61,041 nt of DNA from Gloeobacterales cyanobacterium (GTDB lineage: Bacteria; Cyanobacteriota; Cyanobacteriia; Gloeobacterales; PMM-0068): contig JBBRSB010000032.1 of the NCBI GenBank assembly GCA_038245785.1, positions 1-61,041 of the forward strand. The letters are read 5' to 3'. Made by a program: the position numbers and the translations under genes. Positions 1 to 61,041 of this stretch are shown piece after piece; position 1 is the stretch's first letter; every line of letters begins with the position of its first letter. The notes below the pieces were generated by a model, which saw only the letters and a list, made by a program, of their open reading frames with translations, made no database searches and was not told the origin of the DNA.

Positions 1-120
1 ACCCGCCCTTGCTCATACGGGGTCATGGCCCCAAGCGACTGTTCGGGTTCAAGAGCGAGTAAGCGGCAACCTAGGCTCAGCCACGATATCCAGTATCAAG
101 GGGTTATCGGTTTACCGCTC
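1..120 (-). ncRNA. ssrS: 6S RNA (SsaA/SsrS), 5' part; runs off the window edge
   Basis: Minus strand reads GAGCGGTAAACCGATAACCCCTTGATACTGGATATCGTGGCTGAGCCTAGGTTGCCGCTTACTCGCTCTTGAACCCG..., resembling the cyanobacterial 6S 5' arm as I recall it (CCCTTGAT..GGAT.TCG.G.CTGAG..CCGCTT..GAACC). A -10-like TATGTT (132-127) lies 6 nt upstream. Confidence 0.8.
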
Positions 121-156
121 ACTCTCAACATACAAGGGGTTTTGGAATTAGGAGTC

Positions 157-1467
157 TTAACCATCGAAAGTCATCTCCTGCCCTCGCACATCAGGTTGAA
201 TCGCTCCATCTTTCCAAGCAAGCTGACCTGCCACTATCGTGACCAAAGGCCAGCCAGTAAGGGACCAGCCTTCAAAAGGACTCCAGCCACAGCGGGACAA
301 TAGTTCTTCTCGTCGGACAGGTTTAAAGTTTTCCAGGTCTACTAAGACCAAATCGGCATCCCAGCCCACTTCAATCCGGCCTTTATTTGGAATCCTGTAG
401 GCCTGGGCAGGGGCTTCACACATCCAATGGACTACCTGTTGGAGACTGACTTCTCCTCGATGAGCCGCCGTCAGCATTAAGGGCAAAGCCGTTTCCACCC
501 CAGGCATGCCCGCCATCGCTTTGCTGTAGGGTACGTCCTTTTCTGTAAGCAGATGGGGCGCATGGTCTGTGGCAATCAGGTCAATCACGCCCTCTTTTAG
601 TGCCTGCATCATCGCCAGACGGTCTTCTAAACTGCGAATCGGGGGGTTCATCTTGGCTCTAGAGCCAAGAGTTTCATAGATGCTGGTGTCTAAAAAGAGG
701 TGCTGGGGGGTCACTTCGCAGGTGATCCAGGGCTTTTTCTCCTGGCGGAGGAAGTCTACTTCTTCCTTGGTCGAAAGATGAAGAACATGCAGCCTCCGTT
801 GATACTTCTGGGAAAGAGCAACTGCTTGCTGGGTCGCCAACAGAGCACATTGGTTATCCCTCAGTTCTGAATGGATATAAGCTTCTTCTCGTCCCGCAAA
901 CAAAGCCTTGCGTGCGTTAATCCGGGCTTCATCCTCAGCATGAACGGCGATTAATTTATCCACGTCTCGGAAAATGCGGTCTAGGTCTTCAAACTTATCG
1001 ACGAGTAAGTCTCCGGTGCTCGCTCCCATAAAAATTTTGACCCCGCAGGTCCGGGTCGCTTTTTGGAGAACAGGAATATTGTCGGGTGTGGCCCCAATAA
1101 AAAAGCCATAGTGAACTACCGATTTTTGGCTGGCCCGGTGGAGTTTGTCTTCCAGCGCTTCTAAGGTAGTCGTAGTCGGTACCGTGTTGGGCATTTCTAG
1201 GAAAGCTGTTATTCCTCCCTTGGCACAGGCTTGTGAACCGGTCCCCAAATCTTCCTTGTATTCTTTGCCGGGCTCTCGAAAATGAACCTGCGGGTCGATG
1301 GCTCCAGGAAGCAGGACATGGCCCTGGGCATCGATCTGTTCCTCTCCTCCATGGCTGAGTTTCCGGTCAATTTCAGTGATTTTTCCTGCTTGGACACGAA
1401 CAGCTCCTTCGTAAAGGGTGCCGTCAGGAAGAGCAATACGGGCGTTATGAATCAGGAGAGAGGTCAC
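157..1467 (-). CDS. pyrC: Dihydroorotase
   Basis: 436 aa; DPQVHFREPG, EMPNT, HAED, HLST, KMNPP, ATDHAPH amidohydrolase motifs (Q in place of the first His, as in cyanobacterial PyrC). Confidence 0.9.
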   Translation of the reverse strand: MTSLLIHNARIALPDGTLYEGAVRVQAGKITEIDRKLSHGGEEQIDAQGHVLLPGAIDPQVHFREPGKEYKEDLGTGSQACAKGGITAFLEMPNTVPTTTTLEALEDKLHRASQKSVVHYGFFIGATPDNIPVLQKATRTCGVKIFMGASTGDLLVDKFEDLDRIFRDVDKLIAVHAEDEARINARKALFAGREEAYIHSELRDNQCALLATQQAVALSQKYQRRLHVLHLSTKEEVDFLRQEKKPWITCEVTPQHLFLDTSIYETLGSRAKMNPPIRSLEDRLAMMQALKEGVIDLIATDHAPHLLTEKDVPYSKAMAGMPGVETALPLMLTAAHRGEVSLQQVVHWMCEAPAQAYRIPNKGRIEVGWDADLVLVDLENFKPVRREELLSRCGWSPFEGWSLTGWPLVTIVAGQLAWKDGAIQPDVRGQEMTFDG

Positions 1468-1663
1468 AGTGGTTTTGTAAAGCGCTACTCGAATAATCTA
1501 AGCTAGAAAGCACTCACTCTGAAACAAGCGGTGAAAAAGAAAGAGAAAAGTTATTCCTGGAAAGGCAGTCCCAATGCAGGGATTGTCTTGGGCGCTATGG
1601 CGCTTCTTTGGGCGCTGAGTATTGTGATTTCTGGATTTATTTACCATTAGGGCTTCTTCCGCT

Positions 1664-2431
1664 ATGCGCCGTCTGTTGGTAACGATTGCCTTCTTCAGCC
1701 TGTCTGCGCTGCCGACCCTAGCGGCACCCCCCACCGCCAATCAGTATTTTCAGCAAGGCAGTCAGGCTTTAAACAGGAAGCGTCCCGCCGAAGCCGTGTC
1801 GAACTTTCAAAAGGCTGTACAGCTTAATCCTCAACTAGCGGCGGCATGGCGCGGATTGGGCGTGGCCTTGGGGAAGCAGCAACAGTGGCCCCAATCCGCT
1901 AAAGCGCAAAAAAAAGCGACAGAGTTGCAAAGTGAATATGCTCCTGGCTGGGTCTTGCGTGGTTGGGCTGAGCATCGTAGTGGGTACCACAAAACTGGAG
2001 CTACTTCCCTAGAAAATGCGGTTTCACTCGATAAGAATAATCTGGAAGCTCATAATGCTTTAGGCGTAGTCTATCTCTTTCTGGAAGACCCTAAAAAAGC
2101 GGAAGCTAGTACCCGTAGAGCTTTGGACATAGATCCTAAAAATGGGACCGCTTACTACAACTTAGGGCTTAGTTTAGATCGTCAAGAGCGTTATCAAGAA
2201 GCAGTAGCTGCTCAAGAGCAAGCCCAGCGTTTCGAACCTCGAAACCCTCACCCCTTGCTGGCTAGCGCCATTAGCCATGATGCTTTGGGACAAAAAAAAG
2301 AAGCTCAAAAAGCCTATCAAAAAGCTCTTGGATTGGATGCTAGATATTCTCAGATGACCTATATTAGTCGTCTTGTGGAGGCCGATTTTAATCAACCACA
2401 GATTAAAAGAGTTCAATCTTTAGTCAAGTGA
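1664..2431 (+). CDS. Secreted TPR-repeat protein
   Basis: Signal peptide ending in TLA-A, then several TPR units (AWRGLGVAL, AHNALGVVY, AYYNLGLSL). Confidence 0.85.
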   Translation: MRRLLVTIAFFSLSALPTLAAPPTANQYFQQGSQALNRKRPAEAVSNFQKAVQLNPQLAAAWRGLGVALGKQQQWPQSAKAQKKATELQSEYAPGWVLRGWAEHRSGYHKTGATSLENAVSLDKNNLEAHNALGVVYLFLEDPKKAEASTRRALDIDPKNGTAYYNLGLSLDRQERYQEAVAAQEQAQRFEPRNPHPLLASAISHDALGQKKEAQKAYQKALGLDARYSQMTYISRLVEADFNQPQIKRVQSLVK

Positions 2432-2567
2432 GAAGAATCTGAAGAATGTTAAATTTCTACACATAAAAAACTTTAAAAGTTATCAAGAATTCAGAAATTC
2501 AAAAATATCAGTTGCATAATACCTAGAAGGGTGAGAGGCCAGTGCTGGCTTGAGAGGCTAAGGTTTT

Positions 2568-3128
2568 ATGAAGCTCGAACAGGTTATGCCACTACTTGCC
2601 AGAGTGGGTAAGGTGAAACAAGTTCAATCAGACCAATGGCAGGTGGAGGCTAATGGCTCGCGACTCTTAGTCTTGCTCAACGAGCCTCGGGACTGGGTGC
2701 GCATTTTGCTCCCTATTGCTCCTCAGGCAGATGCTTTACCGCTGATGGTTCAGCTCCTCGAAGCTAATTTTGACTGGACTGGAGCCGTACGATTTGCTCT
2801 GCAGGAACAGGCTTTATGGGCCGTGTTTCAGTACCATTTTTCTACGCTGACTGCTGAAGATTTCTCCGATGCTATTGTTCAGCTCAAAGATTGCAAAGAA
2901 GAGTTGTACTATCTATGTTTTGAAGGATTGCTTCAAACCCGAATGGAACAGATTGTCCAAGTGCTCAAGACGCAGAACAAAACTTTAGATGATGCGATAC
3001 AGGCACTCAATCGATTCTATGAAGAAGGGGTGATGGGGTCCTTAGAAGCTTCTGGAGAACAGAGAGCTTTGGTCCTAGAGCAGTGGCGCAAGAAACTTGC
3101 TAGGCTCTGGGAGGATATGCCTGCTTAG
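2568..3128 (+). CDS. Conserved cyanobacterial hypothetical protein (YbjN/CesT-like N-terminal domain)
   Basis: 186 aa; LLEANFD..G.VRFAL and RFYEEGVMG motifs. Confidence 0.7.
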   Translation: MKLEQVMPLLARVGKVKQVQSDQWQVEANGSRLLVLLNEPRDWVRILLPIAPQADALPLMVQLLEANFDWTGAVRFALQEQALWAVFQYHFSTLTAEDFSDAIVQLKDCKEELYYLCFEGLLQTRMEQIVQVLKTQNKTLDDAIQALNRFYEEGVMGSLEASGEQRALVLEQWRKKLARLWEDMPA

Positions 3129-3161
3129 GGTCTTTGTGGGCGGTCGTGGTAGCGTACTTGC

Positions 3162-4502
3162 ATGGTATCCCCTTCGCCTCTCTCCGAAACTCCTCCCCAG
3201 ACTCCGGATTTTGAGCAATTAGCCCAGGGCTCTCGTCAAAAGCGGATGGCGATTGTACTCGTAGGCTTAATGGCCTTTATTGTCCTGCTGCATCTGTTAG
3301 AACAAGGCTTTTGGATTGCGCTGGCAATAGGGTTTTGCCTGTTGGCCTATATTTTGAAACTGGTCTTTAGCCCCATTCCCAAACTCAACCTTGATTCTTC
3401 TAATAGTTTGTCTGACAGGTGTCCCAAGGTTTCTATTCTGGTCCCTGCTAAAAATGAAGAGCAAGTGATTGGGCGCTTGGTAGAAAACCTCTGTACTTTG
3501 GATTATCCCAGTTATGAAGTTTGGGTGATTGATGACCGGGGTACAGACCGGACGCTGGAAATTTTGCAAGAATATCAAAAGCAATATCCACAGCTCCACG
3601 TTCATGTGCGGGAACTGGGCAGCAAGCCAGGGAAATCAGCAGCACTGAATGAAATCCTTCCGCAGACGCAGGGAGAACTGATTGCTGTTTTTGATGCTGA
3701 TGCCCAGATAGACCCGTCCTTTCTTCGGCAAACGGTTCCTGTTTTCAAGCAACGCCACGTGGGGGCGCTTCAGGTCCGCAAGGCGATCAGCAACGCTGCT
3801 CAAAATTTTTGGACTCAGGGACAGGCCGTGGAAATGATGCTGGATACCTATTTTCAGGCAGCGCGTTTAGCGGCGGGCGGGGCAGCTGAACTGCGAGGCA
3901 ATGGTCAAATTGTCCGGCGAACATCCCTGAAAGCGATTGGTAACTGGAATGAAGAAACAATTACCGATGACTTGGACCAAACCCTAAGACTGCATATGGC
4001 TGGTTGGGATATTGCTTTCCTTGGCACCCCTGCAGTTTATGAAGAGGGAGTTACTTCCTGGAAAGGACTGTGGAAGCAGCGGAGTCGTTGGGCAGAGGGT
4101 GGTGCCCAGCGCTATCTGGATTACTATCGTCCCCTGTTGGGCAATGTCATGGGTTGGTCTAAAACCTGGGATCAAATCTCTTATTTCGTCATCGTCCAAT
4201 ACCTTTTACCCTTGGCCGCTATTCCAGATCTATTGCTGGGGATCGCTCTTGGGCATGGGCCCCGTTTGACAGCGCTGGTGATCCCCGGCCTGCTGATCCC
4301 AATGCTTGGAATGACCTTAGGCCAGATCCGCTATGACAAAATTCCGCTGGCGAAAACTCTACTTCGCTCTCTGACGGGCGGAATCTATTTCATACACTGG
4401 CTTCCTGTCATGGTCGTGACACTGCTCAAAATGGTTCTAAAACCCAAAAAATTAGTCTGGGTAAAAACGGCTCATATAGGAACGTCTATAGAAACATCTT
4501 GA
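3162..4502 (+). CDS. mgdA: GT2 glycosyltransferase, monoglucosyldiacylglycerol synthase
   Basis: N- and C-terminal TM segments; PAKNEE, DD, FDADA, TDDLD, QRSRW motifs; ends KLVWVKTAH. Confidence 0.8.
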   Translation: MVSPSPLSETPPQTPDFEQLAQGSRQKRMAIVLVGLMAFIVLLHLLEQGFWIALAIGFCLLAYILKLVFSPIPKLNLDSSNSLSDRCPKVSILVPAKNEEQVIGRLVENLCTLDYPSYEVWVIDDRGTDRTLEILQEYQKQYPQLHVHVRELGSKPGKSAALNEILPQTQGELIAVFDADAQIDPSFLRQTVPVFKQRHVGALQVRKAISNAAQNFWTQGQAVEMMLDTYFQAARLAAGGAAELRGNGQIVRRTSLKAIGNWNEETITDDLDQTLRLHMAGWDIAFLGTPAVYEEGVTSWKGLWKQRSRWAEGGAQRYLDYYRPLLGNVMGWSKTWDQISYFVIVQYLLPLAAIPDLLLGIALGHGPRLTALVIPGLLIPMLGMTLGQIRYDKIPLAKTLLRSLTGGIYFIHWLPVMVVTLLKMVLKPKKLVWVKTAHIGTSIETS

Positions 4503-4575
4503 ATTTCACAACTACAAATCTCTTCCGTAAGGTACCAACAGGCACTAGTCTATCTGAGAAGCATTTTTTGGAGCT

Positions 4576-5901
4576 ATGCAAAAAGCAGCGGTTGTGGGGT
4601 TAGGAAAATCTGGGTTTTCCGTAGCCAAGGTGTTGTTGGCAAAAGGATGGTCAATCAGTTTGTGGGATGGCAAAGATTCTCCCAGCCTCCGGTCTGCTGT
4701 TGAAGCATTGGACGCTTCTGTAACCGTTCACTTGGGGCAAGAGTTCAGTCCTACGGAATCCTTAGACCTTGTAGTGGTTAGCCCAGGGGTGCCTTGGGAT
4801 CATCCCGGTTTGACCAAGGCCCGTGCACAAGGCCTTGAGGTCTATGGAGAGGTTGAATTTGCTTGGCGAATCCTGCCCCGCTGCCCTTGGGTCTGTGTAA
4901 CGGGGACGAATGGTAAGACCACCACAACCAGTTTGCTGGCAGCCATCTTCAAAGAAGCCGGACTGCAAGCGCCAGCGGTGGGCAATATTGGTAAGCCAGC
5001 TACAGAAATTTTTTGGGAAGACCAGCCAGACTTAATCGTGGCCGAACTCAGCAGTTTCCAAATTGAAGCAGCTCCTACGATCGAGCCGGACTTAGCGATC
5101 TGGACAACGTTTACTCCGGACCATTTAAACCGCCACGGGACCCTAGAGCACTACAGCCAAATCAAAGAAGGGCTCTCAGATAGAGCTAAACAGGTTGTGC
5201 TCAATGGCGATGATCCCTATGTTCATAATCTGCAATCACGCTGGCCCAAGGCACTTCTGACCAGTATGAATGACCCTGAGGCCGTAGTCGGAATCCGGGA
5301 TCGGTGGATACAGGTCCAAGGAAAGCCAATCCTACCAACGGCAGAAATTCAACTACCGGGTCAGCACAATCTGCAAAATGTTCTCATGGCGGTGGCGGCG
5401 GCTCATCTGATGGGGATTAATCCCACGGTTATTCGGACGGCGATCCAGAACTTTGCAGGAGTGCCCCATCGCTTGGAGACGGTAGCTCAAGTCCAAGGCG
5501 TTACGTTTATCAATGACAGCAAGGCAACGAACTATGATGCCGCGCTTGTGGCTCTGGAGGCGATGGAGAAACCGACCATTCTCCTGGCTGGTGGGCAATC
5601 CAAGGCGGGAGATCCCGCTGCTTGGCTTTCCAAAATTCAAGATAAAACGCTGGGGGTAGTGTTATTTGGTGAAGCTGCCCCGTTATTTAGCGATTTTTTG
5701 CATGGGATTGGATATACTAACGTGCAATCCTGCGAAGACTTGACGGCGGCAGTGCCTCTCGCCCTAGCCAGCGCCCAAAAGTTTTCCTGCTCTGTTGTTC
5801 TACTTTCTCCTGCCTGTGCAAGCTACGACCAATACCAAAACTTCGAAGAACGGGGAGAACATTTCCGTTGCCTCTGCCAAGACTTGGGCAGGGGAAGCTA
5901 G
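4576..5901 (+). CDS. murD: UDP-N-acetylmuramoyl-L-alanine--D-glutamate ligase
   Basis: GLGKSG, TGTNGKTTT, ELSSFQ, DHLNRH, NDSKATN, SPACASYDQ. Confidence 0.97.
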   Translation: MQKAAVVGLGKSGFSVAKVLLAKGWSISLWDGKDSPSLRSAVEALDASVTVHLGQEFSPTESLDLVVVSPGVPWDHPGLTKARAQGLEVYGEVEFAWRILPRCPWVCVTGTNGKTTTTSLLAAIFKEAGLQAPAVGNIGKPATEIFWEDQPDLIVAELSSFQIEAAPTIEPDLAIWTTFTPDHLNRHGTLEHYSQIKEGLSDRAKQVVLNGDDPYVHNLQSRWPKALLTSMNDPEAVVGIRDRWIQVQGKPILPTAEIQLPGQHNLQNVLMAVAAAHLMGINPTVIRTAIQNFAGVPHRLETVAQVQGVTFINDSKATNYDAALVALEAMEKPTILLAGGQSKAGDPAAWLSKIQDKTLGVVLFGEAAPLFSDFLHGIGYTNVQSCEDLTAAVPLALASAQKFSCSVVLLSPACASYDQYQNFEERGEHFRCLCQDLGRGS

Positions 5902-7180
5902 GTTCATTGTTCTCTTGGTCTATATCTGGCTTGCCTTCGGCTTAGTCCTGCTTTTTACTTCTTCCGTTCCCTTGGGCACGATGGATTTCGGAAGTCCGCT
6001 TTATTTTGTTTTTCGCCAGCTTCTTTGGGGTGTGCTTGGTCTTGGGGTTTTCTTTGTTACCTGTAGAGTGCCCCTATCTTTTTGGTTTCGCTGGAGCAAT
6101 CTGTTTTTCTTCTCTGTTTTAGCCCTGGTGGTTGCCACTCGCTTTATTGGAGCAGAGCTAAACGGCGCTTCTCGCTGGTTGATTCTGGGACCGATCTCGA
6201 TTCAGCCTTCAGAATTTGCGAAACCGGCCTTAGTAATTCATACGGCCATGCTCTTGGAGCGCTGGCCCAAGATGGATTTCTCTAACCGTGCCCTTTGGAT
6301 GGCGATCACACTCGCTTTGATTGGTGCTGTATTAGTTCAACCCAACTTGAGCATGGCGGTTCTACTCTCCGTGGTTCTCTGGCTGATGGCCTTTATCGGT
6401 GGACTGCCCTTGAGCCTTTTGCTCACAGGGCTGGGGGCGGGAGCTGCTTTGGCGGTCTATAAAATCAGCACTACGACCTACCAACTAAGTCGCGTTGAGG
6501 CTTTCTCAAACCCGTTTGCCCAAGCTCAAACGGGCGGATATCAATTGGTTCAAAGTCTCTTGGCCGTTGGTTCTGGTGGTTGGTGGGGAACGGGATTTGG
6601 CCTTTCTCAACAAAAAGCAAATTTTCTACCCTATCCCTATTCAGACTTTATTTTTGCCGTATTCGCTGAAGAATTCGGCCTGATTGGCTGTCTGGCTTTT
6701 TTGTGCTTCCTTTTGTTGTTTCTCTGGTCGGGTCTCCGCTTTGTCCTTCAACTCTCTGCGCCCAAACGAGTTCGTTTGGTGGCCGCAGGCGCGACGTTGA
6801 TGATGGTAACGCAGTCTGCTATCCATATTGCCGTAGTCATCGGAGCTATTCCTCCTACAGGGATGCCCTTACCCCTTGTGAGCTATGGCGGCAGTGGTTT
6901 AGTGGCAACTCTGCTGACTGCTGGTTTACTGGTCCGTGCCGCCAGAGAAGTATGTGCGGCTCCGATCTTAGAGGCCGCAGAGCGGTTCAAAAAACAGCAG
7001 ACAGAGACCGGAACTAGAAATAAACAGAGAGAATCGACGGGGCAAATAGATGCTGCCTATGCTTCTGCCGCCCCAGGTTCTATTCCTGTCTATACGCCCT
7101 CTCGGGCTATCCGTGAGCGCAGGCGGGCCCGTCGGAAGTCGCAAGAGGCTTCAGTCCGGCGCGACCGAAAGCCTTCCTAA
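5795..7180 (+). CDS. ftsW: Cell division protein FtsW (SEDS family); start codon uncertain
   Basis: Multi-TM; GASRW, IQPSEFAK, QPNL, GYQLVQSL, SDFIFAVFAEEFG, PLVSYGGS; follows murD. Confidence 0.9.
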   Translation: MFYFLLPVQATTNTKTSKNGENISVASAKTWAGEARFIVLLVYIWLAFGLVLLFTSSVPLGTMDFGSPLYFVFRQLLWGVLGLGVFFVTCRVPLSFWFRWSNLFFFSVLALVVATRFIGAELNGASRWLILGPISIQPSEFAKPALVIHTAMLLERWPKMDFSNRALWMAITLALIGAVLVQPNLSMAVLLSVVLWLMAFIGGLPLSLLLTGLGAGAALAVYKISTTTYQLSRVEAFSNPFAQAQTGGYQLVQSLLAVGSGGWWGTGFGLSQQKANFLPYPYSDFIFAVFAEEFGLIGCLAFLCFLLLFLWSGLRFVLQLSAPKRVRLVAAGATLMMVTQSAIHIAVVIGAIPPTGMPLPLVSYGGSGLVATLLTAGLLVRAAREVCAAPILEAAERFKKQQTETGTRNKQRESTGQIDAAYASAAPGSIPVYTPSRAIRERRRARRKSQEASVRRDRKPS

Positions 7181-7735
7181 ATAGAGCTGATGGGCTGTGA
7201 TATATTCCTGGACTGCTTCAGGAATGTTTGTCTCTTTGATTTCCTGCCCAAGTGCTTTGAACCTTAGTTCTTGGCGAATCTGAGAAGAGGAAACGTCGGG
7301 GAGGATGCAAGAAGCTAGAAGCCAGCGAAAATCTCCTTGGGGCGGTACGAGCGGAGTATGGGGCCGTGGAAAAACCAGTAGTTCTACTTTCTGAGCCAGG
7401 ACCGCTGCCTGGTGCCATTGATGCACTTGTGAGAGCAGGTCAGAGCCAATCACGAGCGATAGCGGGACTCCAGGATATTCCTGCTCCACGAGTTCCACGG
7501 ATTCGAGGGTGTAGGGACGGCTCAAATCAGGACGGTACTGGAGGGTATTGGAGATGGGCAAAATGCTCTGAAGCATCGCCTCTCGATGCTCTAAGCTCGT
7601 CTGTCTGGGCTTCAGGGGATTGTCTACTGCCCAGACAAAGGTCCGCTCCACATGGTCTGCCAACCAGCGCAGAATAGCCTCATGACCAATATGGGGCGGG
7701 TCTGCGGATAAACCGTAAAGCGCAATGTTTTGCAA
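7151..7735 (-). CDS. nadD: Nicotinate-nucleotide adenylyltransferase
   Basis: SADPPHIGH, IGSD, VSSSQIR, and C-terminal VQEYI..HQLY. Confidence 0.92.
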   Translation of the reverse strand: MQNIALYGLSADPPHIGHEAILRWLADHVERTFVWAVDNPLKPRQTSLEHREAMLQSILPISNTLQYRPDLSRPYTLESVELVEQEYPGVPLSLVIGSDLLSQVHQWHQAAVLAQKVELLVFPRPHTPLVPPQGDFRWLLASCILPDVSSSQIRQELRFKALGQEIKETNIPEAVQEYITAHQLYLGRLSVAPD

Positions 7736-7941
7736 CTACATTAAAGCTTTAGCCCCTCCATCAAATTCCAGGGTCATTATCACTTGATGTCCTGATTTTC
7801 TCTCTATCTCCCTAAAAAGAGAAATGATAGGGTAGCAAGATGCCTCAACGGTGGGCTCTCCTTGGTTGATTTTCGGCTGATGCTCAATAGGCTCAGCGGC
7901 CAAGACTCTTCTGTCAGCCTATGTACATACTGTAAACTGAG

Positions 7942-8847
7942 ATGAAAATTGGTCTTATGTTTAAATTTCTTGAGATGACTATAATTTTAGAAGACTCCGT
8001 TGCTCAGTTTCTAGAAAGCGGTGTGCGATTCTTTCTTATCCTATTAGTTAGTGTTTTCTTAGTCTGGTTTTCCGACTTTAGTATCAGGAAAATTAAGGAT
8101 TTCATCATCGAGCGAGCTCAAAGAGCCCAAGAAACTACAAAATCAAATTTCTTTCGTATAAGCCTTAGCAATATTGGTCTAAAGAACAGAGCAGATACCC
8201 TGGAATCCATCTTAAAAAGCCTCTCTAGAACCACTGTTTTTGTTTTGGCGTTAATCTCGATATTGAGCATCTTGAAAGTAGATGTTGCTCCTTTGGCTGC
8301 TGGTGCTGGGATCGTAGGTATTATTATTACGCTAGGTACTCAAAGTCTCGTGAAAGATCTACTTACGGGATCTTTCATTTTGATTGAAAATCAATTTGAT
8401 GTTGGTGATGTGATTACTATCAATAACGTTTCTGGAACTGTAGAAGAGATGAGTCTGCGGACTACCATCTTGCGTTCTGTAGATGGCAATATCCACATTA
8501 TTCCCAATGGCCAAATCAACATAGTCACGGTCCTAACAGAAGACTGGTCTCGTGCCGTTCTAGATATTCCTGTAGCTCAAAGTAGTGATATAGAACGGGT
8601 GACTCATCTATTGCAAAATATTAATCAGAGGATGAGGGAAGAAGAGCATTGGAAGAGTCTAATCCTGGAAGACCTAAAGGTTCTAGGCGTTGAGAGCTTT
8701 GCGGAAAATGCGGTGACGATTAGGAGCCTGTACAAAACCATTCCTGGCAAGCAATGGGAAGTAGCACGAGAGTTTCGGCGTCGGGTTCAAGAAACTTTTA
8801 TTCAAGAAGGGATCACGATTCCCCCTGTCAATAGACCCGGAGTCTAG
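7942..8847 (+). CDS. Small-conductance mechanosensitive channel (MscS family)
   Basis: LAAGAGIVG, KDLLTG.FILIENQFDVGD, GTVEEMSLRTT, IIPNG. Confidence 0.9.
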   Translation: MKIGLMFKFLEMTIILEDSVAQFLESGVRFFLILLVSVFLVWFSDFSIRKIKDFIIERAQRAQETTKSNFFRISLSNIGLKNRADTLESILKSLSRTTVFVLALISILSILKVDVAPLAAGAGIVGIIITLGTQSLVKDLLTGSFILIENQFDVGDVITINNVSGTVEEMSLRTTILRSVDGNIHIIPNGQINIVTVLTEDWSRAVLDIPVAQSSDIERVTHLLQNINQRMREEEHWKSLILEDLKVLGVESFAENAVTIRSLYKTIPGKQWEVAREFRRRVQETFIQEGITIPPVNRPGV

Positions 8848-8942
8848 TTCTTTTTTCTCTATTATCTAGAAATTCCCTATCACCAGAACCCGAGCTTTGT
8901 TAAAATCTATCAGCCTTGCACTTGCCCCAAAATCTAACTGGC

Positions 8943-10127
8943 ATGGAATCTCTGACCCCAGCCCAACGTCTACAAAAGCTCCCTCCCTACGTCTTCGCCC
9001 GCTTGGATGAACTCAAAGCGCAGGCGCGGGAGCAGGGCATTGACCTGATTGATTTGGGGATGGGCAATCCAGATGGTCCTGTCCCGCAAGCCGTCGTCGA
9101 TGCGGGGGTAGAGGCGATGAAAGATCCTGCCAATCACCGTTATCCTCCTTTTGAAGGCACGCCTAGTTTCCGTAAAACTATCGCCGAATGGTATCAGCGG
9201 CGCTATCAAGTAGAACTAGACCCCGAGAAAGAGGCCTTGCCGCTATTGGGCTCTAAAGAGGGCCTAACCCATTTGGCTTTGGCCTATATTGATCCTGGGG
9301 ATGTTGTCCTCGTGCCCAGTCCAGCCTACCCTGCTCATTTTCGGGGTCCGCTGATTGCTGGAGGAGAGATTTATCCTTTGCCGATGACAGAAGCGAATAG
9401 CTGGCTTTTTGATCTGGATGCAGTTCCTGAAGAGATTGCTGAAAAGGCCAAGGTTCTCTATTTCAACTATCCGAATAACCCGACTGCGGCTACGGCCCCC
9501 CGCGAGTTCTTTGAGAAGGTAGTAGATTTTGGTCTACGTCATCACATTCTCTTAGTTCATGACCTCTGTTATGCAGAATTGGCTTTTGACGGTTATAGGC
9601 CCGTTAGCATGCTGCAAATTCCGGGAGCAAGGGAGATTGGCGTTGAGTTTCACACGTTGAGTAAGACCTACAGTATGGCGGGCTGGCGGGTCGGCTTTGT
9701 CGTCGGTAACCGCGAGATTATTCAAAATCTGCGCACCCTTAAGACTAACCTGGACTATGGTCTGTTCGCCGCTATTCAGAAAGCAGCAGAAACGGCGCTT
9801 CAACTGCCAGACACGGAGATTGTAGCTGTCCAGGACCGCTACCGCAGCCGTCGAGATTTCATGCTCAAAGGCTTTGGGGAACTCGGATGGCCTGTGGACC
9901 GTTTTGTCACCCGGGCAACGATGTATCTCTGGTTGCCCGTACCCGCCGGAGAAACCTCAACCGATTTTGCCCTCAGGCTTTTGGAAAAAACGGGAGTGGT
10001 CGTCACGCCAGGGAGCGCCTTTGGTGAAGGTGGAGAAGGATATATGCGGGTCAGTCTGATTTGTAATGAAGACCGGATGACCGAGGCACTCAATCGAATG
10101 AAGGAATCAGGTATCCGCTTTGATTAA
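8943..10127 (+). CDS. Class I/II PLP aminotransferase (LL-diaminopimelate/aspartate aminotransferase-like)
   Basis: DLGMGNPD, GSKEG, NYPNNPT, DLCY, SKTYSMAGWRVG; ATG at 8943 preferred to the upstream TTG. Confidence 0.9.
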   Translation: MESLTPAQRLQKLPPYVFARLDELKAQAREQGIDLIDLGMGNPDGPVPQAVVDAGVEAMKDPANHRYPPFEGTPSFRKTIAEWYQRRYQVELDPEKEALPLLGSKEGLTHLALAYIDPGDVVLVPSPAYPAHFRGPLIAGGEIYPLPMTEANSWLFDLDAVPEEIAEKAKVLYFNYPNNPTAATAPREFFEKVVDFGLRHHILLVHDLCYAELAFDGYRPVSMLQIPGAREIGVEFHTLSKTYSMAGWRVGFVVGNREIIQNLRTLKTNLDYGLFAAIQKAAETALQLPDTEIVAVQDRYRSRRDFMLKGFGELGWPVDRFVTRATMYLWLPVPAGETSTDFALRLLEKTGVVVTPGSAFGEGGEGYMRVSLICNEDRMTEALNRMKESGIRFD

Positions 10128-10998
10128 GCCCCTTGTGCAGTTTTCGCTCCTCTTGTCTCTGTTAACAGTGAATATGCCCCTCCTTCAACCCGCTATGGCT
10201 CAAGAAGAACAGAATATTACCTATGCCAGTGATGGTCTTAAGGTCAAAGCAAAGATCTTCTGGCCCGCTGGGAAAGGTCCCTTTCCTGGGGTGATCTATA
10301 ACCATGACGGGGTCAAGGGATTATCCACGTCTACCATTGCGCGCTGTCAAGAATTGGCCCAGCAAGGCTATGCCGTCATCGCTCCTACCTACCGGGGGGA
10401 GGATGGCTCTGAGGGAACGATTGAAGTAGCGCAGGGTGAAGTGAACGACGTTCTGAATGCGCTGAATCTATTTAGAGCGATGCCCCGAGTAGATCCTAAA
10501 CGGATTGCTTTTGTCGGTACTAGTCACGGTGCATTGGTCAGCCTGCTGGCTGCAACCAAGACGGATAAAGTCAAAGCCCTTGTTTTTGGTTATGGCGTGG
10601 CCGATATCTACAGCTGGTTTGACTATCTCAAAGAAAGCAAGCAGTTAGGAGATGATGCGCTTACGCAACAGGTCTATGGCAAAGGCCCTAAGGATAAACC
10701 AGAAAACTTCCGAATCCGTCATGCCCTTACCATCCTTCCTAACCTCCGGGTTCCAGTCCTTATTCTGCAGGGGGATAAAGACAAAATTGTTCCTTTAGAG
10801 CAGGGGCAGATTCTCCAAACCAAACTTACTAACCTCCACAAGTCCTCGGTCTTGAAAACCTATCCCAACAGCGGCCATGGCTTCTTGATCTATCAAGAAC
10901 GGGAAATCAAGCGCCATGGGGCAGACTCTGTAGAGTACAAAGAATCTCGCGCAGCCTGGGGTGAGATGATGACCTTCTTGGCTGAGAAATTACGCTAG
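10120..10998 (+). CDS. Secreted alpha/beta hydrolase (S9 peptidase/dienelactone hydrolase-like)
   Basis: Signal peptide; GTSHG nucleophile elbow, GDKDKIVP Asp, GHGF His. Confidence 0.85.
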   Translation: MIKPLVQFSLLLSLLTVNMPLLQPAMAQEEQNITYASDGLKVKAKIFWPAGKGPFPGVIYNHDGVKGLSTSTIARCQELAQQGYAVIAPTYRGEDGSEGTIEVAQGEVNDVLNALNLFRAMPRVDPKRIAFVGTSHGALVSLLAATKTDKVKALVFGYGVADIYSWFDYLKESKQLGDDALTQQVYGKGPKDKPENFRIRHALTILPNLRVPVLILQGDKDKIVPLEQGQILQTKLTNLHKSSVLKTYPNSGHGFLIYQEREIKRHGADSVEYKESRAAWGEMMTFLAEKLR

Positions 10999-11007
10999 CC
11001 ATAAAAA

Positions 11008-11646
11008 CTAGTTCTGGCGGACTGTTTTGTAGAGTCTCTGACGCAAGAACGACAGGCTTACCCACTTCATTGGGAAGTACAGGCTGGCAATAACGACAAA
11101 GGTTACGGCAATGACTACTAGAGGCCGTTTCATGACGAGGTCATCTAGGATGTCACCCGCCAGGTTATGAGGCTGCGTTACTAAATCCCAGCTATTAAAT
11201 CTTTGGAATCTTCCGAGGTAGATGCCAAGGGCGCTTAGGCCGTGGATCAGAAACTCTATCCCCAGCGTCCAGCGTTTCCATCCTTGGCTACTTAGGTAAT
11301 GACCTAGATTGATCAGAGAAAGAACATAGGCTTCAAAGCCAATGAAAAAGAAGATCAGATAGGAAGGGAGGACGATCAGAGTAATCAGATACACCGAAGA
11401 GTAACGCCGCACATCTTCAATTAGATGAATTATATCTGTTAAGACATAGGGTGCATTGGGCAAGAACGCTAGAAATATCAGGGCTCCCATCCACCAGAGC
11501 ACGGTATGCGGACGAGTTCGACGGAATAGCCAAATACTCAATCCTAAGGGAATCAGCGCTAAAAACAAGTTCCAAGCCATCCAATCAAGATTTTGATAAA
11601 GGGCTTCTAGAGCAGAGGGTAGCCAATTCAGCAGTTGAGATTTCAT
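11008..11646 (-). CDS. DUF1361 membrane protein
   Basis: WNLFLALIP, FLPNAPYVLTDIIHL, GIYLGRFQRFNSWD. Confidence 0.88.
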   Translation of the reverse strand: MKSQLLNWLPSALEALYQNLDWMAWNLFLALIPLGLSIWLFRRTRPHTVLWWMGALIFLAFLPNAPYVLTDIIHLIEDVRRYSSVYLITLIVLPSYLIFFFIGFEAYVLSLINLGHYLSSQGWKRWTLGIEFLIHGLSALGIYLGRFQRFNSWDLVTQPHNLAGDILDDLVMKRPLVVIAVTFVVIASLYFPMKWVSLSFLRQRLYKTVRQN

Positions 11647-11876
11647 GGACTAAACACGTATTGGACAAGAATATTGAGCATTTAAAAAGCTACGGTGATT
11701 TTCGCATCTTAGGAAGTTCATTTCTAGCACATTCGCAAAAGCGAGAAAAAGAGTCATGCTAGACAGCGCATCTCGGTCTAGCTATTTTCACAACTTAGCA
11801 GTCTCTGTATCAACTCCTGGTGTCACTCAACTAAGATTTGTGCTCAAATTCGTTGGAATAACCTCAAAATGAAGAG

Positions 11877-12449
11877 ATGGATCTCGATTGGCGGTTACTT
11901 ATTTCCGGATATGTTCAGGGCGTTTTTCCAATGGCGAGCGAGACAGGAGCCATTCGCTGGTATGCGCCAGACCCGAGAGCTATTTTCGAATGGGAAAGCT
12001 TTCATGTGCCCCGCAGACTTGCTGAAACCCTTAAGAAAGATCCCTATCGGATTACCATAGACCAAAATTTTGCTGGGGTCGTTAAGGGCTGCGCTACACG
12101 AGAAACGACTTGGATTTCTAAGGATATCGAGCGGATTTATTTTGATCTGTATGAACGGGGTTTTGGGCACAGTATTGAAGCTTGGCAAGGCGATGAATTG
12201 GTAGGTGGGCTGTATGGCGTAGCTTTAGGGGGTGCTTTTTTTGGTGAATCTATGTTTCATCGAGCCACGAATGCTTCCAAAATCGTTCTCTGCCATACGG
12301 TCAACCACTTGAAAAAACAGGGTTTCGTTCTATTTGATATTCAATACGTCAATCCTTTTTTGGAACAGTTTCATCCCACAGAAATTTCTTTAGAAGAATA
12401 TTTGGAACGGTTAGCTGCAGCGTTGACGTTGAGATCGACGTTTTTGTAG
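11877..12449 (+). CDS. aat: Leucyl/phenylalanyl-tRNA--protein transferase
   Basis: GVFPM, PDPRA, HSIEAW, LVGGLYG, FFGESMF, NASK. Confidence 0.95.
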   Translation: MDLDWRLLISGYVQGVFPMASETGAIRWYAPDPRAIFEWESFHVPRRLAETLKKDPYRITIDQNFAGVVKGCATRETTWISKDIERIYFDLYERGFGHSIEAWQGDELVGGLYGVALGGAFFGESMFHRATNASKIVLCHTVNHLKKQGFVLFDIQYVNPFLEQFHPTEISLEEYLERLAAALTLRSTFL

Positions 12450-12651
12450 GAGCTGATTAAAAGGGCATTTTTTAAGCTCTTTACCAAAGGCTTAACTGGA
12501 GCCTATTTTCTTTCCCTGACACAGTGACACGGACACGATTGCAGGTCTGCGTAAGGATTTTTAACCTACGAAACAGAAAGCTTAAGGTACCTTCGATCAT
12601 GCGTGTCTAAAGAAAATTGGAAGAGTTATAAAATATAGGTTAGGGGGTTGC

Positions 12652-13371
12652 ATGAGCGTCCAGCTTGCACAGATGCTCCGTGAGGGCACTAAGAAATCTC
12701 ACACCATGGCAGAAAGCACAGGTTTTGTTGCCTGTTTTCTGAAAGGTACCGTCGAGAAAAATTCTTACCGGAAATTGGTATCCAGCCTGTACTTTGTTTA
12801 CAGTGCGATGGAAGAAGCGATAGAAGAGCATCGCAACCACCCTATCGTTGGCAAATTTTACTATCCTCAACTATTCCGCAAGTCCTCTCTGGAGCGCGAC
12901 TTAAGCTATTATTTCGGCCCCAACTGGCGTAGTGAAATTCAGCCATCAAAAGCGACGGTTGCTTATGTTGATGGGATTCGGCGGTTGGCGCGAGAAAATC
13001 CGACCCTCCTGGTTGCTCATTTTTACACCCGTTATATGGGAGACCTCTCTGGAGGTCAGATCCTCAAGAATATTGCGGTGAAGGCCATGGGCCTGAATGA
13101 CGGACGTGGGGTAGCGTTTTATGCCTTCGACGCCATTCCTGATGAGAAGGCTTTCAAAAATGAGTACCGTCAGGCGATGAATCAGCTCCCAATCGATGAG
13201 GCTACGGCTCAAGCGATTGTGGACGAAGCGAATGAAGCATTCCATATGAATATGAACCTTTTCAAAGAATTGGAAGGCAATCTGATTATGGCGATTGGCA
13301 AGATTCTGTTCAATTCCCTGGTCGGCCGTCGTGGCAAAGCCGCACAGGGACAGCCAGTCCCCGCAGAATAA
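12652..13371 (+). CDS. ho1: Heme oxygenase (biliverdin-producing)
   Basis: LREGTKKSHTMAE, AHFYTRYMGDLSGGQILK, EANEAFHMNM. Confidence 0.95.
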   Translation: MSVQLAQMLREGTKKSHTMAESTGFVACFLKGTVEKNSYRKLVSSLYFVYSAMEEAIEEHRNHPIVGKFYYPQLFRKSSLERDLSYYFGPNWRSEIQPSKATVAYVDGIRRLARENPTLLVAHFYTRYMGDLSGGQILKNIAVKAMGLNDGRGVAFYAFDAIPDEKAFKNEYRQAMNQLPIDEATAQAIVDEANEAFHMNMNLFKELEGNLIMAIGKILFNSLVGRRGKAAQGQPVPAE

Positions 13372-13392
13372 CACCCAGCCATTTTTAAATTC

Positions 13393-13422
13393 GGTAGGGG
13401 CGATTTGTAAATCGCCCCTACC
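13393..13422. repeat. GTAG-type REP-like palindrome between convergent ho1 and mntH
   Basis: GGTAGGGGCGATTT-GT-AAATCGCCCCTACC, perfect 14-bp inverted repeat. Confidence 0.8.
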
Positions 13423-13466
13423 AGAAATTCAATGTTCAAAAACAGATTTAAAAACGGCCCCAGCCG

Positions 13467-14777
13467 TCACAAAAATAATTGTCCAAGCAACCAAATATTT
13501 ACCCCCGCAATCATCAGCCCGACAATCCAGGCTAATCCCTTGACCCAAGAAGGGTTCACCAACGCACCCATCATCTGGCGATTGCCTGTGAAGAGAATCA
13601 AAGGAAATACCGCGAAGGGAAGCTGCAGACTGAGGACCACCTGGCTAAGTACGAGCATTTTGCCAAGGCTCTCTTCTCCAAAGTAAATAATGCCTACCAA
13701 AGCAGGGATAATAGCTAGCCCGCGCGTAATTAAACGTCGAAGCCAGCAGGGAATCTTTAAATCCAGAAACCCTTCCATGATAATTTGACCGGCCAAGGTG
13801 CCTGTAAAAGTAGAACTTTGCCCAGCGGCCAGGAGTGCAAAGGCAAAGAGTAGACTGGCGGCACCTGTTCCCAGTAGAGGGGTCAGAAGGCGATAGGCGT
13901 CTTGAATCTCCGCGACATCTTGGTTCCCAGAAAAGTGAAACGTCGCAGCAGAGACGATTAAGATTGCTGAATTGACCAGCAGGGCAAAAAATAAGGCAAT
14001 AGTTGAATCCAAGGTCCCATAACGGAACGCCTCGCGTTGATTATCGAAAGAGCGGGTCTGCACGATAGATGAATGCAGATAGAGATTATGGGGCATTACG
14101 GTCGCCCCTAAAATGCTGACAGCAAGGTAGAGCATCTCAGGATTTTGGAGAATTGCTGCCTGTGGCACGTAACCCCGCGCAACGGCAGACCAATCCGGCT
14201 GGGCAAACAAAATTTCCACTAGGAAACAACCACCAATCAGAGTGACCAATCCCAATATCAATACTTCTAGCCAGCGAAAGCCTTTTCCCTGAAGTGCAAG
14301 GACTATGAAGATATCCAGGGCTGTAATGCAGACGCCTGCAACCAAGGGAATATTAAAAAGCAACTTCAGGGCCAGGGCACTCCCCAAAAGTTCAGCCAAA
14401 TCGCAGGCAATAATCGCAATTTCTGCCAATACCCAAAGAAAAAGACTCACAGGCCGACTAAAGGCACTGCGGCATACTTGGGCTAGGTCTTGCCCTGTGG
14501 CCACTCCCAACCGAACGCAGAGAGACTGAAGGAGCACGGCCATCAGATTGGATAGAAAAACCACGCTCAGCAGGGCATAGCCGAACTGGGACCCCCCAGC
14601 AATGTCTGTGGCCCAGTTTCCTGGGTCCATATAGCCAACGGCTACTAAGTAACCTGGCCCGAAAAAGGCCAGCAGCGTTCTCCAAGTGCTTTTGCCTTGG
14701 GGAACGGCAACTGTGCCCCGAATTTCTGAAGGGCAGAAGGGAGCTGTGGGCTTTTTGGGAAGACTCCATTGGATCAT
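13467..14777 (-). CDS. mntH: Nramp divalent metal (Mn2+) transporter
   Basis: GYMDPGNW, GATVMPHNLYLHS, GQSST.TGTLAGQ, SQVVLSLQLPF. Confidence 0.95.
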   Translation of the reverse strand: MIQWSLPKKPTAPFCPSEIRGTVAVPQGKSTWRTLLAFFGPGYLVAVGYMDPGNWATDIAGGSQFGYALLSVVFLSNLMAVLLQSLCVRLGVATGQDLAQVCRSAFSRPVSLFLWVLAEIAIIACDLAELLGSALALKLLFNIPLVAGVCITALDIFIVLALQGKGFRWLEVLILGLVTLIGGCFLVEILFAQPDWSAVARGYVPQAAILQNPEMLYLAVSILGATVMPHNLYLHSSIVQTRSFDNQREAFRYGTLDSTIALFFALLVNSAILIVSAATFHFSGNQDVAEIQDAYRLLTPLLGTGAASLLFAFALLAAGQSSTFTGTLAGQIIMEGFLDLKIPCWLRRLITRGLAIIPALVGIIYFGEESLGKMLVLSQVVLSLQLPFAVFPLILFTGNRQMMGALVNPSWVKGLAWIVGLMIAGVNIWLLGQLFL

Positions 14778-15002
14778 GAAGGTATCCGCTCGTGTGTAAG
14801 CCTTTGCTGCCGCTAGGAGACTGCAACAACATCAGTATTGCAAGGCTATCGCAACTTCAGAGCTTGTGCTACTTAAAAATAGACTCTTTCTTCTTTCTTT
14901 AAAGTTTTTTACCTGTAGATAATCTGAGTGAGGCCGACGAATTATATGGGCAAACTGCTTCAAATACGTCAAGATGAAAAGAGCATCCCGTGGAAAATCG
15001 TC

Positions 15003-15113
15003 ATGTCAAAAGAACAAAAGAGTAATAGAGAAGCTAAAAAGCCAAAGGCTCAGTCTAAAAAACAAAAGAAAGAAGCTAAAAATAATGGTGGGCTTGGCAT
15101 TAAGCCAGCCTAA
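15003..15113 (+). CDS. Small Lys-rich protein (36 aa)
   Basis: MSKEQKSNREAKKPKAQSKKQKKEAKNNGGLGIKPA; resembles small bacterial SNREAKKPK-type proteins; weak SD (GGAA). Confidence 0.5.
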   Translation: MSKEQKSNREAKKPKAQSKKQKKEAKNNGGLGIKPA

Positions 15114-15254
15114 CGGTCACCCGATCTATCTAAACGAGGGAAGTCCGTTAGAGAGATGACGATTTGCCTCTACGTCTAACGTTGCTATTGATCATCTACG
15201 GCGGATGTCGATAAGCTGCGGATTAATTAGGTCTCTTTGGAGGAGTGTCATTTG

Positions 15255-15626
15255 ATGAAAGAGGCTAGTAATGTCTTGGGAGGAAGGCTGGAACTCTGCT
15301 GCACTTCCCCCATGACTGGATTTTATCGAGATGGAATGTGCACCACAGGCGGTGGAGATGTTGGCACGCATGTGGTCTGTGCACAAGTCACCGAAGAGTT
15401 CCTTGCCTATACCAAGTCGAGAGGCAATGATTTGAGCACGCCTGCTCCCCGGTTTAGTTTTCCCGGTTTAAAGCCTGGAGACCGTTGGTGCTTGTGTGCT
15501 TCTCGATGGAAAGAAGCCTTCGATGCTGGAGTGGCTCCTCCTATCGTCTTGGCCTCAACCCATGCGTTAGCGTTGGAATATGCTTCTTTGAGTGAACTTA
15601 AGCAACATGCACTCGATCTTGCTTAG
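15255..15626 (+). CDS. DUF2237 family protein
   Basis: NVLG, PMTGFYRDGMC, GNDLSTP, GLKPGDRWCLCASRW; SD GGAGGAG upstream. Confidence 0.9.
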   Translation: MKEASNVLGGRLELCCTSPMTGFYRDGMCTTGGGDVGTHVVCAQVTEEFLAYTKSRGNDLSTPAPRFSFPGLKPGDRWCLCASRWKEAFDAGVAPPIVLASTHALALEYASLSELKQHALDLA

Positions 15627-15690
15627 TTTAAGCGCGGAAGCCTCCACAGGTTCTAGCTCCAGAGCCATTCCTGGGAATCCATCTGCTGGG

Positions 15691-16053
15691 CTACCCTACC
15701 AAGATCCTTAATTCTGCCTCTCCGAGACTTTCCAGAAAAATCTCATTTTGCTTCTGATTAAGTAGTACTCCTTTTTCATCAAAATCGGGAAGGCGCAGCA
15801 GTTGCTCTGGCTGCTCTCTATCCATTACTGTCTTGAGGTATGGATTTCCCCCGTAGCTTGCAATGATAATTTCTACTGCTCTGTCCTCTGTCCACAGATA
15901 GAAAACATATTGCTGATTAAAAATAGCTTGTACTGCCTGCTCTTGGGTAAGCAACCAGCCATATCCTCCGATATGAGAAATACATTCATGAGGATTTTGC
16001 CGAGATGTCTTGGTAGTGCAAGTCACCTGCATCTTACAGGTAGTCACTATCAT
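15691..16053 (-). CDS. DUF3892 domain protein
   Basis: QVTCTTK..R.NPHECISHIGG..W, GNPYLKT..D...EQLLRLP. Confidence 0.75.
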   Translation of the reverse strand: MIVTTCKMQVTCTTKTSRQNPHECISHIGGYGWLLTQEQAVQAIFNQQYVFYLWTEDRAVEIIIASYGGNPYLKTVMDREQPEQLLRLPDFDEKGVLLNQKQNEIFLESLGEAELRILVG

Positions 16054-16109
16054 TCAAGTTCTCCCAGGGAAGAAGAATTAAGAGAAAATTAAGAATGGCT
16101 TACTTTTGT

Positions 16110-16340
16110 TTATTCCCCTGTAAGGAGCCAGCTTGGATGAATGTTATACACTTCATAAAGGCGAGAAAGAAATTCCACGTTAGGTAATTTTTCCTCTCTC
16201 TCATACTGAGCCAGAGTACTTTCACAAATTCCAAGTTCATCGGCGAATTGCTTTTGAGAAAAAGGAAAACGCACATGAGAAATACGAGAACCAAAACCAG
16301 CAGGCTTGTTCAGAGTAGGCAGAGAAAAACTTTTGATCAT
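16110..16340 (-). CDS. XRE/Cro-CI HTH-only regulator (lacks the S24 domain of its paralog)
   Basis: GSRISHVR..SQKQFADELGI.ESTLAQYEREEKLP...WLLTGE-stop; closely similar to the N-domain of 17612..18289. Confidence 0.75.
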   Translation of the reverse strand: MIKSFSLPTLNKPAGFGSRISHVRFPFSQKQFADELGICESTLAQYEREEKLPNVEFLSRLYEVYNIHPSWLLTGE

Positions 16341-16407
16341 GTCTTAGTGAACCTTTGGTAGAACTAGCTATCTTGGCCTGAGTAGAGATATTTCAATTCT
16401 TAGTATC

Positions 16408-16469
16408 AGGTTATACATGATTGCCCGTGCTGTCTCTCTGAAATTTGCTTAATATACCTTAATCTTGCT
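16408..16469 (-). promoter_or_regulatory. Putative AraC tandem box plus -10 element upstream of the small XRE gene
   Basis: AGCAAGATTAAGGTATATTA-AGCAAATTTCAGAGAGAC-N18-TAACCT on the minus strand. Confidence 0.55.
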
Positions 16470-16475
16470 CAAGTT

Positions 16476-17387
16476 CTAGAGACTGTTCCGATAGTCCCTA
16501 GGTGTCGTTCTAAGAAAACGGCGAAAGAGCGTAGTAAAGTGACTTTGACTCTGAAATCCAACTTGTTGTGTGATTTCTATAATAGACAATTCCTTCTTAG
16601 CTAATAACTGTTTTGCCCGCTCAATCCGACAATTGGTTACATACTGATGGGGAGGCATTCCGGTAGATTGCTTAAACAAACGTGCGAAATGATAGGGACT
16701 GATATGAACAAGCGAGGCCAGTTCGGTCAAACTTAAGTTGTGGTGTAGATAGTCATTGATGTAGTCTATAACCTGCTGTAATCTATATCGAGATAGACCA
16801 CCTGTATATTCTTGGATAACCTGTTTGTGAACGGTGTAATGTCGCAGAAGGTGAACAGATAACAGGGTCCCTGCTGTTTCAGCATAGAGGCGACTTCCCT
16901 CTTTATTGGACTTGAGTTCCGACATAAGCGATAGCCCAAGACCTTGAATCAGGGGATCTTTGGTTCCTAATTGAGGCTTCAGCTCAATTTCTTGGCCTGT
17001 TGTAGATTCAAAAACAACCTGCTGCATGAATGCAGGATCAAGGTAGAGATGAATGAATTCAACGTCCCCTTGCCAACGCATCTTTTGGGGCTGATGAGCA
17101 GGAGATATTCCTATATCACCACTCTGTTGAAGTCCATCCTGAAGACAGCCATCTTCTGCCAATAACTTCACTGTGTTCGAGTGACCTGCGTGGAGATGGA
17201 TAGTGTGCTCTGCAAGGAAAAACTCAGGAGTTTCATGAGTTGGTTGGTGGCAGTAACTTGCGCAAAGACCCTTCCATCCGGCCCCCCCACTAGAAAATGT
17301 GGGTAGATTAGGAACAACTCGTAAAATGTCACTTTCTGACGCTGGACTAAGCGCTGTAGATTTTTCTAGGGATCTTTGTTTTATCAT
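16476..17387 (-). CDS. AraC-family transcriptional regulator (full length)
   Basis: 303 aa; N-terminal sensor domain, then GGLSRYRLQQVIDYI, SPYHFARLFKQSTG, RIERAKQLL, GFQSQSHFT. Confidence 0.95.
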   Translation of the reverse strand: MIKQRSLEKSTALSPASESDILRVVPNLPTFSSGGAGWKGLCASYCHQPTHETPEFFLAEHTIHLHAGHSNTVKLLAEDGCLQDGLQQSGDIGISPAHQPQKMRWQGDVEFIHLYLDPAFMQQVVFESTTGQEIELKPQLGTKDPLIQGLGLSLMSELKSNKEGSRLYAETAGTLLSVHLLRHYTVHKQVIQEYTGGLSRYRLQQVIDYINDYLHHNLSLTELASLVHISPYHFARLFKQSTGMPPHQYVTNCRIERAKQLLAKKELSIIEITQQVGFQSQSHFTTLFRRFLRTTPRDYRNSL

Positions 17388-17611
17388 TTTGGCCTCTTCT
17401 TTGTGTCAGCCCTGTGTCGAATGTATGAAAGCGATGGAGTCTTAGAATTTAGGTGTCCTCAACTATGTAGAGATGATTTCTAACTACAGCTACTCTATTT
17501 TTCCTACAGTATTCTCGCATCCCTCTACCGACTGATACTCTAATTATTAATGCATATTGTTTTTAACAGGAATAGTTCTAACTAGGAGCAATAGAAAGGA
17601 GCAAAAAAATG

Positions 17612-18289
17612 CTAAATTCTTCGAGAAACTCGGATTATTCTTCCAACAATTTTTAGTCTTTGTGTCGATTCATTCGGGTTTATTGTCCATGACTCGTACG
17701 CTGGATTATCACTAATGACTTTAATTGAACTTCCAGAAAAGCGTTGCAACCGTTTAATAATCAGGGCATCTTCTACTTGTAATGCATAGATTCCATCGCG
17801 GACGGTAGTGTCCTTGCAGTTGACTATGACCATATCACCGGGAGAGAGAGTCGGTTTCATGCTTTCCCCCTCTATATCAATCAGGCGGAGGTCTTCTGGC
17901 TCTGCTTGAAATTGACGGAGCGCCCAACTTTTCTTGATAAAAACAAGTTCTCCTTCTTTCTGGTCTCTCAAGCTGCCATAGATAGGAATAGACACATAGT
18001 CTTCTAGAAGGGAAATTGGAGGCTCTGTGGCCGCTGGACTCCTGGATTCACCAGTAAGGAGCCAAGTAGGGTCGACTCCGTAGACTTCATAGATGCGGGT
18101 TAGTAATTCTGAATCGGGAAGGCGTTCTTCCTTCTCGTACCGAATCAGAGTGTTTTTGTGAATTCCTAGAGAATCGGCGAACTTGCCTTGGGTGACGCGA
18201 GAACGAACCTGAGTGATGCGAGCACCGATGCCACGAGAACTAGATGCACTAGACGGACAAGACGGACTGGACGGAGAAGAACGTTTCAT
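17612..18289 (-). CDS. XRE HTH + S24 peptidase (CI/LexA-like) repressor
   Basis: HTH TQGKFADSLGIHKNTLIRYE, WLLTGE; catalytic GESM.P and IKRL; SDNPAY. Confidence 0.93.
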   Translation of the reverse strand: MKRSSPSSPSCPSSASSSRGIGARITQVRSRVTQGKFADSLGIHKNTLIRYEKEERLPDSELLTRIYEVYGVDPTWLLTGESRSPAATEPPISLLEDYVSIPIYGSLRDQKEGELVFIKKSWALRQFQAEPEDLRLIDIEGESMKPTLSPGDMVIVNCKDTTVRDGIYALQVEDALIIKRLQRFSGSSIKVISDNPAYESWTINPNESTQRLKIVGRIIRVSRRI

Positions 18290-18407
18290 TGCGCTTTGGT
18301 GACCTGATATCTACAAATTTCCCTATGCATAACGCGATATTCAGTGGTGAAGTGATCCTGTGGCTAGATTTGTGGTTTTCTCTGTGAATTTGCTATCTCA
18401 GTAGACA

Positions 18408-18469
18408 ATATTACGAAATATCCTATATTTCGTCTTCCTAGTTCTTGCTAAATCTCCCTTATTCTTGCT
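18408..18469 (-). promoter_or_regulatory. Putative AraC tandem box plus -10 element, with a palindromic operator in the spacer
   Basis: AGCAAGAATAAGGGAGATTT-AGCAAGAACTAGGAAGAC-N18-TAATAT; palindrome CGAAATAT-cct-ATATTTCG at 18414-18432. Confidence 0.55.
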
Positions 18470-18789
18470 TACAAACGTTCTCTATAAGCACTAGGGGTTA
18501 TACCAACAGAACGGCGAAATAAATTGGTAAAGTGGCTCTGACTTTGAAGGCCAATTTGCTGTGTGATCTCTAGTATAGATAGATCTTTGTTGGCGAGTAA
18601 CTGCTTTGCTTTCTCGATCCGGCATGTGGTCAAATATTGATGAGGCGGAGCGCCTATGGACTGTTTGAATAGTCGGGCAAAGTAGTAGGGACTCATCTGC
18701 GCAATAGCCGCCAGTTTGACTAAGCTCAAGTCTTGATCTAGGTGGCCTTCGATGTAGTCTATTACTCGTCGCAGTTTGTACTCAAACAT
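18469..18789 (-). CDS. AraC DNA-binding-domain-only protein (possibly a truncated remnant)
   Basis: 106 aa; KLRRVIDYI, SPYYFARLFKQS, RIEKAKQLL, SQSHFT; paralog of the C-domain of 16476..17387. Confidence 0.75.
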   Translation of the reverse strand: MFEYKLRRVIDYIEGHLDQDLSLVKLAAIAQMSPYYFARLFKQSIGAPPHQYLTTCRIEKAKQLLANKDLSILEITQQIGLQSQSHFTNLFRRSVGITPSAYRERL

Positions 18790-19646
18790 CCTATCCGCAT
18801 GTTCCGCTATGTTTTGGTATTACTTTTATAATCTCTCTAAAAAGAGTGAGACCAGGAATCCTTTCCTAGAGAGTCTTTTTAGAATTAGCTGCGATTCCTC
18901 TTGGGCCAGTGCTTTCGCTTTCTGTGGAATGAATAATCACAGTAATGCACCTTAGTCTAGTAGTAACTTTGTACTGTTGTCTTGCCAATTCTTGCCAAAA
19001 GTACAGAACGCACTTTTAATTTCTTGAAACTTAATTATGACAATATAAGAGCAAAACGTGCCGCTCCAAATCTGAAAATTTAACTGCTGAATGATTTTTG
19101 AGCTAGAAGGGGATTGGGCTACTAAAAATGTACTAACTTCACAACTTATTGGCTCATGGTGTGACAAACTCAACGGCTTTGCTGGTCCATCGTTAAACAT
19201 TCATATATACTTGAAAAGTAACAGCCATCCATGAAATTAGCAGATTTTAGTTTAGAACACTTGTTCCAGTTCAATCAGAATTTAGTCTTCGCCGATACCT
19301 ATTTTTTGTATAGCAGGACACTTTCTAACTGTCAATCAGGTGAAAAATATCAGACTAAAGTTGGCAAGAGATGCTTTTATTATCACAAGCCTAATCAATT
19401 GCTCTCCATCTAGTAGTTGCAATAGAAGGAGTGGGTCCGGCCTGCACTGCTCCAGGATACTTAAAAATGTGCGTGCCTGGCTACTGATGATGTGCAAACG
19501 CTATTAGTTTTGATGTGATTTTACAGTCGCAGTCTAGGCAAGGCTACAGCAGGTAGAGGGCTCCAAGGGATTTCTGAGTCACTGCTCTCCACTCAGTGCT
19601 CTATCAGCAAGTTAAGCTAGGCTGATAGCTCTTTCTCTATTTTCCT

Positions 19647-20348
19647 ATGGTTCCTATCGGAGACTTTAACCCCAGTAAGCAGACCCCTTTTGTGGTTTAT
19701 CTGCTCTTGGCCGCTAATATTCTGGTGTTTCTCTATGAAGCAGTTAATCCTAACCTGAATCAATTTTTTAACCAGTGGGCGATTATTCCCGCCAAGGTTA
19801 CTCCAGCGCTAGAGGCCCTACTTAGTGGGCAAATCCAGGCGTTGCCCTATTTAGTCCCTCTGTTCACCGCAATGTTTTTGCATGGGGGCTTTCTTCACCT
19901 TGCAGGAAACATGTTGTTTCTATGGATCTTTGGAGACAACGTAGAGGACCGTTTAGGGCATGTGGGCTTTCTGATTTTCTATTTGACCTGTGGGATTTTT
20001 GCCACCTTAGTTCAAATTTGGGGTAATCCTACTTCTCAGATTCCAAACCTCGGTGCCAGTGGAGCGATTGCTGGAGTGCTAGGCGCTTATATTGTGCGTT
20101 TCCCTTCCGCAAAGATTCGGGCCATTTTTCCCCTAGGCTTTATCCCGATTCCCTTTAGCGTGCCTGCCATTGCTTTTATCGGATTCTGGTTTGTTCAACA
20201 GGCTTTTTACAGTCTTGCCAGCTTGGGACCTCGTACCCAAACGGGTATGGAGTCTGGGGGGGTTGCCTATTTAGCCCATGCGGGGGGCTTTCTTATCGGA
20301 GCTTTACTCATTTGGCTCTTTGACCGTGAGCCTACCTATAGGTACTAA
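19647..20348 (+). CDS. Rhomboid intramembrane serine protease
   Basis: MFLHGG..HLAGNM, GASGAIAG, AHAGGF. Confidence 0.93.
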   Translation: MVPIGDFNPSKQTPFVVYLLLAANILVFLYEAVNPNLNQFFNQWAIIPAKVTPALEALLSGQIQALPYLVPLFTAMFLHGGFLHLAGNMLFLWIFGDNVEDRLGHVGFLIFYLTCGIFATLVQIWGNPTSQIPNLGASGAIAGVLGAYIVRFPSAKIRAIFPLGFIPIPFSVPAIAFIGFWFVQQAFYSLASLGPRTQTGMESGGVAYLAHAGGFLIGALLIWLFDREPTYRY

Positions 20349-20354
20349 TAAGCC

Positions 20355-21137
20355 GTGCTCACCAGCCGTCAGAATCCTCTCGTTAAAGAAATTGTCAAAC
20401 TTCAAGAGCAAAAAGAACGCCAGCGTACGGGTTTAATGCTGCTAGAAGGGACAAACCTTCTAACAGAAGCGGTGGCTATGGGCTGGACGCTCGAAACAGT
20501 CTGCTATACCGAGGCTTGGGCTGAACGGTATGGAGATCTGCTGAAGGACGCGCTTGTTCATCGTCTGGAATGTGTGACTCCCTCTGTCATGGAAGCCTTG
20601 AGCACGACCGTTACGCCGGATGGGGCTGTGGCTACAGCCTTCAGAAAACTCCTGGATTGGCAGACCCAACTGACTCAGGGCACCCTTTGCGTCATTGCTG
20701 AAACCCTCCAAGATCCAGGAAATCTGGGCACGTTGCTCCGCACGGCCACGGCCACTGGCGCCAGCGTCATTCTCAGTGCCGATAGTGTAGACCCTGCGCA
20801 TCCAAAAGTCCTACGGGCTACGGCTGGGCAATGGTTCCGTCGTCCTCCAGCTATAGCGACCGATCTGCTAGCCGTTATAGATTTCTGTCAGCAGCAGGGG
20901 ATTCTCACCTATGCCACTACTGGACAGGCCGGCCGCTGCTTTTGGGATTTTGATTATCGGGGTCCTGTGGCTTTTGTTTTGGGTAATGAAGGTAGAGGAT
21001 TGAGCCCAGAACTTCTGAGTCATATTGAACATCAGGTCTCGATTCCGATGGTCGCTGGGGTGGAGTCCCTCAATGTAGGGATTTCGGCAGCGCTCTTGCT
21101 CTATGAGGCTTATCGCCAGAGAACAGGGCCGCTGTAA
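20355..21137 (+). CDS. TrmH/SpoU RNA methyltransferase
   Basis: LQDPGNLGT, GNEGRGL, SIPM..VESLNV. Confidence 0.93.
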   Translation: MLTSRQNPLVKEIVKLQEQKERQRTGLMLLEGTNLLTEAVAMGWTLETVCYTEAWAERYGDLLKDALVHRLECVTPSVMEALSTTVTPDGAVATAFRKLLDWQTQLTQGTLCVIAETLQDPGNLGTLLRTATATGASVILSADSVDPAHPKVLRATAGQWFRRPPAIATDLLAVIDFCQQQGILTYATTGQAGRCFWDFDYRGPVAFVLGNEGRGLSPELLSHIEHQVSIPMVAGVESLNVGISAALLLYEAYRQRTGPL

Positions 21138-21208
21138 TCTACGTATTTATATCGGCGATGATGACCCGACAATCGCTAGACTAGATTAACTAATGGATAC
21201 AAGCCTGA

Positions 21209-21442
21209 ATGAGCGTATCTGTCCGTTTCATGCCTGATGATGTGATTGTAGAAGCTAAGCCAGGAGAGTCTTTGCTGCTAGTAGCTCGCCGAGCCGGAAT
21301 TACTATTCCCACCGGCTGTTTGATGGGCTCATGCCATGCCTGTGAAGTGGAAATTGAAGGCCAAGGGCCTGTCTGTTCGTGCTTAACCTCGATGCCCAAT
21401 CGGTCGATTACGGTCCAACTTTACTCCGACCCCACATGGTAA
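21209..21442 (+). CDS. Small 2Fe-2S ferredoxin-like protein
   Basis: GCLMGSCHAC plus distal Cys; ends DPTW. Confidence 0.85.
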   Translation: MSVSVRFMPDDVIVEAKPGESLLLVARRAGITIPTGCLMGSCHACEVEIEGQGPVCSCLTSMPNRSITVQLYSDPTW

Positions 21443-21448
21443 CGAGCC

Positions 21449-21670
21449 ATGAAATTTGTACTAAAAAAGCTGATTCGTGCCTATCAACTGCTGATTTCTC
21501 CATTCTTGGGCCAAAATTGCCGTTTTTTTCCTAGTTGCTCTCACTATGCTCTAGAAGCCATCGAAATCCATGGTTCTTTGCGGGGGACAGGGCTTGCCCT
21601 CACTAGAATCTGCCGCTGCCATCCATTCCATCCCGGTGGTTATGACCCTGTTCCTCCCCGCACTTCATAG
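21449..21670 (+). CDS. yidD: Membrane protein insertion efficiency factor
   Basis: [28 protein letters not shown]. Confidence 0.95.
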
Positions 21671-21765
21671 CGCGGTTGTGAGGAATCATTACAATTTGGT
21701 GAAATCGGGTAGCTTCTGTTGGGGGTTTCGTAAGATGGCCTTACGAGAGAATTCTCCTAATATAA

Positions 21766-22080
21766 ATGCTCACGCAGATGCTTACGGATCAACATTTTGT
21801 CTGGCTCCTTATCGGGCTAGGTTGCTTCTATGCTTCGCTTCAGTTTTGGCTGATTAGAAAGGCGCTCAAGCAACATAATCAGCGCTTACAGAGCGTTCAT
21901 GCCCACTATCCCCGGACGCGCAAAGCCCCAGGAACGCATTCCTATTGCTCCCGCTGCAGATACTTCGCCAATAGTAGTTTCTTGGTCTGTACGCCCCATC
22001 CCGTGGGTTGGTCCGAGCTAGAGCGTCAGTGCCAGGATTTTGACTCTATCCTCCCTGAAGAGAAACCGCAGGACCTCTAG
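21766..22080 (+). CDS. Cys-rich cyanobacterial protein with N-terminal TM (DUF6464-like)
   Basis: CSRCRY...LVCTPHP.G...CQDF. Confidence 0.65.
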   Translation: MLTQMLTDQHFVWLLIGLGCFYASLQFWLIRKALKQHNQRLQSVHAHYPRTRKAPGTHSYCSRCRYFANSSFLVCTPHPVGWSELERQCQDFDSILPEEKPQDL

Positions 22081-22116
22081 CGATACAATAGAAATCGTCC
22101 CTATCGCTTGTTTTTC

Positions 22117-23901
22117 ATGGCTTCTGTAGACTCTGACCTATTGCGTAGTGCGGATCCTGATCGTCTTGTTCGGATTCGTCACACCACCAGCCATGTCTTG
22201 GCGATGGCGGTGCAGTCGCTTTTTCCGGAAGCGAAAGTGACGATTGGACCGTGGATTGAAAATGGTTTCTACTACGACTTCGACCGTGCGCAACCCTTTA
22301 CTCCAGAGGACTTGAAGCGGATCAAAAAAGAGATGATCCGCATCATCAATAAGGATATGCCCTTGATTCGGGAAGAAGTTTCTCGTGAAGAGGCCAAAGC
22401 CCGGATTGAAGCTCTGCATGAATCCTATAAGTTAGAAATTTTGGAAGGGCTCCAAGATCCAATCAGTATTTATCATGTGGCGGACCAATGGTGGGACCTC
22501 TGTGCTGGTCCTCATTTGGAGCGTACTGGTCAAATTCATCCCAAAGCCTTCGAGCTAGAATCCGTGGCTGGAGCCTACTGGCGCGGAGATGAAAAAAGAG
22601 CCCAACTCCAGCGCATTTACGGCACAGCCTGGGAAACGCCTGAGCAGTTGGAGGAATATCAACGACGCAAGGAAGAAGCCAAACGCAGAGACCATCGCAA
22701 GCTGGGCAAAGAACTGGGCCTTTTTATCTTTAGTGACTTGGTCGGTCCTGGTTTACCGCTATGGACGCCCAAGGGTACAGTTTTACGCTCTACCTTAGAA
22801 GATTTCCTCAAGAAAGAGCAAGTCAAGCGAGGCTATCAAGGCGTGGTTACACCCCATCTTGCTCGCACAGACCTGTTTAAAACTTCTGGTCACTGGCAGC
22901 TCTATAAAGACGATATGTTCCCGCTGATGGGCACCAATCCTGACGATGATTCGGAAGGGTTTGTCCTGAAGCCGATGAACTGCCCACACCACATTCAGAT
23001 CTATAAGTCTGAACTCAGGAGCTATCGTGAACTTCCGATGCGACTAGCCGAATTTGGTACGGTTTATCGCTATGAGCAGTCTGGAGAACTGGGGGGCTTA
23101 ACCCGCGTTCGTGGCTTTACGGTGGATGATGCCCATCTCTTTGTCATGCCCAGTCAGTTGGATGACGAGTTTCGCAAGGTGGTAGACCTGATTCTCTTTG
23201 TCTTCAAGGCGCTGCATCTGGAAGATTTCAGTGCACGTTTGAGCTTCCGCGACCCAGACTCAGATAAATATATGGGCTCCAGCGAAGCCTGGGACAAAGC
23301 CCAGGGCGCGATTCGTCGAGCGGTGCAAGACCTGGGGATGAACCACTTCGAAGCTATAGGCGAAGCGGCTTTCTATGGTCCAAAACTAGATTTCATTTTC
23401 CGCGATGCCCTCGGTCGAGAATGGCAACTAGGTACGGTGCAGGTAGATTATCAATTGCCCGAACGCTTTAGCTTAGAGTACGTCGCCGAAGACGGTAGCC
23501 GCCAGCGCCCGGTGATGATCCACCGCGCTCCTTTTGGTTCGCTAGAGCGCCTGATTGGAATCTTGATTGAGCAATATGCGGGTGATTTTCCGCTATGGCT
23601 ATCTCCAACCCAAGCCCGGATTATCCCAGTCACGGAAGAACATCTTAGCTACGGCAAAGACCTGCAAGAGCAACTTCTCGCCCAAAACATCCGCGTAGAT
23701 ATAGACGATAGCGGAGAGCGGATCAGCAAGAAAGTCCGCAATGCCGAAAAAGCGAAAGTCCCCTACATGCTGGTCGTCGGTGACAAAGAAGTAGCTTCAG
23801 AGGCAGTCAGTGTCCGCACCCGCGCAGAAGGAGAACTAGGTGCCCTTCCCGTCAGCGAACTGATCGCACAGATGGTCGAGAAAGTGAAAACAATGGGGTA
23901 A
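22117..23901 (+). CDS. thrS: Threonine--tRNA ligase
   Basis: RHTTSH, DLCAGPH, RDHRKLG, KPMNCP, RVRGFT, AFYGPK, HRAPFGS. Confidence 0.98.
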   Translation: MASVDSDLLRSADPDRLVRIRHTTSHVLAMAVQSLFPEAKVTIGPWIENGFYYDFDRAQPFTPEDLKRIKKEMIRIINKDMPLIREEVSREEAKARIEALHESYKLEILEGLQDPISIYHVADQWWDLCAGPHLERTGQIHPKAFELESVAGAYWRGDEKRAQLQRIYGTAWETPEQLEEYQRRKEEAKRRDHRKLGKELGLFIFSDLVGPGLPLWTPKGTVLRSTLEDFLKKEQVKRGYQGVVTPHLARTDLFKTSGHWQLYKDDMFPLMGTNPDDDSEGFVLKPMNCPHHIQIYKSELRSYRELPMRLAEFGTVYRYEQSGELGGLTRVRGFTVDDAHLFVMPSQLDDEFRKVVDLILFVFKALHLEDFSARLSFRDPDSDKYMGSSEAWDKAQGAIRRAVQDLGMNHFEAIGEAAFYGPKLDFIFRDALGREWQLGTVQVDYQLPERFSLEYVAEDGSRQRPVMIHRAPFGSLERLIGILIEQYAGDFPLWLSPTQARIIPVTEEHLSYGKDLQEQLLAQNIRVDIDDSGERISKKVRNAEKAKVPYMLVVGDKEVASEAVSVRTRAEGELGALPVSELIAQMVEKVKTMG

Positions 23902-23907
23902 CAAAAT

Positions 23908-24088
23908 CCCTTCGACTCCGCACGTGAGCTTCTCGGCTTCGCCTACCTGTTCAATCTGCCTACGGCAGCAGGTACCTTGTGCCGGACACGCTTACAGGGA
24001 GCTGTCCCGTAGGGACTGAGGGTCCAAGACTGAAGGTTATGCAAAATCCCCCTCTCCCTTGGGAGAGGGGGGAAGGGGGGTGAGGGCT
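23908..24088. repeat. Composite stack of small dispersed repeats between convergent thrS and rbp
   Basis: CCCTTCGACTCCGC; a 58-bp unit (23933-23990) shared with 60112-60169; GTCCCGTAGGGAC hairpin; CCCCTCTCCC-TT-GGGAGAGGGG hairpin. Confidence 0.75.
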
Positions 24089-24535
24089 CTAAACCTTCGT
24101 CAGTTCTAGCTTCTCTTTGACGGCTAACAGTGCTGCCCAACGAGGATCAACGCCTGAATCGTTAGAAGTTTCAGAGGCCGTAGAAAAACTGGATTCGCGA
24201 CGTGGTTGAGCCTGGCGCGCTCCACCCCCGGCAGGTGACTTGCTCCGAGGACGATTGACCCGTCCAACGGATTCTGAAGTTTCAGGAGCCTTGGCTTGGG
24301 CAATCTCTACCTTAAGCGCTTTGCCTTGGAAATCTTGGCCGTTGAATTTTTCGACCATGGTTTGAGCCAGTTCGGTTTCTTCGATGGTGACGAAACCAAA
24401 ACCACGGCACTTGCCTGTTTTATGGTCTGTGACTAGTTTGACGGAAACTACCGCACCCACTTGAGTAAACAACCCTTCAATTTCTTGGGCTGTAGTAGTT
24501 TCAGACAAATTACCTACATATACACGCTCAGTCAT
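24089..24535 (-). CDS. RRM RNA-binding protein (cyanobacterial Rbp3-like)
   Basis: RNP2 VYVGNL, RNP1 RGFGFV, C-terminal DPRWA. Confidence 0.9.
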   Translation of the reverse strand: MTERVYVGNLSETTTAQEIEGLFTQVGAVVSVKLVTDHKTGKCRGFGFVTIEETELAQTMVEKFNGQDFQGKALKVEIAQAKAPETSESVGRVNRPRSKSPAGGGARQAQPRRESSFSTASETSNDSGVDPRWAALLAVKEKLELTKV

Positions 24536-24685
24536 TACTTAACTCCTGGAGAATCATCACACAGCTCTGTCTCTTCCTGTCACAAACTTTGTCTTCGGGG
24601 AATGAAATATAACTGCATGTCTTTAAATTGTGGGAAAACTGATTTTTAACCCCAGACAAACATACCATAAGGAACGGTTAGGCTT

Positions 24686-26086
24686 ATGCGTATGCGTCTA
24701 CTACTTGAAAAAAGTATTCCTTTATCGCTTCTGCCGGACCCTTGCTATCTGGTTGGCGGGACTGTCCGAGATGCCTTGGTCGCACCTCCAAGGACTAAAC
24801 AAGAGTGTCCTAAACAAGATTTAGATTTAGTAGTTCCTACCGGAGCTATTGCTCTGGCGCGCAGGTTAGCAGACGCTTTGGGGGCGGGATTCGTTGTTCT
24901 AGATGAAGTCCATCAGATTGCACGGGTGGTACTTGATAGCGGCACGACGCTGGATATTGCGGAACAAGAAGGTCCTTCGATTGAAGTGGACTTAGGGCGG
25001 CGAGATTTTACCTGTAATGCAATTGCCTATGACCTACAGCGAGAAGTCTTGATTGATCCATTCAACGGCAAACGAGATTTGGACCAGCGCCTCGTGCGCA
25101 TGGTTCAGGCAAAAAATTTGCTCGAAGACCCTTTGAGATTCCTGCGCGCCTACCGCATGGCTGCAAAACTGGACTTTACGATCGAATCCCGGACCCGCGA
25201 ACTGCTCCAAGCCTCTAACGGGCTACTGGGGCAATCTGCGCCTGAACGGGTGAGGGATGAACTGGTTTACCTATTAGAACTCCCGGCGGGAACTGATTGG
25301 TTCTTAGCGGCTCATCAAGACGGGGTCCTCCAGCCTTGGTTACCAGAACTGAACGGACTAGAAAAAATTCCAGCCAACCTCCATCATCATCTGCCGCTTT
25401 TGGAGCATACCTTTGAGGTAATACGGCAGGTGGACCAGGTTTTGGATGACCTGGACCTGCGCGACAGTCTGGCGCACGTTCTTTCGGACCGGAGGACGGT
25501 CTACGTTACGACCAAGCTCGGAGCCTTGCTCCATGACATTGCCAAACCAGCCACCTATGTCCTGGACCCTGAAACCGGAAAGCCTAGTTTTTATCAGCAC
25601 GAAAAAGTCGGCTCCGCGATGACCAAGGAAATGCTGACCAGGCTCAAATTTTCCCGCGAAGAAATCCGCTGGGTGACAGCGCTCGTAGAAATGCATCTAC
25701 GCACAGGACAGTTGGTCATGCAAGGCGCTTCAGAAAGAGCCCTATATAGGTTAATGCGGGATGCACAGGAGAAACTGCCTGCTTTGGTGGTTCTGTCTTT
25801 AGCCGACCGTCGTTCCACCTGTGGCGAAGCGGTCACCGCTGAAATGCAAACCCAGTCGACGCTCTTTCATCAAGACCTCCTCGCCTGCTATTGGGCCCCT
25901 CCCCCAGAGAAGCCCTTCCTTTCGGGTAAGGATCTGATTGAACGCCTAGGGCTGACTCCTGGCCCCGTCTTTAAAGAGATTCTACAGGCGGTACAAGAAG
26001 CTCAAGCTTTAGGCGAAATCCAGAATTCTGAAGAAGCGCTGACCTTAGCGCAGCAGCTCGTAGTGGATGGAGCGAAGAAATCTTAG
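24686..26086 (+). CDS. tRNA nucleotidyltransferase (CCA/CC-adding type) with HD domain
   Basis: VGGTVRD, DLD, DLGRRDFT.NAIA, EDPLRFLR, LLHDIAKP. Confidence 0.9.
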   Translation: MRMRLLLEKSIPLSLLPDPCYLVGGTVRDALVAPPRTKQECPKQDLDLVVPTGAIALARRLADALGAGFVVLDEVHQIARVVLDSGTTLDIAEQEGPSIEVDLGRRDFTCNAIAYDLQREVLIDPFNGKRDLDQRLVRMVQAKNLLEDPLRFLRAYRMAAKLDFTIESRTRELLQASNGLLGQSAPERVRDELVYLLELPAGTDWFLAAHQDGVLQPWLPELNGLEKIPANLHHHLPLLEHTFEVIRQVDQVLDDLDLRDSLAHVLSDRRTVYVTTKLGALLHDIAKPATYVLDPETGKPSFYQHEKVGSAMTKEMLTRLKFSREEIRWVTALVEMHLRTGQLVMQGASERALYRLMRDAQEKLPALVVLSLADRRSTCGEAVTAEMQTQSTLFHQDLLACYWAPPPEKPFLSGKDLIERLGLTPGPVFKEILQAVQEAQALGEIQNSEEALTLAQQLVVDGAKKS

Positions 26087-26378
26087 CTTCTACCGCGATC
26101 TAATATTTTGATATCTCTAAACGCTAATTGTTTAATTTAAAATATCTCAACAAGGCTTCATCTCTTGCAGGTCTTATATAAATTTCAATGAAAGCATTGA
26201 AGTCATTTAGAAAAGTGATTCTTGGGCAATCAGAAATGAGTAGCATTCCTCTAAATCCAAATCCCGTAAGACCTACCCGAAATTGAGCGGATGGGATGGA
26301 AAAGATTTTAAAATCAGAACCTATCTTTGAAAAGAGCTTCTATTTCTCGATTATTTAACAAGATCTTTTGATAAATAC

Positions 26379-26407
26379 TTGACAGAAACCATAGGATTTC
26401 ATAGCCT
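26379..26407 (+). promoter_or_regulatory. Sigma70-type promoter of rsmH-ftsL-ftsI
   Basis: TTGACA-N17-TAGCCT in an AT-rich intergenic region. Confidence 0.6.
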
Positions 26408-26440
26408 AATTTGATGTAGCAATTTTGTGGGTCTGTTCAA

Positions 26441-27310
26441 GTGTCTTGGGAGCATCAATCCGTACTGTTGAATGAAGTCGTAGCGGCCCTTGCTCCAGCG
26501 CCGGAAAAATATTATTTGGATTGCACCGTTGGTTTAGGGGGTCATAGCGAAGCGATTTTGCAATACCCCGAGACTCATGTTGTGGCTTTAGACCAGGACG
26601 GAGAAACCTTAGCCCAAGCCCGTTTGCGCCTTGCTGCCTACGGAGACCGCATTGTATTTCAGCAGGTCAATTTTGCTGATTTCGCTCCCAAGGGCCAAAA
26701 ATTCGATGGTATTTTGGCAGACCTGGGAGTGAGTTCGCCCCAGCTAGACAATGGTGCGCGGGGCTTTAGCTGGCGCTTTGAAGCACCCTTAGATATGCGT
26801 ATGGACCCTGAAGGACAGGAGCTGACAGCGGCAGACCTGGTCAATACCTACTCTTCCGAAGCCTTAGCCAATATTTTCTATGAGTATGGAGACGAGCGTA
26901 ATTCTCGCCGCATTGCTCGTACGATCGTCGAACGTCGCCCGCTGACCACGACCACGCAGCTGGCTGAGCTTGTCGCCCGTTGCCAGCGAGGCTACCAAAA
27001 AATTCATCCGGCCACCCGCGTATTTCAAGCCCTACGGATTGCCGTGAATCGCGAGTTCGAAGTTTTAGAGCAGCTCCTTCAGAAGGCTCCCGATTGGCTT
27101 AAAGAAGGCGGTGTTCTCGTCATTATCAGTTTTCACTCTTCAGAAGACCGTAGGGTCAAACAGCAGTTTCGAGACGATGTTCGTTTAGAAGTCTTGACCC
27201 GCAAACCAGTGGTACCTACGGAAGAAGAACGAAAAGCTAATCCCCGTGCCCGCTCTGCCAAATTGCGTTGTGCCCAACGCATCCCTGTCGCCCCTGTGAG
27301 GAGTTTCTAA
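26441..27310 (+). CDS. rsmH: 16S rRNA C1402 N4-methyltransferase
   Basis: DCTVGLGGHS, DLGVSSPQLD, LDMRMD, HPATRVFQALRIAVN, ISFHSSEDR, NPRARSAKLR. Confidence 0.97.
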   Translation: MSWEHQSVLLNEVVAALAPAPEKYYLDCTVGLGGHSEAILQYPETHVVALDQDGETLAQARLRLAAYGDRIVFQQVNFADFAPKGQKFDGILADLGVSSPQLDNGARGFSWRFEAPLDMRMDPEGQELTAADLVNTYSSEALANIFYEYGDERNSRRIARTIVERRPLTTTTQLAELVARCQRGYQKIHPATRVFQALRIAVNREFEVLEQLLQKAPDWLKEGGVLVIISFHSSEDRRVKQQFRDDVRLEVLTRKPVVPTEEERKANPRARSAKLRCAQRIPVAPVRSF

Positions 27311-27868
27311 ATGAATGCTGTCCGTCTTCCCGAACCCGATCCCCGACGCCGTCGCCAAGCGCGCATAGTCATTCCTAATGATATTCCTACTCCTGCTCGT
27401 ATCGATCCTCCCCCGCAAACCCAGACAGTCGCTCCTCCAAGGGTTTATCAAGAACCAAGACCCCTGACACCGCCTCTGGTGCTGCTCACCCCTCCCGCTG
27501 AACCAACGCCCCTCTTCTTAGCTTTGGTCCGGGTTCGGCGCGCACTAACGGGTGTGTTGACCTTGAGCCTCGTGACGCTAGCGGCTGTTTACATGTCAAC
27601 GGTCCAAGTGCAAAGTTCTTGGGCAACAGACTATAAGGCGCTCAATCAAATCCGCCAACAAACGCGTCAGATGCAAACGGCCACCGGGTTATTAGAAGGA
27701 AATTTAGCGAAGGAAACTAATCATCCTGCGCCCTTTGAACCAGCTCGTCCAGAACGGGTAGTACTCTTGCCCCTCCTCGCCCCTGAAACTACAACGCCCC
27801 CTGCATTGTCAGGAAGGTTAGAGAGTGCCTTACCTGCGGATCCTGTCACCATTCCTCTGGGATATTAG
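27311..27868 (+). CDS. FtsL-like cell division protein
   Basis: Pro-rich N-terminus, single TM, coiled-coil, C-terminal PLGY; lies between rsmH and ftsI. Confidence 0.65.
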   Translation: MNAVRLPEPDPRRRRQARIVIPNDIPTPARIDPPPQTQTVAPPRVYQEPRPLTPPLVLLTPPAEPTPLFLALVRVRRALTGVLTLSLVTLAAVYMSTVQVQSSWATDYKALNQIRQQTRQMQTATGLLEGNLAKETNHPAPFEPARPERVVLLPLLAPETTTPPALSGRLESALPADPVTIPLGY

Positions 27869-27876
27869 GAACATAA

Positions 27877-29817
27877 ATGACCCAGTTGCGCACGGACAGA
27901 AATCGAGCAGGGGATACTGAGTCTAATGAATTCCAGCGTAGCCGTCTGGAAAAGATGCGTTTACGCCATGCTCGACAGACAAAACAACGCTATTCCTTTG
28001 TCGGATTCCTGTTTCTTCTTTTGACGGGCTACCTCAGCTGGACCCTCTTTCAGCTGCAAGTACTCAAGGCTCCAGATCTCCAAGCACGGGCGCTACAGCA
28101 GCAGACTAAAAAAGTGCAGTCCTATCTCCCCCGGCTATCTCTTTCAGACCGCAAGGGGGTTGCACTTGCGAATGATGAACCGATCTACGCGGTCTATGTC
28201 CATCCTTATCTCCTCGAAAAAGAGGCTAAAATCAAGTTTCGCGAGGACTTGAAGAAAAAGAGAACTACCCGTGACCAAGAAGCCTCTGCTTTTCCGAACT
28301 ATGTGAAACGCGCCGCCGAAGGGCTGGCACCGATTCTCAAGACTTCTCAAGACAAGCTAGCCACCCAGTTGGCAGACACCTCCAAATCTACGATTTCTCT
28401 GACCCGTAATTTAGGCCAGGGAGAGATGGAACAAGTGGATGCCTTGAAGATTGCCGGTTTAGAAAAAGAAATGCGTAGACGCCGCGTGTATCCTACCGGG
28501 GAAGAATCGGCCAATATCGTCGGTTTTATTGACTATAACGGAGTTGGCCAGAGCGGTATTGAGCAGTTCTATAACCGTGCTTTGGCTGGTATTGATGATG
28601 AAAAACGGAAGCTCTACTTCAATGGTTTTGGACAAGTCCTCGCCAGCCAAACCCCCGAAGACTATTTTCAAACCGATGACCGCAATGTAGTGTTGTCCTT
28701 GGATATCCGGCTGCAACGGGCTGCTCATCTGGCCCTTGAGCAAGGAGTCAAAGAATATCGGGCAAAACGAGGGGCTGCCATCATTCTGGATCCGCGCAAC
28801 GGAGAGATCCTGGCCTTGGCTTCTTCGCCTTCGTTTGATAACAATGCCTTGGCTAAGTATGATGCTCAGTCATTTAAGAATTGGACCGTCACTGAACTCT
28901 ATGAACCAGGTTCCACCTTCAAACCTTTGAACATTGCCATGGGTTTGGACAGTGGACGCATCCATGCCAATGATGTGGTCTATGACGGGGGCAGTCTGAC
29001 CCTCTCTAGACGAACGATCCGCAACGCGAATGGTCGAGGCAATGGCGCTATTTCAGTCACAGAAGTTTTGAAGCGTTCCAGCAATATCGGTATGGTCCGC
29101 TTGATGCAAAAACTGGACCACGGAGATTACTTTGACCGTCTCCGAGCTTTGGGCATTGGACGCCGGAGTGGGATTGATTTGCCGGGAGAGGCGGCGGGCG
29201 TTTTCAAGAGTAAAGCGCAGTTTGTCCGTTACCCGATTGAGTCCGCAACGGCGGCCTTCGGTCAAGGTGTCTCGATGACGCCCCTGCAATTGGTTCGTTT
29301 TCATGCGGCCCTTGCCAATGGTGGTTATTTGGTTCAACCCCATGTGGCGACCAAAATGACGAATAGCCAAGGCGAGGTCATCTGGAATCCCGAACTGCCT
29401 CCCCTGAAAAGAGTTTTTTCGGAAGAATCTACGCGCATTGTGCGTCAGATGATGACGCAGGTGGTCGAATCTGGAACCGGAACTTCGGCCAAAATCCCTG
29501 GTTATGAAATCTCTGGTAAAACAGGCACGGCTCAAAAGGTCAATCCTGATGGCAGAGGCTATATCCAAGGCAAAAAGATCACCAGTTTTATCGCCCATTT
29601 CCCTGCGGACAAGCCCCGCTACGTGGTTTTCGTAGTCATGGATGAACCAGGAATCCCTGGAGCTTTTGGTTCTACCACTGCTGCTCCAGTCGTCCGCAAA
29701 ATCTTGCAAGAAATCATCTCCTATGACCGCATCCTTCCCAAAGGACCAATTCCCCTCCCCGGTCGCTTAGAAGATGACAAGAAAAAGGGTGAAAAGACTG
29801 GAGCACCGAAGGATTAG
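27877..29817 (+). CDS. ftsI: Class B penicillin-binding protein (PBP3)
   Basis: Single TM; RVYP, EPGSTFK, SSN, KTGTAQK. Confidence 0.9.
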   Translation: MTQLRTDRNRAGDTESNEFQRSRLEKMRLRHARQTKQRYSFVGFLFLLLTGYLSWTLFQLQVLKAPDLQARALQQQTKKVQSYLPRLSLSDRKGVALANDEPIYAVYVHPYLLEKEAKIKFREDLKKKRTTRDQEASAFPNYVKRAAEGLAPILKTSQDKLATQLADTSKSTISLTRNLGQGEMEQVDALKIAGLEKEMRRRRVYPTGEESANIVGFIDYNGVGQSGIEQFYNRALAGIDDEKRKLYFNGFGQVLASQTPEDYFQTDDRNVVLSLDIRLQRAAHLALEQGVKEYRAKRGAAIILDPRNGEILALASSPSFDNNALAKYDAQSFKNWTVTELYEPGSTFKPLNIAMGLDSGRIHANDVVYDGGSLTLSRRTIRNANGRGNGAISVTEVLKRSSNIGMVRLMQKLDHGDYFDRLRALGIGRRSGIDLPGEAAGVFKSKAQFVRYPIESATAAFGQGVSMTPLQLVRFHAALANGGYLVQPHVATKMTNSQGEVIWNPELPPLKRVFSEESTRIVRQMMTQVVESGTGTSAKIPGYEISGKTGTAQKVNPDGRGYIQGKKITSFIAHFPADKPRYVVFVVMDEPGIPGAFGSTTAAPVVRKILQEIISYDRILPKGPIPLPGRLEDDKKKGEKTGAPKD

Positions 29818-29818
29818 A

Positions 29819-29876
29819 CCCCCGGCCCCCCAATGCTGGGGGGAGAAACATCCTTTTTAAACATTGCATACCAATT
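29819..29876 (+). repeat. Left copy of a 58-bp inverted repeat (REP/REPIN-like arm)
   Basis: CCCCCGGCCCCCCAATGCTGGGGGGAGAAACATCCTTTTTAAACATTGCATACCAATT; 48/58 gapless identity to the reverse complement of 32950-33007. Confidence 0.85.
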
Positions 29877-30044
29877 CTTCGAACGGCCTACGGCCTACAA
29901 AGTCCCCAAAGTACTCTTAGAGAGGCAAACTGTGGAGGAGTTAGGAAGCTTTGTGTAAGCCCTCATAAGCTCTTGAGGTCTAAATTTCCAGTATTTTTAC
30001 TGATACGATTGGCTATGGAAGAATTTCTCTAACCACTCTAAAAA

Positions 30045-32165
30045 ATGTCAGAATTTCATACGGATGGAGCCATTCTCGGCACTGATGAATCGCCTGACAA
30101 GCTCAATCGAACTGTCTTTGCTGAGTACATCGCTGATGTCATGCTGACGCTGCCAAAGGATTCTGGTTTTGTCCTCTCCTTAGAAGCACCTTGGGGGCAT
30201 GGAAAAACTTCAGTCCTGAATCTGATTCAAAAGCGATTTAAAGAGAAAGAAGTAAAGAATCAGCCAATTGTCTGTAAATTTAATCCCTGGATGATGGGTA
30301 GTGCAGAAACACTGGTTCAAAATTTACTTGTGCAGTTGGCGGCCTCGATTGAACTCCCTGATCATGTTGAGGATGGGAAAAAAGCTGCAAAAGCATTGTT
30401 AACTTATTCCGAAATGTTTTCAGTGCTTAAGTTTGTTCCTGGCACTGAGCCATGGGCAACTCTAATTAAGGGTGTTTTTGAGGCTGTTGGTAAGTCAACA
30501 GAAAAAATTGCAGATCTTAAAAAATTGGATATTGAGAAACGTCGTGATGAAGTTGTAGAAGCTCTACGTGATCTTGATCAACAAATTGTCATTATTGTTG
30601 ATGATATTGATCGCTTACCTCCGAAAGAAGTTTTTGAGATTGTGCGCCTAGTAAAAGCAGTCGCTGACTTTCCATGTGTCGTCTATATTCTTTGTTACGA
30701 TCCTTCGTATGTTGAAGCATCCTTAAAGTCTGCACAAATTGAGGAGCCTGGACTTTATCTTGACAAAATTGTTCAAATGAAATTGAGTCTTCCTGTCATA
30801 TCGGGAGATGATCTTGAGGCTTTGTTCGAGCAAGAATATGATGCACTCCCAAGAGAAGAGAATGTCTTTCCTAATATGGCAGAGAGGCTTAATAAACTTT
30901 GGTATCGTGGCCTCAGAGAAATTCTCGAAACACCACGAGATATCAAACGCCTCTTCAATAGAGTTCGTTTTGTTGAGCCTGGATGTCGAGGCAACGTGAA
31001 CCGAGCTGATCTTCTTGCTTTACAGGCTATTGCGTTAAAAGCTAACAAGGTATATCAGCATCTTTGTAAAAAAACAGAAGCATATATAGGGGTCGATATA
31101 CATCGTCAATTTGCACTTAATGATCCGAAGGCAATTATTAGCCAAAATGAAACAGAAAGAGGTAAAGCTCTAGCAGAAGCTCCTGTGCATTATCAGGATG
31201 CAGTCCAGAAACTACTCCAAGAACTCTTTCCTCAGTTAGATAATGCTGGGTCTTTTCATCATGGTTATGCTGCAACTCAAGGTCTAATCCGTTTGCCAGA
31301 CCGTCTCAAAATAGCCTTGTCTGGTGGACTACCTTCTCAGGAAGTATCTTATACTGATGCTATTGAATTCTTATCTTCAAATAGTCATAGATCGGAGCTC
31401 CTTGAAAATATTCTTGAGAAAAATCTGTTTCCTCGTTTCATTCATCAACTGCGTATAGCAGCCGATAGGACTAGGGTCGATAATCTTGAAAGCTTAATTG
31501 CTCAAGTTGGGAAAGTACTAGACTCTCCTAATGATTCTATTCGTCAGCCTAAGGATAGCATGGGTATTTTTGGAATTACTGTAACCGATTCCGCAAAATA
31601 TTTAATAATAGAATTATTGAAAAAAGAAGACGAACCGCAGCGTCTTTCAATTCTCCAGAATCTTTTTGAAAATCCAAAAGCACTTACTCTGTCAACCTCC
31701 TTAGTCTATGACTTGTGTAAGAGGGAAAGGACTTCTGAAGAACAAATTTTGACAGATAGCTCACAAATCGATCAGTTGAAAGTAACTTGGTTAGAAACTC
31801 TTAAATCCATTATTCAAAGTGCAGAAATATTGAACTTGGCGGAAAGTAGAGAGATCTTCCTGGTATTGACGCTCTTAAATCCTGATGTACTTATTCGATC
31901 AATAGATACACTTATAGATTCTGATGAGAAATTTGATAAGTACATAATGGCCATTGCGCCACGAGGGATTTCTTCTAATAAGGGAGCATTTGTTCATTTT
32001 GGAAAAGGATCATCATTAGAAAATTATGGCGGTGAACAACGACTTAAAAGAAGGGCTGAAGAACGCCTTAAGGACTCTTTAGTACAGGGAGAGCTGAGGT
32101 TTATCTTATCTGCGCTCCTATCAAGAAGACAGACTTATTTGAGTGATGGATCAGAAGATATATAA
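30045..32165 (+). CDS. KAP-family P-loop NTPase
   Basis: D.LNR..FA, Walker A APWGHGKTS, FNPW, Walker B IVIIVDDIDR, YLDKIVQ, TPRDIKR; visibly AT-richer than the flanks. Confidence 0.92.
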   Translation: MSEFHTDGAILGTDESPDKLNRTVFAEYIADVMLTLPKDSGFVLSLEAPWGHGKTSVLNLIQKRFKEKEVKNQPIVCKFNPWMMGSAETLVQNLLVQLAASIELPDHVEDGKKAAKALLTYSEMFSVLKFVPGTEPWATLIKGVFEAVGKSTEKIADLKKLDIEKRRDEVVEALRDLDQQIVIIVDDIDRLPPKEVFEIVRLVKAVADFPCVVYILCYDPSYVEASLKSAQIEEPGLYLDKIVQMKLSLPVISGDDLEALFEQEYDALPREENVFPNMAERLNKLWYRGLREILETPRDIKRLFNRVRFVEPGCRGNVNRADLLALQAIALKANKVYQHLCKKTEAYIGVDIHRQFALNDPKAIISQNETERGKALAEAPVHYQDAVQKLLQELFPQLDNAGSFHHGYAATQGLIRLPDRLKIALSGGLPSQEVSYTDAIEFLSSNSHRSELLENILEKNLFPRFIHQLRIAADRTRVDNLESLIAQVGKVLDSPNDSIRQPKDSMGIFGITVTDSAKYLIIELLKKEDEPQRLSILQNLFENPKALTLSTSLVYDLCKRERTSEEQILTDSSQIDQLKVTWLETLKSIIQSAEILNLAESREIFLVLTLLNPDVLIRSIDTLIDSDEKFDKYIMAIAPRGISSNKGAFVHFGKGSSLENYGGEQRLKRRAEERLKDSLVQGELRFILSALLSRRQTYLSDGSEDI

Positions 32166-32246
32166 GTAATAACTATGTGGCAGCCCACAACAGCAGAGTC
32201 CCTCTCCAGAGAGATGGAAAACGGACATAGGTGAGTTTACAAGGGT

Positions 32247-32672
32247 TCACGCATTAGGTTCCCAGGGGTTGATTACCTTTACTCCAAAGTCTTGAAAGTG
32301 TCGGAAATTGCGGGTAGCAACGGTCAAACCATGTCGCATCGCAGTTGCCGCAATCAGTCTATCTACAGCAGGGATGACAATACCGATACGGGAAGCTGCC
32401 GCAGTGCTCTTTCCCCAAATTTCGGCTGTTTCTGCATCTACCCCTAGAATCCGTTCCGCAAACTGTGTTTCCAATCCCAGGAGCCAAGCCGTTAAATCTC
32501 TTTTCTTTTTGCTCTCATCCAAAAGCGCAATACCTTTGACAATCTCGCCCAGGGTCAACACACTTACGTATAAGGACTCGTCTGGTAGCGCAGAGATGAC
32601 TCTAACTACCGATTCTGCGCGATTGGGTTTGCGTAACTCAGCCAGCACACAGGTATCGAGCAGCAGTCTCAT
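32247..32672 (-). CDS. vapC: VapC (PIN) toxin
   Basis: LLDTCVLAE, SVLTLGEI, D.LIAATA, VATRN..HF, INPW. Confidence 0.92.
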   Translation of the reverse strand: MRLLLDTCVLAELRKPNRAESVVRVISALPDESLYVSVLTLGEIVKGIALLDESKKKRDLTAWLLGLETQFAERILGVDAETAEIWGKSTAAASRIGIVIPAVDRLIAATAMRHGLTVATRNFRHFQDFGVKVINPWEPNA

Positions 32673-32911
32673 AGCTCGACCGCTCGCCCCTCACTTTGGT
32701 CTCTCTCAAGGTCAAGACCCTCAAAAGATGGACCCTGCATCAAGTATTCTTTGAAACTTGGCCTCCCTCCGGTTAATCGCCGATATTCCTCTGCAGAAAG
32801 AACCACTGCCGTTTCTATTCCCCGGCGCGTAATTTTTTGTGGCCCTTCGGTCAGGGCACGATCAATCAGATCACTGAATTTATTTTTAGCTTCTGCTAGT
32901 TGCCAGTTCAT
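32669..32911 (-). CDS. Phd/YefM antitoxin
   Basis: WQLAEAKNKFS.LI..A..EGPQ.ITRRG; 4-bp overlap with the toxin gene. Confidence 0.92.
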   Translation of the reverse strand: MNWQLAEAKNKFSDLIDRALTEGPQKITRRGIETAVVLSAEEYRRLTGGRPSFKEYLMQGPSFEGLDLERDQSEGRAVEL

Positions 32912-32927
32912 TGCTACGAAAACCTAT

Positions 32928-32945
32928 CTATCTAGATAGTCTAGC
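32928..32945 (-). promoter_or_regulatory. Putative TA operator and -10 element
   Basis: Perfect palindrome CTATCTAGATAG (32928-32939) overlapping TAGACT on the minus strand, just upstream of the antitoxin. Confidence 0.55.
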
Positions 32946-32949
32946 TATA

Positions 32950-33007
32950 AATTGTCATGCAGCATCTGAAAAGGATGTTTCTCCCCCCAAAGTTGGGGGG
33001 CCGGGGG
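32950..33007 (-). repeat. Right copy of the 58-bp inverted repeat
   Basis: Reverse complement CCCCCGGCCCCCCAACTTTGGGGGGAGAAACATCCTTTTCAGATGCTGCATGACAATT. Confidence 0.85.
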
Positions 33008-33009
33008 GC

Positions 33010-33693
33010 CTACCTACACCAACTCCGAGAAGCTTTCCCCACACAGCTATTTGTCGCTGTCGTTGCGGGAGCTGGAACTGACTGAGCGGTTGACGGAACC
33101 TGAACCCCTGGTAAACCCGGTATGCCCAAACTTCCAAGAGATGTCTGTCCTAGTCCTGGAATATTTCCTAGGGACATATTTGAAATTCCAGGTACTTGGC
33201 CCAAGGTGACATTGCCTAGCCCAGGAATGCCATTGAGCGGAGTATCCAGAACAGAGCGAGGTAAAATCCCTAAGTCTATAGCCCTCTGAAGGGTTAGACC
33301 CGAGAGTGCTTGATTGCCGAGACCACTTCCTCCTAGCCTACTCATATCTATTCCCGGAATTGTATTGGACAGTCTTCCTAAGTCAAAACCAGGAATGGCA
33401 CTCAACGGAATATTGCTGAGTCCAGGAAAGCTGCCAATGGTGGTTACATTGCTATTGAAAATGTTACCCAAAGGAACATTTACCAGTCCTGGGACGGCAG
33501 TTACCCTCTGCCCGAGTAATCCTGGAACTGCGTTTACGAGCGTATTAGAAGGGTAGTTGTTTAAGGACCCTATTACTGCCTGCACAGGTTGGGCAAAAGC
33601 TGAGGATTGCGGCAGACCCAAGAGCAGCAAGAGCGGCACGATTGCTCCTGCTAGCTGTAGTCGCCTGCCCTTCAGCATTCTTTGAAAATTCAT
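33010..33693 (-). CDS. Secreted protein with ~11-aa IPGL repeats
   Basis: Start MNFQRML preferred; signal peptide ending SAFA; repeats PGLGNVTLGQV, PGISNMSLGNI, PGLGQTSLGSL. Confidence 0.75.
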   Translation of the reverse strand: MNFQRMLKGRRLQLAGAIVPLLLLLGLPQSSAFAQPVQAVIGSLNNYPSNTLVNAVPGLLGQRVTAVPGLVNVPLGNIFNSNVTTIGSFPGLSNIPLSAIPGFDLGRLSNTIPGIDMSRLGGSGLGNQALSGLTLQRAIDLGILPRSVLDTPLNGIPGLGNVTLGQVPGISNMSLGNIPGLGQTSLGSLGIPGLPGVQVPSTAQSVPAPATTATNSCVGKASRSWCR

Positions 33694-33856
33694 ATCTTTT
33701 CCAACAATTATGTGTGCCCATGACAGCAAAATCATGGGACGGGTTACCAAACAGCCGTGTGTTAGGCAAGTATTAGAACACGTCCGTTCTATATTCAATG
33801 TAGTGCAACTGAACGGTAAGCGATCTTTGGTAGATCGACGGAAGCTCTTATCTAGA

Positions 33857-35182
33857 CTACAGAAGATTCGCAGCCCGTTCCGCTAGAACAGAACGCTCAC
33901 CCTTAAGCAGCGTAATGTGTCCTGCTAAAGGTTCATCTTTGAACTTTTCCACCACATAGGTAAGACCGTTGCTGGCCGCATCCACGTAGGGATTGTCAAT
34001 CTGGTCCAAGTCTCCTGTAAGTACTATCTTGGTCCCTTCTCCCGCACGGGTGAGAATCGTCTTTACTTCGTGGGGCGTGAGATTTTGGGCCTCATCTACA
34101 ATCAAAAACTGCTTGGGAATCGTCCGTCCACGAATATAGGTAAGCGGCTCAATCTGTAAAACGCCTAGCTCTAAAAGTTCCTCATAGCCTCTGCGCCAAT
34201 GCTTCGGTTTATTCGAAGGGTCTTGGTTGCCGAAAATTAGATCGAAGTTGTCGTAGAGGGGCTGCATCCAGGGGGTGAGCTTTTCGTTTATGTCTCCGGG
34301 CAGATAGCCGATGTCTTTCCCCATCGGAATTACAGGCCGGGATATTAGGAGTCGGGTATATAAATGGTCCTCTACCTTTTGTAAGCCAGCAGCAATTGCT
34401 AAGAGGGTTTTGCCTGTGCCCGCCTTACCGACCAAGGTCACCAAAGGAATGGAATCGCGCAACAACAGATTAAGCGCGAAGTTCTGTTCGCGGTTGCGGC
34501 CATGGATGCGGGAGACTCCAGCGGGAGGCAATTTCCCAAGGGGGACAATTTTGCCATTGACTCCCTCCACCATGGCCAACGCCGTATGGGTAGGATTGTT
34601 CATGTCCACGAGTGTGAGGGCTTGGTTGGCATAGAAGTATCCATCCAAAGTAACCGAACCCTGTTTGAATAGCTGATTGATCTCCTCCGTGCTCACCATC
34701 ACTTCGGCGATACCCGTGTAGAGTTCTTGAACATCGATCTTATCGGTCTTGTAATCTTCAGCAGCAAGCCCCAGGGCGTCCGCTTTGATGCGCATGTTGA
34801 TGTCCTTGCTGACCACCACCACCGGACATTGACATTGGTTCCTAAGTTCTAGGGCTACGGCCAGAATAGCGTTATCGGCTTTATGCCCCTCCAATTCCGG
34901 AGGCAGTTCATCCAACGTCTGCTTAGAACAAAGGGCCACCCGCAAATGGCCACCGCCCCCATTGATCGGAATGCCGTCGATCAGATGTCCTTTTGCCCTC
35001 ATTTCATCTAGGGTTCGCGATACCTGACGAGCATTCAATCCCGTCATCTCCGGCTGCTTCTTAAATCGGTCCAGCTCCTCAATGACGGTAATGGGCAAGA
35101 CCACGTCATTGTCCTGGAAGCGCAGCATGGAAGAGGGGTCGTGCAGGAGTACGTTGGTATCGAGGACAAAGGTTTTCTTCAT
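33857..35182 (-). CDS. PIN-PhoH fusion (PhoH2-type)
   Basis: FVLDTNVLLHD PIN domain; GKAGTGKT, IGYLPG, YIRGRT, DEAQN, GDLDQID. Confidence 0.93.
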   Translation of the reverse strand: MKKTFVLDTNVLLHDPSSMLRFQDNDVVLPITVIEELDRFKKQPEMTGLNARQVSRTLDEMRAKGHLIDGIPINGGGGHLRVALCSKQTLDELPPELEGHKADNAILAVALELRNQCQCPVVVVSKDINMRIKADALGLAAEDYKTDKIDVQELYTGIAEVMVSTEEINQLFKQGSVTLDGYFYANQALTLVDMNNPTHTALAMVEGVNGKIVPLGKLPPAGVSRIHGRNREQNFALNLLLRDSIPLVTLVGKAGTGKTLLAIAAGLQKVEDHLYTRLLISRPVIPMGKDIGYLPGDINEKLTPWMQPLYDNFDLIFGNQDPSNKPKHWRRGYEELLELGVLQIEPLTYIRGRTIPKQFLIVDEAQNLTPHEVKTILTRAGEGTKIVLTGDLDQIDNPYVDAASNGLTYVVEKFKDEPLAGHITLLKGERSVLAERAANLL

Positions 35183-35354
35183 GAAGGATGTGCCAGACGC
35201 GGACTATAGATTTAATCAGTCTTTAAACTTTATAACGGAGCGGGTTCAGAAGTACTAGGGAATACCAGTCATCCATTATTTTTCGCATAACAGGAACACT
35301 TGCTGTAGGACGTCATCATAATAGAAATGCATAAATGCAAGGATATTCCGATAT

Positions 35355-35828
35355 ATGGACAGAATGTACAGAAAAGCAGGAACTTTAATGGGCCTTGGCT
35401 TGCTTGCTGTCAGCTTAATAGCTTGCGGTGGGCAGACTCCAGCCCCTTCAGCGTCGACGGCTGAAAAACCTGCTGCCACCGAAACCCCCAGTGCAGAAAA
35501 ACCTGCAGCAGCCCCAGCAACAGGCGGAAAAGAAATCCTTATGGGCTCCAATACAGGGCAGTTGGTCTACGTTCCTAACACCTTGACTATTAAATCCGGG
35601 GAGACTGTAACGTTCAAAATGAACAAGGCTGGTCCTCACAACGTTATCTTTGAAAAAGTTCCTGGTGATGATGCCGCTTTAATCACCAAACTTTCCCAGA
35701 AGAAACTTGTTAGCAAGCCAGGAGATACAGTTGCCGTCTCTTTTGTCGGTGCGCCTAAAGGAGAATATGACTTCTACTGCACGCCCCACAAAGCAGCAGG
35801 AATGCGAGGAAAAATTACTATTCAGTAA
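35355..35828 (+). CDS. petE: Plastocyanin-family blue copper protein with lipoprotein signal
   Basis: Lipobox LIA-C; Ala/Pro/Glu linker; Cu ligands GPHNV and YCTPHKAAGM. Confidence 0.85.
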   Translation: MDRMYRKAGTLMGLGLLAVSLIACGGQTPAPSASTAEKPAATETPSAEKPAAAPATGGKEILMGSNTGQLVYVPNTLTIKSGETVTFKMNKAGPHNVIFEKVPGDDAALITKLSQKKLVSKPGDTVAVSFVGAPKGEYDFYCTPHKAAGMRGKITIQ

Positions 35829-35969
35829 CTAAAATTCTTCCCCGTTCGTTCTAGAAGATGTTCCTCTGCGCAAGCATGAACATCTTGCTTCTTAGCGTAG
35901 AGAGACGTACGGTCCTGTTGACTAAAATCAGAGCATCGGCTGCTTTGTCTGTATGAAGCAGGAGGACCT

Positions 35970-36776
35970 ATGCCTGAAAAACTAAGCCCAAAACCCATGC
36001 AGCGAGTTGTCGCGGTCCCGGTCCATTTTTTCTCGGGTGCTCTTTATCCCCTAAAGGCTCTTGCCCTGATTTGCCAATCCCCCCAACTACTGGTGGGCAT
36101 CATCATCCCGATTGCTGTGAATTTGCTGCTGGCGGCTGCGCTGTATGCAAGCGTGCTTTTGCCCGGATGGCAGTGGATTGCTCAGTTGGACTCTAGTTTG
36201 CCGAGTTGGGCTGCTTGGCTCGATAACTTTCTACAACTGGTGCTGGCCGTTACTCTTTTTGTGGCGACAGGCTTTCTACTAGTGCAATTTGGGACTGTTC
36301 TCGGTGCTCCCTGGTATGGTCAACTGTCTGAAACGATTGAGAAGTTGAGAATTGGTCAGCTTCCCACAGGCCAGATGAGTCTGGGTCGCATTGTTGAAGA
36401 TATAGGCCGTGCGTTCTCTTTTCAGGTTAAAAAATTAGCTTTAGCGGCTGTCCTTGGCTTGCCTCTGCTGGTCCTAAACTTTTTTCCTCCGGTAGGGACC
36501 CTGATCGCCAGTGCGGGAGCGATTGCGCTTGGAGCTATTCTCGTTAGTCTGGACTTTCTCGATCCTCCTCTTGAGCGTCGTCGTCTAGGTTTTCGGACTA
36601 AACTTAGTCTCTTGGTGCGCACTTTCCCCGCTAGTGCCAGTTTTAGTTTGGTCTGTTTGGGACTGGTCAGTGTCCCATTTTTAAACTTGCTGACTGTTCC
36701 CCTGTGTGTAATCGCAGGTACCCTGTTCAGCTGTGATTATGCCCTACCAAAATTGCAGAATGGGCAAGAAAAGTAG
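35970..36776 (+). CDS. EI24/CysZ-like membrane protein
   Basis: GAPWYGQLSE, LDFLDPPLERR; multi-TM. Confidence 0.8.
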   Translation: MPEKLSPKPMQRVVAVPVHFFSGALYPLKALALICQSPQLLVGIIIPIAVNLLLAAALYASVLLPGWQWIAQLDSSLPSWAAWLDNFLQLVLAVTLFVATGFLLVQFGTVLGAPWYGQLSETIEKLRIGQLPTGQMSLGRIVEDIGRAFSFQVKKLALAAVLGLPLLVLNFFPPVGTLIASAGAIALGAILVSLDFLDPPLERRRLGFRTKLSLLVRTFPASASFSLVCLGLVSVPFLNLLTVPLCVIAGTLFSCDYALPKLQNGQEK

Positions 36777-36869
36777 AGGATTATTGGCCACTCAGAAGAA
36801 GGACGTGTGCTCATCAAGAAGGGCTCTTGACCATCTACCATGATGTAGAAACTTAGCGAATGTATCCCC

Positions 36870-37214
36870 ATGAATTCACTGACCAAAGAGACCGTCCTCG
36901 AAATTATTGACTTGGTGGAAGCTGAAAATAAGAAAGACGCACAGGATGAAGCGATGGGTGTTCCTCTGGTGGAAAGAGTGGCAAGACACTTACAGAGCGC
37001 TAATCCTCTGGACCGGAAGGTTATGGAACTGTCTCAGCCTGAGCGCAATGAACTCCTGGCCTTAGTATCGCTTGGCAGCAATGCTGCTGAGGAGCAAGAC
37101 TGGTCTGGCTTGGTCGAAGCGGCAGCCGCTCGAGAAGTAGACATTGAATATCTGGCGACCAAAGAGGGGCTACTTCAATATCTCCAGGCGGGCTTGCAAA
37201 AACTGAGCCTTTGA
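36870..37214 (+). CDS. DUF3775-like protein
   Basis: ELLALV.LG...DW and YL..K..L..YL.AGL..L patterns. Confidence 0.6.
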   Translation: MNSLTKETVLEIIDLVEAENKKDAQDEAMGVPLVERVARHLQSANPLDRKVMELSQPERNELLALVSLGSNAAEEQDWSGLVEAAAAREVDIEYLATKEGLLQYLQAGLQKLSL

Positions 37215-37347
37215 GGACTCTCTAAGGGGTGAGAGTGCACGGTGGACTAACACTCTCTTTCTGGACAGCAACTATAGTGAGAAAAGTCTGAGTGCCAGGC
37301 AAAGCACTTTTAAGATTGCTTACCTCTATAGTTAGTGCGTTTGACTC

Positions 37348-38673
37348 ATGTCTGTTGTCCTCTTTGAAATATTCATTGTGCTGTTGTTGGTCGCTGCCAA
37401 TGGGATATTTTCGATGTCTGAGATGGCCGTGGTCTCAGCACGCAAGACCCGTCTACAGCAAATGGCAGAAGAAGGAAACAAAGGCGCTAAGGCGGCTATC
37501 GAGCTGGCTGACTCCCCAAATCGATTCTTCTCAACGGTGCAGGTTGGCATTACCCTGATTGGGATTATTGCTGGGGCTTATGGGGGTGCAACCCTTTCAG
37601 AAAAGCTGTCTGCGGCTCTTAATCAAGTGCCTCTCCTCATTCCGTACAGTGGAACTTTGAGCTTTGGACTGGTCGTTGGAGCGATTACTTTTCTCTCGCT
37701 GATTTTTGGTGAGTTGATTCCCAAACGCTTGGCCTTGAGCGATCCAGAGCGTATTGCCTCGACTTTAGCTCCGTCTATGGCGGCCCTTGCCCGTGCTGCT
37801 TCGCCCCTAGTCCACTTTTTGAGCGTAGCAACGGAATATGGACTGAACGTGATTGGGGTAAAGCCTACCGATGAACCGGCCGTTACCGAAAAAGAAATCC
37901 GCCTACTCATCGATCAAGGCACACAGGACGGCACGATTGAAGAGACGGAGCAGGACCTGCTGGAACGGGTATTCCGCTTTGGTGACCGGCAGGTGAGTTC
38001 GTTGATGACTCCGCGCCCGGATATTCTCTGGATCGATTTGGATGCTCCCGAAGAGTCGCTTCGGCAAGAATTTGCCAATAGTCACTACTCACGCTTGCCT
38101 GTATGTCGGGGAGAAATTGATAAGGTTTTAGGTATTGTTCAGGTCAAAGATTTACTGGCTCAACTGCTTCGAGGTGAAACCTTGAATCCGGAAGTCTGTG
38201 TGCGCAAACCACTATTCGTTCCTGAGACAGCCCCCGCACGGCAGGTATTGGAAAAATTCAGAGCCTTGGGGATGGATTTAGCGCTGGTCGTCGATGAGTT
38301 TGGCAGTATCCAAGGGCTGGTGACTCTCAACGATATGCTGGAGGCTCTGGTAGGAGAAATGCCCACTGATGATACACAGGCTGATAGTCAAATCATGCAG
38401 CGAGAGGATGGCTCTTGGTTGGTAGATGGCTCGATGAGTTTGGATGAATTGGAGCATCGGATTGAGCCGCTACCCCGTTTCCAGAGAGCAAACTATCGCA
38501 CGCTTGGCGGATTCATCATGGCTCAGCTGGGGCATATTCCCGTGGTTGCCGAAAATGTCCACTGGCAAGGTTTTTGCTTCGAAGTCATGGATATGGATGG
38601 CAATCGCGTAGACAAAGTTTTGGTGAGTCTCGCGTCAGCAGACGACGTTGTAGATAATCCAGTGGTCTCTTAA
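37348..38673 (+). CDS. Hemolysin-family CNNM/CBS/CorC membrane protein
   Basis: FSMSEMA, TVQVGITL, GELIPK, MTPR, VVDEFGSIQGLVT, TLGGF, DMDGNRVDKV. Confidence 0.92.
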   Translation: MSVVLFEIFIVLLLVAANGIFSMSEMAVVSARKTRLQQMAEEGNKGAKAAIELADSPNRFFSTVQVGITLIGIIAGAYGGATLSEKLSAALNQVPLLIPYSGTLSFGLVVGAITFLSLIFGELIPKRLALSDPERIASTLAPSMAALARAASPLVHFLSVATEYGLNVIGVKPTDEPAVTEKEIRLLIDQGTQDGTIEETEQDLLERVFRFGDRQVSSLMTPRPDILWIDLDAPEESLRQEFANSHYSRLPVCRGEIDKVLGIVQVKDLLAQLLRGETLNPEVCVRKPLFVPETAPARQVLEKFRALGMDLALVVDEFGSIQGLVTLNDMLEALVGEMPTDDTQADSQIMQREDGSWLVDGSMSLDELEHRIEPLPRFQRANYRTLGGFIMAQLGHIPVVAENVHWQGFCFEVMDMDGNRVDKVLVSLASADDVVDNPVVS

Positions 38674-40286
38674 CTGCCAATTACTCCAACTTTTTGTGGA
38701 GAGACTTTTTTACTGAGTAATAGACCGTATTCTAAACCTTCAACTACGGCTATATACGAGGCTTCAATAATGTTGGTGGAGACGCCTACGGTCGTCCAGC
38801 GTTCTTGGCCGTTGCTAGATTCCACCAAAACTCTGGTCTTGGCTTCGGTTCCTGCACCACCATCAAGAATGCGTACTTTGTAGTCTGTAAGTTGGAACTG
38901 GCCTATCTGGGGAAAAAACTGGACTAAGGCTTTACGCAGGGCTTCATCCAGGGCAGAAACGGGACCATTGCCCTCGGCAGCGGTATGTTGCAGCACTCCG
39001 TCTACGCGCACTTTTACCGTTGCTTCAGCTCGGACTGATCCATCGGGGAAGGTCTGACTAGAGGCGTGGAATCCTTCCAGGGTGAAGAAGGGCTCCCGAT
39101 AATCCAAATGTTCTCGTACTAGGAGTTCAAAACTGGCATCCGCTCCTTCAAACTGATAGCCTGCATGCTCTAGTTCTTTAAGCTTGTACAGAATGGCCTT
39201 AACTCTTGGGTCCGTTTTTTTGAGCGTAAGGCCAAATTCTGCGGCCTTTGCCAGGATATTGCTGCCACCTGCTTGCTCGGAAACCAGAATCCGTCTGCGG
39301 TTGCCTACAGACTTGGGCTCAATGTGTTCATAGGTCAGCGGATTTTTTTGAACGGCACTGACATGGATGCCTCCTTTATGGGCAAACGCCGCCGCTCCGA
39401 CGAAGGGAGCTTGTTCTTGGGGGATAACATTCACCGTTTCGCTGATAAAGAGTGAGGTCTCAGTGAGATGGGCCAGTTTACCTTCCGGTAGACAGGAATA
39501 GCCTAGTTTCAGCTGCAGATTTGGGATGACGGAGCAGAGATTGGCATTCCCACAGCGCTCACCATAGCCATTCATCGTCCCGTGGACCATTCTCGCTCCG
39601 GCTTGGATCGCTACTAAGGCGTTGGCAACAGCGGTCTCTGAGTCGTTGTGGGTGTGAATTCCTAAGCCTGTTTCTTGGCCTAATTCTTGGACTACCTGCT
39701 GGACGATTTCCTGGACTTGATGAGGCAACATCCCGCCATTGGTATCACAGAGGACAAGCCATTCTGCGCCAGCGTCCCTTGCCTGTTTGAGCGTAGCTAG
39801 AGCGTAGGCGCGGTTGTGTAAGAATCCATCGAACCAGTGTTCGGCATCGTAAATCACCCGACGACCCTGGCTTTTTAGAAAAGTGATGGTGTCGCCAATC
39901 ATCGCTAGATTTTCTTCTAAGGTAGTACCCAGTCCCTCCGTTACATGAAGGTCCCAGGACTTGCCAAATAGAGTCACCCACTGGGTGCCAGCGGCTAAAA
40001 TCGTCCGCAGCATCGGGTCATCTTGAGCCTGAATTCCAGGTCTGCGTGTAGAACAAAAGGCAACGACCTGTGCGGTCTTTAGCGGCCGCTCTTTGATTTC
40101 CAGGAAAAACTGAACATCCTTAGGATTGGCTCCAGGCCATCCACCTTCAATGAAGGGCACGCCCAACTGGTCTAATTTATGGGCAATACGAATCTTATCT
40201 TCCACAGACAGGCTTATGCCTATGCCCTGCGTGCCATCCCGGAGGGTAGTGTCGTAGATGTAAACCTTAGAAAAATCAGCTTCCAC
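38670..40286 (-). CDS. cimA: Citramalate synthase
   Basis: DTTLRDGTQ, EGGWPGANPKD, DAEHWFDG, HTHND, GERCGN, AHKGGIH, GNGPVSALD. Confidence 0.93.
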   Translation of the reverse strand: MEADFSKVYIYDTTLRDGTQGIGISLSVEDKIRIAHKLDQLGVPFIEGGWPGANPKDVQFFLEIKERPLKTAQVVAFCSTRRPGIQAQDDPMLRTILAAGTQWVTLFGKSWDLHVTEGLGTTLEENLAMIGDTITFLKSQGRRVIYDAEHWFDGFLHNRAYALATLKQARDAGAEWLVLCDTNGGMLPHQVQEIVQQVVQELGQETGLGIHTHNDSETAVANALVAIQAGARMVHGTMNGYGERCGNANLCSVIPNLQLKLGYSCLPEGKLAHLTETSLFISETVNVIPQEQAPFVGAAAFAHKGGIHVSAVQKNPLTYEHIEPKSVGNRRRILVSEQAGGSNILAKAAEFGLTLKKTDPRVKAILYKLKELEHAGYQFEGADASFELLVREHLDYREPFFTLEGFHASSQTFPDGSVRAEATVKVRVDGVLQHTAAEGNGPVSALDEALRKALVQFFPQIGQFQLTDYKVRILDGGAGTEAKTRVLVESSNGQERWTTVGVSTNIIEASYIAVVEGLEYGLLLSKKVSPQKVGVIGS

Positions 40287-40440
40287 GGGAACGTCATAGA
40301 GGTAGAGGATAACCAGAGGTTCAGTATAACGCTGTCAATCCCCTGGCATAACGCCATTATGGCAAGTAGTGCTTACCTGTCCCAGAGCCTCGCCTGCTTC
40401 TTAATAGTTTCTGCAACTGATGTAAATATCCGATTTTTAT

Positions 40441-40632
40441 TTAGAGGTTGAGGTCACGAGGAGCAATTTCCATTTCTGCATCAAGTTCGCAGCGATTGGC
40501 TTCTATGAAGGCCAGCATTTCATCGAACTGGGGATCATCTTTATACTTACCAGCAAATGTTAGCCAAGGATGCTCAGGATCAGACAGGTCGATTTCTAAG
40601 GGTACTATTTTCACTACGATATCCAGGCAATT
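40441..40632 (-). pseudogene. C-terminal remnant of a cyanobacterial HicB-like antitoxin
   Basis: Not in the ORF track. Reads IVVKIVPLEIDLSDPEHPWLTFAGKYKDDPQFDEMLAFIEANRCELD...; an in-frame TAA just upstream removes the N-terminal domain. Confidence 0.6.
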
Positions 40633-40688
40633 TTACGTTTCCAGAATGGCGCACACCATGCCACCCAATGACCATCATCCCCTGTTTG

Positions 40689-40728
40689 CGTACGGTAGAG
40701 ACGCGAAATATCGCGTCTCTACCGTACG
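40689..40728. repeat. GTAG-type REP-like palindrome
   Basis: CGTACGGTAGAGACGCGA-AATA-TCGCGTCTCTACCGTACG, perfect 18-bp stem. Confidence 0.85.
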
Positions 40729-40880
40729 GGGAAATGTTTTGGGATACGCAGAATGGGACCCAATCACAAACCTTCATGCAAAATGTTGAAACCCACATCT
40801 TTTGATTCTCTCAACGTGGGGATATTGACTTAGGGAATGAATTAGCCCTAGGGCACCCTTTTCAGACCATACTAGAAGAG

Positions 40881-41405
40881 ATGGAGAACCTATCCCTTTA
40901 CTCTTCCCTGCTCATTACCCTGCTGATTATGGTGGGGCTGTTTTTCTTTATTCGTGCTTCGGTCAAAGACCGGACGGAACGAGAAGAATATACTTCTGCC
41001 TTGGCGGCTGATGCCCTAACGGAAAAAGTTAAAGAGTACCTGGAAAAACGGACCTATACCCTGACAGAAGAAGACGGAGAGGTTCAGGTTTATCAAGGGG
41101 TGATGCAGCCCAGTAAGTTTTTGGCCGTATTCCTTTCCTTTGCTGCTTTTCTCGGTTTAGTTTGTTTGGGACTTGTGTTCGGCGTATTTTTTCCGCAAGT
41201 CTATATTTTGTGGCTGATCTTGCCCTTGTTCTGTCCAGTGGCCGGATTTTTCTATTGGAAAAAAGCAAGAAAGACAGAAACCGTGCGCTTCAAAATTGTG
41301 GCTGATGAGCAGGGCAAGACCAAGCTAAAAGTGGAGGCTCATCGGGATGAACTGGCTACCCTGAATCAAACCCTGCAGGGTGTTTTGGTCCCGCACGAAT
41401 CTTAA
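40881..41405 (+). CDS. ccb1: Cofactor assembly of complex C subunit B (CCB1, cytochrome b6 heme ci attachment)
   Basis: GLFFFIRASVKDRTE, PSKFLAVFL, FYWKKA, AHRDEL. Confidence 0.85.
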   Translation: MENLSLYSSLLITLLIMVGLFFFIRASVKDRTEREEYTSALAADALTEKVKEYLEKRTYTLTEEDGEVQVYQGVMQPSKFLAVFLSFAAFLGLVCLGLVFGVFFPQVYILWLILPLFCPVAGFFYWKKARKTETVRFKIVADEQGKTKLKVEAHRDELATLNQTLQGVLVPHES

Positions 41406-41881
41406 GCTGTCCACAAGGGAGAGCGTACAAGCGCTTCTGCATCTAAAACGGTGAGGACTCCCTCTAAATGAGGCAAATAGCCTTTTAGATATGGGGCCAG
41501 TTCTGAAGTAGGTGCTTCCTCTCCCAACGGAGACTGGATGCGCTCATTGGCTAAACGGATCACCCCGCGCACTTGCTGCACAGCCAAACTTAAAGGAACT
41601 CCCTCTGCCTGGATCTGAAGGATGGTGTATTGCTGGGCATTGGTATCGATCGGGCTAAATCCTAACATCATGGACAAGTCCACCACCCAAGATACTCGGC
41701 TGCGTCGATTGATCAGACCGAGGATGCAAGCAGGCATCAGGGGCATAGGGGTCACTTGTTGAGACCTCACGGTAAGCACTTCCTGGGCATAGGCCATCGA
41801 AAGAGCAACAGCGGTGTTTGTTCCTAACTGGAACTCAAGATAGGCCTCGCCTACAGATTTAGCAGAAGTTGCGGTCTGCAT
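41402..41881 (-). CDS. cheW: CheW adaptor
   Basis: AQEVL, TPMPLMP.CILGLINRRSRV.WVVDL. Confidence 0.88.
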   Translation of the reverse strand: MQTATSAKSVGEAYLEFQLGTNTAVALSMAYAQEVLTVRSQQVTPMPLMPACILGLINRRSRVSWVVDLSMMLGFSPIDTNAQQYTILQIQAEGVPLSLAVQQVRGVIRLANERIQSPLGEEAPTSELAPYLKGYLPHLEGVLTVLDAEALVRSPLWTA

Positions 41882-41885
41882 AACC

Positions 41886-42248
41886 TTAGCCCACCACCGA
41901 TTTGACAGCCCGCACCAATTGTTCTTGGGTAAAGGGTTTGGTCACGTAGACATCGGCTCCTTGCTTCATGCCCCAAAGACGGTCAATTTCTTGATTTTTG
42001 GAAGAGCAGACCACAATCGGAAGCTTCTGGGTCGCAGGATTTCCCTTGAGACTACGGCATAATTCGAAGCCACTCATGCCAGGCATAACCACATCTGTTA
42101 CAATCGCGTCTGGCTTTTGCTCAATTGCTTTGTTGAGTGCGTCTTTTGCATCTGTTGCATTGATTACTGAATAGCCATTTTCGCGTAGGTAATGACTGAT
42201 CAATTCCAGCTCGGAGAGGGTATCGTCAACGACTAAAATAGTGCTCAT
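41886..42248 (-). CDS. CheY-like response regulator (PixH/PilH-like)
   Basis: ILVVDD, TDVVMPGMSGFE, WGMKQGAD.Y.TKPF; ATG 42248 with GGAG SD. Confidence 0.93.
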   Translation of the reverse strand: MSTILVVDDTLSELELISHYLRENGYSVINATDAKDALNKAIEQKPDAIVTDVVMPGMSGFELCRSLKGNPATQKLPIVVCSSKNQEIDRLWGMKQGADVYVTKPFTQEQLVRAVKSVVG

Positions 42249-42322
42249 GGAGTGGACTCCTAAATAATCAATTTTCTGCACACGGTGCTCAGATCTACTA
42301 TGCCCATAAATAGATGGGGCTA

Positions 42323-43498
42323 TCACAACTCTAAGTGGCGATTAACTGTCTTCAGTAGACCTTCTTTTGTAAATGGTTTAGTCAGGTAGTCTGATGAGCC
42401 TACTAAAGTAGCTCTAGCACGGTCAAAGAATCCTGTATTGCCTGTCACCATTACAATCGGTGTTTTTTTAAACAAGGGATTCTTGCGGAGCAAACGGCAT
42501 AGCTCATAGCCGTCGATCATGGGCATTCCTACATCGAGTAGAATCAGATCTGGTTTGATGCGTGTGATTTGCATCAAGGCTTTTACCGGATCATTGATAG
42601 CAGTAACGCTATACTTCGGGTCTCCAAGACAGCGACTAATTTCATTGGTAATTGTTGGGCTGTCGTCGATACAAGCAATGGTATAAGTCGTCTCTGGTAT
42701 CAGCTCAGTAACGGATTCGGCTTTTGATAAAATTGGAAGCCTGGGTAGTAGATTAAATGGAGCCTGGGGTTCTCCGAGATGGATAACTTGTCCTCGGATA
42801 TAGGGAATTAGACTCCGAGCTAAATCCAGTTCATCTCGATTGATGATAGCGGATAGCCGTCGTAAGCTATGCCCTTTCAGCAGTGCTCGAAACTTTTCAG
42901 GCAGTTCTGGTAATTGCTCTTGTTGATGCTTCCCTTGATTAAAAAAGTAAAGACGCTGGTAAGGAGACCAGAGTACAAGACCTAAATTTTGCCAACCATC
43001 TAGTCTTTCTTTGGCGTATTCAATCAATGTAGATAAGTCGAATTTGCAAATGTTCAATGTTCTTTCAGAGGGAGGGCTGAATTCACATTGTGCCTGTTCT
43101 AACCAGGATAAAGATTCAAAAACTTCTCTAGTGATTTCCTCCATGATTTCTGTCAACTGAATGAAGGTTATCTTTTTTTGGCGTACCAACCAGAGGAGTA
43201 GTTCACTGTCTATAGGCTTTATCGACTGAGATTTTTTATGATCGAGCTGTGTGCGAATGTCCTCAGCTAAGGAAATTCCTTTGCGCCACAAGTAACCATA
43301 TAATCTATCTAATGGTTCGATACTGTTGGTAATATAGTTAATTTTACCGAGCTCTAAATCAATAAACCAGGCTACAGAATTATGTGTTACTACCAATTGT
43401 CCACTAGCTTGCTGAGTACAGAGGTCGCTTAACAAAACCATCGGTTTGCTTTCCGATGATTGGTTATAAATAGAAGTGTTGGTCTTGTTGGTTTCCAT
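42323..43498 (-). CDS. PatA-type response regulator
   Basis: PATAN-like N-terminus with SPYQR; C-terminal REC domain IACIDDS, DVGMPMIDGYE, LTKPF. Confidence 0.88.
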   Translation of the reverse strand: METNKTNTSIYNQSSESKPMVLLSDLCTQQASGQLVVTHNSVAWFIDLELGKINYITNSIEPLDRLYGYLWRKGISLAEDIRTQLDHKKSQSIKPIDSELLLWLVRQKKITFIQLTEIMEEITREVFESLSWLEQAQCEFSPPSERTLNICKFDLSTLIEYAKERLDGWQNLGLVLWSPYQRLYFFNQGKHQQEQLPELPEKFRALLKGHSLRRLSAIINRDELDLARSLIPYIRGQVIHLGEPQAPFNLLPRLPILSKAESVTELIPETTYTIACIDDSPTITNEISRCLGDPKYSVTAINDPVKALMQITRIKPDLILLDVGMPMIDGYELCRLLRKNPLFKKTPIVMVTGNTGFFDRARATLVGSSDYLTKPFTKEGLLKTVNRHLEL

Positions 43499-43532
43499 CG
43501 GAGTCACTGTGCCTAGAAGTTGCAAGTGTGTA

Positions 43533-44027
43533 TTACTGGATTGCTATTTGAATAAGATAGTTGTAGTCTAATAAAAAGATAAGAGGCTCATCTTCTACTT
43601 GAATAGTAAACCGACTGATAGTTTCCATATTTATTGGAATAGAATGAATCAAAGCTATCGGTACAAATGCAACCTCAGAGATGCGGCGCAATACAGGCGC
43701 TGCTGAGATAAGTATGGCCGTTAATGTTTTTTGAGGAGTTTCAAGAAGGATAAGATATCCTTTCTTCGTATCGAGTTCTTGTTGCTTCTTCTCTCCCGTC
43801 AAATAGGTTGTTAGGTCTAAAAGATAAACCTCTTTATTCTCATAGGTGGTTGGTAGATACAGACTTTCCTGGTCTTTATAAATAGTCTGGATCGGGACTA
43901 CTTTTTGTGCAATCTCTGTGGAGATGGCAAGCCATTCTGGACCTGCCTTGAAAGTAATCATCTGTCTGGTTGCAGGAGGTTTACGATCCGCCAGTCGGCG
44001 AGCAGTAAAGCTAGAAATAAGAGCCAT
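43533..44027 (-). CDS. Divergent CheW-like protein
   Basis: MALISSFTARR N-terminus, WLAI....QKVVP, LIFLLD; directly downstream of cheA. Confidence 0.7.
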   Translation of the reverse strand: MALISSFTARRLADRKPPATRQMITFKAGPEWLAISTEIAQKVVPIQTIYKDQESLYLPTTYENKEVYLLDLTTYLTGEKKQQELDTKKGYLILLETPQKTLTAILISAAPVLRRISEVAFVPIALIHSIPINMETISRFTIQVEDEPLIFLLDYNYLIQIAIQ

Positions 44028-44040
44028 AAAGAAGTTGCTC

Positions 44041-47000
44041 CTATGAGGTGGGGGTAAGTTGGGTGGACTGAATGAGCTGTTTTAGGGCTTGTAGAAGTTC
44101 TTGCTCTTTGAATGGTTTAGAGAAATACTCCGAGGCCCCTAGCCGTAGGGCTAGCTGACGGTGCTTGTCGCCACTTCTTGAGGTCAGCATGGTGATAGGC
44201 AAGCTCTTGAGCGACGGATTGGCCTTAACCTGAGCCAAAAAGCCGAAACCATCCAGACGAGGCATTTCGATGTCGCATATCACCGCATCGACCACGAGGC
44301 CACTGGTCAATTGTTCGATGGCATCTTGGCCATCCTTGGCTTGGGCTACGCGATAACCTGCTTTCTCTAAGGTTAGTGCCAGGAAGCGTCGAACGTTGAT
44401 CGAATCGTCGACAACTAGAATCGTTTCCCGTTCGCTCTGGGGCTGGCTTACTACCGATTGAACTTCTGTCTTGGGTGCTTGCTCTTGGTTTGCAATCCAG
44501 GTAAATAATCCTGGGATGCTGACTAAAGGAACGACCTGACCTGTTCCTAAGATAGTGCAGCCACTAAAGCCAGGAGGCATCGCCATCGGGCCTTCTGCTT
44601 GACGGATCGCTACTTCTCGTTCTCCCCAACACCGTTCTATCGGAACCCCGACCAAGTTGTTGCCCTGGCTCAAAATCAGCATGGTCGGGTTGACCATGGT
44701 GGGCATGTCGTCTGTTTCTATCTTTCTGGTCGGGCAGTGGAAGTTTAACCACTTTTTGAGAGAAAGTTTCGGTACAGCATAGTTTTCCCACTGGAAGATA
44801 TCTGAGCTGTTGTCATCATCTTCCTCAAGCAGTGCCATTTGCTCGATGGCGTCTACCGGGAAGGCCAGCATTACATTCTGACTTTCGACGAGGAGTACCC
44901 GGCCAACGGATAAGGTAACAGGCACGCTGAGCGTAAAAGTGGTGCCGACGCCTGGCTCGGTGTTGACGGTGATTTTTCCGCGAACTTGCTGGAGATTAGT
45001 GCGGACTACATCCATCCCAACGCCCCGACCGGAGAGCTCTGTTACTTTCTCTGCAGTACTAAATCCAGGCTCAAAGATCAGGTCTAGCAGGTCTTGTGGG
45101 CCAGCTTGCGCGATTTTATCCTGGTCGAATCCCATCCGTTGAGCTTTGGCTCGGATCTTTTCTAAGCTGATTCCACCGCCGTCATCACTGACGGTGATGA
45201 TCGTTTCGTTCCCTCGATAGTAGGCTTGAATCTCAATCGTTCCTTGAGCTGGCTTGCCCCTTGCGATACGGGTATCTGGATCTTCGAGTCCGTGGTCAAA
45301 AGCATTACGCAACAGGTGCATCAAGGGGTCGCCCAGAATCCCGAGTACGGTCCGGTCGATCAGGGTGGAGCCTCCCTGAATCTTGAGGGCGGTAGGCTTC
45401 CCGAATTGCTGTGCTAAATCCCGAATAGCCCGTGGGAAGCGTCCTACTACATCCGATAGCGGGCGCATCCGCGAGTACATAACGTTGCTTTGTAACTGCT
45501 TGGCGGTACGGTTTAGATCGGCGGCTGTATCGTCTGCGTTACGAACAGTCAGATCGATGTCACTGGTGACCTCTTGAATCTGAACGATACTTTCCATCAC
45601 TTCCTGCCAAACCAGATGCAGTTCGCTGTATCGGTCCATCTCCAAAACGTCAAAGTTCTCTTCCGTGGTCGCGGCTTGGGGCTCAAAGATGTTGCTGTTC
45701 GCTTGGTTGGCTTTCTGGTCATAGGCTGAGCGCAGGCGGAGATTGAATTGTTCTAAGTTCCGGATGCGGCTGTTTAAGCCTGTTACCAAGTTGTGTAAGC
45801 GTCCCAGGTATAGGGCTAAACCGTTGCGTTCAATGGTCAGGTCTCCGCAGAGGTCATCAAGTTGGTCTAGACGTTTGGCCGGAATACGAACGGTATTGCC
45901 TTCGGAAGAGCTGCTGGAAGCATTCTCAAGTCTCTTGGGCAAGATTGATTTTTCTAGAACGCCCGGATTAGGAGTGGCGACTTCATCTTTTGGAGTTGGA
46001 GTCTCGTCTTGAACGGACTGCATCTCTTGGAATGTTTCTAGGAGCACTTCAGCGAAGGGTTCCTCTGCTGCCTCAGGCAGGAGGGTGCCAGCGACGGCGG
46101 AGCCAGCAACGAAAGCTGCTATTTCAGACCAAGGAACAGACTCTTCTTGCGGGGCTTGCTCTGACTCCAGCACGATCTCTGTGACAAATTCCTCATCTGT
46201 GACAGCTTCTAGATTCTCGTACTCTTGATCGGATTCCAGGCTGATTTCAGAGGTCTCAGGGAGAGGAAGTAGAGCGGGCTGTTCTACTTCAAGCTCGAAG
46301 ATTTCTTCCTCAGCAATTACGCTTGTTTCTGCTGTGAGTGACTGGGGCAATTCGGGTTGAGAGACCTTGATGAAAGCTGCTATCTCAAACCACTGGTTAG
46401 ATTCCTCTTCTGCTGGTTGTCCAGCATCAAGAATTGTCTCAGCAAATAGGTTTTCAACAATGTCAGGCTCGACTGGAAGATCAAGCGCATAAGATTCTAA
46501 GTTGGTTTCCGTGACTTCAGGGAGGAATAGTAAAATCGGCTCAGGAACTTGTTCTTCAACGATTTCGTGCTCTGCTGCGATATCAAGGGCTTGAGGCTCT
46601 AGGCTAATTTCAGAAACTTCCGCAAGTTTAATAACGGGTGCTTCTTCTATTCCGAAGACTTCTTGCTGCTCTGGTACAAGAATCGTCTCAGCAACTATTT
46701 CTTCCGGTAATTCTTGCTCTACTGGATCGCGCTCAACCTGCTGTAATTCTAACGGTGCAGCCGCTTCAACTTCAACGAGAGGCTGGACTAATTCAGGCAC
46801 CGTGCCTGCGATCACAGAACCTGTCATGAAGGCTGCTATTTCAGCCCATTGAAGCGGTTCGTCGTCTAATCCTGTTTGCGCTGGTGCTACAGTCGGTGCA
46901 GCCACAATCTCTTCTAAGCTTGTGTGCTCCACGGCGATATCGAGTGCGTGGGTCTCTGGGATAGCTGCGGTTATTTCGGGGAGCAGTGTAGCCTGCTCAG

Positions 47001-48804
47001 CCTCAAGAGCTTTTTCAGCGACGAGATCCTGAACGACTTCAGGTTCTGCTGCGATAGCAAGATCTGCACTGACCTCTAATACCTCAGGGAGGACTGCGGG
47101 TGCGGCAACCTCAAGGTTAAAGACTTCTAGGAAGTGGGGTTCTATTTCTAAAAGGGTTTCTTCTTCTGCGAGGGCAATAGGCTCTGATGGAGCGGCTTCT
47201 ACGCCTATATCAAAGATGGCCGCGAGCATGTCCAGGCCCGTCTCTTTAGAGAATTCAGAGATGAACTCAGTCGTCTCAGGGATAGCTAGAGGTATGGGTG
47301 CCTGTTCTTCCGCAAGTACGAGCGGTTCGACTATAGGATCGAAAAGGCTTGCTAAATCCAGTTCTTGCGGGGCGGCAATGGAGTTCGTGCCCATTGTCTG
47401 AGCATCAATCTCAGCCTGTACTGCGGGTGCAGGGATGGTTTCTATTTCTAGTATTGGCAGCAATTCAGCTGGTTCAACAGGCTCAGTAAGCTCAAAAAGT
47501 TCGATAAGCCCTTCGACGTCGCTCAGGCTAAACTCAGGAGCCGCGAGCGTGGGCGCTGTCTCTGCTATCTCTGCTGGTTTCTGCACTACCGAAGGAGCTT
47601 CTTTCAGGGGCGCTGCTTCTAATGCTGCAAATAGAGAGTCTAAGTCAGCCCACTCATCTTCTGGCATCGCTTCGGCCAGAGGCTGAACGGGAGGTGCTGC
47701 CTCTATTGTCTGGAAAAGGTCTAAATCTAATCCCATCAGTAGAGCTTCTAGTTCCGTGTTTGCTTCTAGCTGGATTGTCTGAGGCTCTACTTTTTTGACT
47801 TCTTCTAAGACTTCGCCTGGGGTGACTCCTTCGGCTTTCAATTCTGAGAGTAGGGATTCCAGCTCAGGCCAATTCTCCAGCGCTAGCTCAGGTTGTGCTT
47901 CTTTCTGGGCCTCTGGTGCTGAGAAAAGCGACTCTATCGGATCGAACTCAAAGCCTGCCAGCAAAAGTTCTAACTCGGACTGTTGGGAGGCTGGAATGTC
48001 TACTTCTTGTATAGATGCAGCAGTCTCTGCTGCCGCTGAGACAGAGGGATGATAATCCAGCTCAAAGGACATCAAATCGGGCTGACCGATAAGGACTAAG
48101 GCTTGAGCTTGACGCCATGTTTCTAAAGCCAGGGTCGCAATCTGTGGAATCTGTCTGGGATAAGTTTCTACGCATTGAGCAATGGATAGGCAAAGACTGC
48201 TGAACTTGCTTAATTGCAGCATGTCCCCAAGCCCACCAAGCTCCTGTGCCAGGACGGTGAGCTCTGATTCTAAGCAAGGTTGATCGGGTTTAGCTAAGAC
48301 TGCTTCTAACCGCAGTAGACTCTGTTCTACTTCTGATTCGAAAAATAATTTTACAAGGTCGTGCCCACTTTCTTGAGAGGCCAGGGTAGTCTCATCTTCC
48401 GGCTGCAACTCTCCGAGAATATCTTGGAGCTGGTCCAATATCGGGGAGGCTGGTTGGGCCATCTGATCTTCATCAGGGTCTTGGCCTCGCTGACTCAGTT
48501 CAATGATCTGACGAAGGGAGTCGAGTGCGCTTAACAACAAATTCTCTAGTTCTTCGGTCACTTCTGGACGGCGTGCTTTCAAAATTTTGAATGCGTCTTC
48601 TAGGCGGTGAGAAGTGTGGCTCAACAGGTGAAACTGCATCAAGGCAGCCCCACCTTTGATCGAGTGCGCTGCTCTCAGCGCACCATCGATTTTCTGTGGG
48701 TCCACTCCTGTAGCAGAGAGGCCCAAGACCACCGCTTCGAGGGTATCTAGATATTCTTGAGCTTCCTCCAGAAACTGGAGGCGAACTTCTAACTCCTTAT
48801 CCAT
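44041..48804 (-). CDS. cheA: Hybrid CheA (Hpt, pseudo-Hpt, acidic linker, HATPase, CheW, REC)
   Basis: RAAHSIKGGA, HLLRNAFDHG, DDGGGI, IFEPGFST, SGRGVGMDVV, VVDDS, CDIEMPRLDG. Confidence 0.95.
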   Translation of the reverse strand: MDKELEVRLQFLEEAQEYLDTLEAVVLGLSATGVDPQKIDGALRAAHSIKGGAALMQFHLLSHTSHRLEDAFKILKARRPEVTEELENLLLSALDSLRQIIELSQRGQDPDEDQMAQPASPILDQLQDILGELQPEDETTLASQESGHDLVKLFFESEVEQSLLRLEAVLAKPDQPCLESELTVLAQELGGLGDMLQLSKFSSLCLSIAQCVETYPRQIPQIATLALETWRQAQALVLIGQPDLMSFELDYHPSVSAAAETAASIQEVDIPASQQSELELLLAGFEFDPIESLFSAPEAQKEAQPELALENWPELESLLSELKAEGVTPGEVLEEVKKVEPQTIQLEANTELEALLMGLDLDLFQTIEAAPPVQPLAEAMPEDEWADLDSLFAALEAAPLKEAPSVVQKPAEIAETAPTLAAPEFSLSDVEGLIELFELTEPVEPAELLPILEIETIPAPAVQAEIDAQTMGTNSIAAPQELDLASLFDPIVEPLVLAEEQAPIPLAIPETTEFISEFSKETGLDMLAAIFDIGVEAAPSEPIALAEEETLLEIEPHFLEVFNLEVAAPAVLPEVLEVSADLAIAAEPEVVQDLVAEKALEAEQATLLPEITAAIPETHALDIAVEHTSLEEIVAAPTVAPAQTGLDDEPLQWAEIAAFMTGSVIAGTVPELVQPLVEVEAAAPLELQQVERDPVEQELPEEIVAETILVPEQQEVFGIEEAPVIKLAEVSEISLEPQALDIAAEHEIVEEQVPEPILLFLPEVTETNLESYALDLPVEPDIVENLFAETILDAGQPAEEESNQWFEIAAFIKVSQPELPQSLTAETSVIAEEEIFELEVEQPALLPLPETSEISLESDQEYENLEAVTDEEFVTEIVLESEQAPQEESVPWSEIAAFVAGSAVAGTLLPEAAEEPFAEVLLETFQEMQSVQDETPTPKDEVATPNPGVLEKSILPKRLENASSSSSEGNTVRIPAKRLDQLDDLCGDLTIERNGLALYLGRLHNLVTGLNSRIRNLEQFNLRLRSAYDQKANQANSNIFEPQAATTEENFDVLEMDRYSELHLVWQEVMESIVQIQEVTSDIDLTVRNADDTAADLNRTAKQLQSNVMYSRMRPLSDVVGRFPRAIRDLAQQFGKPTALKIQGGSTLIDRTVLGILGDPLMHLLRNAFDHGLEDPDTRIARGKPAQGTIEIQAYYRGNETIITVSDDGGGISLEKIRAKAQRMGFDQDKIAQAGPQDLLDLIFEPGFSTAEKVTELSGRGVGMDVVRTNLQQVRGKITVNTEPGVGTTFTLSVPVTLSVGRVLLVESQNVMLAFPVDAIEQMALLEEDDDNSSDIFQWENYAVPKLSLKKWLNFHCPTRKIETDDMPTMVNPTMLILSQGNNLVGVPIERCWGEREVAIRQAEGPMAMPPGFSGCTILGTGQVVPLVSIPGLFTWIANQEQAPKTEVQSVVSQPQSERETILVVDDSINVRRFLALTLEKAGYRVAQAKDGQDAIEQLTSGLVVDAVICDIEMPRLDGFGFLAQVKANPSLKSLPITMLTSRSGDKHRQLALRLGASEYFSKPFKEQELLQALKQLIQSTQLTPTS

Positions 48805-48806
48805 CG

Positions 48807-51434
48807 TTAACTCTCAGGGTTGATTTTGAAGGCACCTACGGACTCTTGCAGCTGCTGAGCTACTTGCACCGTCTGCTGCAAGGATCCAGAAACTTGGCGA
48901 GAGGCATCAGAAGTCCGGTTGGAAGTCTGGGCAATGTTCTGCATCAGGGCGTTTACCGACTGGGAGGTCTCTGCCTGAGAGACCGTGGCAGTGGAAATCA
49001 TCTGGGCTAATTGGTCAATTTGGCGGGATACTTCCAGAATTTGGGTCAGGTTTTTCTTCGCCTCTTCCACCAGTTGGCTGCCCTCAACGACCTGAGTGGT
49101 ACCTACTTCCATCGCTCGTACAACTTCGCTGGTTTCCCTCTGGATACTTTCAACGATCTGTTCAATTTCTTTGGTTGCCGCAGCCGACTGTGCCGCTAGA
49201 GCGCCAACTTCTTCTGCAACTACCGCAAATCCTCGACCTTCTTCTCCAGCACGGGCGGCCTCAATACTGGCGTTGATCGAGAGGAGGTTGGTCTGTTCTG
49301 CAATCTGGTTGATGAGGGATACGGCCTTGGAAATCTTCTGGGAAGATTCACCCAGACGCTTAACTTTCTTAGCGGTATCGCCAATCGTTTCTCGCAGGTT
49401 AAGAATCCCTTGTACCGTGCGGTCCATGGCTACTCCCCCTGCTTCCGCCGTAGCCGATGCTGTACGGGCGACTTGTGCTGCTTGGGAAGCGCTACCGGCG
49501 ACTTCCTGGATAGACACGGTCATGTTTTGGACCGAATCAAGGGTGCGGGTAATTTCATCGAACTGGTTTAAGGAGTCTTCAGCCAATTGACGGAGGGACC
49601 CTTCGTTTTGGCCCAAGGAAACGTTCAGTTCTCCAGCGGCAGCTTTTACCTGGGTAACAATTCCGCGCAAGCTTTCGATAATGGCGTTAAAGAAGTCAGC
49701 AACCGTACCCATTTCTCCCGCGTTCACGTTGGCGCGGACGGTAAGGTCTCCACGAGAGGCTCCTTCTACTTCCATCAGCAGTTCAATCAGCTGGGTCTGG
49801 AGGAGTTCCTTAGCCGCTCTCTGTGCTTCTGCGTCTAGACGACGGGCTTCTGCACTGGCCTCGATCTCGCTTAGGTTGGTTTCCTGTTGCTTTTGCAGAT
49901 CCTGGAGCTGGACCGCCATCAGGTTGATGTTCGAGCCAAGCAGGGCCAGTTCATCGTCTCCTTTTACCGCAAGACGGGTTTCAAGGTTGCCTTCACCGAT
50001 TTTTGCTACAGCGGATGCAGCGTCTACTACAGGACGGGTGGCTCGGTCCGCGAGGATAGTAGCCAGTAAACCTACAAGAACGGCTGCGATCCCCGTCCCT
50101 GCGGCCAGAACTAAGAGCAACTGCTTCTGGGGAGCAAAGGCGATGTTGGTATCTGTAGTAAGTACTGCATCCCACTTCAGTTCAGGCATGCTCCCTAGTT
50201 TTTCAACAGGGGCATAGGCGATCAATTGTTCTGCGCGGTTACCTTGTGCTGAAGCAACTAAGGTGTCCGAGGTCTTTGCTTCCACTAAGGTAGTTATGCT
50301 GGGAATGGCCGCTTGAATAGTTTGTTCAAGGCTCCCTCCCTTGGAATCCAAAAAGATTTTTCCAGAAGGGGCACTGAGCAGATATTCGTCCCCGTCTATT
50401 CCATAGTCTTTGACTACTTCGTTCAACTTCTCAAGCGGCATCCGGGAGCGGATGATGCCAACCATTTGGCCTGATACGGAATCAGTAATCGGGGCTGCAA
50501 AGTGGATAACTATTTTGCCTGTAGTCTTTGATTTTTCTGGCTCACTTATGAAGGGTTTCTTGGTTTTGAGGACTTCCTGGAAATAGCTTCGGTTGAAGTG
50601 GTTGTCTAACGTTTTGCCTTTGGATTGGACTAACACATTTCCATTGAGATCAAAGACCGCAATGCTGTCGTACACGCCATAGATGTTTTTAGCCCTAGTT
50701 AATACGGATTCTCTTTCTTGAAGAGTCGTCACCGCCTGCACTTTAGGGTTTCTAAGAATGGGCATATTCGCGAGTACTTGAATATCGCCATAACGCTCAA
50801 AGATGAAGCGGTTGGTTTTGTCGGCGAGCTCCTCAGCAGTACCTTCTTTCGTTTGGGTAATTTCTTGGGTAACAGCTTGGTTGGCAACGTAATAAGCGGT
50901 TGTTCCAATGATGGCGACAGGCAGTACCCCAATCGTGAGGGCGAGAAGCGTAGCCTTGGTTTTAAGACTGAGGCCCCGTAACTTGTTGGATTTCTGAGGA
51001 GTGGGAATCACTTTGAAGGGTGCAGATTCCATGACTGTGGAAACAGGGGTGAATTCTGGCACATTCTTGGTGGCGTTCTTCACAGGCTCAGGGAGTTCTG
51101 GTTCAGGCATATTTTGAATATTTTTTTGGTAGCTGCTGGCTCCGTTTTGGCTCTGGTGTGCGAGCCTGACAGCAGGACTAGGACTGTCTGCCATTTTCGC
51201 GAGAGAGGTCCGAGCCCTGTTGGTAATCGTGGGGTCATCGGTCAGGCGGAGCGTTTCTTGAAAGTGAAGTTTGGCTTCTTCCACCAGGCCAGCTTCTCGA
51301 CAGGCCGCTCCCAGCCATACACGCAGTTGAGCATCCTTGGCGTGCTCCACTGCGAGCTGTGAGAACTGCTGCACCGCTTCTTCATAGCGGCCTTCTTGAT
51401 ATGTCTGGATAGCCTGTTCAAATTGAGCATTCAT
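48807..51434 (-). CDS. Methyl-accepting chemotaxis protein (TPR-TM-dCache-like-TM-HAMP-MA)
   Basis: N-terminal TPR, two TMs, RSYFQEV Cache motif, [40 protein letters not shown]. Confidence 0.93.
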
Positions 51435-51617
51435 GGAGCGAGAGCCTCACCGTTGGATAAATTCATCAAGACTGGACTAGGTAGGAGTGTTTGCTGAACA
51501 AAAATAGGTGCTATCTAGTCTACGGATTACTAATTAGTGTTCCCCATTCCGTGGTTTTCCTTACCACTAAAGCTGGTGATGAGAATGGAATTTAAAGCTT
51601 GATCCTCCCGCTCCTCT

Positions 51618-51712
51618 CGCCCCCTAAATCCCCCAACTTTGGGGGACTTTGAGGTCAGAACCCACGTTCGGCTGAGCTCACGTCGAAGCCCAAAGTTGGG
51701 GGCAGGGGGGCG
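51618..51712. repeat. REPIN-like double-hairpin element with a nested ~25-bp insert
   Basis: GCCCCCTAAATCCCCCAACTTTGGGGGACTTT...CCC[ACGTTCGGCTGAGCTCACGTCGAAG]CCCAAAGTTGGGGGCAGGGGGGCG. Confidence 0.8.
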
Positions 51713-51769
51713 ATTCCAAGAGCTGTATGTGCGGGAATCTTACAAAGGGGAGAGCGGGGGGATCTCCAA

Positions 51770-54700
51770 TTATTTTCCTGCCTCGACTTTGAAAGCCCCT
51801 ACAGATTCTTGGAGCTGTTGAGCAGCCTGTACCGTTTGTTGTAGAGAACTGGAAACCTGACGAGAAGCATCGGAAGTACGGTTTGAAACCTGGGCAATGT
51901 CTTGCATAAGCGTGTTTACCGATTGAGAGGTTTCTGCCTGAGATACGGTTGCTAAAGAAATCACCTGAGACAATTCATCAATTTGTCGAGAAACTTCTAG
52001 AATTTCTCCTAGACTCTTCTTCGATTCTTCAACCAGTAGCGTACCTTCAGCAGCTTGCGTACTACTTAGTTCCATTGATTCGATTACTTCGCTAATTTCT
52101 AATCGAATGCTTTCAATAATCCTTTCAATTTCTTTGGTTGCCGAAGCTGACCGAGCGGCCAAGGCCCCGACTTCTTTCGCAACTACTGCAAATCCCTGTC
52201 CTTCTTCTCCAGCACGGGCGGCTTCAACCCCAGCGTTAATAGCGAGCAGATTAGTCTGGATAGCAATCTTGTTGATCAGAGTTGCCACCTTAGAAATCTG
52301 CTGCGAGGATTCCCCTAACCGTTCGACTTTCTTAGCGGTGTCTCCAATAGTCTCCCGCAGGTTAAGAATCCCCTGTACCGTTCGGCCCATGGCTTCTTCT
52401 CCTACTTCTGCTCTGACCGAAGCGATGCGGGCTACCTGGGCCGCTTGGCGAGCGCTACTGGCGACTTCCTGAATCGATAGAGCCATCTTCTGCACGGAAT
52501 CGAGCGTCCGCGTGATTTCTTCAGCCTGCTTTTGGGAGTCTTCGGCTAATTGACGCAGAGACCCTTCATCCTTACCCAGAGACGTGCTGAAGTCTGTGGT
52601 TGTGCTCTTAACCTGGGTAACGATGCCCCGTAAGCTTTCAATAATGACGTTAAAGAAGTCAGCAACCGTACCCATCTCTCCTTCGGTGACGTTAGCGCGA
52701 ACGGTGAGGTCTCCCTGGGCCGCGCCTTCGACATCAATAAGCAAGTTGCTTACCTGTTGTTGGAGCAGTTCCTTCGCTTTTCTCTGGGCTTCCTCTGCTT
52801 CCTTGCGCTCGGTTATATCGCTTTCAATAGCAATGAACTGAGTGACATTACCGTTTTGATCCAGAGAAGGCGTGATGTTCAGGAAAAGCCAGTAAGGCTG
52901 ACCTTCTTTGGAGTAGTTCAGAATTTCTGAGGTAAACGGCTGTTTGGCAAGCAGTTTCTCGCGGATGCTCTGAACGGCAGCGGGGTCAGTGTCTGGGCCT
53001 TGGAGGAAGGACCCTGGCTTTTTACCAAGGACTTCTTCTATGGTGTAGCCTGTGATGCGGGTAAAGCCTTCATTGGCCCATTCAATGTTCCCTTCCTTAG
53101 TGGTAATAATGACCGCGTTACTGGTCTTACTCGCTACGAGGGAAAGCTTTCCTAACTCTTGAATGTCCTGTTGAAGACTGGTCGCCATGTCGTTGAATTC
53201 TCGACCGAGAATGCCAAACTCGTCTTGTCGACCTGTATCTCCATACCGTGCTGAAAGTTGACCGTCCGCTATGGCTTGGGCCACCTCGGTTAGCTGACGA
53301 ATCGGTCTGTAGATGGAGCGAGCAAAGGGAATCGCCAGCAGACTGACTAGCAAAAGCACAGCTCCACCAATGCCATAGCCGAGGAATTGTTGCTCTTTCA
53401 GAGACGCACTTACTTCAGAAAGTGGTTGACCGACGAAGGCAATGCCTACGGACTTGGCTTGGGGATTCAATACTTTCTGATGGTCATACAAAGGCACATA
53501 GGCAGTCAGATAGTCCACCCCGACAATATTGGCGCGACCGACAAATTCTTGCCCTTGGTTCAGGACTTTATCTGCGACTTCTCGGGACGCCCGCGTTCCA
53601 ATAGCACGTGTTCCATCGACTTCTTTGGTTTCAGGATTGGTGTAGGGAACGTTGGTTGTCACCCGCCAATCTTGGGCAAAAACAGTGGCCACTTTTACTT
53701 TGGAATACTTTTGGGTAAATTTATCGACCAACCCGTAGTTGCGATTCAGCACCGAACCGACAATAGCTGTTCCTACCAATTTTCCTTTGACCTTGATCGG
53801 ATAGACGGCCATGCTAACGAGGCCCGCTTTGCCCCCATCTACGTCATAGGTTCCTTCTGGAGAAGGCTGTTTAGGTTCTGCTAATCCCTGAATGGGCTGC
53901 TTGCGAATGCCAATAGCGGTCTGTTCTGCCAACCCCAGGCGCTGTAGATAAGAACCTTTAAGGATTTCCATCCCTGATAAAGAGCGTCCTGTTCCCAGGG
54001 CATCTTTTACGATCGGAATGTCCCCCAAAGAGAGGCCTGCTGCCAGCTGAAGGCGGCGAAATTTGGCAGGTTGGTTCTTCGCAGCGAGCACAGGATATTT
54101 AGAGAAATCTTCTGCGAAGATCTGGACATTTTGAGCAATAGTCTTGCCTTGGGCGTCCGTAATAATCTTGAAGCTCTTGAGCTGTTCTGGGTCCACATCA
54201 TTTTTGAGGGGAAGGAGACTTTCTAAATACGGTCTCCGAGTGGCTGTTTCCGCCGGATTACTCAAATCAACGCCAGCATTTTGCACGGCCTGGGCAATGC
54301 TCCCGGCCTCTGTCTTGCTCTCTTCAACAGTCCAGAGGACATACTCCTCTGCGAAGAGCGTCCCTTTTTCTTTAAGAGATTCCTTCAAATTCTCTAGGGA
54401 ACGATTTTCAGAAATCGTGACTAGCCCTTGGGTCACGGCAATAACCGGTACAGCGGCGGCGACTACCAATAGGCCAAAGAGTTTGTTCTGAAGTTTAAGG
54501 TTTCTCCACCACAGGCGGGGCAGCAGTAGAGGCTTAGATTGGGCTTTACTGTTCTCTTTAGTCTTGGGGACAGACTGTGGAGGGACTGCCACTTCCTGAA
54601 TGATCGGTTGAGCATAGGAGCTTCTTTCAATTCGCTCGTCGCTCTGGGGGATTTCTGGTTGCGCGGATGTGACAGGCTGAGCAGGTTGAATCGATTGAGC

Positions 54701-55183
54701 TGGGTTGGAAGAAAGATTAGGCTCGGATAAAAAGGGTAAACTCTTCTGATTGGCTTCCCCACGGGCGCTCTGAGCCACTTCCATCGGTTGGAATTGAGGA
54801 ACTTTGCCTAGATCCTTCTCTAGTTCCACCTTGTCTATTTCTTTTATTCCTTTCTCCGGTCCCACTTTCTCCACCTTCTGTGGAGCTGCAACGTTTTGTT
54901 CTTTATCTTTGACCGTCGGGGCTGAGAGTGTGCTGGCTGCTAGTTTTTCTAGCGACGTACGGGCCATATGAATAGTTTTGGGGTCATCCGTCAGTTTGAG
55001 GGCTTCTTGAAACTCAAGTCTGGCTTCTTCTATGAGTCCTACTTCTCGGTAGGTCGCTCCCATCCAAACGCGAAGTTGAGCATTTTTAGGATTCTCGTAG
55101 GATAGCTGAGAAAGAATTTGTAAGGCATCTTCGTAGCGTCCTTCTCTGTAAGCCTGGGTAGCCTGTTCAAACTGAGCATTCAT
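51770..55183 (-). CDS. Methyl-accepting chemotaxis protein (TPR-TM-Cache-TM-HAMP-PAS-MA)
   Basis: TPR N-terminus; RVTTNV/RAIGT Cache motifs; DEFGILG HAMP; PAS WANEGFTRITGY...FLQG; QTNLLAINAGVEAARAGE. Confidence 0.93.
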   Translation of the reverse strand: MNAQFEQATQAYREGRYEDALQILSQLSYENPKNAQLRVWMGATYREVGLIEEARLEFQEALKLTDDPKTIHMARTSLEKLAASTLSAPTVKDKEQNVAAPQKVEKVGPEKGIKEIDKVELEKDLGKVPQFQPMEVAQSARGEANQKSLPFLSEPNLSSNPAQSIQPAQPVTSAQPEIPQSDERIERSSYAQPIIQEVAVPPQSVPKTKENSKAQSKPLLLPRLWWRNLKLQNKLFGLLVVAAAVPVIAVTQGLVTISENRSLENLKESLKEKGTLFAEEYVLWTVEESKTEAGSIAQAVQNAGVDLSNPAETATRRPYLESLLPLKNDVDPEQLKSFKIITDAQGKTIAQNVQIFAEDFSKYPVLAAKNQPAKFRRLQLAAGLSLGDIPIVKDALGTGRSLSGMEILKGSYLQRLGLAEQTAIGIRKQPIQGLAEPKQPSPEGTYDVDGGKAGLVSMAVYPIKVKGKLVGTAIVGSVLNRNYGLVDKFTQKYSKVKVATVFAQDWRVTTNVPYTNPETKEVDGTRAIGTRASREVADKVLNQGQEFVGRANIVGVDYLTAYVPLYDHQKVLNPQAKSVGIAFVGQPLSEVSASLKEQQFLGYGIGGAVLLLVSLLAIPFARSIYRPIRQLTEVAQAIADGQLSARYGDTGRQDEFGILGREFNDMATSLQQDIQELGKLSLVASKTSNAVIITTKEGNIEWANEGFTRITGYTIEEVLGKKPGSFLQGPDTDPAAVQSIREKLLAKQPFTSEILNYSKEGQPYWLFLNITPSLDQNGNVTQFIAIESDITERKEAEEAQRKAKELLQQQVSNLLIDVEGAAQGDLTVRANVTEGEMGTVADFFNVIIESLRGIVTQVKSTTTDFSTSLGKDEGSLRQLAEDSQKQAEEITRTLDSVQKMALSIQEVASSARQAAQVARIASVRAEVGEEAMGRTVQGILNLRETIGDTAKKVERLGESSQQISKVATLINKIAIQTNLLAINAGVEAARAGEEGQGFAVVAKEVGALAARSASATKEIERIIESIRLEISEVIESMELSSTQAAEGTLLVEESKKSLGEILEVSRQIDELSQVISLATVSQAETSQSVNTLMQDIAQVSNRTSDASRQVSSSLQQTVQAAQQLQESVGAFKVEAGK

Positions 55184-55462
55184 GGAGCAAGAGCCTCACC
55201 GTTTAGATAAGTTCACGCAAGCCCACAGCCTCTGAACCGCCACTTTTGGAAAGAGCCTTTGGTGTTTCTTTCCATCGCCATGACGACAGAATGCGGGATG
55301 TGTACTCTTTAAAGATTCCCATCTCCGCAGATTTACTCACTAAACAGGTTCAAGACCTCACAAAAAATTTTTACAACTCCAGAGCATTGATGCATCAGGA
55401 GCTATTCCACTCCGTGGAAGCGCTGTTCACGGGTTAGGTTCTAAGCTCGAACGTCAGGCGAA

Positions 55463-56536
55463 TCAAGTTTCAGAAGAATCTTTCTTGAACTCGTCGCGCA
55501 CAGGCTCTGGCATCAGAGGCTTCGTCAAAGGTCGCCAAGTAGGCAGCATGTCCAGCGATAGACTCTCCAGGGGATTGCGGAATTCTCGCACCTTATGCCA
55601 AACCGAACGAGACATCAGCAGATTAGTATCCGTGATTTCAGCTTCAAGAGACTTCAAGAGATTCTGGCGCTCTGCTTGATAGTCCCCCGCAGATAGTTCT
55701 AGAGACTGAGGAGGATAGTGGGAGAGGATCTTGCTGATATGAATCAACAGGTCTCGGTATAGCCAGGTATAAGCTGGATGGACCCATAGGTTGAGGCGAT
55801 GGGGCTCCAACCCCTGTTTGGAAATCTTGAGGTCAAAGGCCCCAATCGCTGCTCTGCGTTGAGGTTCATAAACATACTCAAAGACCCGCTCTTCTTGGTG
55901 GAGGCTCTGGCTAATGCCCAAAATAATGCGGTCAGGCAATGGTCTACGGAAATCTTCTGGGTGTCGGTCGTACACCTGACGCAGCATAGAAGGCATCGTA
56001 GCGCAGTCGAGCTGGCATAAAAGGGCTGCATCTGCGTTGCTGACTGGTCGTAGATTTAAAGCTTGAACTTCCACTCTGGCAAGATTTTCCAGCACTGCCA
56101 TTGGCAGACGCCAGTACGTAATTTCGGCCATCGACTGAAAGCCATTTTGTCGATAAATAGCAATCTGCTCCTTGTTATGGATATCTGCTTCTACAATCCA
56201 CGTCTTAGCGCTACGGTAGTACTCAAAAATGTAGGCCAAAAGTAAGGTGCCTAAGCCTTGACTCTGCAAGGGGTCACTCAGGGTGAATTGGTCTATCCGC
56301 CAGGTACTTTGAATTTCATTGGTGGGCGATACCTGAACTAAACCCACGACATGACCGTCAATTTGGGCTACATGAACGTCGAAAAGATGCTGGAACCGAT
56401 TGGGAACCAGATTTAAAAACTTGATCAGTCCAAACCAGCTGCGTACTTCTCGAACCTTTCGGACCCACTGAGTATCCTCTGGTTCGACATTCTCTAAGCT
56501 GTCTAGGTCACGCAGTTGTACGGGGCGGATCAGCAT
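55463..56536 (-). CDS. Cyanobacterial tandem GNAT acetyltransferase
   Basis: IRPVQLRDLD, QGLGTLLL, YRQNGFQ, VHPAYTWLY, LMSRSVWHK. Confidence 0.82.
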   Translation of the reverse strand: MLIRPVQLRDLDSLENVEPEDTQWVRKVREVRSWFGLIKFLNLVPNRFQHLFDVHVAQIDGHVVGLVQVSPTNEIQSTWRIDQFTLSDPLQSQGLGTLLLAYIFEYYRSAKTWIVEADIHNKEQIAIYRQNGFQSMAEITYWRLPMAVLENLARVEVQALNLRPVSNADAALLCQLDCATMPSMLRQVYDRHPEDFRRPLPDRIILGISQSLHQEERVFEYVYEPQRRAAIGAFDLKISKQGLEPHRLNLWVHPAYTWLYRDLLIHISKILSHYPPQSLELSAGDYQAERQNLLKSLEAEITDTNLLMSRSVWHKVREFRNPLESLSLDMLPTWRPLTKPLMPEPVRDEFKKDSSET

Positions 56537-56590
56537 GGTTCGGTTTGTAACTAACTACGATGATAGCCTGTGCAGGAGTCCTTGATAGAT

Positions 56591-57619
56591 TCAGCGTAAA
56601 ATAGGAGCCCGTTGCTCCCATTTCATCATCGCTTCTAGGGCTCTATCCAGCAGTTCTTCTCCCTGCGCCACGGATTCTACCCGTGCAAGTTCTGCCCTTA
56701 GTTGAGAAGCTCCTGGAATCCCTTTGACATACCAAGTGAGATGTTTACGGGCCTGTTGGATGCCCCGTGCTCCTTTATATTCCCAGAGCATTTGCAAATG
56801 TTCACGGGCAGTCTGGATTTGATGCATAGGGACAGGGTCCGCTAGCCGTTCCCCTGTTCTTAGATAATGGTCCACCCGACCGACGAGTCCAGGGTCGCCC
56901 ATCGTGCCACGGGCACACATCACACCATCGGCACCGGAGATAGCCAAGGCTTTGATCGCCGAGTCCACATCCATAATGTCGCCGTTGACAATAACTGGAA
57001 TCGTAACTGCTTCTTTAACCTGACGGACCCATTCCCAGCGGGCGGCTCCTGTGAATTGTTGGGCGCGGGTTCGTCCATGAATAGTCAATAGAGAAGCTCC
57101 TGCCGCTTCTAATCGACGGGCAAAATCGACCACGGTGATTTCCTGGTCACTCCAGCCCAAACGGGTTTTGACCGTGACAGGCAGATTAACTGCTTCGACA
57201 ACGGCCCTCACAGCAGCTTCAGCCACTTCCGGTTCTCGTAAAAGCGAAGACCCACCCCCGTTTTTGGTGATCTTATTTACCGGACAACCCATATTGATAT
57301 CGATGATGTCTGCACCTTCCTGTTCCGCCATTTTTGCGGCTTCCGCCAGAAAGTTTGGTCTACAGTCAAAAAGCTGAATGCCGATCGGATGCTCTCCTGT
57401 GCCTACTTCCATAATTTTGGGTAGCTCACGGGCATAGTGCAGCCCTGTGGCACTGACCATCTCGGTATAGACCATCGAATCTTTCGCCTGTCTCCGCACC
57501 AGATGACGGAATACCTGATCCGTCACTCCAGCTAAGGGAGATTGAAAAACCCGGCTGTGCACACTAAACGGGCCAATCTTGAGGGGCTCCTGAAATTTAG
57601 AGAGGTCAATGGTTTTCAT
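56591..57619 (-). CDS. dusB: tRNA dihydrouridine synthase B
   Basis: SPLAGVTD, DINMGCP, TVKTRLGW, HGRT, NGDI, RKHLTWY. Confidence 0.93.
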   Translation of the reverse strand: MKTIDLSKFQEPLKIGPFSVHSRVFQSPLAGVTDQVFRHLVRRQAKDSMVYTEMVSATGLHYARELPKIMEVGTGEHPIGIQLFDCRPNFLAEAAKMAEQEGADIIDINMGCPVNKITKNGGGSSLLREPEVAEAAVRAVVEAVNLPVTVKTRLGWSDQEITVVDFARRLEAAGASLLTIHGRTRAQQFTGAARWEWVRQVKEAVTIPVIVNGDIMDVDSAIKALAISGADGVMCARGTMGDPGLVGRVDHYLRTGERLADPVPMHQIQTAREHLQMLWEYKGARGIQQARKHLTWYVKGIPGASQLRAELARVESVAQGEELLDRALEAMMKWEQRAPILR

Positions 57620-57707
57620 AAAAATATCGTAGCAGTGACGTATGCATTCATGGAGCGCTTACGATCTGCAGATGTGAGCTTTGCCGGACATAGCCAGAAC
57701 TGAAAAG

Positions 57708-57783
57708 TGGTGGAGAGTAGGGAATTCGAATCCCTGACCTCTGCAGTGCGATTGCAGCGCTCTACCATCTGAGCTAACTCCCC
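57708..57783 (-). tRNA. tRNA-Ala(CGC)
   Basis: 76-nt cloverleaf GGGGAGTTAGCTCAG...CTGCA-ATCGCAC-TGCAG...ACTCTCCACCA with G3:U70 and encoded CCA; upstream TTTACA-N17-GACAAT. Confidence 0.97.
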
Positions 57784-57910
57784 CCGGGCTTCTCATTGTC
57801 TTCTGAAAAGGCGTTGCTGTAAATCCTGGGAGCTTTTTGGGTATAGATTAGATAAGACCAAAGTCACTACGCGCGCTTGTGATATCCTATAAACCGTTGA
57901 AATTTTATGC

Positions 57911-57986
57911 GGGCGATTAGCTCAGTTGGTAGAGCGCCTCGTTTACACCGAGGATGTCGGCGGTTCGAGTCCGTCATCGCCCACCA
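57911..57986 (+). tRNA. tRNA-Val(TAC)
   Basis: 76-nt cloverleaf; anticodon arm CCTCG-TTTACAC-CGAGG; GTTCGAG; encoded CCA. Confidence 0.98.
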
Positions 57987-57990
57987 TTTA

Positions 57991-58018
57991 AAAACCCTCT
58001 CCAGCAGAGGGTTTTGTT
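57991..58018 (+). terminator. Intrinsic terminator after tRNA-Val
   Basis: AAAACCCTCT-CCAGC-AGAGGGTTTT followed by GTT. Confidence 0.75.
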
Positions 58019-58125
58019 GTATATGCTGTCCGCACAGGCATATGAACAAAAGTACTTACTAAGGCTCACAAACTCTCTCAAAATGCTACCGTTTCTCACA
58101 GTTTGGGTAGAAATTGGGTAGAAGG

Positions 58126-59250
58126 ATGACAGGCAAGAAGACTGCGAAGGGAGCGGTATCCCTCAGTGAATTCAGAAATTGCCTGCTTCTTAGATGGAGG
58201 CATCAGGGTAAGCGCTACGCCCTCTACTTAGGACTACCAGATACCAGAGTCAATAGGACCGTAGCACAACGAAAGGCCTCACAGATTGAGCTAGACATTG
58301 CCGCTGGACATTTTGACAAGACCTTAAAGAGCTACAAGCCTGCTTCTCCTCAGAGCATGGCTCAATCCTCAGTAATATTTTTGTGGCGTCGCTTTTCTGC
58401 AGAAAAAACCAAAGACTTACATCCAAGAACAGTTGCCAACTATCGGGGATTGGAAAGTCATCTAAACGAATACTTCCAGGGAGCACCAGTCTCATCGGTG
58501 GATATAGAAGAGGTCCGTAAATTTGCTCTGTGGCTAGCCACCTACTACAAAAATGATCGGGTCCTCAGAGAGCGGATAGCCATACTTTCTTCTTGCTGGG
58601 AATGGGGTATTGCACAGAAATTGACGCAAATTAATCCTTGGGCAGACTTCCACAAGATTATGAAAATAGCCCCTCAGCAAACGGCAAGACCTTTCACCAT
58701 TGAGGAGATCCAGCGGATTATAGAGGCTTTCAAAACAGACACTACGTATGCCTATCTATCTGATTATGTGATTTTTCTATTTGCGACCGGAGCCCGAACG
58801 GGAGAAGTCATTGGATTGAAATGGAAGCATTTATCTGAGGACTGCAGTACCGTCTGGATAGGAGAATCGCTGAGCCGTGGTGAACGCAAAGCAACTAAGA
58901 CCAATAAGGCACGCACGATCACACTCCCCGATAGGCTACAAGAGCATCTGCAATCAAAGAAAAAGTCGCTGAATCTGTGCCCGGAAGATTTAGTATTCCC
59001 TTCTAAGCATGGCGGAGCTATTGATGACAATAATTTCCGAAGTAGGGCATGGAAACCAATCCTAGAACGATTAGGCATACCGTATAGAAAGCCCTACATT
59101 ACGCGACATTCTCTTGTGAGCCACGCCCTAGATAGCGGAATGTCTCCATTACAAGTAGCCCAAATGACTGGACATCGGGTAAAGACGATGTTTCAGCATT
59201 ATGCGGGCCACGTATCCAGTAAGCCGAAGCTGCCCGATATTTTGGGATAA
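58126..59250 (+). CDS. Tyrosine recombinase/integrase with N-terminal arm-binding domain
   Basis: LRWRHQGKRY.L.LGLPD N-domain; TGARTGE, TKT, RKPYITRHS, MTGH, QHYA. Confidence 0.95.
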   Translation: MTGKKTAKGAVSLSEFRNCLLLRWRHQGKRYALYLGLPDTRVNRTVAQRKASQIELDIAAGHFDKTLKSYKPASPQSMAQSSVIFLWRRFSAEKTKDLHPRTVANYRGLESHLNEYFQGAPVSSVDIEEVRKFALWLATYYKNDRVLRERIAILSSCWEWGIAQKLTQINPWADFHKIMKIAPQQTARPFTIEEIQRIIEAFKTDTTYAYLSDYVIFLFATGARTGEVIGLKWKHLSEDCSTVWIGESLSRGERKATKTNKARTITLPDRLQEHLQSKKKSLNLCPEDLVFPSKHGGAIDDNNFRSRAWKPILERLGIPYRKPYITRHSLVSHALDSGMSPLQVAQMTGHRVKTMFQHYAGHVSSKPKLPDILG

Positions 59251-59431
59251 AAGTAGAAAGCCCTGAGAGCAAATAAACCACAACCTAGGCTTTTTCATTC
59301 ATCCGACACTGGTCGTCAACGCCGAGAGTGGGTTTGCTTTGGGTCTCAGTAGCGTACATATTTGGAATCGCGCGCTTAGGCATAAGGAATTATCACCATT
59401 GGTTGCATAACTTGCAAGTCTGCGCCTCGTG

Positions 59432-59800
59432 TCAGGGCCGCAGAGCCTTGGCATAGAAAACGTTAGTGTCAGCAAGGTTGAGAGTATTAATCGCGTAATA
59501 CACCCCTGCGTTCTTTTTGATCGCGTGAAAACTATCCTCATTGTAACGGATTATCAGGTTAGACTCTACACGCGATAACGTAACAAATCCTACTAGTTCT
59601 AGAAATTCCAGATAGTTATAAACCGCATCATCATGAGGAAGTTCGCCGCGTGCTACAGGCCTTTCAAATACTTCGCATAAAGGCTCCAATAGCTCACGTT
59701 CATCTGGAGTTAAGAAAGAACTTAGCTGATGATACTTTTTTACAATCTTTTTTAAAATACTGAACTTTATTGAAATTTGTTTCCAATTATTTTTGGACAT
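59432..59800 (-). CDS. Hypothetical protein (possible winged-helix fold)
   Basis: 122-aa AT-rich ORF; helix followed by GFVTLSR..IIRY hairpin-like segment; family not recognised. Confidence 0.5.
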   Translation of the reverse strand: MSKNNWKQISIKFSILKKIVKKYHQLSSFLTPDERELLEPLCEVFERPVARGELPHDDAVYNYLEFLELVGFVTLSRVESNLIIRYNEDSFHAIKKNAGVYYAINTLNLADTNVFYAKALRP

Positions 59801-60108
59801 ATACTTTCAGACCTTTAAAAGTTAGATATTTGATTCGAAGTTAAACACTTAAGAGTGTTTTGCATATTTACCAACAATAACAGAATAAAACATGATAGAC
59901 GCGATTAAACTAGAAATCTCCTAAGGGGGCTACTAAGGAGGAGCAGGGGCACTACAGATTTAGATGCGATTAGGGAGCATGGTCACGGTTGCGATAGTGA
60001 AGGTAGCGAGAGCATGATGCTGTCTGGGCCAGAAAGACCGATGGAAGAGCGATGTTAAAGACCAAGAGCGGGGAAATAATAGCTTCCAGACCCATCTCTT
60101 GAGATGCC

Positions 60109-60390
60109 GTGTCGGCTGCGCCTACCTGTTCAATCTGCCTACGGCAGCAGGTACCTTATGCAGGACACGGCAGAGCGGGCAAGACGCTGCGCGGGGACCC
60201 TTCAGGGCAACAGGGGCCGCAGGAGACCTGGAGGCCCTGGACGGAACAGGAAAAGAAGGAGCTGGCAGCGCAGGTAGAGCAGCAAGCCGGACTGATGAAG
60301 TATTGCTTAGAGGCGGCTCAAAGGTTTGTAGATGGTGGTCTGGTCGAAGGGGACTTAGCTATAGAGCTCTTCAAAGAAGTCATGCACTAG
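60109..60390 (+). CDS. Hypothetical protein or remnant; its 5' part is repeat-derived
   Basis: The C-terminal RPWTEQEKKELAAQVEQQA... looks like a real helical protein; the N-terminal codons lie within the dispersed repeat. Confidence 0.4.
   Translation: MSAAPTCSICLRQQVPYAGHGRAGKTLRGDPSGQQGPQETWRPWTEQEKKELAAQVEQQAGLMKYCLEAAQRFVDGGLVEGDLAIELFKEVMH
60112..60169 (+). repeat. 58-bp structured dispersed repeat, second copy
   Basis: 55/58 identical to 23933-23990. Confidence 0.9.
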
Positions 60391-60459
60391 CCCAACAACC
60401 AAGGAGAAGACACTGCGCTAGATCTACACCGGATAAAATCACTGGGGAGCAGGAATGAA

Positions 60460-60531
60460 ATGATATGCACACCGCATGACCAGTTTGCAAAGCAATGTAT
60501 GACAATGACAGAGTTTCTAGAACCTTTTGGC
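60460..60531 (+). pseudogene. N-terminal remnant of a cyanobacterial PHDQFAK (Rpn/DUF4351-associated-like) protein
   Basis: MICTPHDQFAKQCMTMTEFLEPFG, then homology is lost; contains a tandem ATGACA duplication. Confidence 0.5.
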
Positions 60532-60886
60532 AAGCCTCTGGTCAGGGAATGGGATAAAGTTACCAAATGCCGGTCGCGCCTTTGTGGATATAGCAAAAGT
60601 CCAAGGTTACTGTTTGAATGTGACTCATAGGCGAGGTCAACATAAGGCTCGTGTGTTTGTATCGGCTCTTGGGCTGACGGTTGAGGATGCTGAATTTCTC
60701 CGAGATGCTTTGCTAAGCGCGGCTAAAAGCTATGATGCTGTCCTAACTGAGGAAATCGAGTACGGGCAATTGTACGTGCTAGACTTCCCAATAAGTAGAC
60801 CTGTTGGATGGGCGATAGTTCGGAGCGGTTGGATTGTTCGCAAGGGCGAGGATTTTCCCAGGCTGACGAGTTGCTATGTCCTCTAA
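60527..60886 (+). CDS. DUF6883-family protein; start uncertain
   Basis: KLPN, YCLN..H..G.HKARVF..LG, YG..Y, VRSGWI, PRLTSCY. Confidence 0.8.
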   Translation: MASLWSGNGIKLPNAGRAFVDIAKVQGYCLNVTHRRGQHKARVFVSALGLTVEDAEFLRDALLSAAKSYDAVLTEEIEYGQLYVLDFPISRPVGWAIVRSGWIVRKGEDFPRLTSCYVL

Positions 60887-60900
60887 AGGGAGGAATTACT

Positions 60901-61041
60901 ATGAACAGTACAATTAACCTGTTAGATGTTGTGGCTTTAGCTGAGGATTTGCCTGAGCATGGACTACCTCGCGGTCAGGTTGGGACTGTTGTTGATGAAC
61001 TGGCTGCTGATGTTTTTTTGATTGAGTTTAGTGACGATCGG
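60901..61041 (+). CDS. DUF4926-family protein, truncated by the window end
   Basis: SD GGAGG; MNSTINLLDVVALAEDLPEHGLPRGQVGTVVDELAADVFLIEFSDDR. Confidence 0.85.
   Translation, partial: MNSTINLLDVVALAEDLPEHGLPRGQVGTVVDELAADVFLIEFSDDR

Follow-up and report, generated by a model that had tools for sequence, protein, structure and literature searches.

Within a 61,041-nt stretch of DNA from a Gloeobacterales-type cyanobacterium (the window), five co-oriented genes on the minus strand (15691–18789) encode AraC- and XRE-type regulators and a DUF3892 protein, and we hold with about even confidence that this islet is a working regulatory module, which, judged from its sequence, may be a variant of the XRE-and-peptidase switches that accompany DUF3892 genes. 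None of the five genes is an artefact of annotation, and both short genes show conservation and selection, so the islet likely functions as a regulatory module. ORF analysis and Pfam searches bore out the gene order and co-orientation given in the initial annotation, as well as the absence of any enzyme or transporter gene inside the islet. The features are, in order of position:

15691–16053, minus strand: DUF3892 gene, 120 aa (Pfam DUF3892 at 35.4 bits, cut-off 22.3)
16110–16340, minus strand: mini-XRE, 76 aa, HTH only, Cro format (Pfam HTH_3 only)
16442–16467, minus strand: box 3, GCAAGA-N14-GCAAAT, a degenerate copy of box 2 (alignment A1), between the AraC stop codon and mini-XRE
16476–17387, minus strand: full AraC, 303 aa, cupin-like N-domain (Pfam HTH_18 at residues 223–301)
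17612–18289, minus strand: XRE-S24, 225 aa, CI/LexA format (Pfam HTH_3/HTH_19 and Peptidase_S24, E 2.7e-18)
18413–18433, minus strand: perfect 9+3+9 palindrome, ACGAAATAT-AGG-ATATTTCGT, between mini-AraC and XRE-S24, read by eye
18443–18468, minus strand: box 2, GCAAGA-N14-GCAAGA, 20-bp period, immediately 3′ of the mini-AraC stop codon and before XRE-S24
18469–18789, minus strand: mini-AraC, 106 aa, reduced to the AraC/XylS DNA-binding domain as in SoxS and MarA (HTH_18 as the sole Pfam match, E 8.5e-26)
18978–19000, minus strand: box 1, TTTTGGCAAGAATTGGCAAGACA, two GCAAGA repeats at 10 bp spacing, candidate operator or activator site

The islet is flanked by a DUF2237 gene (plus strand) and an NRAMP gene on one side and by a rhomboid gene (plus strand) on the other, and consists of two diverged AraC-box-XRE units arranged head to tail, with mini-AraC and XRE-S24 in the first, and full AraC, mini-XRE and DUF3892 in the second. 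The two AraC proteins share 65% of residues in their DNA-binding domains (103 aa, E 1e-48), and the two XRE proteins 56% in their HTH domains (62 aa, E 2e-26). Directly behind the AraC stop codons 20 of the first 24 bases are identical between the units (our own count on alignment A1), with 66% identity for the coding DNA; this shared stretch carries the GCAAGA repeat box, is missing after the AraC paralog at C1:408368–409270, and supports duplication of the AraC-XRE unit. The genome contains eight AraC family members, mini-AraC and seven full-length proteins (six beyond the full AraC of the islet), and the family has a housekeeping-looking character, with the other members located beside oxidoreductase and cupin genes. 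The description of both pairs as close paralogs thus holds for the levels of identity, but mini-AraC is equally near to the full AraC of the islet and to C1:408368–409270 in the DNA-binding-domain tree, where they form an unresolved polytomy.

Mini-AraC resembles SoxS, MarA and RamA, natural AraC-family proteins consisting of the DNA-binding domain only, in its 106-aa length, its two HTH motifs and its end-to-end alignment with the SoxS (positions 7–107 of 107), RamA and MarA models, but its scores fall well short of the equivalog thresholds (for SoxS, 55.8 bits where 174 are required) and it is recently derived from a cupin-bearing cyanobacterial AraC lineage. The activity of SoxS is set by its expression level, under SoxR; by analogy the activity of mini-AraC would likewise be set by its expression, with XRE-S24 as regulator rather than SoxR or MarR. 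AraC homology reaches nine codons upstream of the mini-AraC ATG, to position 18816, and is followed by an in-frame TAA, with no remnant of an AraC N-domain left in 18790–19640. A same-genus genome (G002) carries an ortholog (83% amino acid identity, 113-aa ORF) with an identical truncation point and an in-frame TAA upstream, and three further protein clusters contain short homologs of 106–113 aa (98, 85 and 81% identity, the first of 106 aa), in which frame, start region and length are kept. The dN/dS against G002 was 0.058 (NG86) or approximately 0.25 (YN00; 0.125/0.51), with 0.05–0.12 for a heme oxygenase control gene, and contigs of relatives covering 18465–19436 differ at approximately 7–9% of bases. 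On these alignments, the truncation of mini-AraC is older than the split from the sister species, and the gene is under strong purifying selection.

In the XRE tree, mini-XRE has a long branch and groups, at 94/99 support, with the truncated XREs of G001 and G002. Its dN/dS is 0.27–0.31, and the G001–G002 comparison gave 0.23 for the HTH and 0.13 for the tail. The TAA stop codon of mini-XRE aligns with a TCA codon in the sister genes, and homology runs approximately 15 nt beyond it; the gene arose stepwise, first by an internal S24 deletion that the two sister species also have and then by a nonsense codon here, which weakens the reading of the reciprocal truncation as a design.

Between the same flanks (HO and rhomboid) G002 contains mini-AraC, XRE-S24 and the truncated XRE, and lacks DUF3892 and full AraC, hence the genes need not occur all five together; the G001 locus, also without full AraC, retains only the truncated XRE and has lost mini-AraC and XRE-S24. 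Contigs from three other metagenome studies (X3, X7 and X8, 85–95% alike) cover all five genes, bridging DUF2237 to DUF3892, DUF3892 to mini-XRE, and the full AraC gene with approximately 40 nt on each side, so the arrangement is not unique to this assembly. No RNA run was found to contain the stretch. With the short genes kept within the genus, both with dN/dS far below 1, and the arrangement shared, neither the neutral evolution nor the strain specificity that the initial annotation had named as counting against it was found, and the two genes appear from their sequences to be functional units rather than relics.

XRE-S24 shares with LexA, lambda-type CI and UmuD the N-terminal HTH and C-terminal S24 format and the Ser/Lys dyad: S143 and K179, invariant in seven relatives, line up with GDSM and VKKLQ in UmuD′. 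It differs from these proteins in the cleavage loop, which is eight residues shorter than in the outgroups; where these have ASAGPG, the protein of the islet reads IYGS (Tyr-Gly), and its Pfam S24 match begins only at HMM position 25–26. The canonical Ala-Gly loop is absent from all three XRE-S24 proteins of the genome, including that of the window, and the genome contains RecA and a separate, full-length LexA-like gene. Compared with G002, the HTH is 89% identical and the whole protein only 62–64%. In the accessible text of PMC11787620, the Ala-Gly loop carries the scissile bond and contacts RecA*, and the RecA*-cleavage input originally proposed is thus weakened, in spite of the conserved dyad.

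For full AraC, the N-terminal 200 aa match no Pfam family above threshold, but its AF2 model (mean pLDDT 71) gave Foldseek matches to the full-length AraC regulators ToxT, Rns, CsvR and CuxR (E 1e-10 to 2e-5) and to cupins, and its DNA-binding domain superposes on MarA and SoxS structures at approximately 2 Å. The modelled cupin-type N-domain would fit the ligand input suggested for this protein. A gate with two inputs could then be envisaged, in which full AraC senses a small-molecule ligand and XRE-S24 senses DNA damage through RecA*, while the short proteins compete constitutively at the operators of their partners, and all four regulators form one integrated cascade towards DUF3892. The cupin-type domain, the intact dyad and the presence of RecA, the nearly identical recognition helices of mini-AraC and full AraC, the selection on both short genes and the duplication of the AraC-box-XRE unit as a whole all agree with such a gate. 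It is nevertheless doubtful, with the RecA*-contacting loop deleted throughout the XRE-S24 proteins of the genus, mini-AraC and XRE-S24 persisting in G002 without full AraC and DUF3892, and the other AraC family members found by oxidoreductase and cupin genes. Moreover, mini-XRE and XRE-S24 have different residues at several positions of the recognition helix, so that simple competition of the two for a single operator is less likely. For the two-tier switch as first proposed, the selection on the short genes, the cupin N-domain and the SoxS/MarA format give support; the RecA* input, the truncation design and DUF3892 as a mere end target are unsupported or weakened.

The DUF3892 gene (dN/dS 0.23) starts 56 bp downstream of mini-XRE, preceded by a Shine-Dalgarno-like GGGAGAA site, and a second DUF3892 gene in the same genome (contig C5, 64.5% identical) is separated by 113 bp from an XRE-S24 gene, in the order box, DUF3892, XRE-S24. 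Outside this genome XRE and a peptidase adjoin DUF3892 in 6 of 18 contexts, with no such neighbour in the other 12. XRE and peptidase were found beside DUF3892 in two cyanobacteria, one with XRE, M78 peptidase, DUF3892, patatin, a DncV-like cyclase, E2-E1 and JAB (G165) and one with DUF3892 divergent from XRE and M78 (G229), on two plasmids (NC_007617 and NZ_CP016951) and on one viral contig with M78 (L069), while a second viral contig has XRE-S24 instead (L066). One context with XRE and M78 or S24 precedes a type II CBASS operon and another ubiquitin-like genes. Rather than a mere end target, DUF3892 is therefore a recurrent companion of XRE-and-peptidase switches. The accessible text of a preprint by Lau et al. 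(10.1101/2022.04.27.489752) links 'DUF3892 systems' with CapH/CapP-like regulators, and this type, which includes ImmR/ImmA and DdrO/IrrE, likewise places an XRE-family HTH repressor and a peptidase beside DUF3892; the nearest solved HTH structure is that of ImmR of ICEBs1 (7t8i). The islet differs in that its repressor itself carries the peptidase, a serine peptidase of the S24 type, instead of being paired with a separate M78 metallopeptidase, its genes are co-oriented with the cargo rather than divergent and interleaved with AraC-type regulators, and no large defence operon follows.

The same gene pairs could be read as a toxin-antitoxin-like or abortive infection module, in which DUF3892 would be a small protein that arrests growth, mini-XRE (XRE-S24 on C5) its antitoxin and autorepressor, and the AraC genes bystanders. 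The tight spacing of both pairs is compatible with this, as are weak matches of the XRE proteins to the antitoxin families MqsA, PezA and spr1629 (all below cut-offs), the occurrence of DUF3892 on plasmids and phages in the company of toxin-antitoxin, restriction-modification and lysis genes, and an RNA- or ribosome-binding fold proposed for DUF3892 in the accessible part of 10.1101/2025.01.14.632903. We consider it unlikely, as the gene order is opposite in the two pairs of this genome, DUF3892 has no PADLOC or toxin family matches, and several DUF3892 genes have no XRE neighbour; its frequent position, with regulators on one side and a larger defence operon on the other, is easier to reconcile with a regulatory role than with a toxin. 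A fold search with DUF3892 gave no usable structural match.

Candidate operators were found upstream of several of these genes. Box 1 lies approximately 190 bp upstream of the mini-AraC start (pattern match at 18980–18995), and is identical in G002 at all positions but one while the surrounding intergenic region aligns poorly, and as such is a phylogenetic footprint in this sequence comparison. A similar GCAAGACAAyAG box is located upstream of the DUF3892-XRE-S24 pair on C5, and box 2 is one of only two GCAAGA pairs of its kind in the window (0.44 expected). Sense-strand GCAAGA occurs 10 times in the 2095 nt of 11 upstream regions, where 0.86 were expected, and not at all on the antisense strand, although these counts take in homologous (duplicated or orthologous) copies and the Poisson figure overstates independence. 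There are 68 close same-strand GCAAGA pairs in 5.0 Mb, and three of these are in the islet and C5 loci, with spacings of 10, 20 and 30 bp; such direct repeats are candidate marks of the islet and C5 promoters. The third XRE-S24 paralog (contig C4) has no GCAAGA box, and 41%-identical XRE-S24 relatives have a palindromic operator, TGTCCGTTCGGACA, and no GCAAGA boxes. By their direct-repeat form, the GCAAGA boxes would suit AraC-type proteins better than XRE dimers. The 9+3+9 palindrome, which was not reported by the repeat finder (minimum length 12) and is not conserved in G002, is a tentative candidate for a dimer operator.

The low GC content of the islet (0.41–0.44 compared with approximately 0.50 around it), the gene content between HO and rhomboid that varies among G000, G001 and G002, an NRAMP indel in relatives, the location of XRE-S24 relatives elsewhere in mobile or defence islands and the large size of the AraC family could all point to chance neighbours, that is, an ordinary AraC paralog pair and a mobile-element immunity relic (XRE-S24, short XRE and DUF3892) acting independently in a recombination-prone gap between housekeeping genes. 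This is improbable, since the AraC 3′ end, box and XRE 5′ end were duplicated together, and the mini-AraC-XRE-S24 adjacency and the upstream box are conserved in G002. Least probable is decay after tandem duplication, with the short genes as dying remnants in an arrangement without function of its own: the homology past both truncation points, which the initial annotation had noticed at mini-AraC, the long branch and apparent single-base nonsense change of mini-XRE and the gene losses in G001 would suit it, but it looks refuted for mini-AraC by the selection and truncation point shared with G002, and the truncated XRE is retained in three species and the genes are kept by relatives in three other studies.

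Regulatory circuits with similar components are known elsewhere. Lambdoid phages have CI/Cro pairs, which in phage 434 are homologs of each other, and in Pseudomonas aeruginosa PrtR-PrtN and AlpR-AlpA form chromosomal cascades of a LexA-like repressor over a positive regulator. By analogy, the islet combines a CI-like repressor with a short HTH-only homolog in one locus and would place a LexA-like repressor over a positive regulator, but its genes are co-oriented instead of divergent, its two XREs no longer share a recognition helix, that of the short one having diverged, and no lysis or pyocin genes come after it.

In the working module that we favour, XRE-type repressors would keep in check the GCAAGA-boxed promoters that precede the 'cargo' genes, mini-AraC and DUF3892. 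Bound to the GCAAGA repeats as a dimer, XRE-S24 would repress operons with the layout box-cargo-XRE-S24, in which the cargo is mini-AraC here and DUF3892 on C5, until a stress signal inactivates the repressor via the S24 peptidase. This induction step is the weakest link of the model, because the Ala-Gly loop is missing from all XRE-S24 proteins of the genome, and for the same reason something other than the classical Ala-Gly cleavage stimulated by RecA* may be the trigger. Once released, mini-AraC may act as a SoxS/MarA-like, ligand-independent activator with its dose as the signal, on sites common to full AraC and its closest paralog, as the recognition helices of all three are nearly alike. 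Mini-XRE, which is not cleavable, could act in a Cro-like manner on the DUF3892 unit, with DUF3892 as the physiological output or a sensor. The islet would thus likely represent a switch triggered by stress, and switches of this kind have been described next to anti-phage systems.

A head-to-tail run of five minus-strand genes forms an islet in the window, which is contig 32 of an assembly of 5.0 Mb in 255 contigs. The islet has a G+C content of 0.41–0.44, against ~0.50 in its surroundings. The islet genes, called from open reading frames and Pfam, and the genes flanking them are:

15237-15626, plus strand, flanking DUF2237 gene
15691-16053, minus strand, DUF3892 (120 aa)
16110-16340, minus strand, mini-XRE (76 aa)
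16476-17387, minus strand, full AraC (303 aa)
17612-18289, minus strand, XRE-S24 (225 aa)
18469-18789, minus strand, mini-AraC (106 aa)
19647-20348, plus strand, flanking rhomboid gene

Pfam agreed with all five islet labels, with DUF3892 (PF13031) scoring 35.4 bits (35.9 in the genome search), above the gathering cut-off of 22.3. The two AraC proteins are 65% identical over 103 aa and the two XREs 56% identical over 62 aa, which bears out the initial annotation of five co-oriented genes with paired AraC and XRE paralogs. An Rfam scan of 15000-20000 gave no match at E ≤ 0.1, and a promoter/terminator consensus scan gave three promoter-like sites, against 8.0 in shuffles, and nothing usable between the islet genes. 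Gene content is fluid in the genus between heme oxygenase and rhomboid; in a same-genus genome (G002) and in a further sister species (G001), heme oxygenase directly adjoins a truncated XRE. An NRAMP (MntH-like) gene at 13467-14777 is absent from relatives' contigs in two runs of other metagenome studies (X3 and X7), which join 13447 to 14934 with six other letters between. Further low-GC patches of the window, at 30001-32000 (0.38–0.41) and 43001-44000 (0.39), may be other acquired islets.

Both AraC proteins matched HTH_18 and HTH_AraC above the Pfam cut-off. In the AF2 model of the full AraC, the DNA-binding domain superposes on those of AraC, MarA and SoxS, and the N-terminus is a cupin-like beta-barrel that matched full-length AraC regulators and cupins in Foldseek; its Pfam AraC_binding_2 match (E 0.016) is under the cut-off. 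The mini-AraC does not have this cupin-like domain. All of its 106 aa are DNA-binding domain, as in SoxS, MarA and RamA, and it covers positions 7–107 of the 107 of the SoxS model and matches RamA and MarA end to end. Its scores are, however, below the NCBIfam equivalog cut-offs for SoxS (55.8 against 174 bits), RamA (51.3 against 180) and MarA (41.5 against 202), and on these model scores it has the SoxS format and is not a member of the family. The full AraC is one of seven full-length paralogs in the genome, the other six being 38–47% identical:

C1:408368-409270, full-length AraC paralog
C1:230575-231591, full-length AraC paralog
C14:34858-35781, full-length AraC paralog
C15:77639-78529, full-length AraC paralog
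C23:70766-71737, full-length AraC paralog
C28:14029-14958, full-length AraC paralog

From their translations, read by eye, we take the neighbours of these six to be mostly oxidoreductase, cupin, NmrA-like or DJ-1-like genes, and a tRNA-like sequence with a CCA end was seen by eye upstream of the C1:408368 paralog.

The XRE-S24 protein matched Peptidase_S24 (E 2.7e-18) and HTH_3/HTH_19, and its S143 and K179 are invariant in seven sequences and align with GDSM and VKKLQ of UmuD′. As in LexA and CI, an S24 domain with its Ser/Lys dyad is kept; unlike LexA and CI, the window protein has no Ala-Gly or Cys-Gly bond on the cleavage loop and reads IYGS, with VAGY in the G002 ortholog. All four genus proteins lack eight residues where outgroups have GASAGPGAF. 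The Pfam S24 match starts at HMM position 25–26 in the window protein and 16–17 in its two paralogs of the same genome, and a separate LexA-like gene of this genome matched positions 1–115. In LexA this loop bears the scissile bond and contacts RecA* (PMC11787620, in the portion of the article available), and its absence makes a RecA* input doubtful; the conserved dyad speaks for a continuing role of proteolysis. The islet had been proposed to combine a ligand input through AraC with a possible RecA*-cleavage input through S24. Such an integrated two-input gate is consistent with the dyad and with the RecA encoded in the genome, and is at odds with the lost loop and the IYGS sequence; its cleavage half is doubtful, and we consider the gate as a whole unlikely. 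A literature search on LexA cleavage in Gloeobacter found nothing relevant. The third XRE-S24 of the genome (225 aa; C4:88349-89441, L013:3347-4441) is divergent from a 100-aa HTH_35 protein (PF13693, E 1.8e-24) in a CI/Cro-like layout, adjoins a Ras-like small GTPase, and has no GCAAGA box in its upstream region.

Three such boxes, which consist of GCAAGA repeats and are candidate operators, are present in the islet:

18978-19000, minus strand, box 1
18443-18468, minus strand, box 2
16442-16467, minus strand, box 3

In 2095 nt from 11 upstream regions of islet genes and relatives, GCAAGA was found 10 times on the sense strand (0.86 expected) and never on the antisense strand, an enrichment that overstates independence because some copies are homologous. 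Same-strand pairs 8–40 bp apart number 68 in the 5.0 Mb, three of which, spaced 10, 20 and 30 bp apart, belong to the two DUF3892 loci, and the only two pairs in the 61-kb window flank the mini-AraC. Box 1 (TTTTGGCAAGAATTGGCAAGACA) has a single change in G002, where the rest of the intergenic region hardly aligns, and stands out as a footprint; the G002 locus was taken as contiguous since its two contigs overlap at the box 1 region. A similar GCAAGACAAyAG is present in the promoter of the second DUF3892 locus, on contig C5. As boxes precede both, two operons of the form box-cargo-XRE-S24 can be recognised, whose cargo is the mini-AraC in the window and G002 and DUF3892 on C5. AraC-type proteins typically use direct repeats on one face of the helix, but the GCAAGA box is also present without an adjacent AraC gene (C5 and G001). 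XRE-S24 relatives of 41% identity have a palindrome at the promoter instead of the box, and no long palindromes common to the promoters of the genus were found. The box as a trait of the 3′ flank of the AraC gene was rejected, because an equally similar paralog on contig C1 has no box. On an Altericista sp. chromosome (L022, 5600-11013), two TGTCCGTTCGGACA-type palindromes flank the promoter of an XRE-S24 of 41% identity whose ASAG loop is intact. This gene is placed between an IS-type transposase, a Toprim protein, what we take by eye to be a VapBC-like pair, and an ABC-3C system (CTD6 domain and AAA ATPase).

DUF3892 has exactly two genes in the genome, and the islet's XRE-S24 family has three. 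The C5 DUF3892, 64.5% identical to the window copy, is followed after 113 bp by a co-oriented XRE-S24 (C5:143064-144172; L011:4065-5173), with GCAAGA repeats 30 bp apart upstream of the pair, within a polysaccharide biosynthesis/export cluster that also holds a glycosyltransferase 28 C-domain and a nucleotidyl transferase. Two further genes of this cluster were named by eye, one as a sugar transferase and one as an export protein. Among cyanobacteria DUF3892 is rare: a protein query found it in 5 of 301 genomes and the Pfam model in 5 of 401, this genome included in both counts. Outside this genome, DUF3892 was beside an XRE and a peptidase in 6 of 18 contexts (4 cyanobacterial, 6 plasmid, 8 viral). 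These leave out four weaker PF13031 matches (G124, G375, G433 and G486; E 1e-7 to 3e-4), viewed as ORF lists, one of which is within a 359-aa ORF (369 aa open frame) and may be spurious. In the cyanobacterium G165 (L038, G165:C33, 4463-10369), one strand carries XRE, M78 peptidase, DUF3892, patatin, DncV-like cyclase, E2-E1 and JAB genes, by predicted gene content a CapH/CapP-like pair ahead of a type II CBASS, DUF3892 standing between regulators and effector operon. DUF3892 is divergent from XRE and M78 in G229, and no XRE-peptidase neighbour was present in the G001 and G127 contexts, the G127 contig being only 2.2 kb. Two of the six plasmids looked at, out of 39 matching plasmids and with incomplete PLSDB gene tables, have HTH and ImmA/IrrE genes adjoining DUF3892. 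On the Cupriavidus taiwanensis plasmid NZ_CP016951 (L052, 2115-5990), ImmA/IrrE and HTH are divergent from DUF3892, after which come genes for a hypothetical protein, a multiubiquitin-domain protein, a ThiF adenylyltransferase and DUF6527; this is a predicted ubiquitin-like conflict system that starts with DUF3892 and is preceded by a CapH/CapP-like pair. In the eight viral contigs, for which 60 of 132 ORFs were scanned, an XRE-S24 is upstream in one and an M78 peptidase divergent in another.

DUF3892, a small and widespread protein found on mobile elements, has been tied in the literature to DNA-damage-type XRE/peptidase switches and to defence. The available text of the CapH/CapP preprint (10.1101/2022.04.27.489752) includes DUF3892 operons in its list of systems that have CapH/CapP-like regulators, and refers to Burroughs and Aravind (2020) for the occurrence of DUF3892 in HTH-metallopeptidase operons and for a predicted role in defence. 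A 2025 preprint (10.1101/2025.01.14.632903), in the part consulted, describes a fold resembling dsRBD/HPF and proposes a sensor of viral RNA or ribosomes. Of the seven papers mentioning DUF3892 that our literature search found, none pairs it with XRE-S24 or AraC. The AF2 model of DUF3892 (mean pLDDT 59, core 70–85) had no Foldseek match in the PDB at E ≤ 0.001, a sequence profile had none in the PDB either, a protein atlas search returned DUF3892 clusters only, and tblastn against a phage genome collection found no relative. PADLOC gave no match for DUF3892 or either AraC, and generic HTH matches only for the XREs. A toxin-antitoxin-like pair is another reading of DUF3892 next to an XRE, which we consider quite improbable; Pfam, PADLOC and family-model scans found no toxin family match for DUF3892. 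That the genes are chance neighbours is very improbable.

The islet holds two units of AraC, box and XRE, the first with mini-AraC and XRE-S24, the second with full AraC and mini-XRE, followed by DUF3892. In the stretch after the AraC stop codon, 20 of the first 24 bases are identical between the units (own count on the DNA alignment), compared with 66% of nucleotides in the coding parts, and this alignment shows that the AraC 3′ end, post-stop stretch and XRE 5′ end were duplicated jointly. The C1 paralog is 64% identical to the mini-AraC, compared with 65% for the neighbouring full AraC, and the tree of DNA-binding domains is a polytomy; this paralog has neither a box nor an XRE downstream. 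As had been noted initially, the codons before the mini-AraC ATG still align with AraC; the homology extends over nine codons to an in-frame TAA, and no remnant of the AraC N-domain was found farther upstream. The G002 mini-AraC is truncated identically and has a TAA at the corresponding position, so that the N-domain was lost before the two species diverged. The mini-XRE clusters with the truncated XREs of G001 and G002 (tree support 94/99), which have a common internal S24 deletion and keep the C-terminal remnant SDxPAYASCTF. Since the sisters share this deletion, and the window has TAA where they have TCA, with homology continuing for ~15 nt past the stop, shortening of the XRE was stepwise, a deletion followed by a nonsense codon.

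Between the window and G002 the mini-AraC has 83% amino acid identity, with dN 0.085, dS 1.47 and dN/dS 0.058 by NG86 and 0.125/0.51 (~0.25) by YN00, the exact ratio being soft because dS is near saturation; the neighbouring heme oxygenase, used as control, gave 0.05–0.12. For the mini-XRE against the truncated XREs of G001 and G002, dN/dS was 0.27–0.31, and in a comparison of these two the HTH gave 0.23 and 30 codons of the tail gave 0.13. Short mini-AraC forms of 106, 113 and 113 aa were found in a large protein collection at 98, 85 and 81% identity. Contigs from X3, X7 and X8, runs of three other studies, are 85–95% alike and together cover all five islet genes, with no single contig spanning all five; they bridge DUF2237-DUF3892, DUF3892-mini-XRE, and full AraC with ~40 nt on each side. 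Among the mini-AraC substitutions listed and common to these three runs (n = 6, codons read by hand), five are synonymous and one is G15S, which is also present in the 98%-identical protein. Neither neutral evolution of the mini genes nor an arrangement unique to this strain, which the initial annotation had set against its switch, was found, and the ratios are evidence for selection on both short regulators. Plain decay, which the truncations and stop codons might suggest, is scarcely credible given these ratios.

The reading we favour, with about even confidence, is that the islet functions as an accessory switch of the XRE-plus-peptidase/DUF3892 type, in which a fused S24 domain would replace CapP and two selected domain-loss paralogs would serve as a SoxS-format activator carried as cargo and a Cro-format XRE before DUF3892. 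The gene anatomy, the joint duplication, the selection, the recurring association of DUF3892 with XRE and peptidase, and the box enrichment and footprint are observed. We propose that a protein binds the boxes, that a signal would trigger the S24 domain, that the mini-AraC would act on its targets and that DUF3892 would add its own action. With CapH/CapP the islet shares an XRE-family HTH (HTH_3/HTH_19), a generic trait that is not CapH-specific; it differs in having no separate M78 (ImmA/IrrE) gene, its peptidase being the S24 fused to the XRE, and in having all genes on one strand, whereas CapH/CapP regulators are on the opposite strand upstream of the operon (10.1101/2022.04.27.489752, available text). 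A more specific version, which is a long shot, would have the XRE-S24s of the genus, with their selected dyad and without the RecA*-contacted Ala-Gly loop, cleaved, or cleaving a partner, on a non-RecA* signal with DUF3892 as licensing sensor, giving a RecA-independent switch for infection or translation stress with the SoxS-like mini-activator as output. If true, an early-branching lineage of cyanobacteria would have a sensor, a protease and an activator in one self-contained circuit.

The DUF3892-XRE-peptidase theme, AraC proteins consisting of the DNA-binding domain only and HTH-only XREs were already known; new are a fused S24 form that lacks the Ala-Gly loop, the interleaving of AraC units, the common GCAAGA box and evidence that both truncated paralogs are under selection. 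For the organism this is an ordinary accessory regulatory islet. Together with the C5 locus it is about the smallest natural setting for DUF3892, with repressor, box and DUF3892 and no large effector operon, and this small setting with selected short regulators makes the locus useful for studying the role of DUF3892, the question whether loop-less S24 repressors can switch, and the way in which circuits recruit domain-loss paralogs such as the SoxS-format AraC and the Cro-format XRE.
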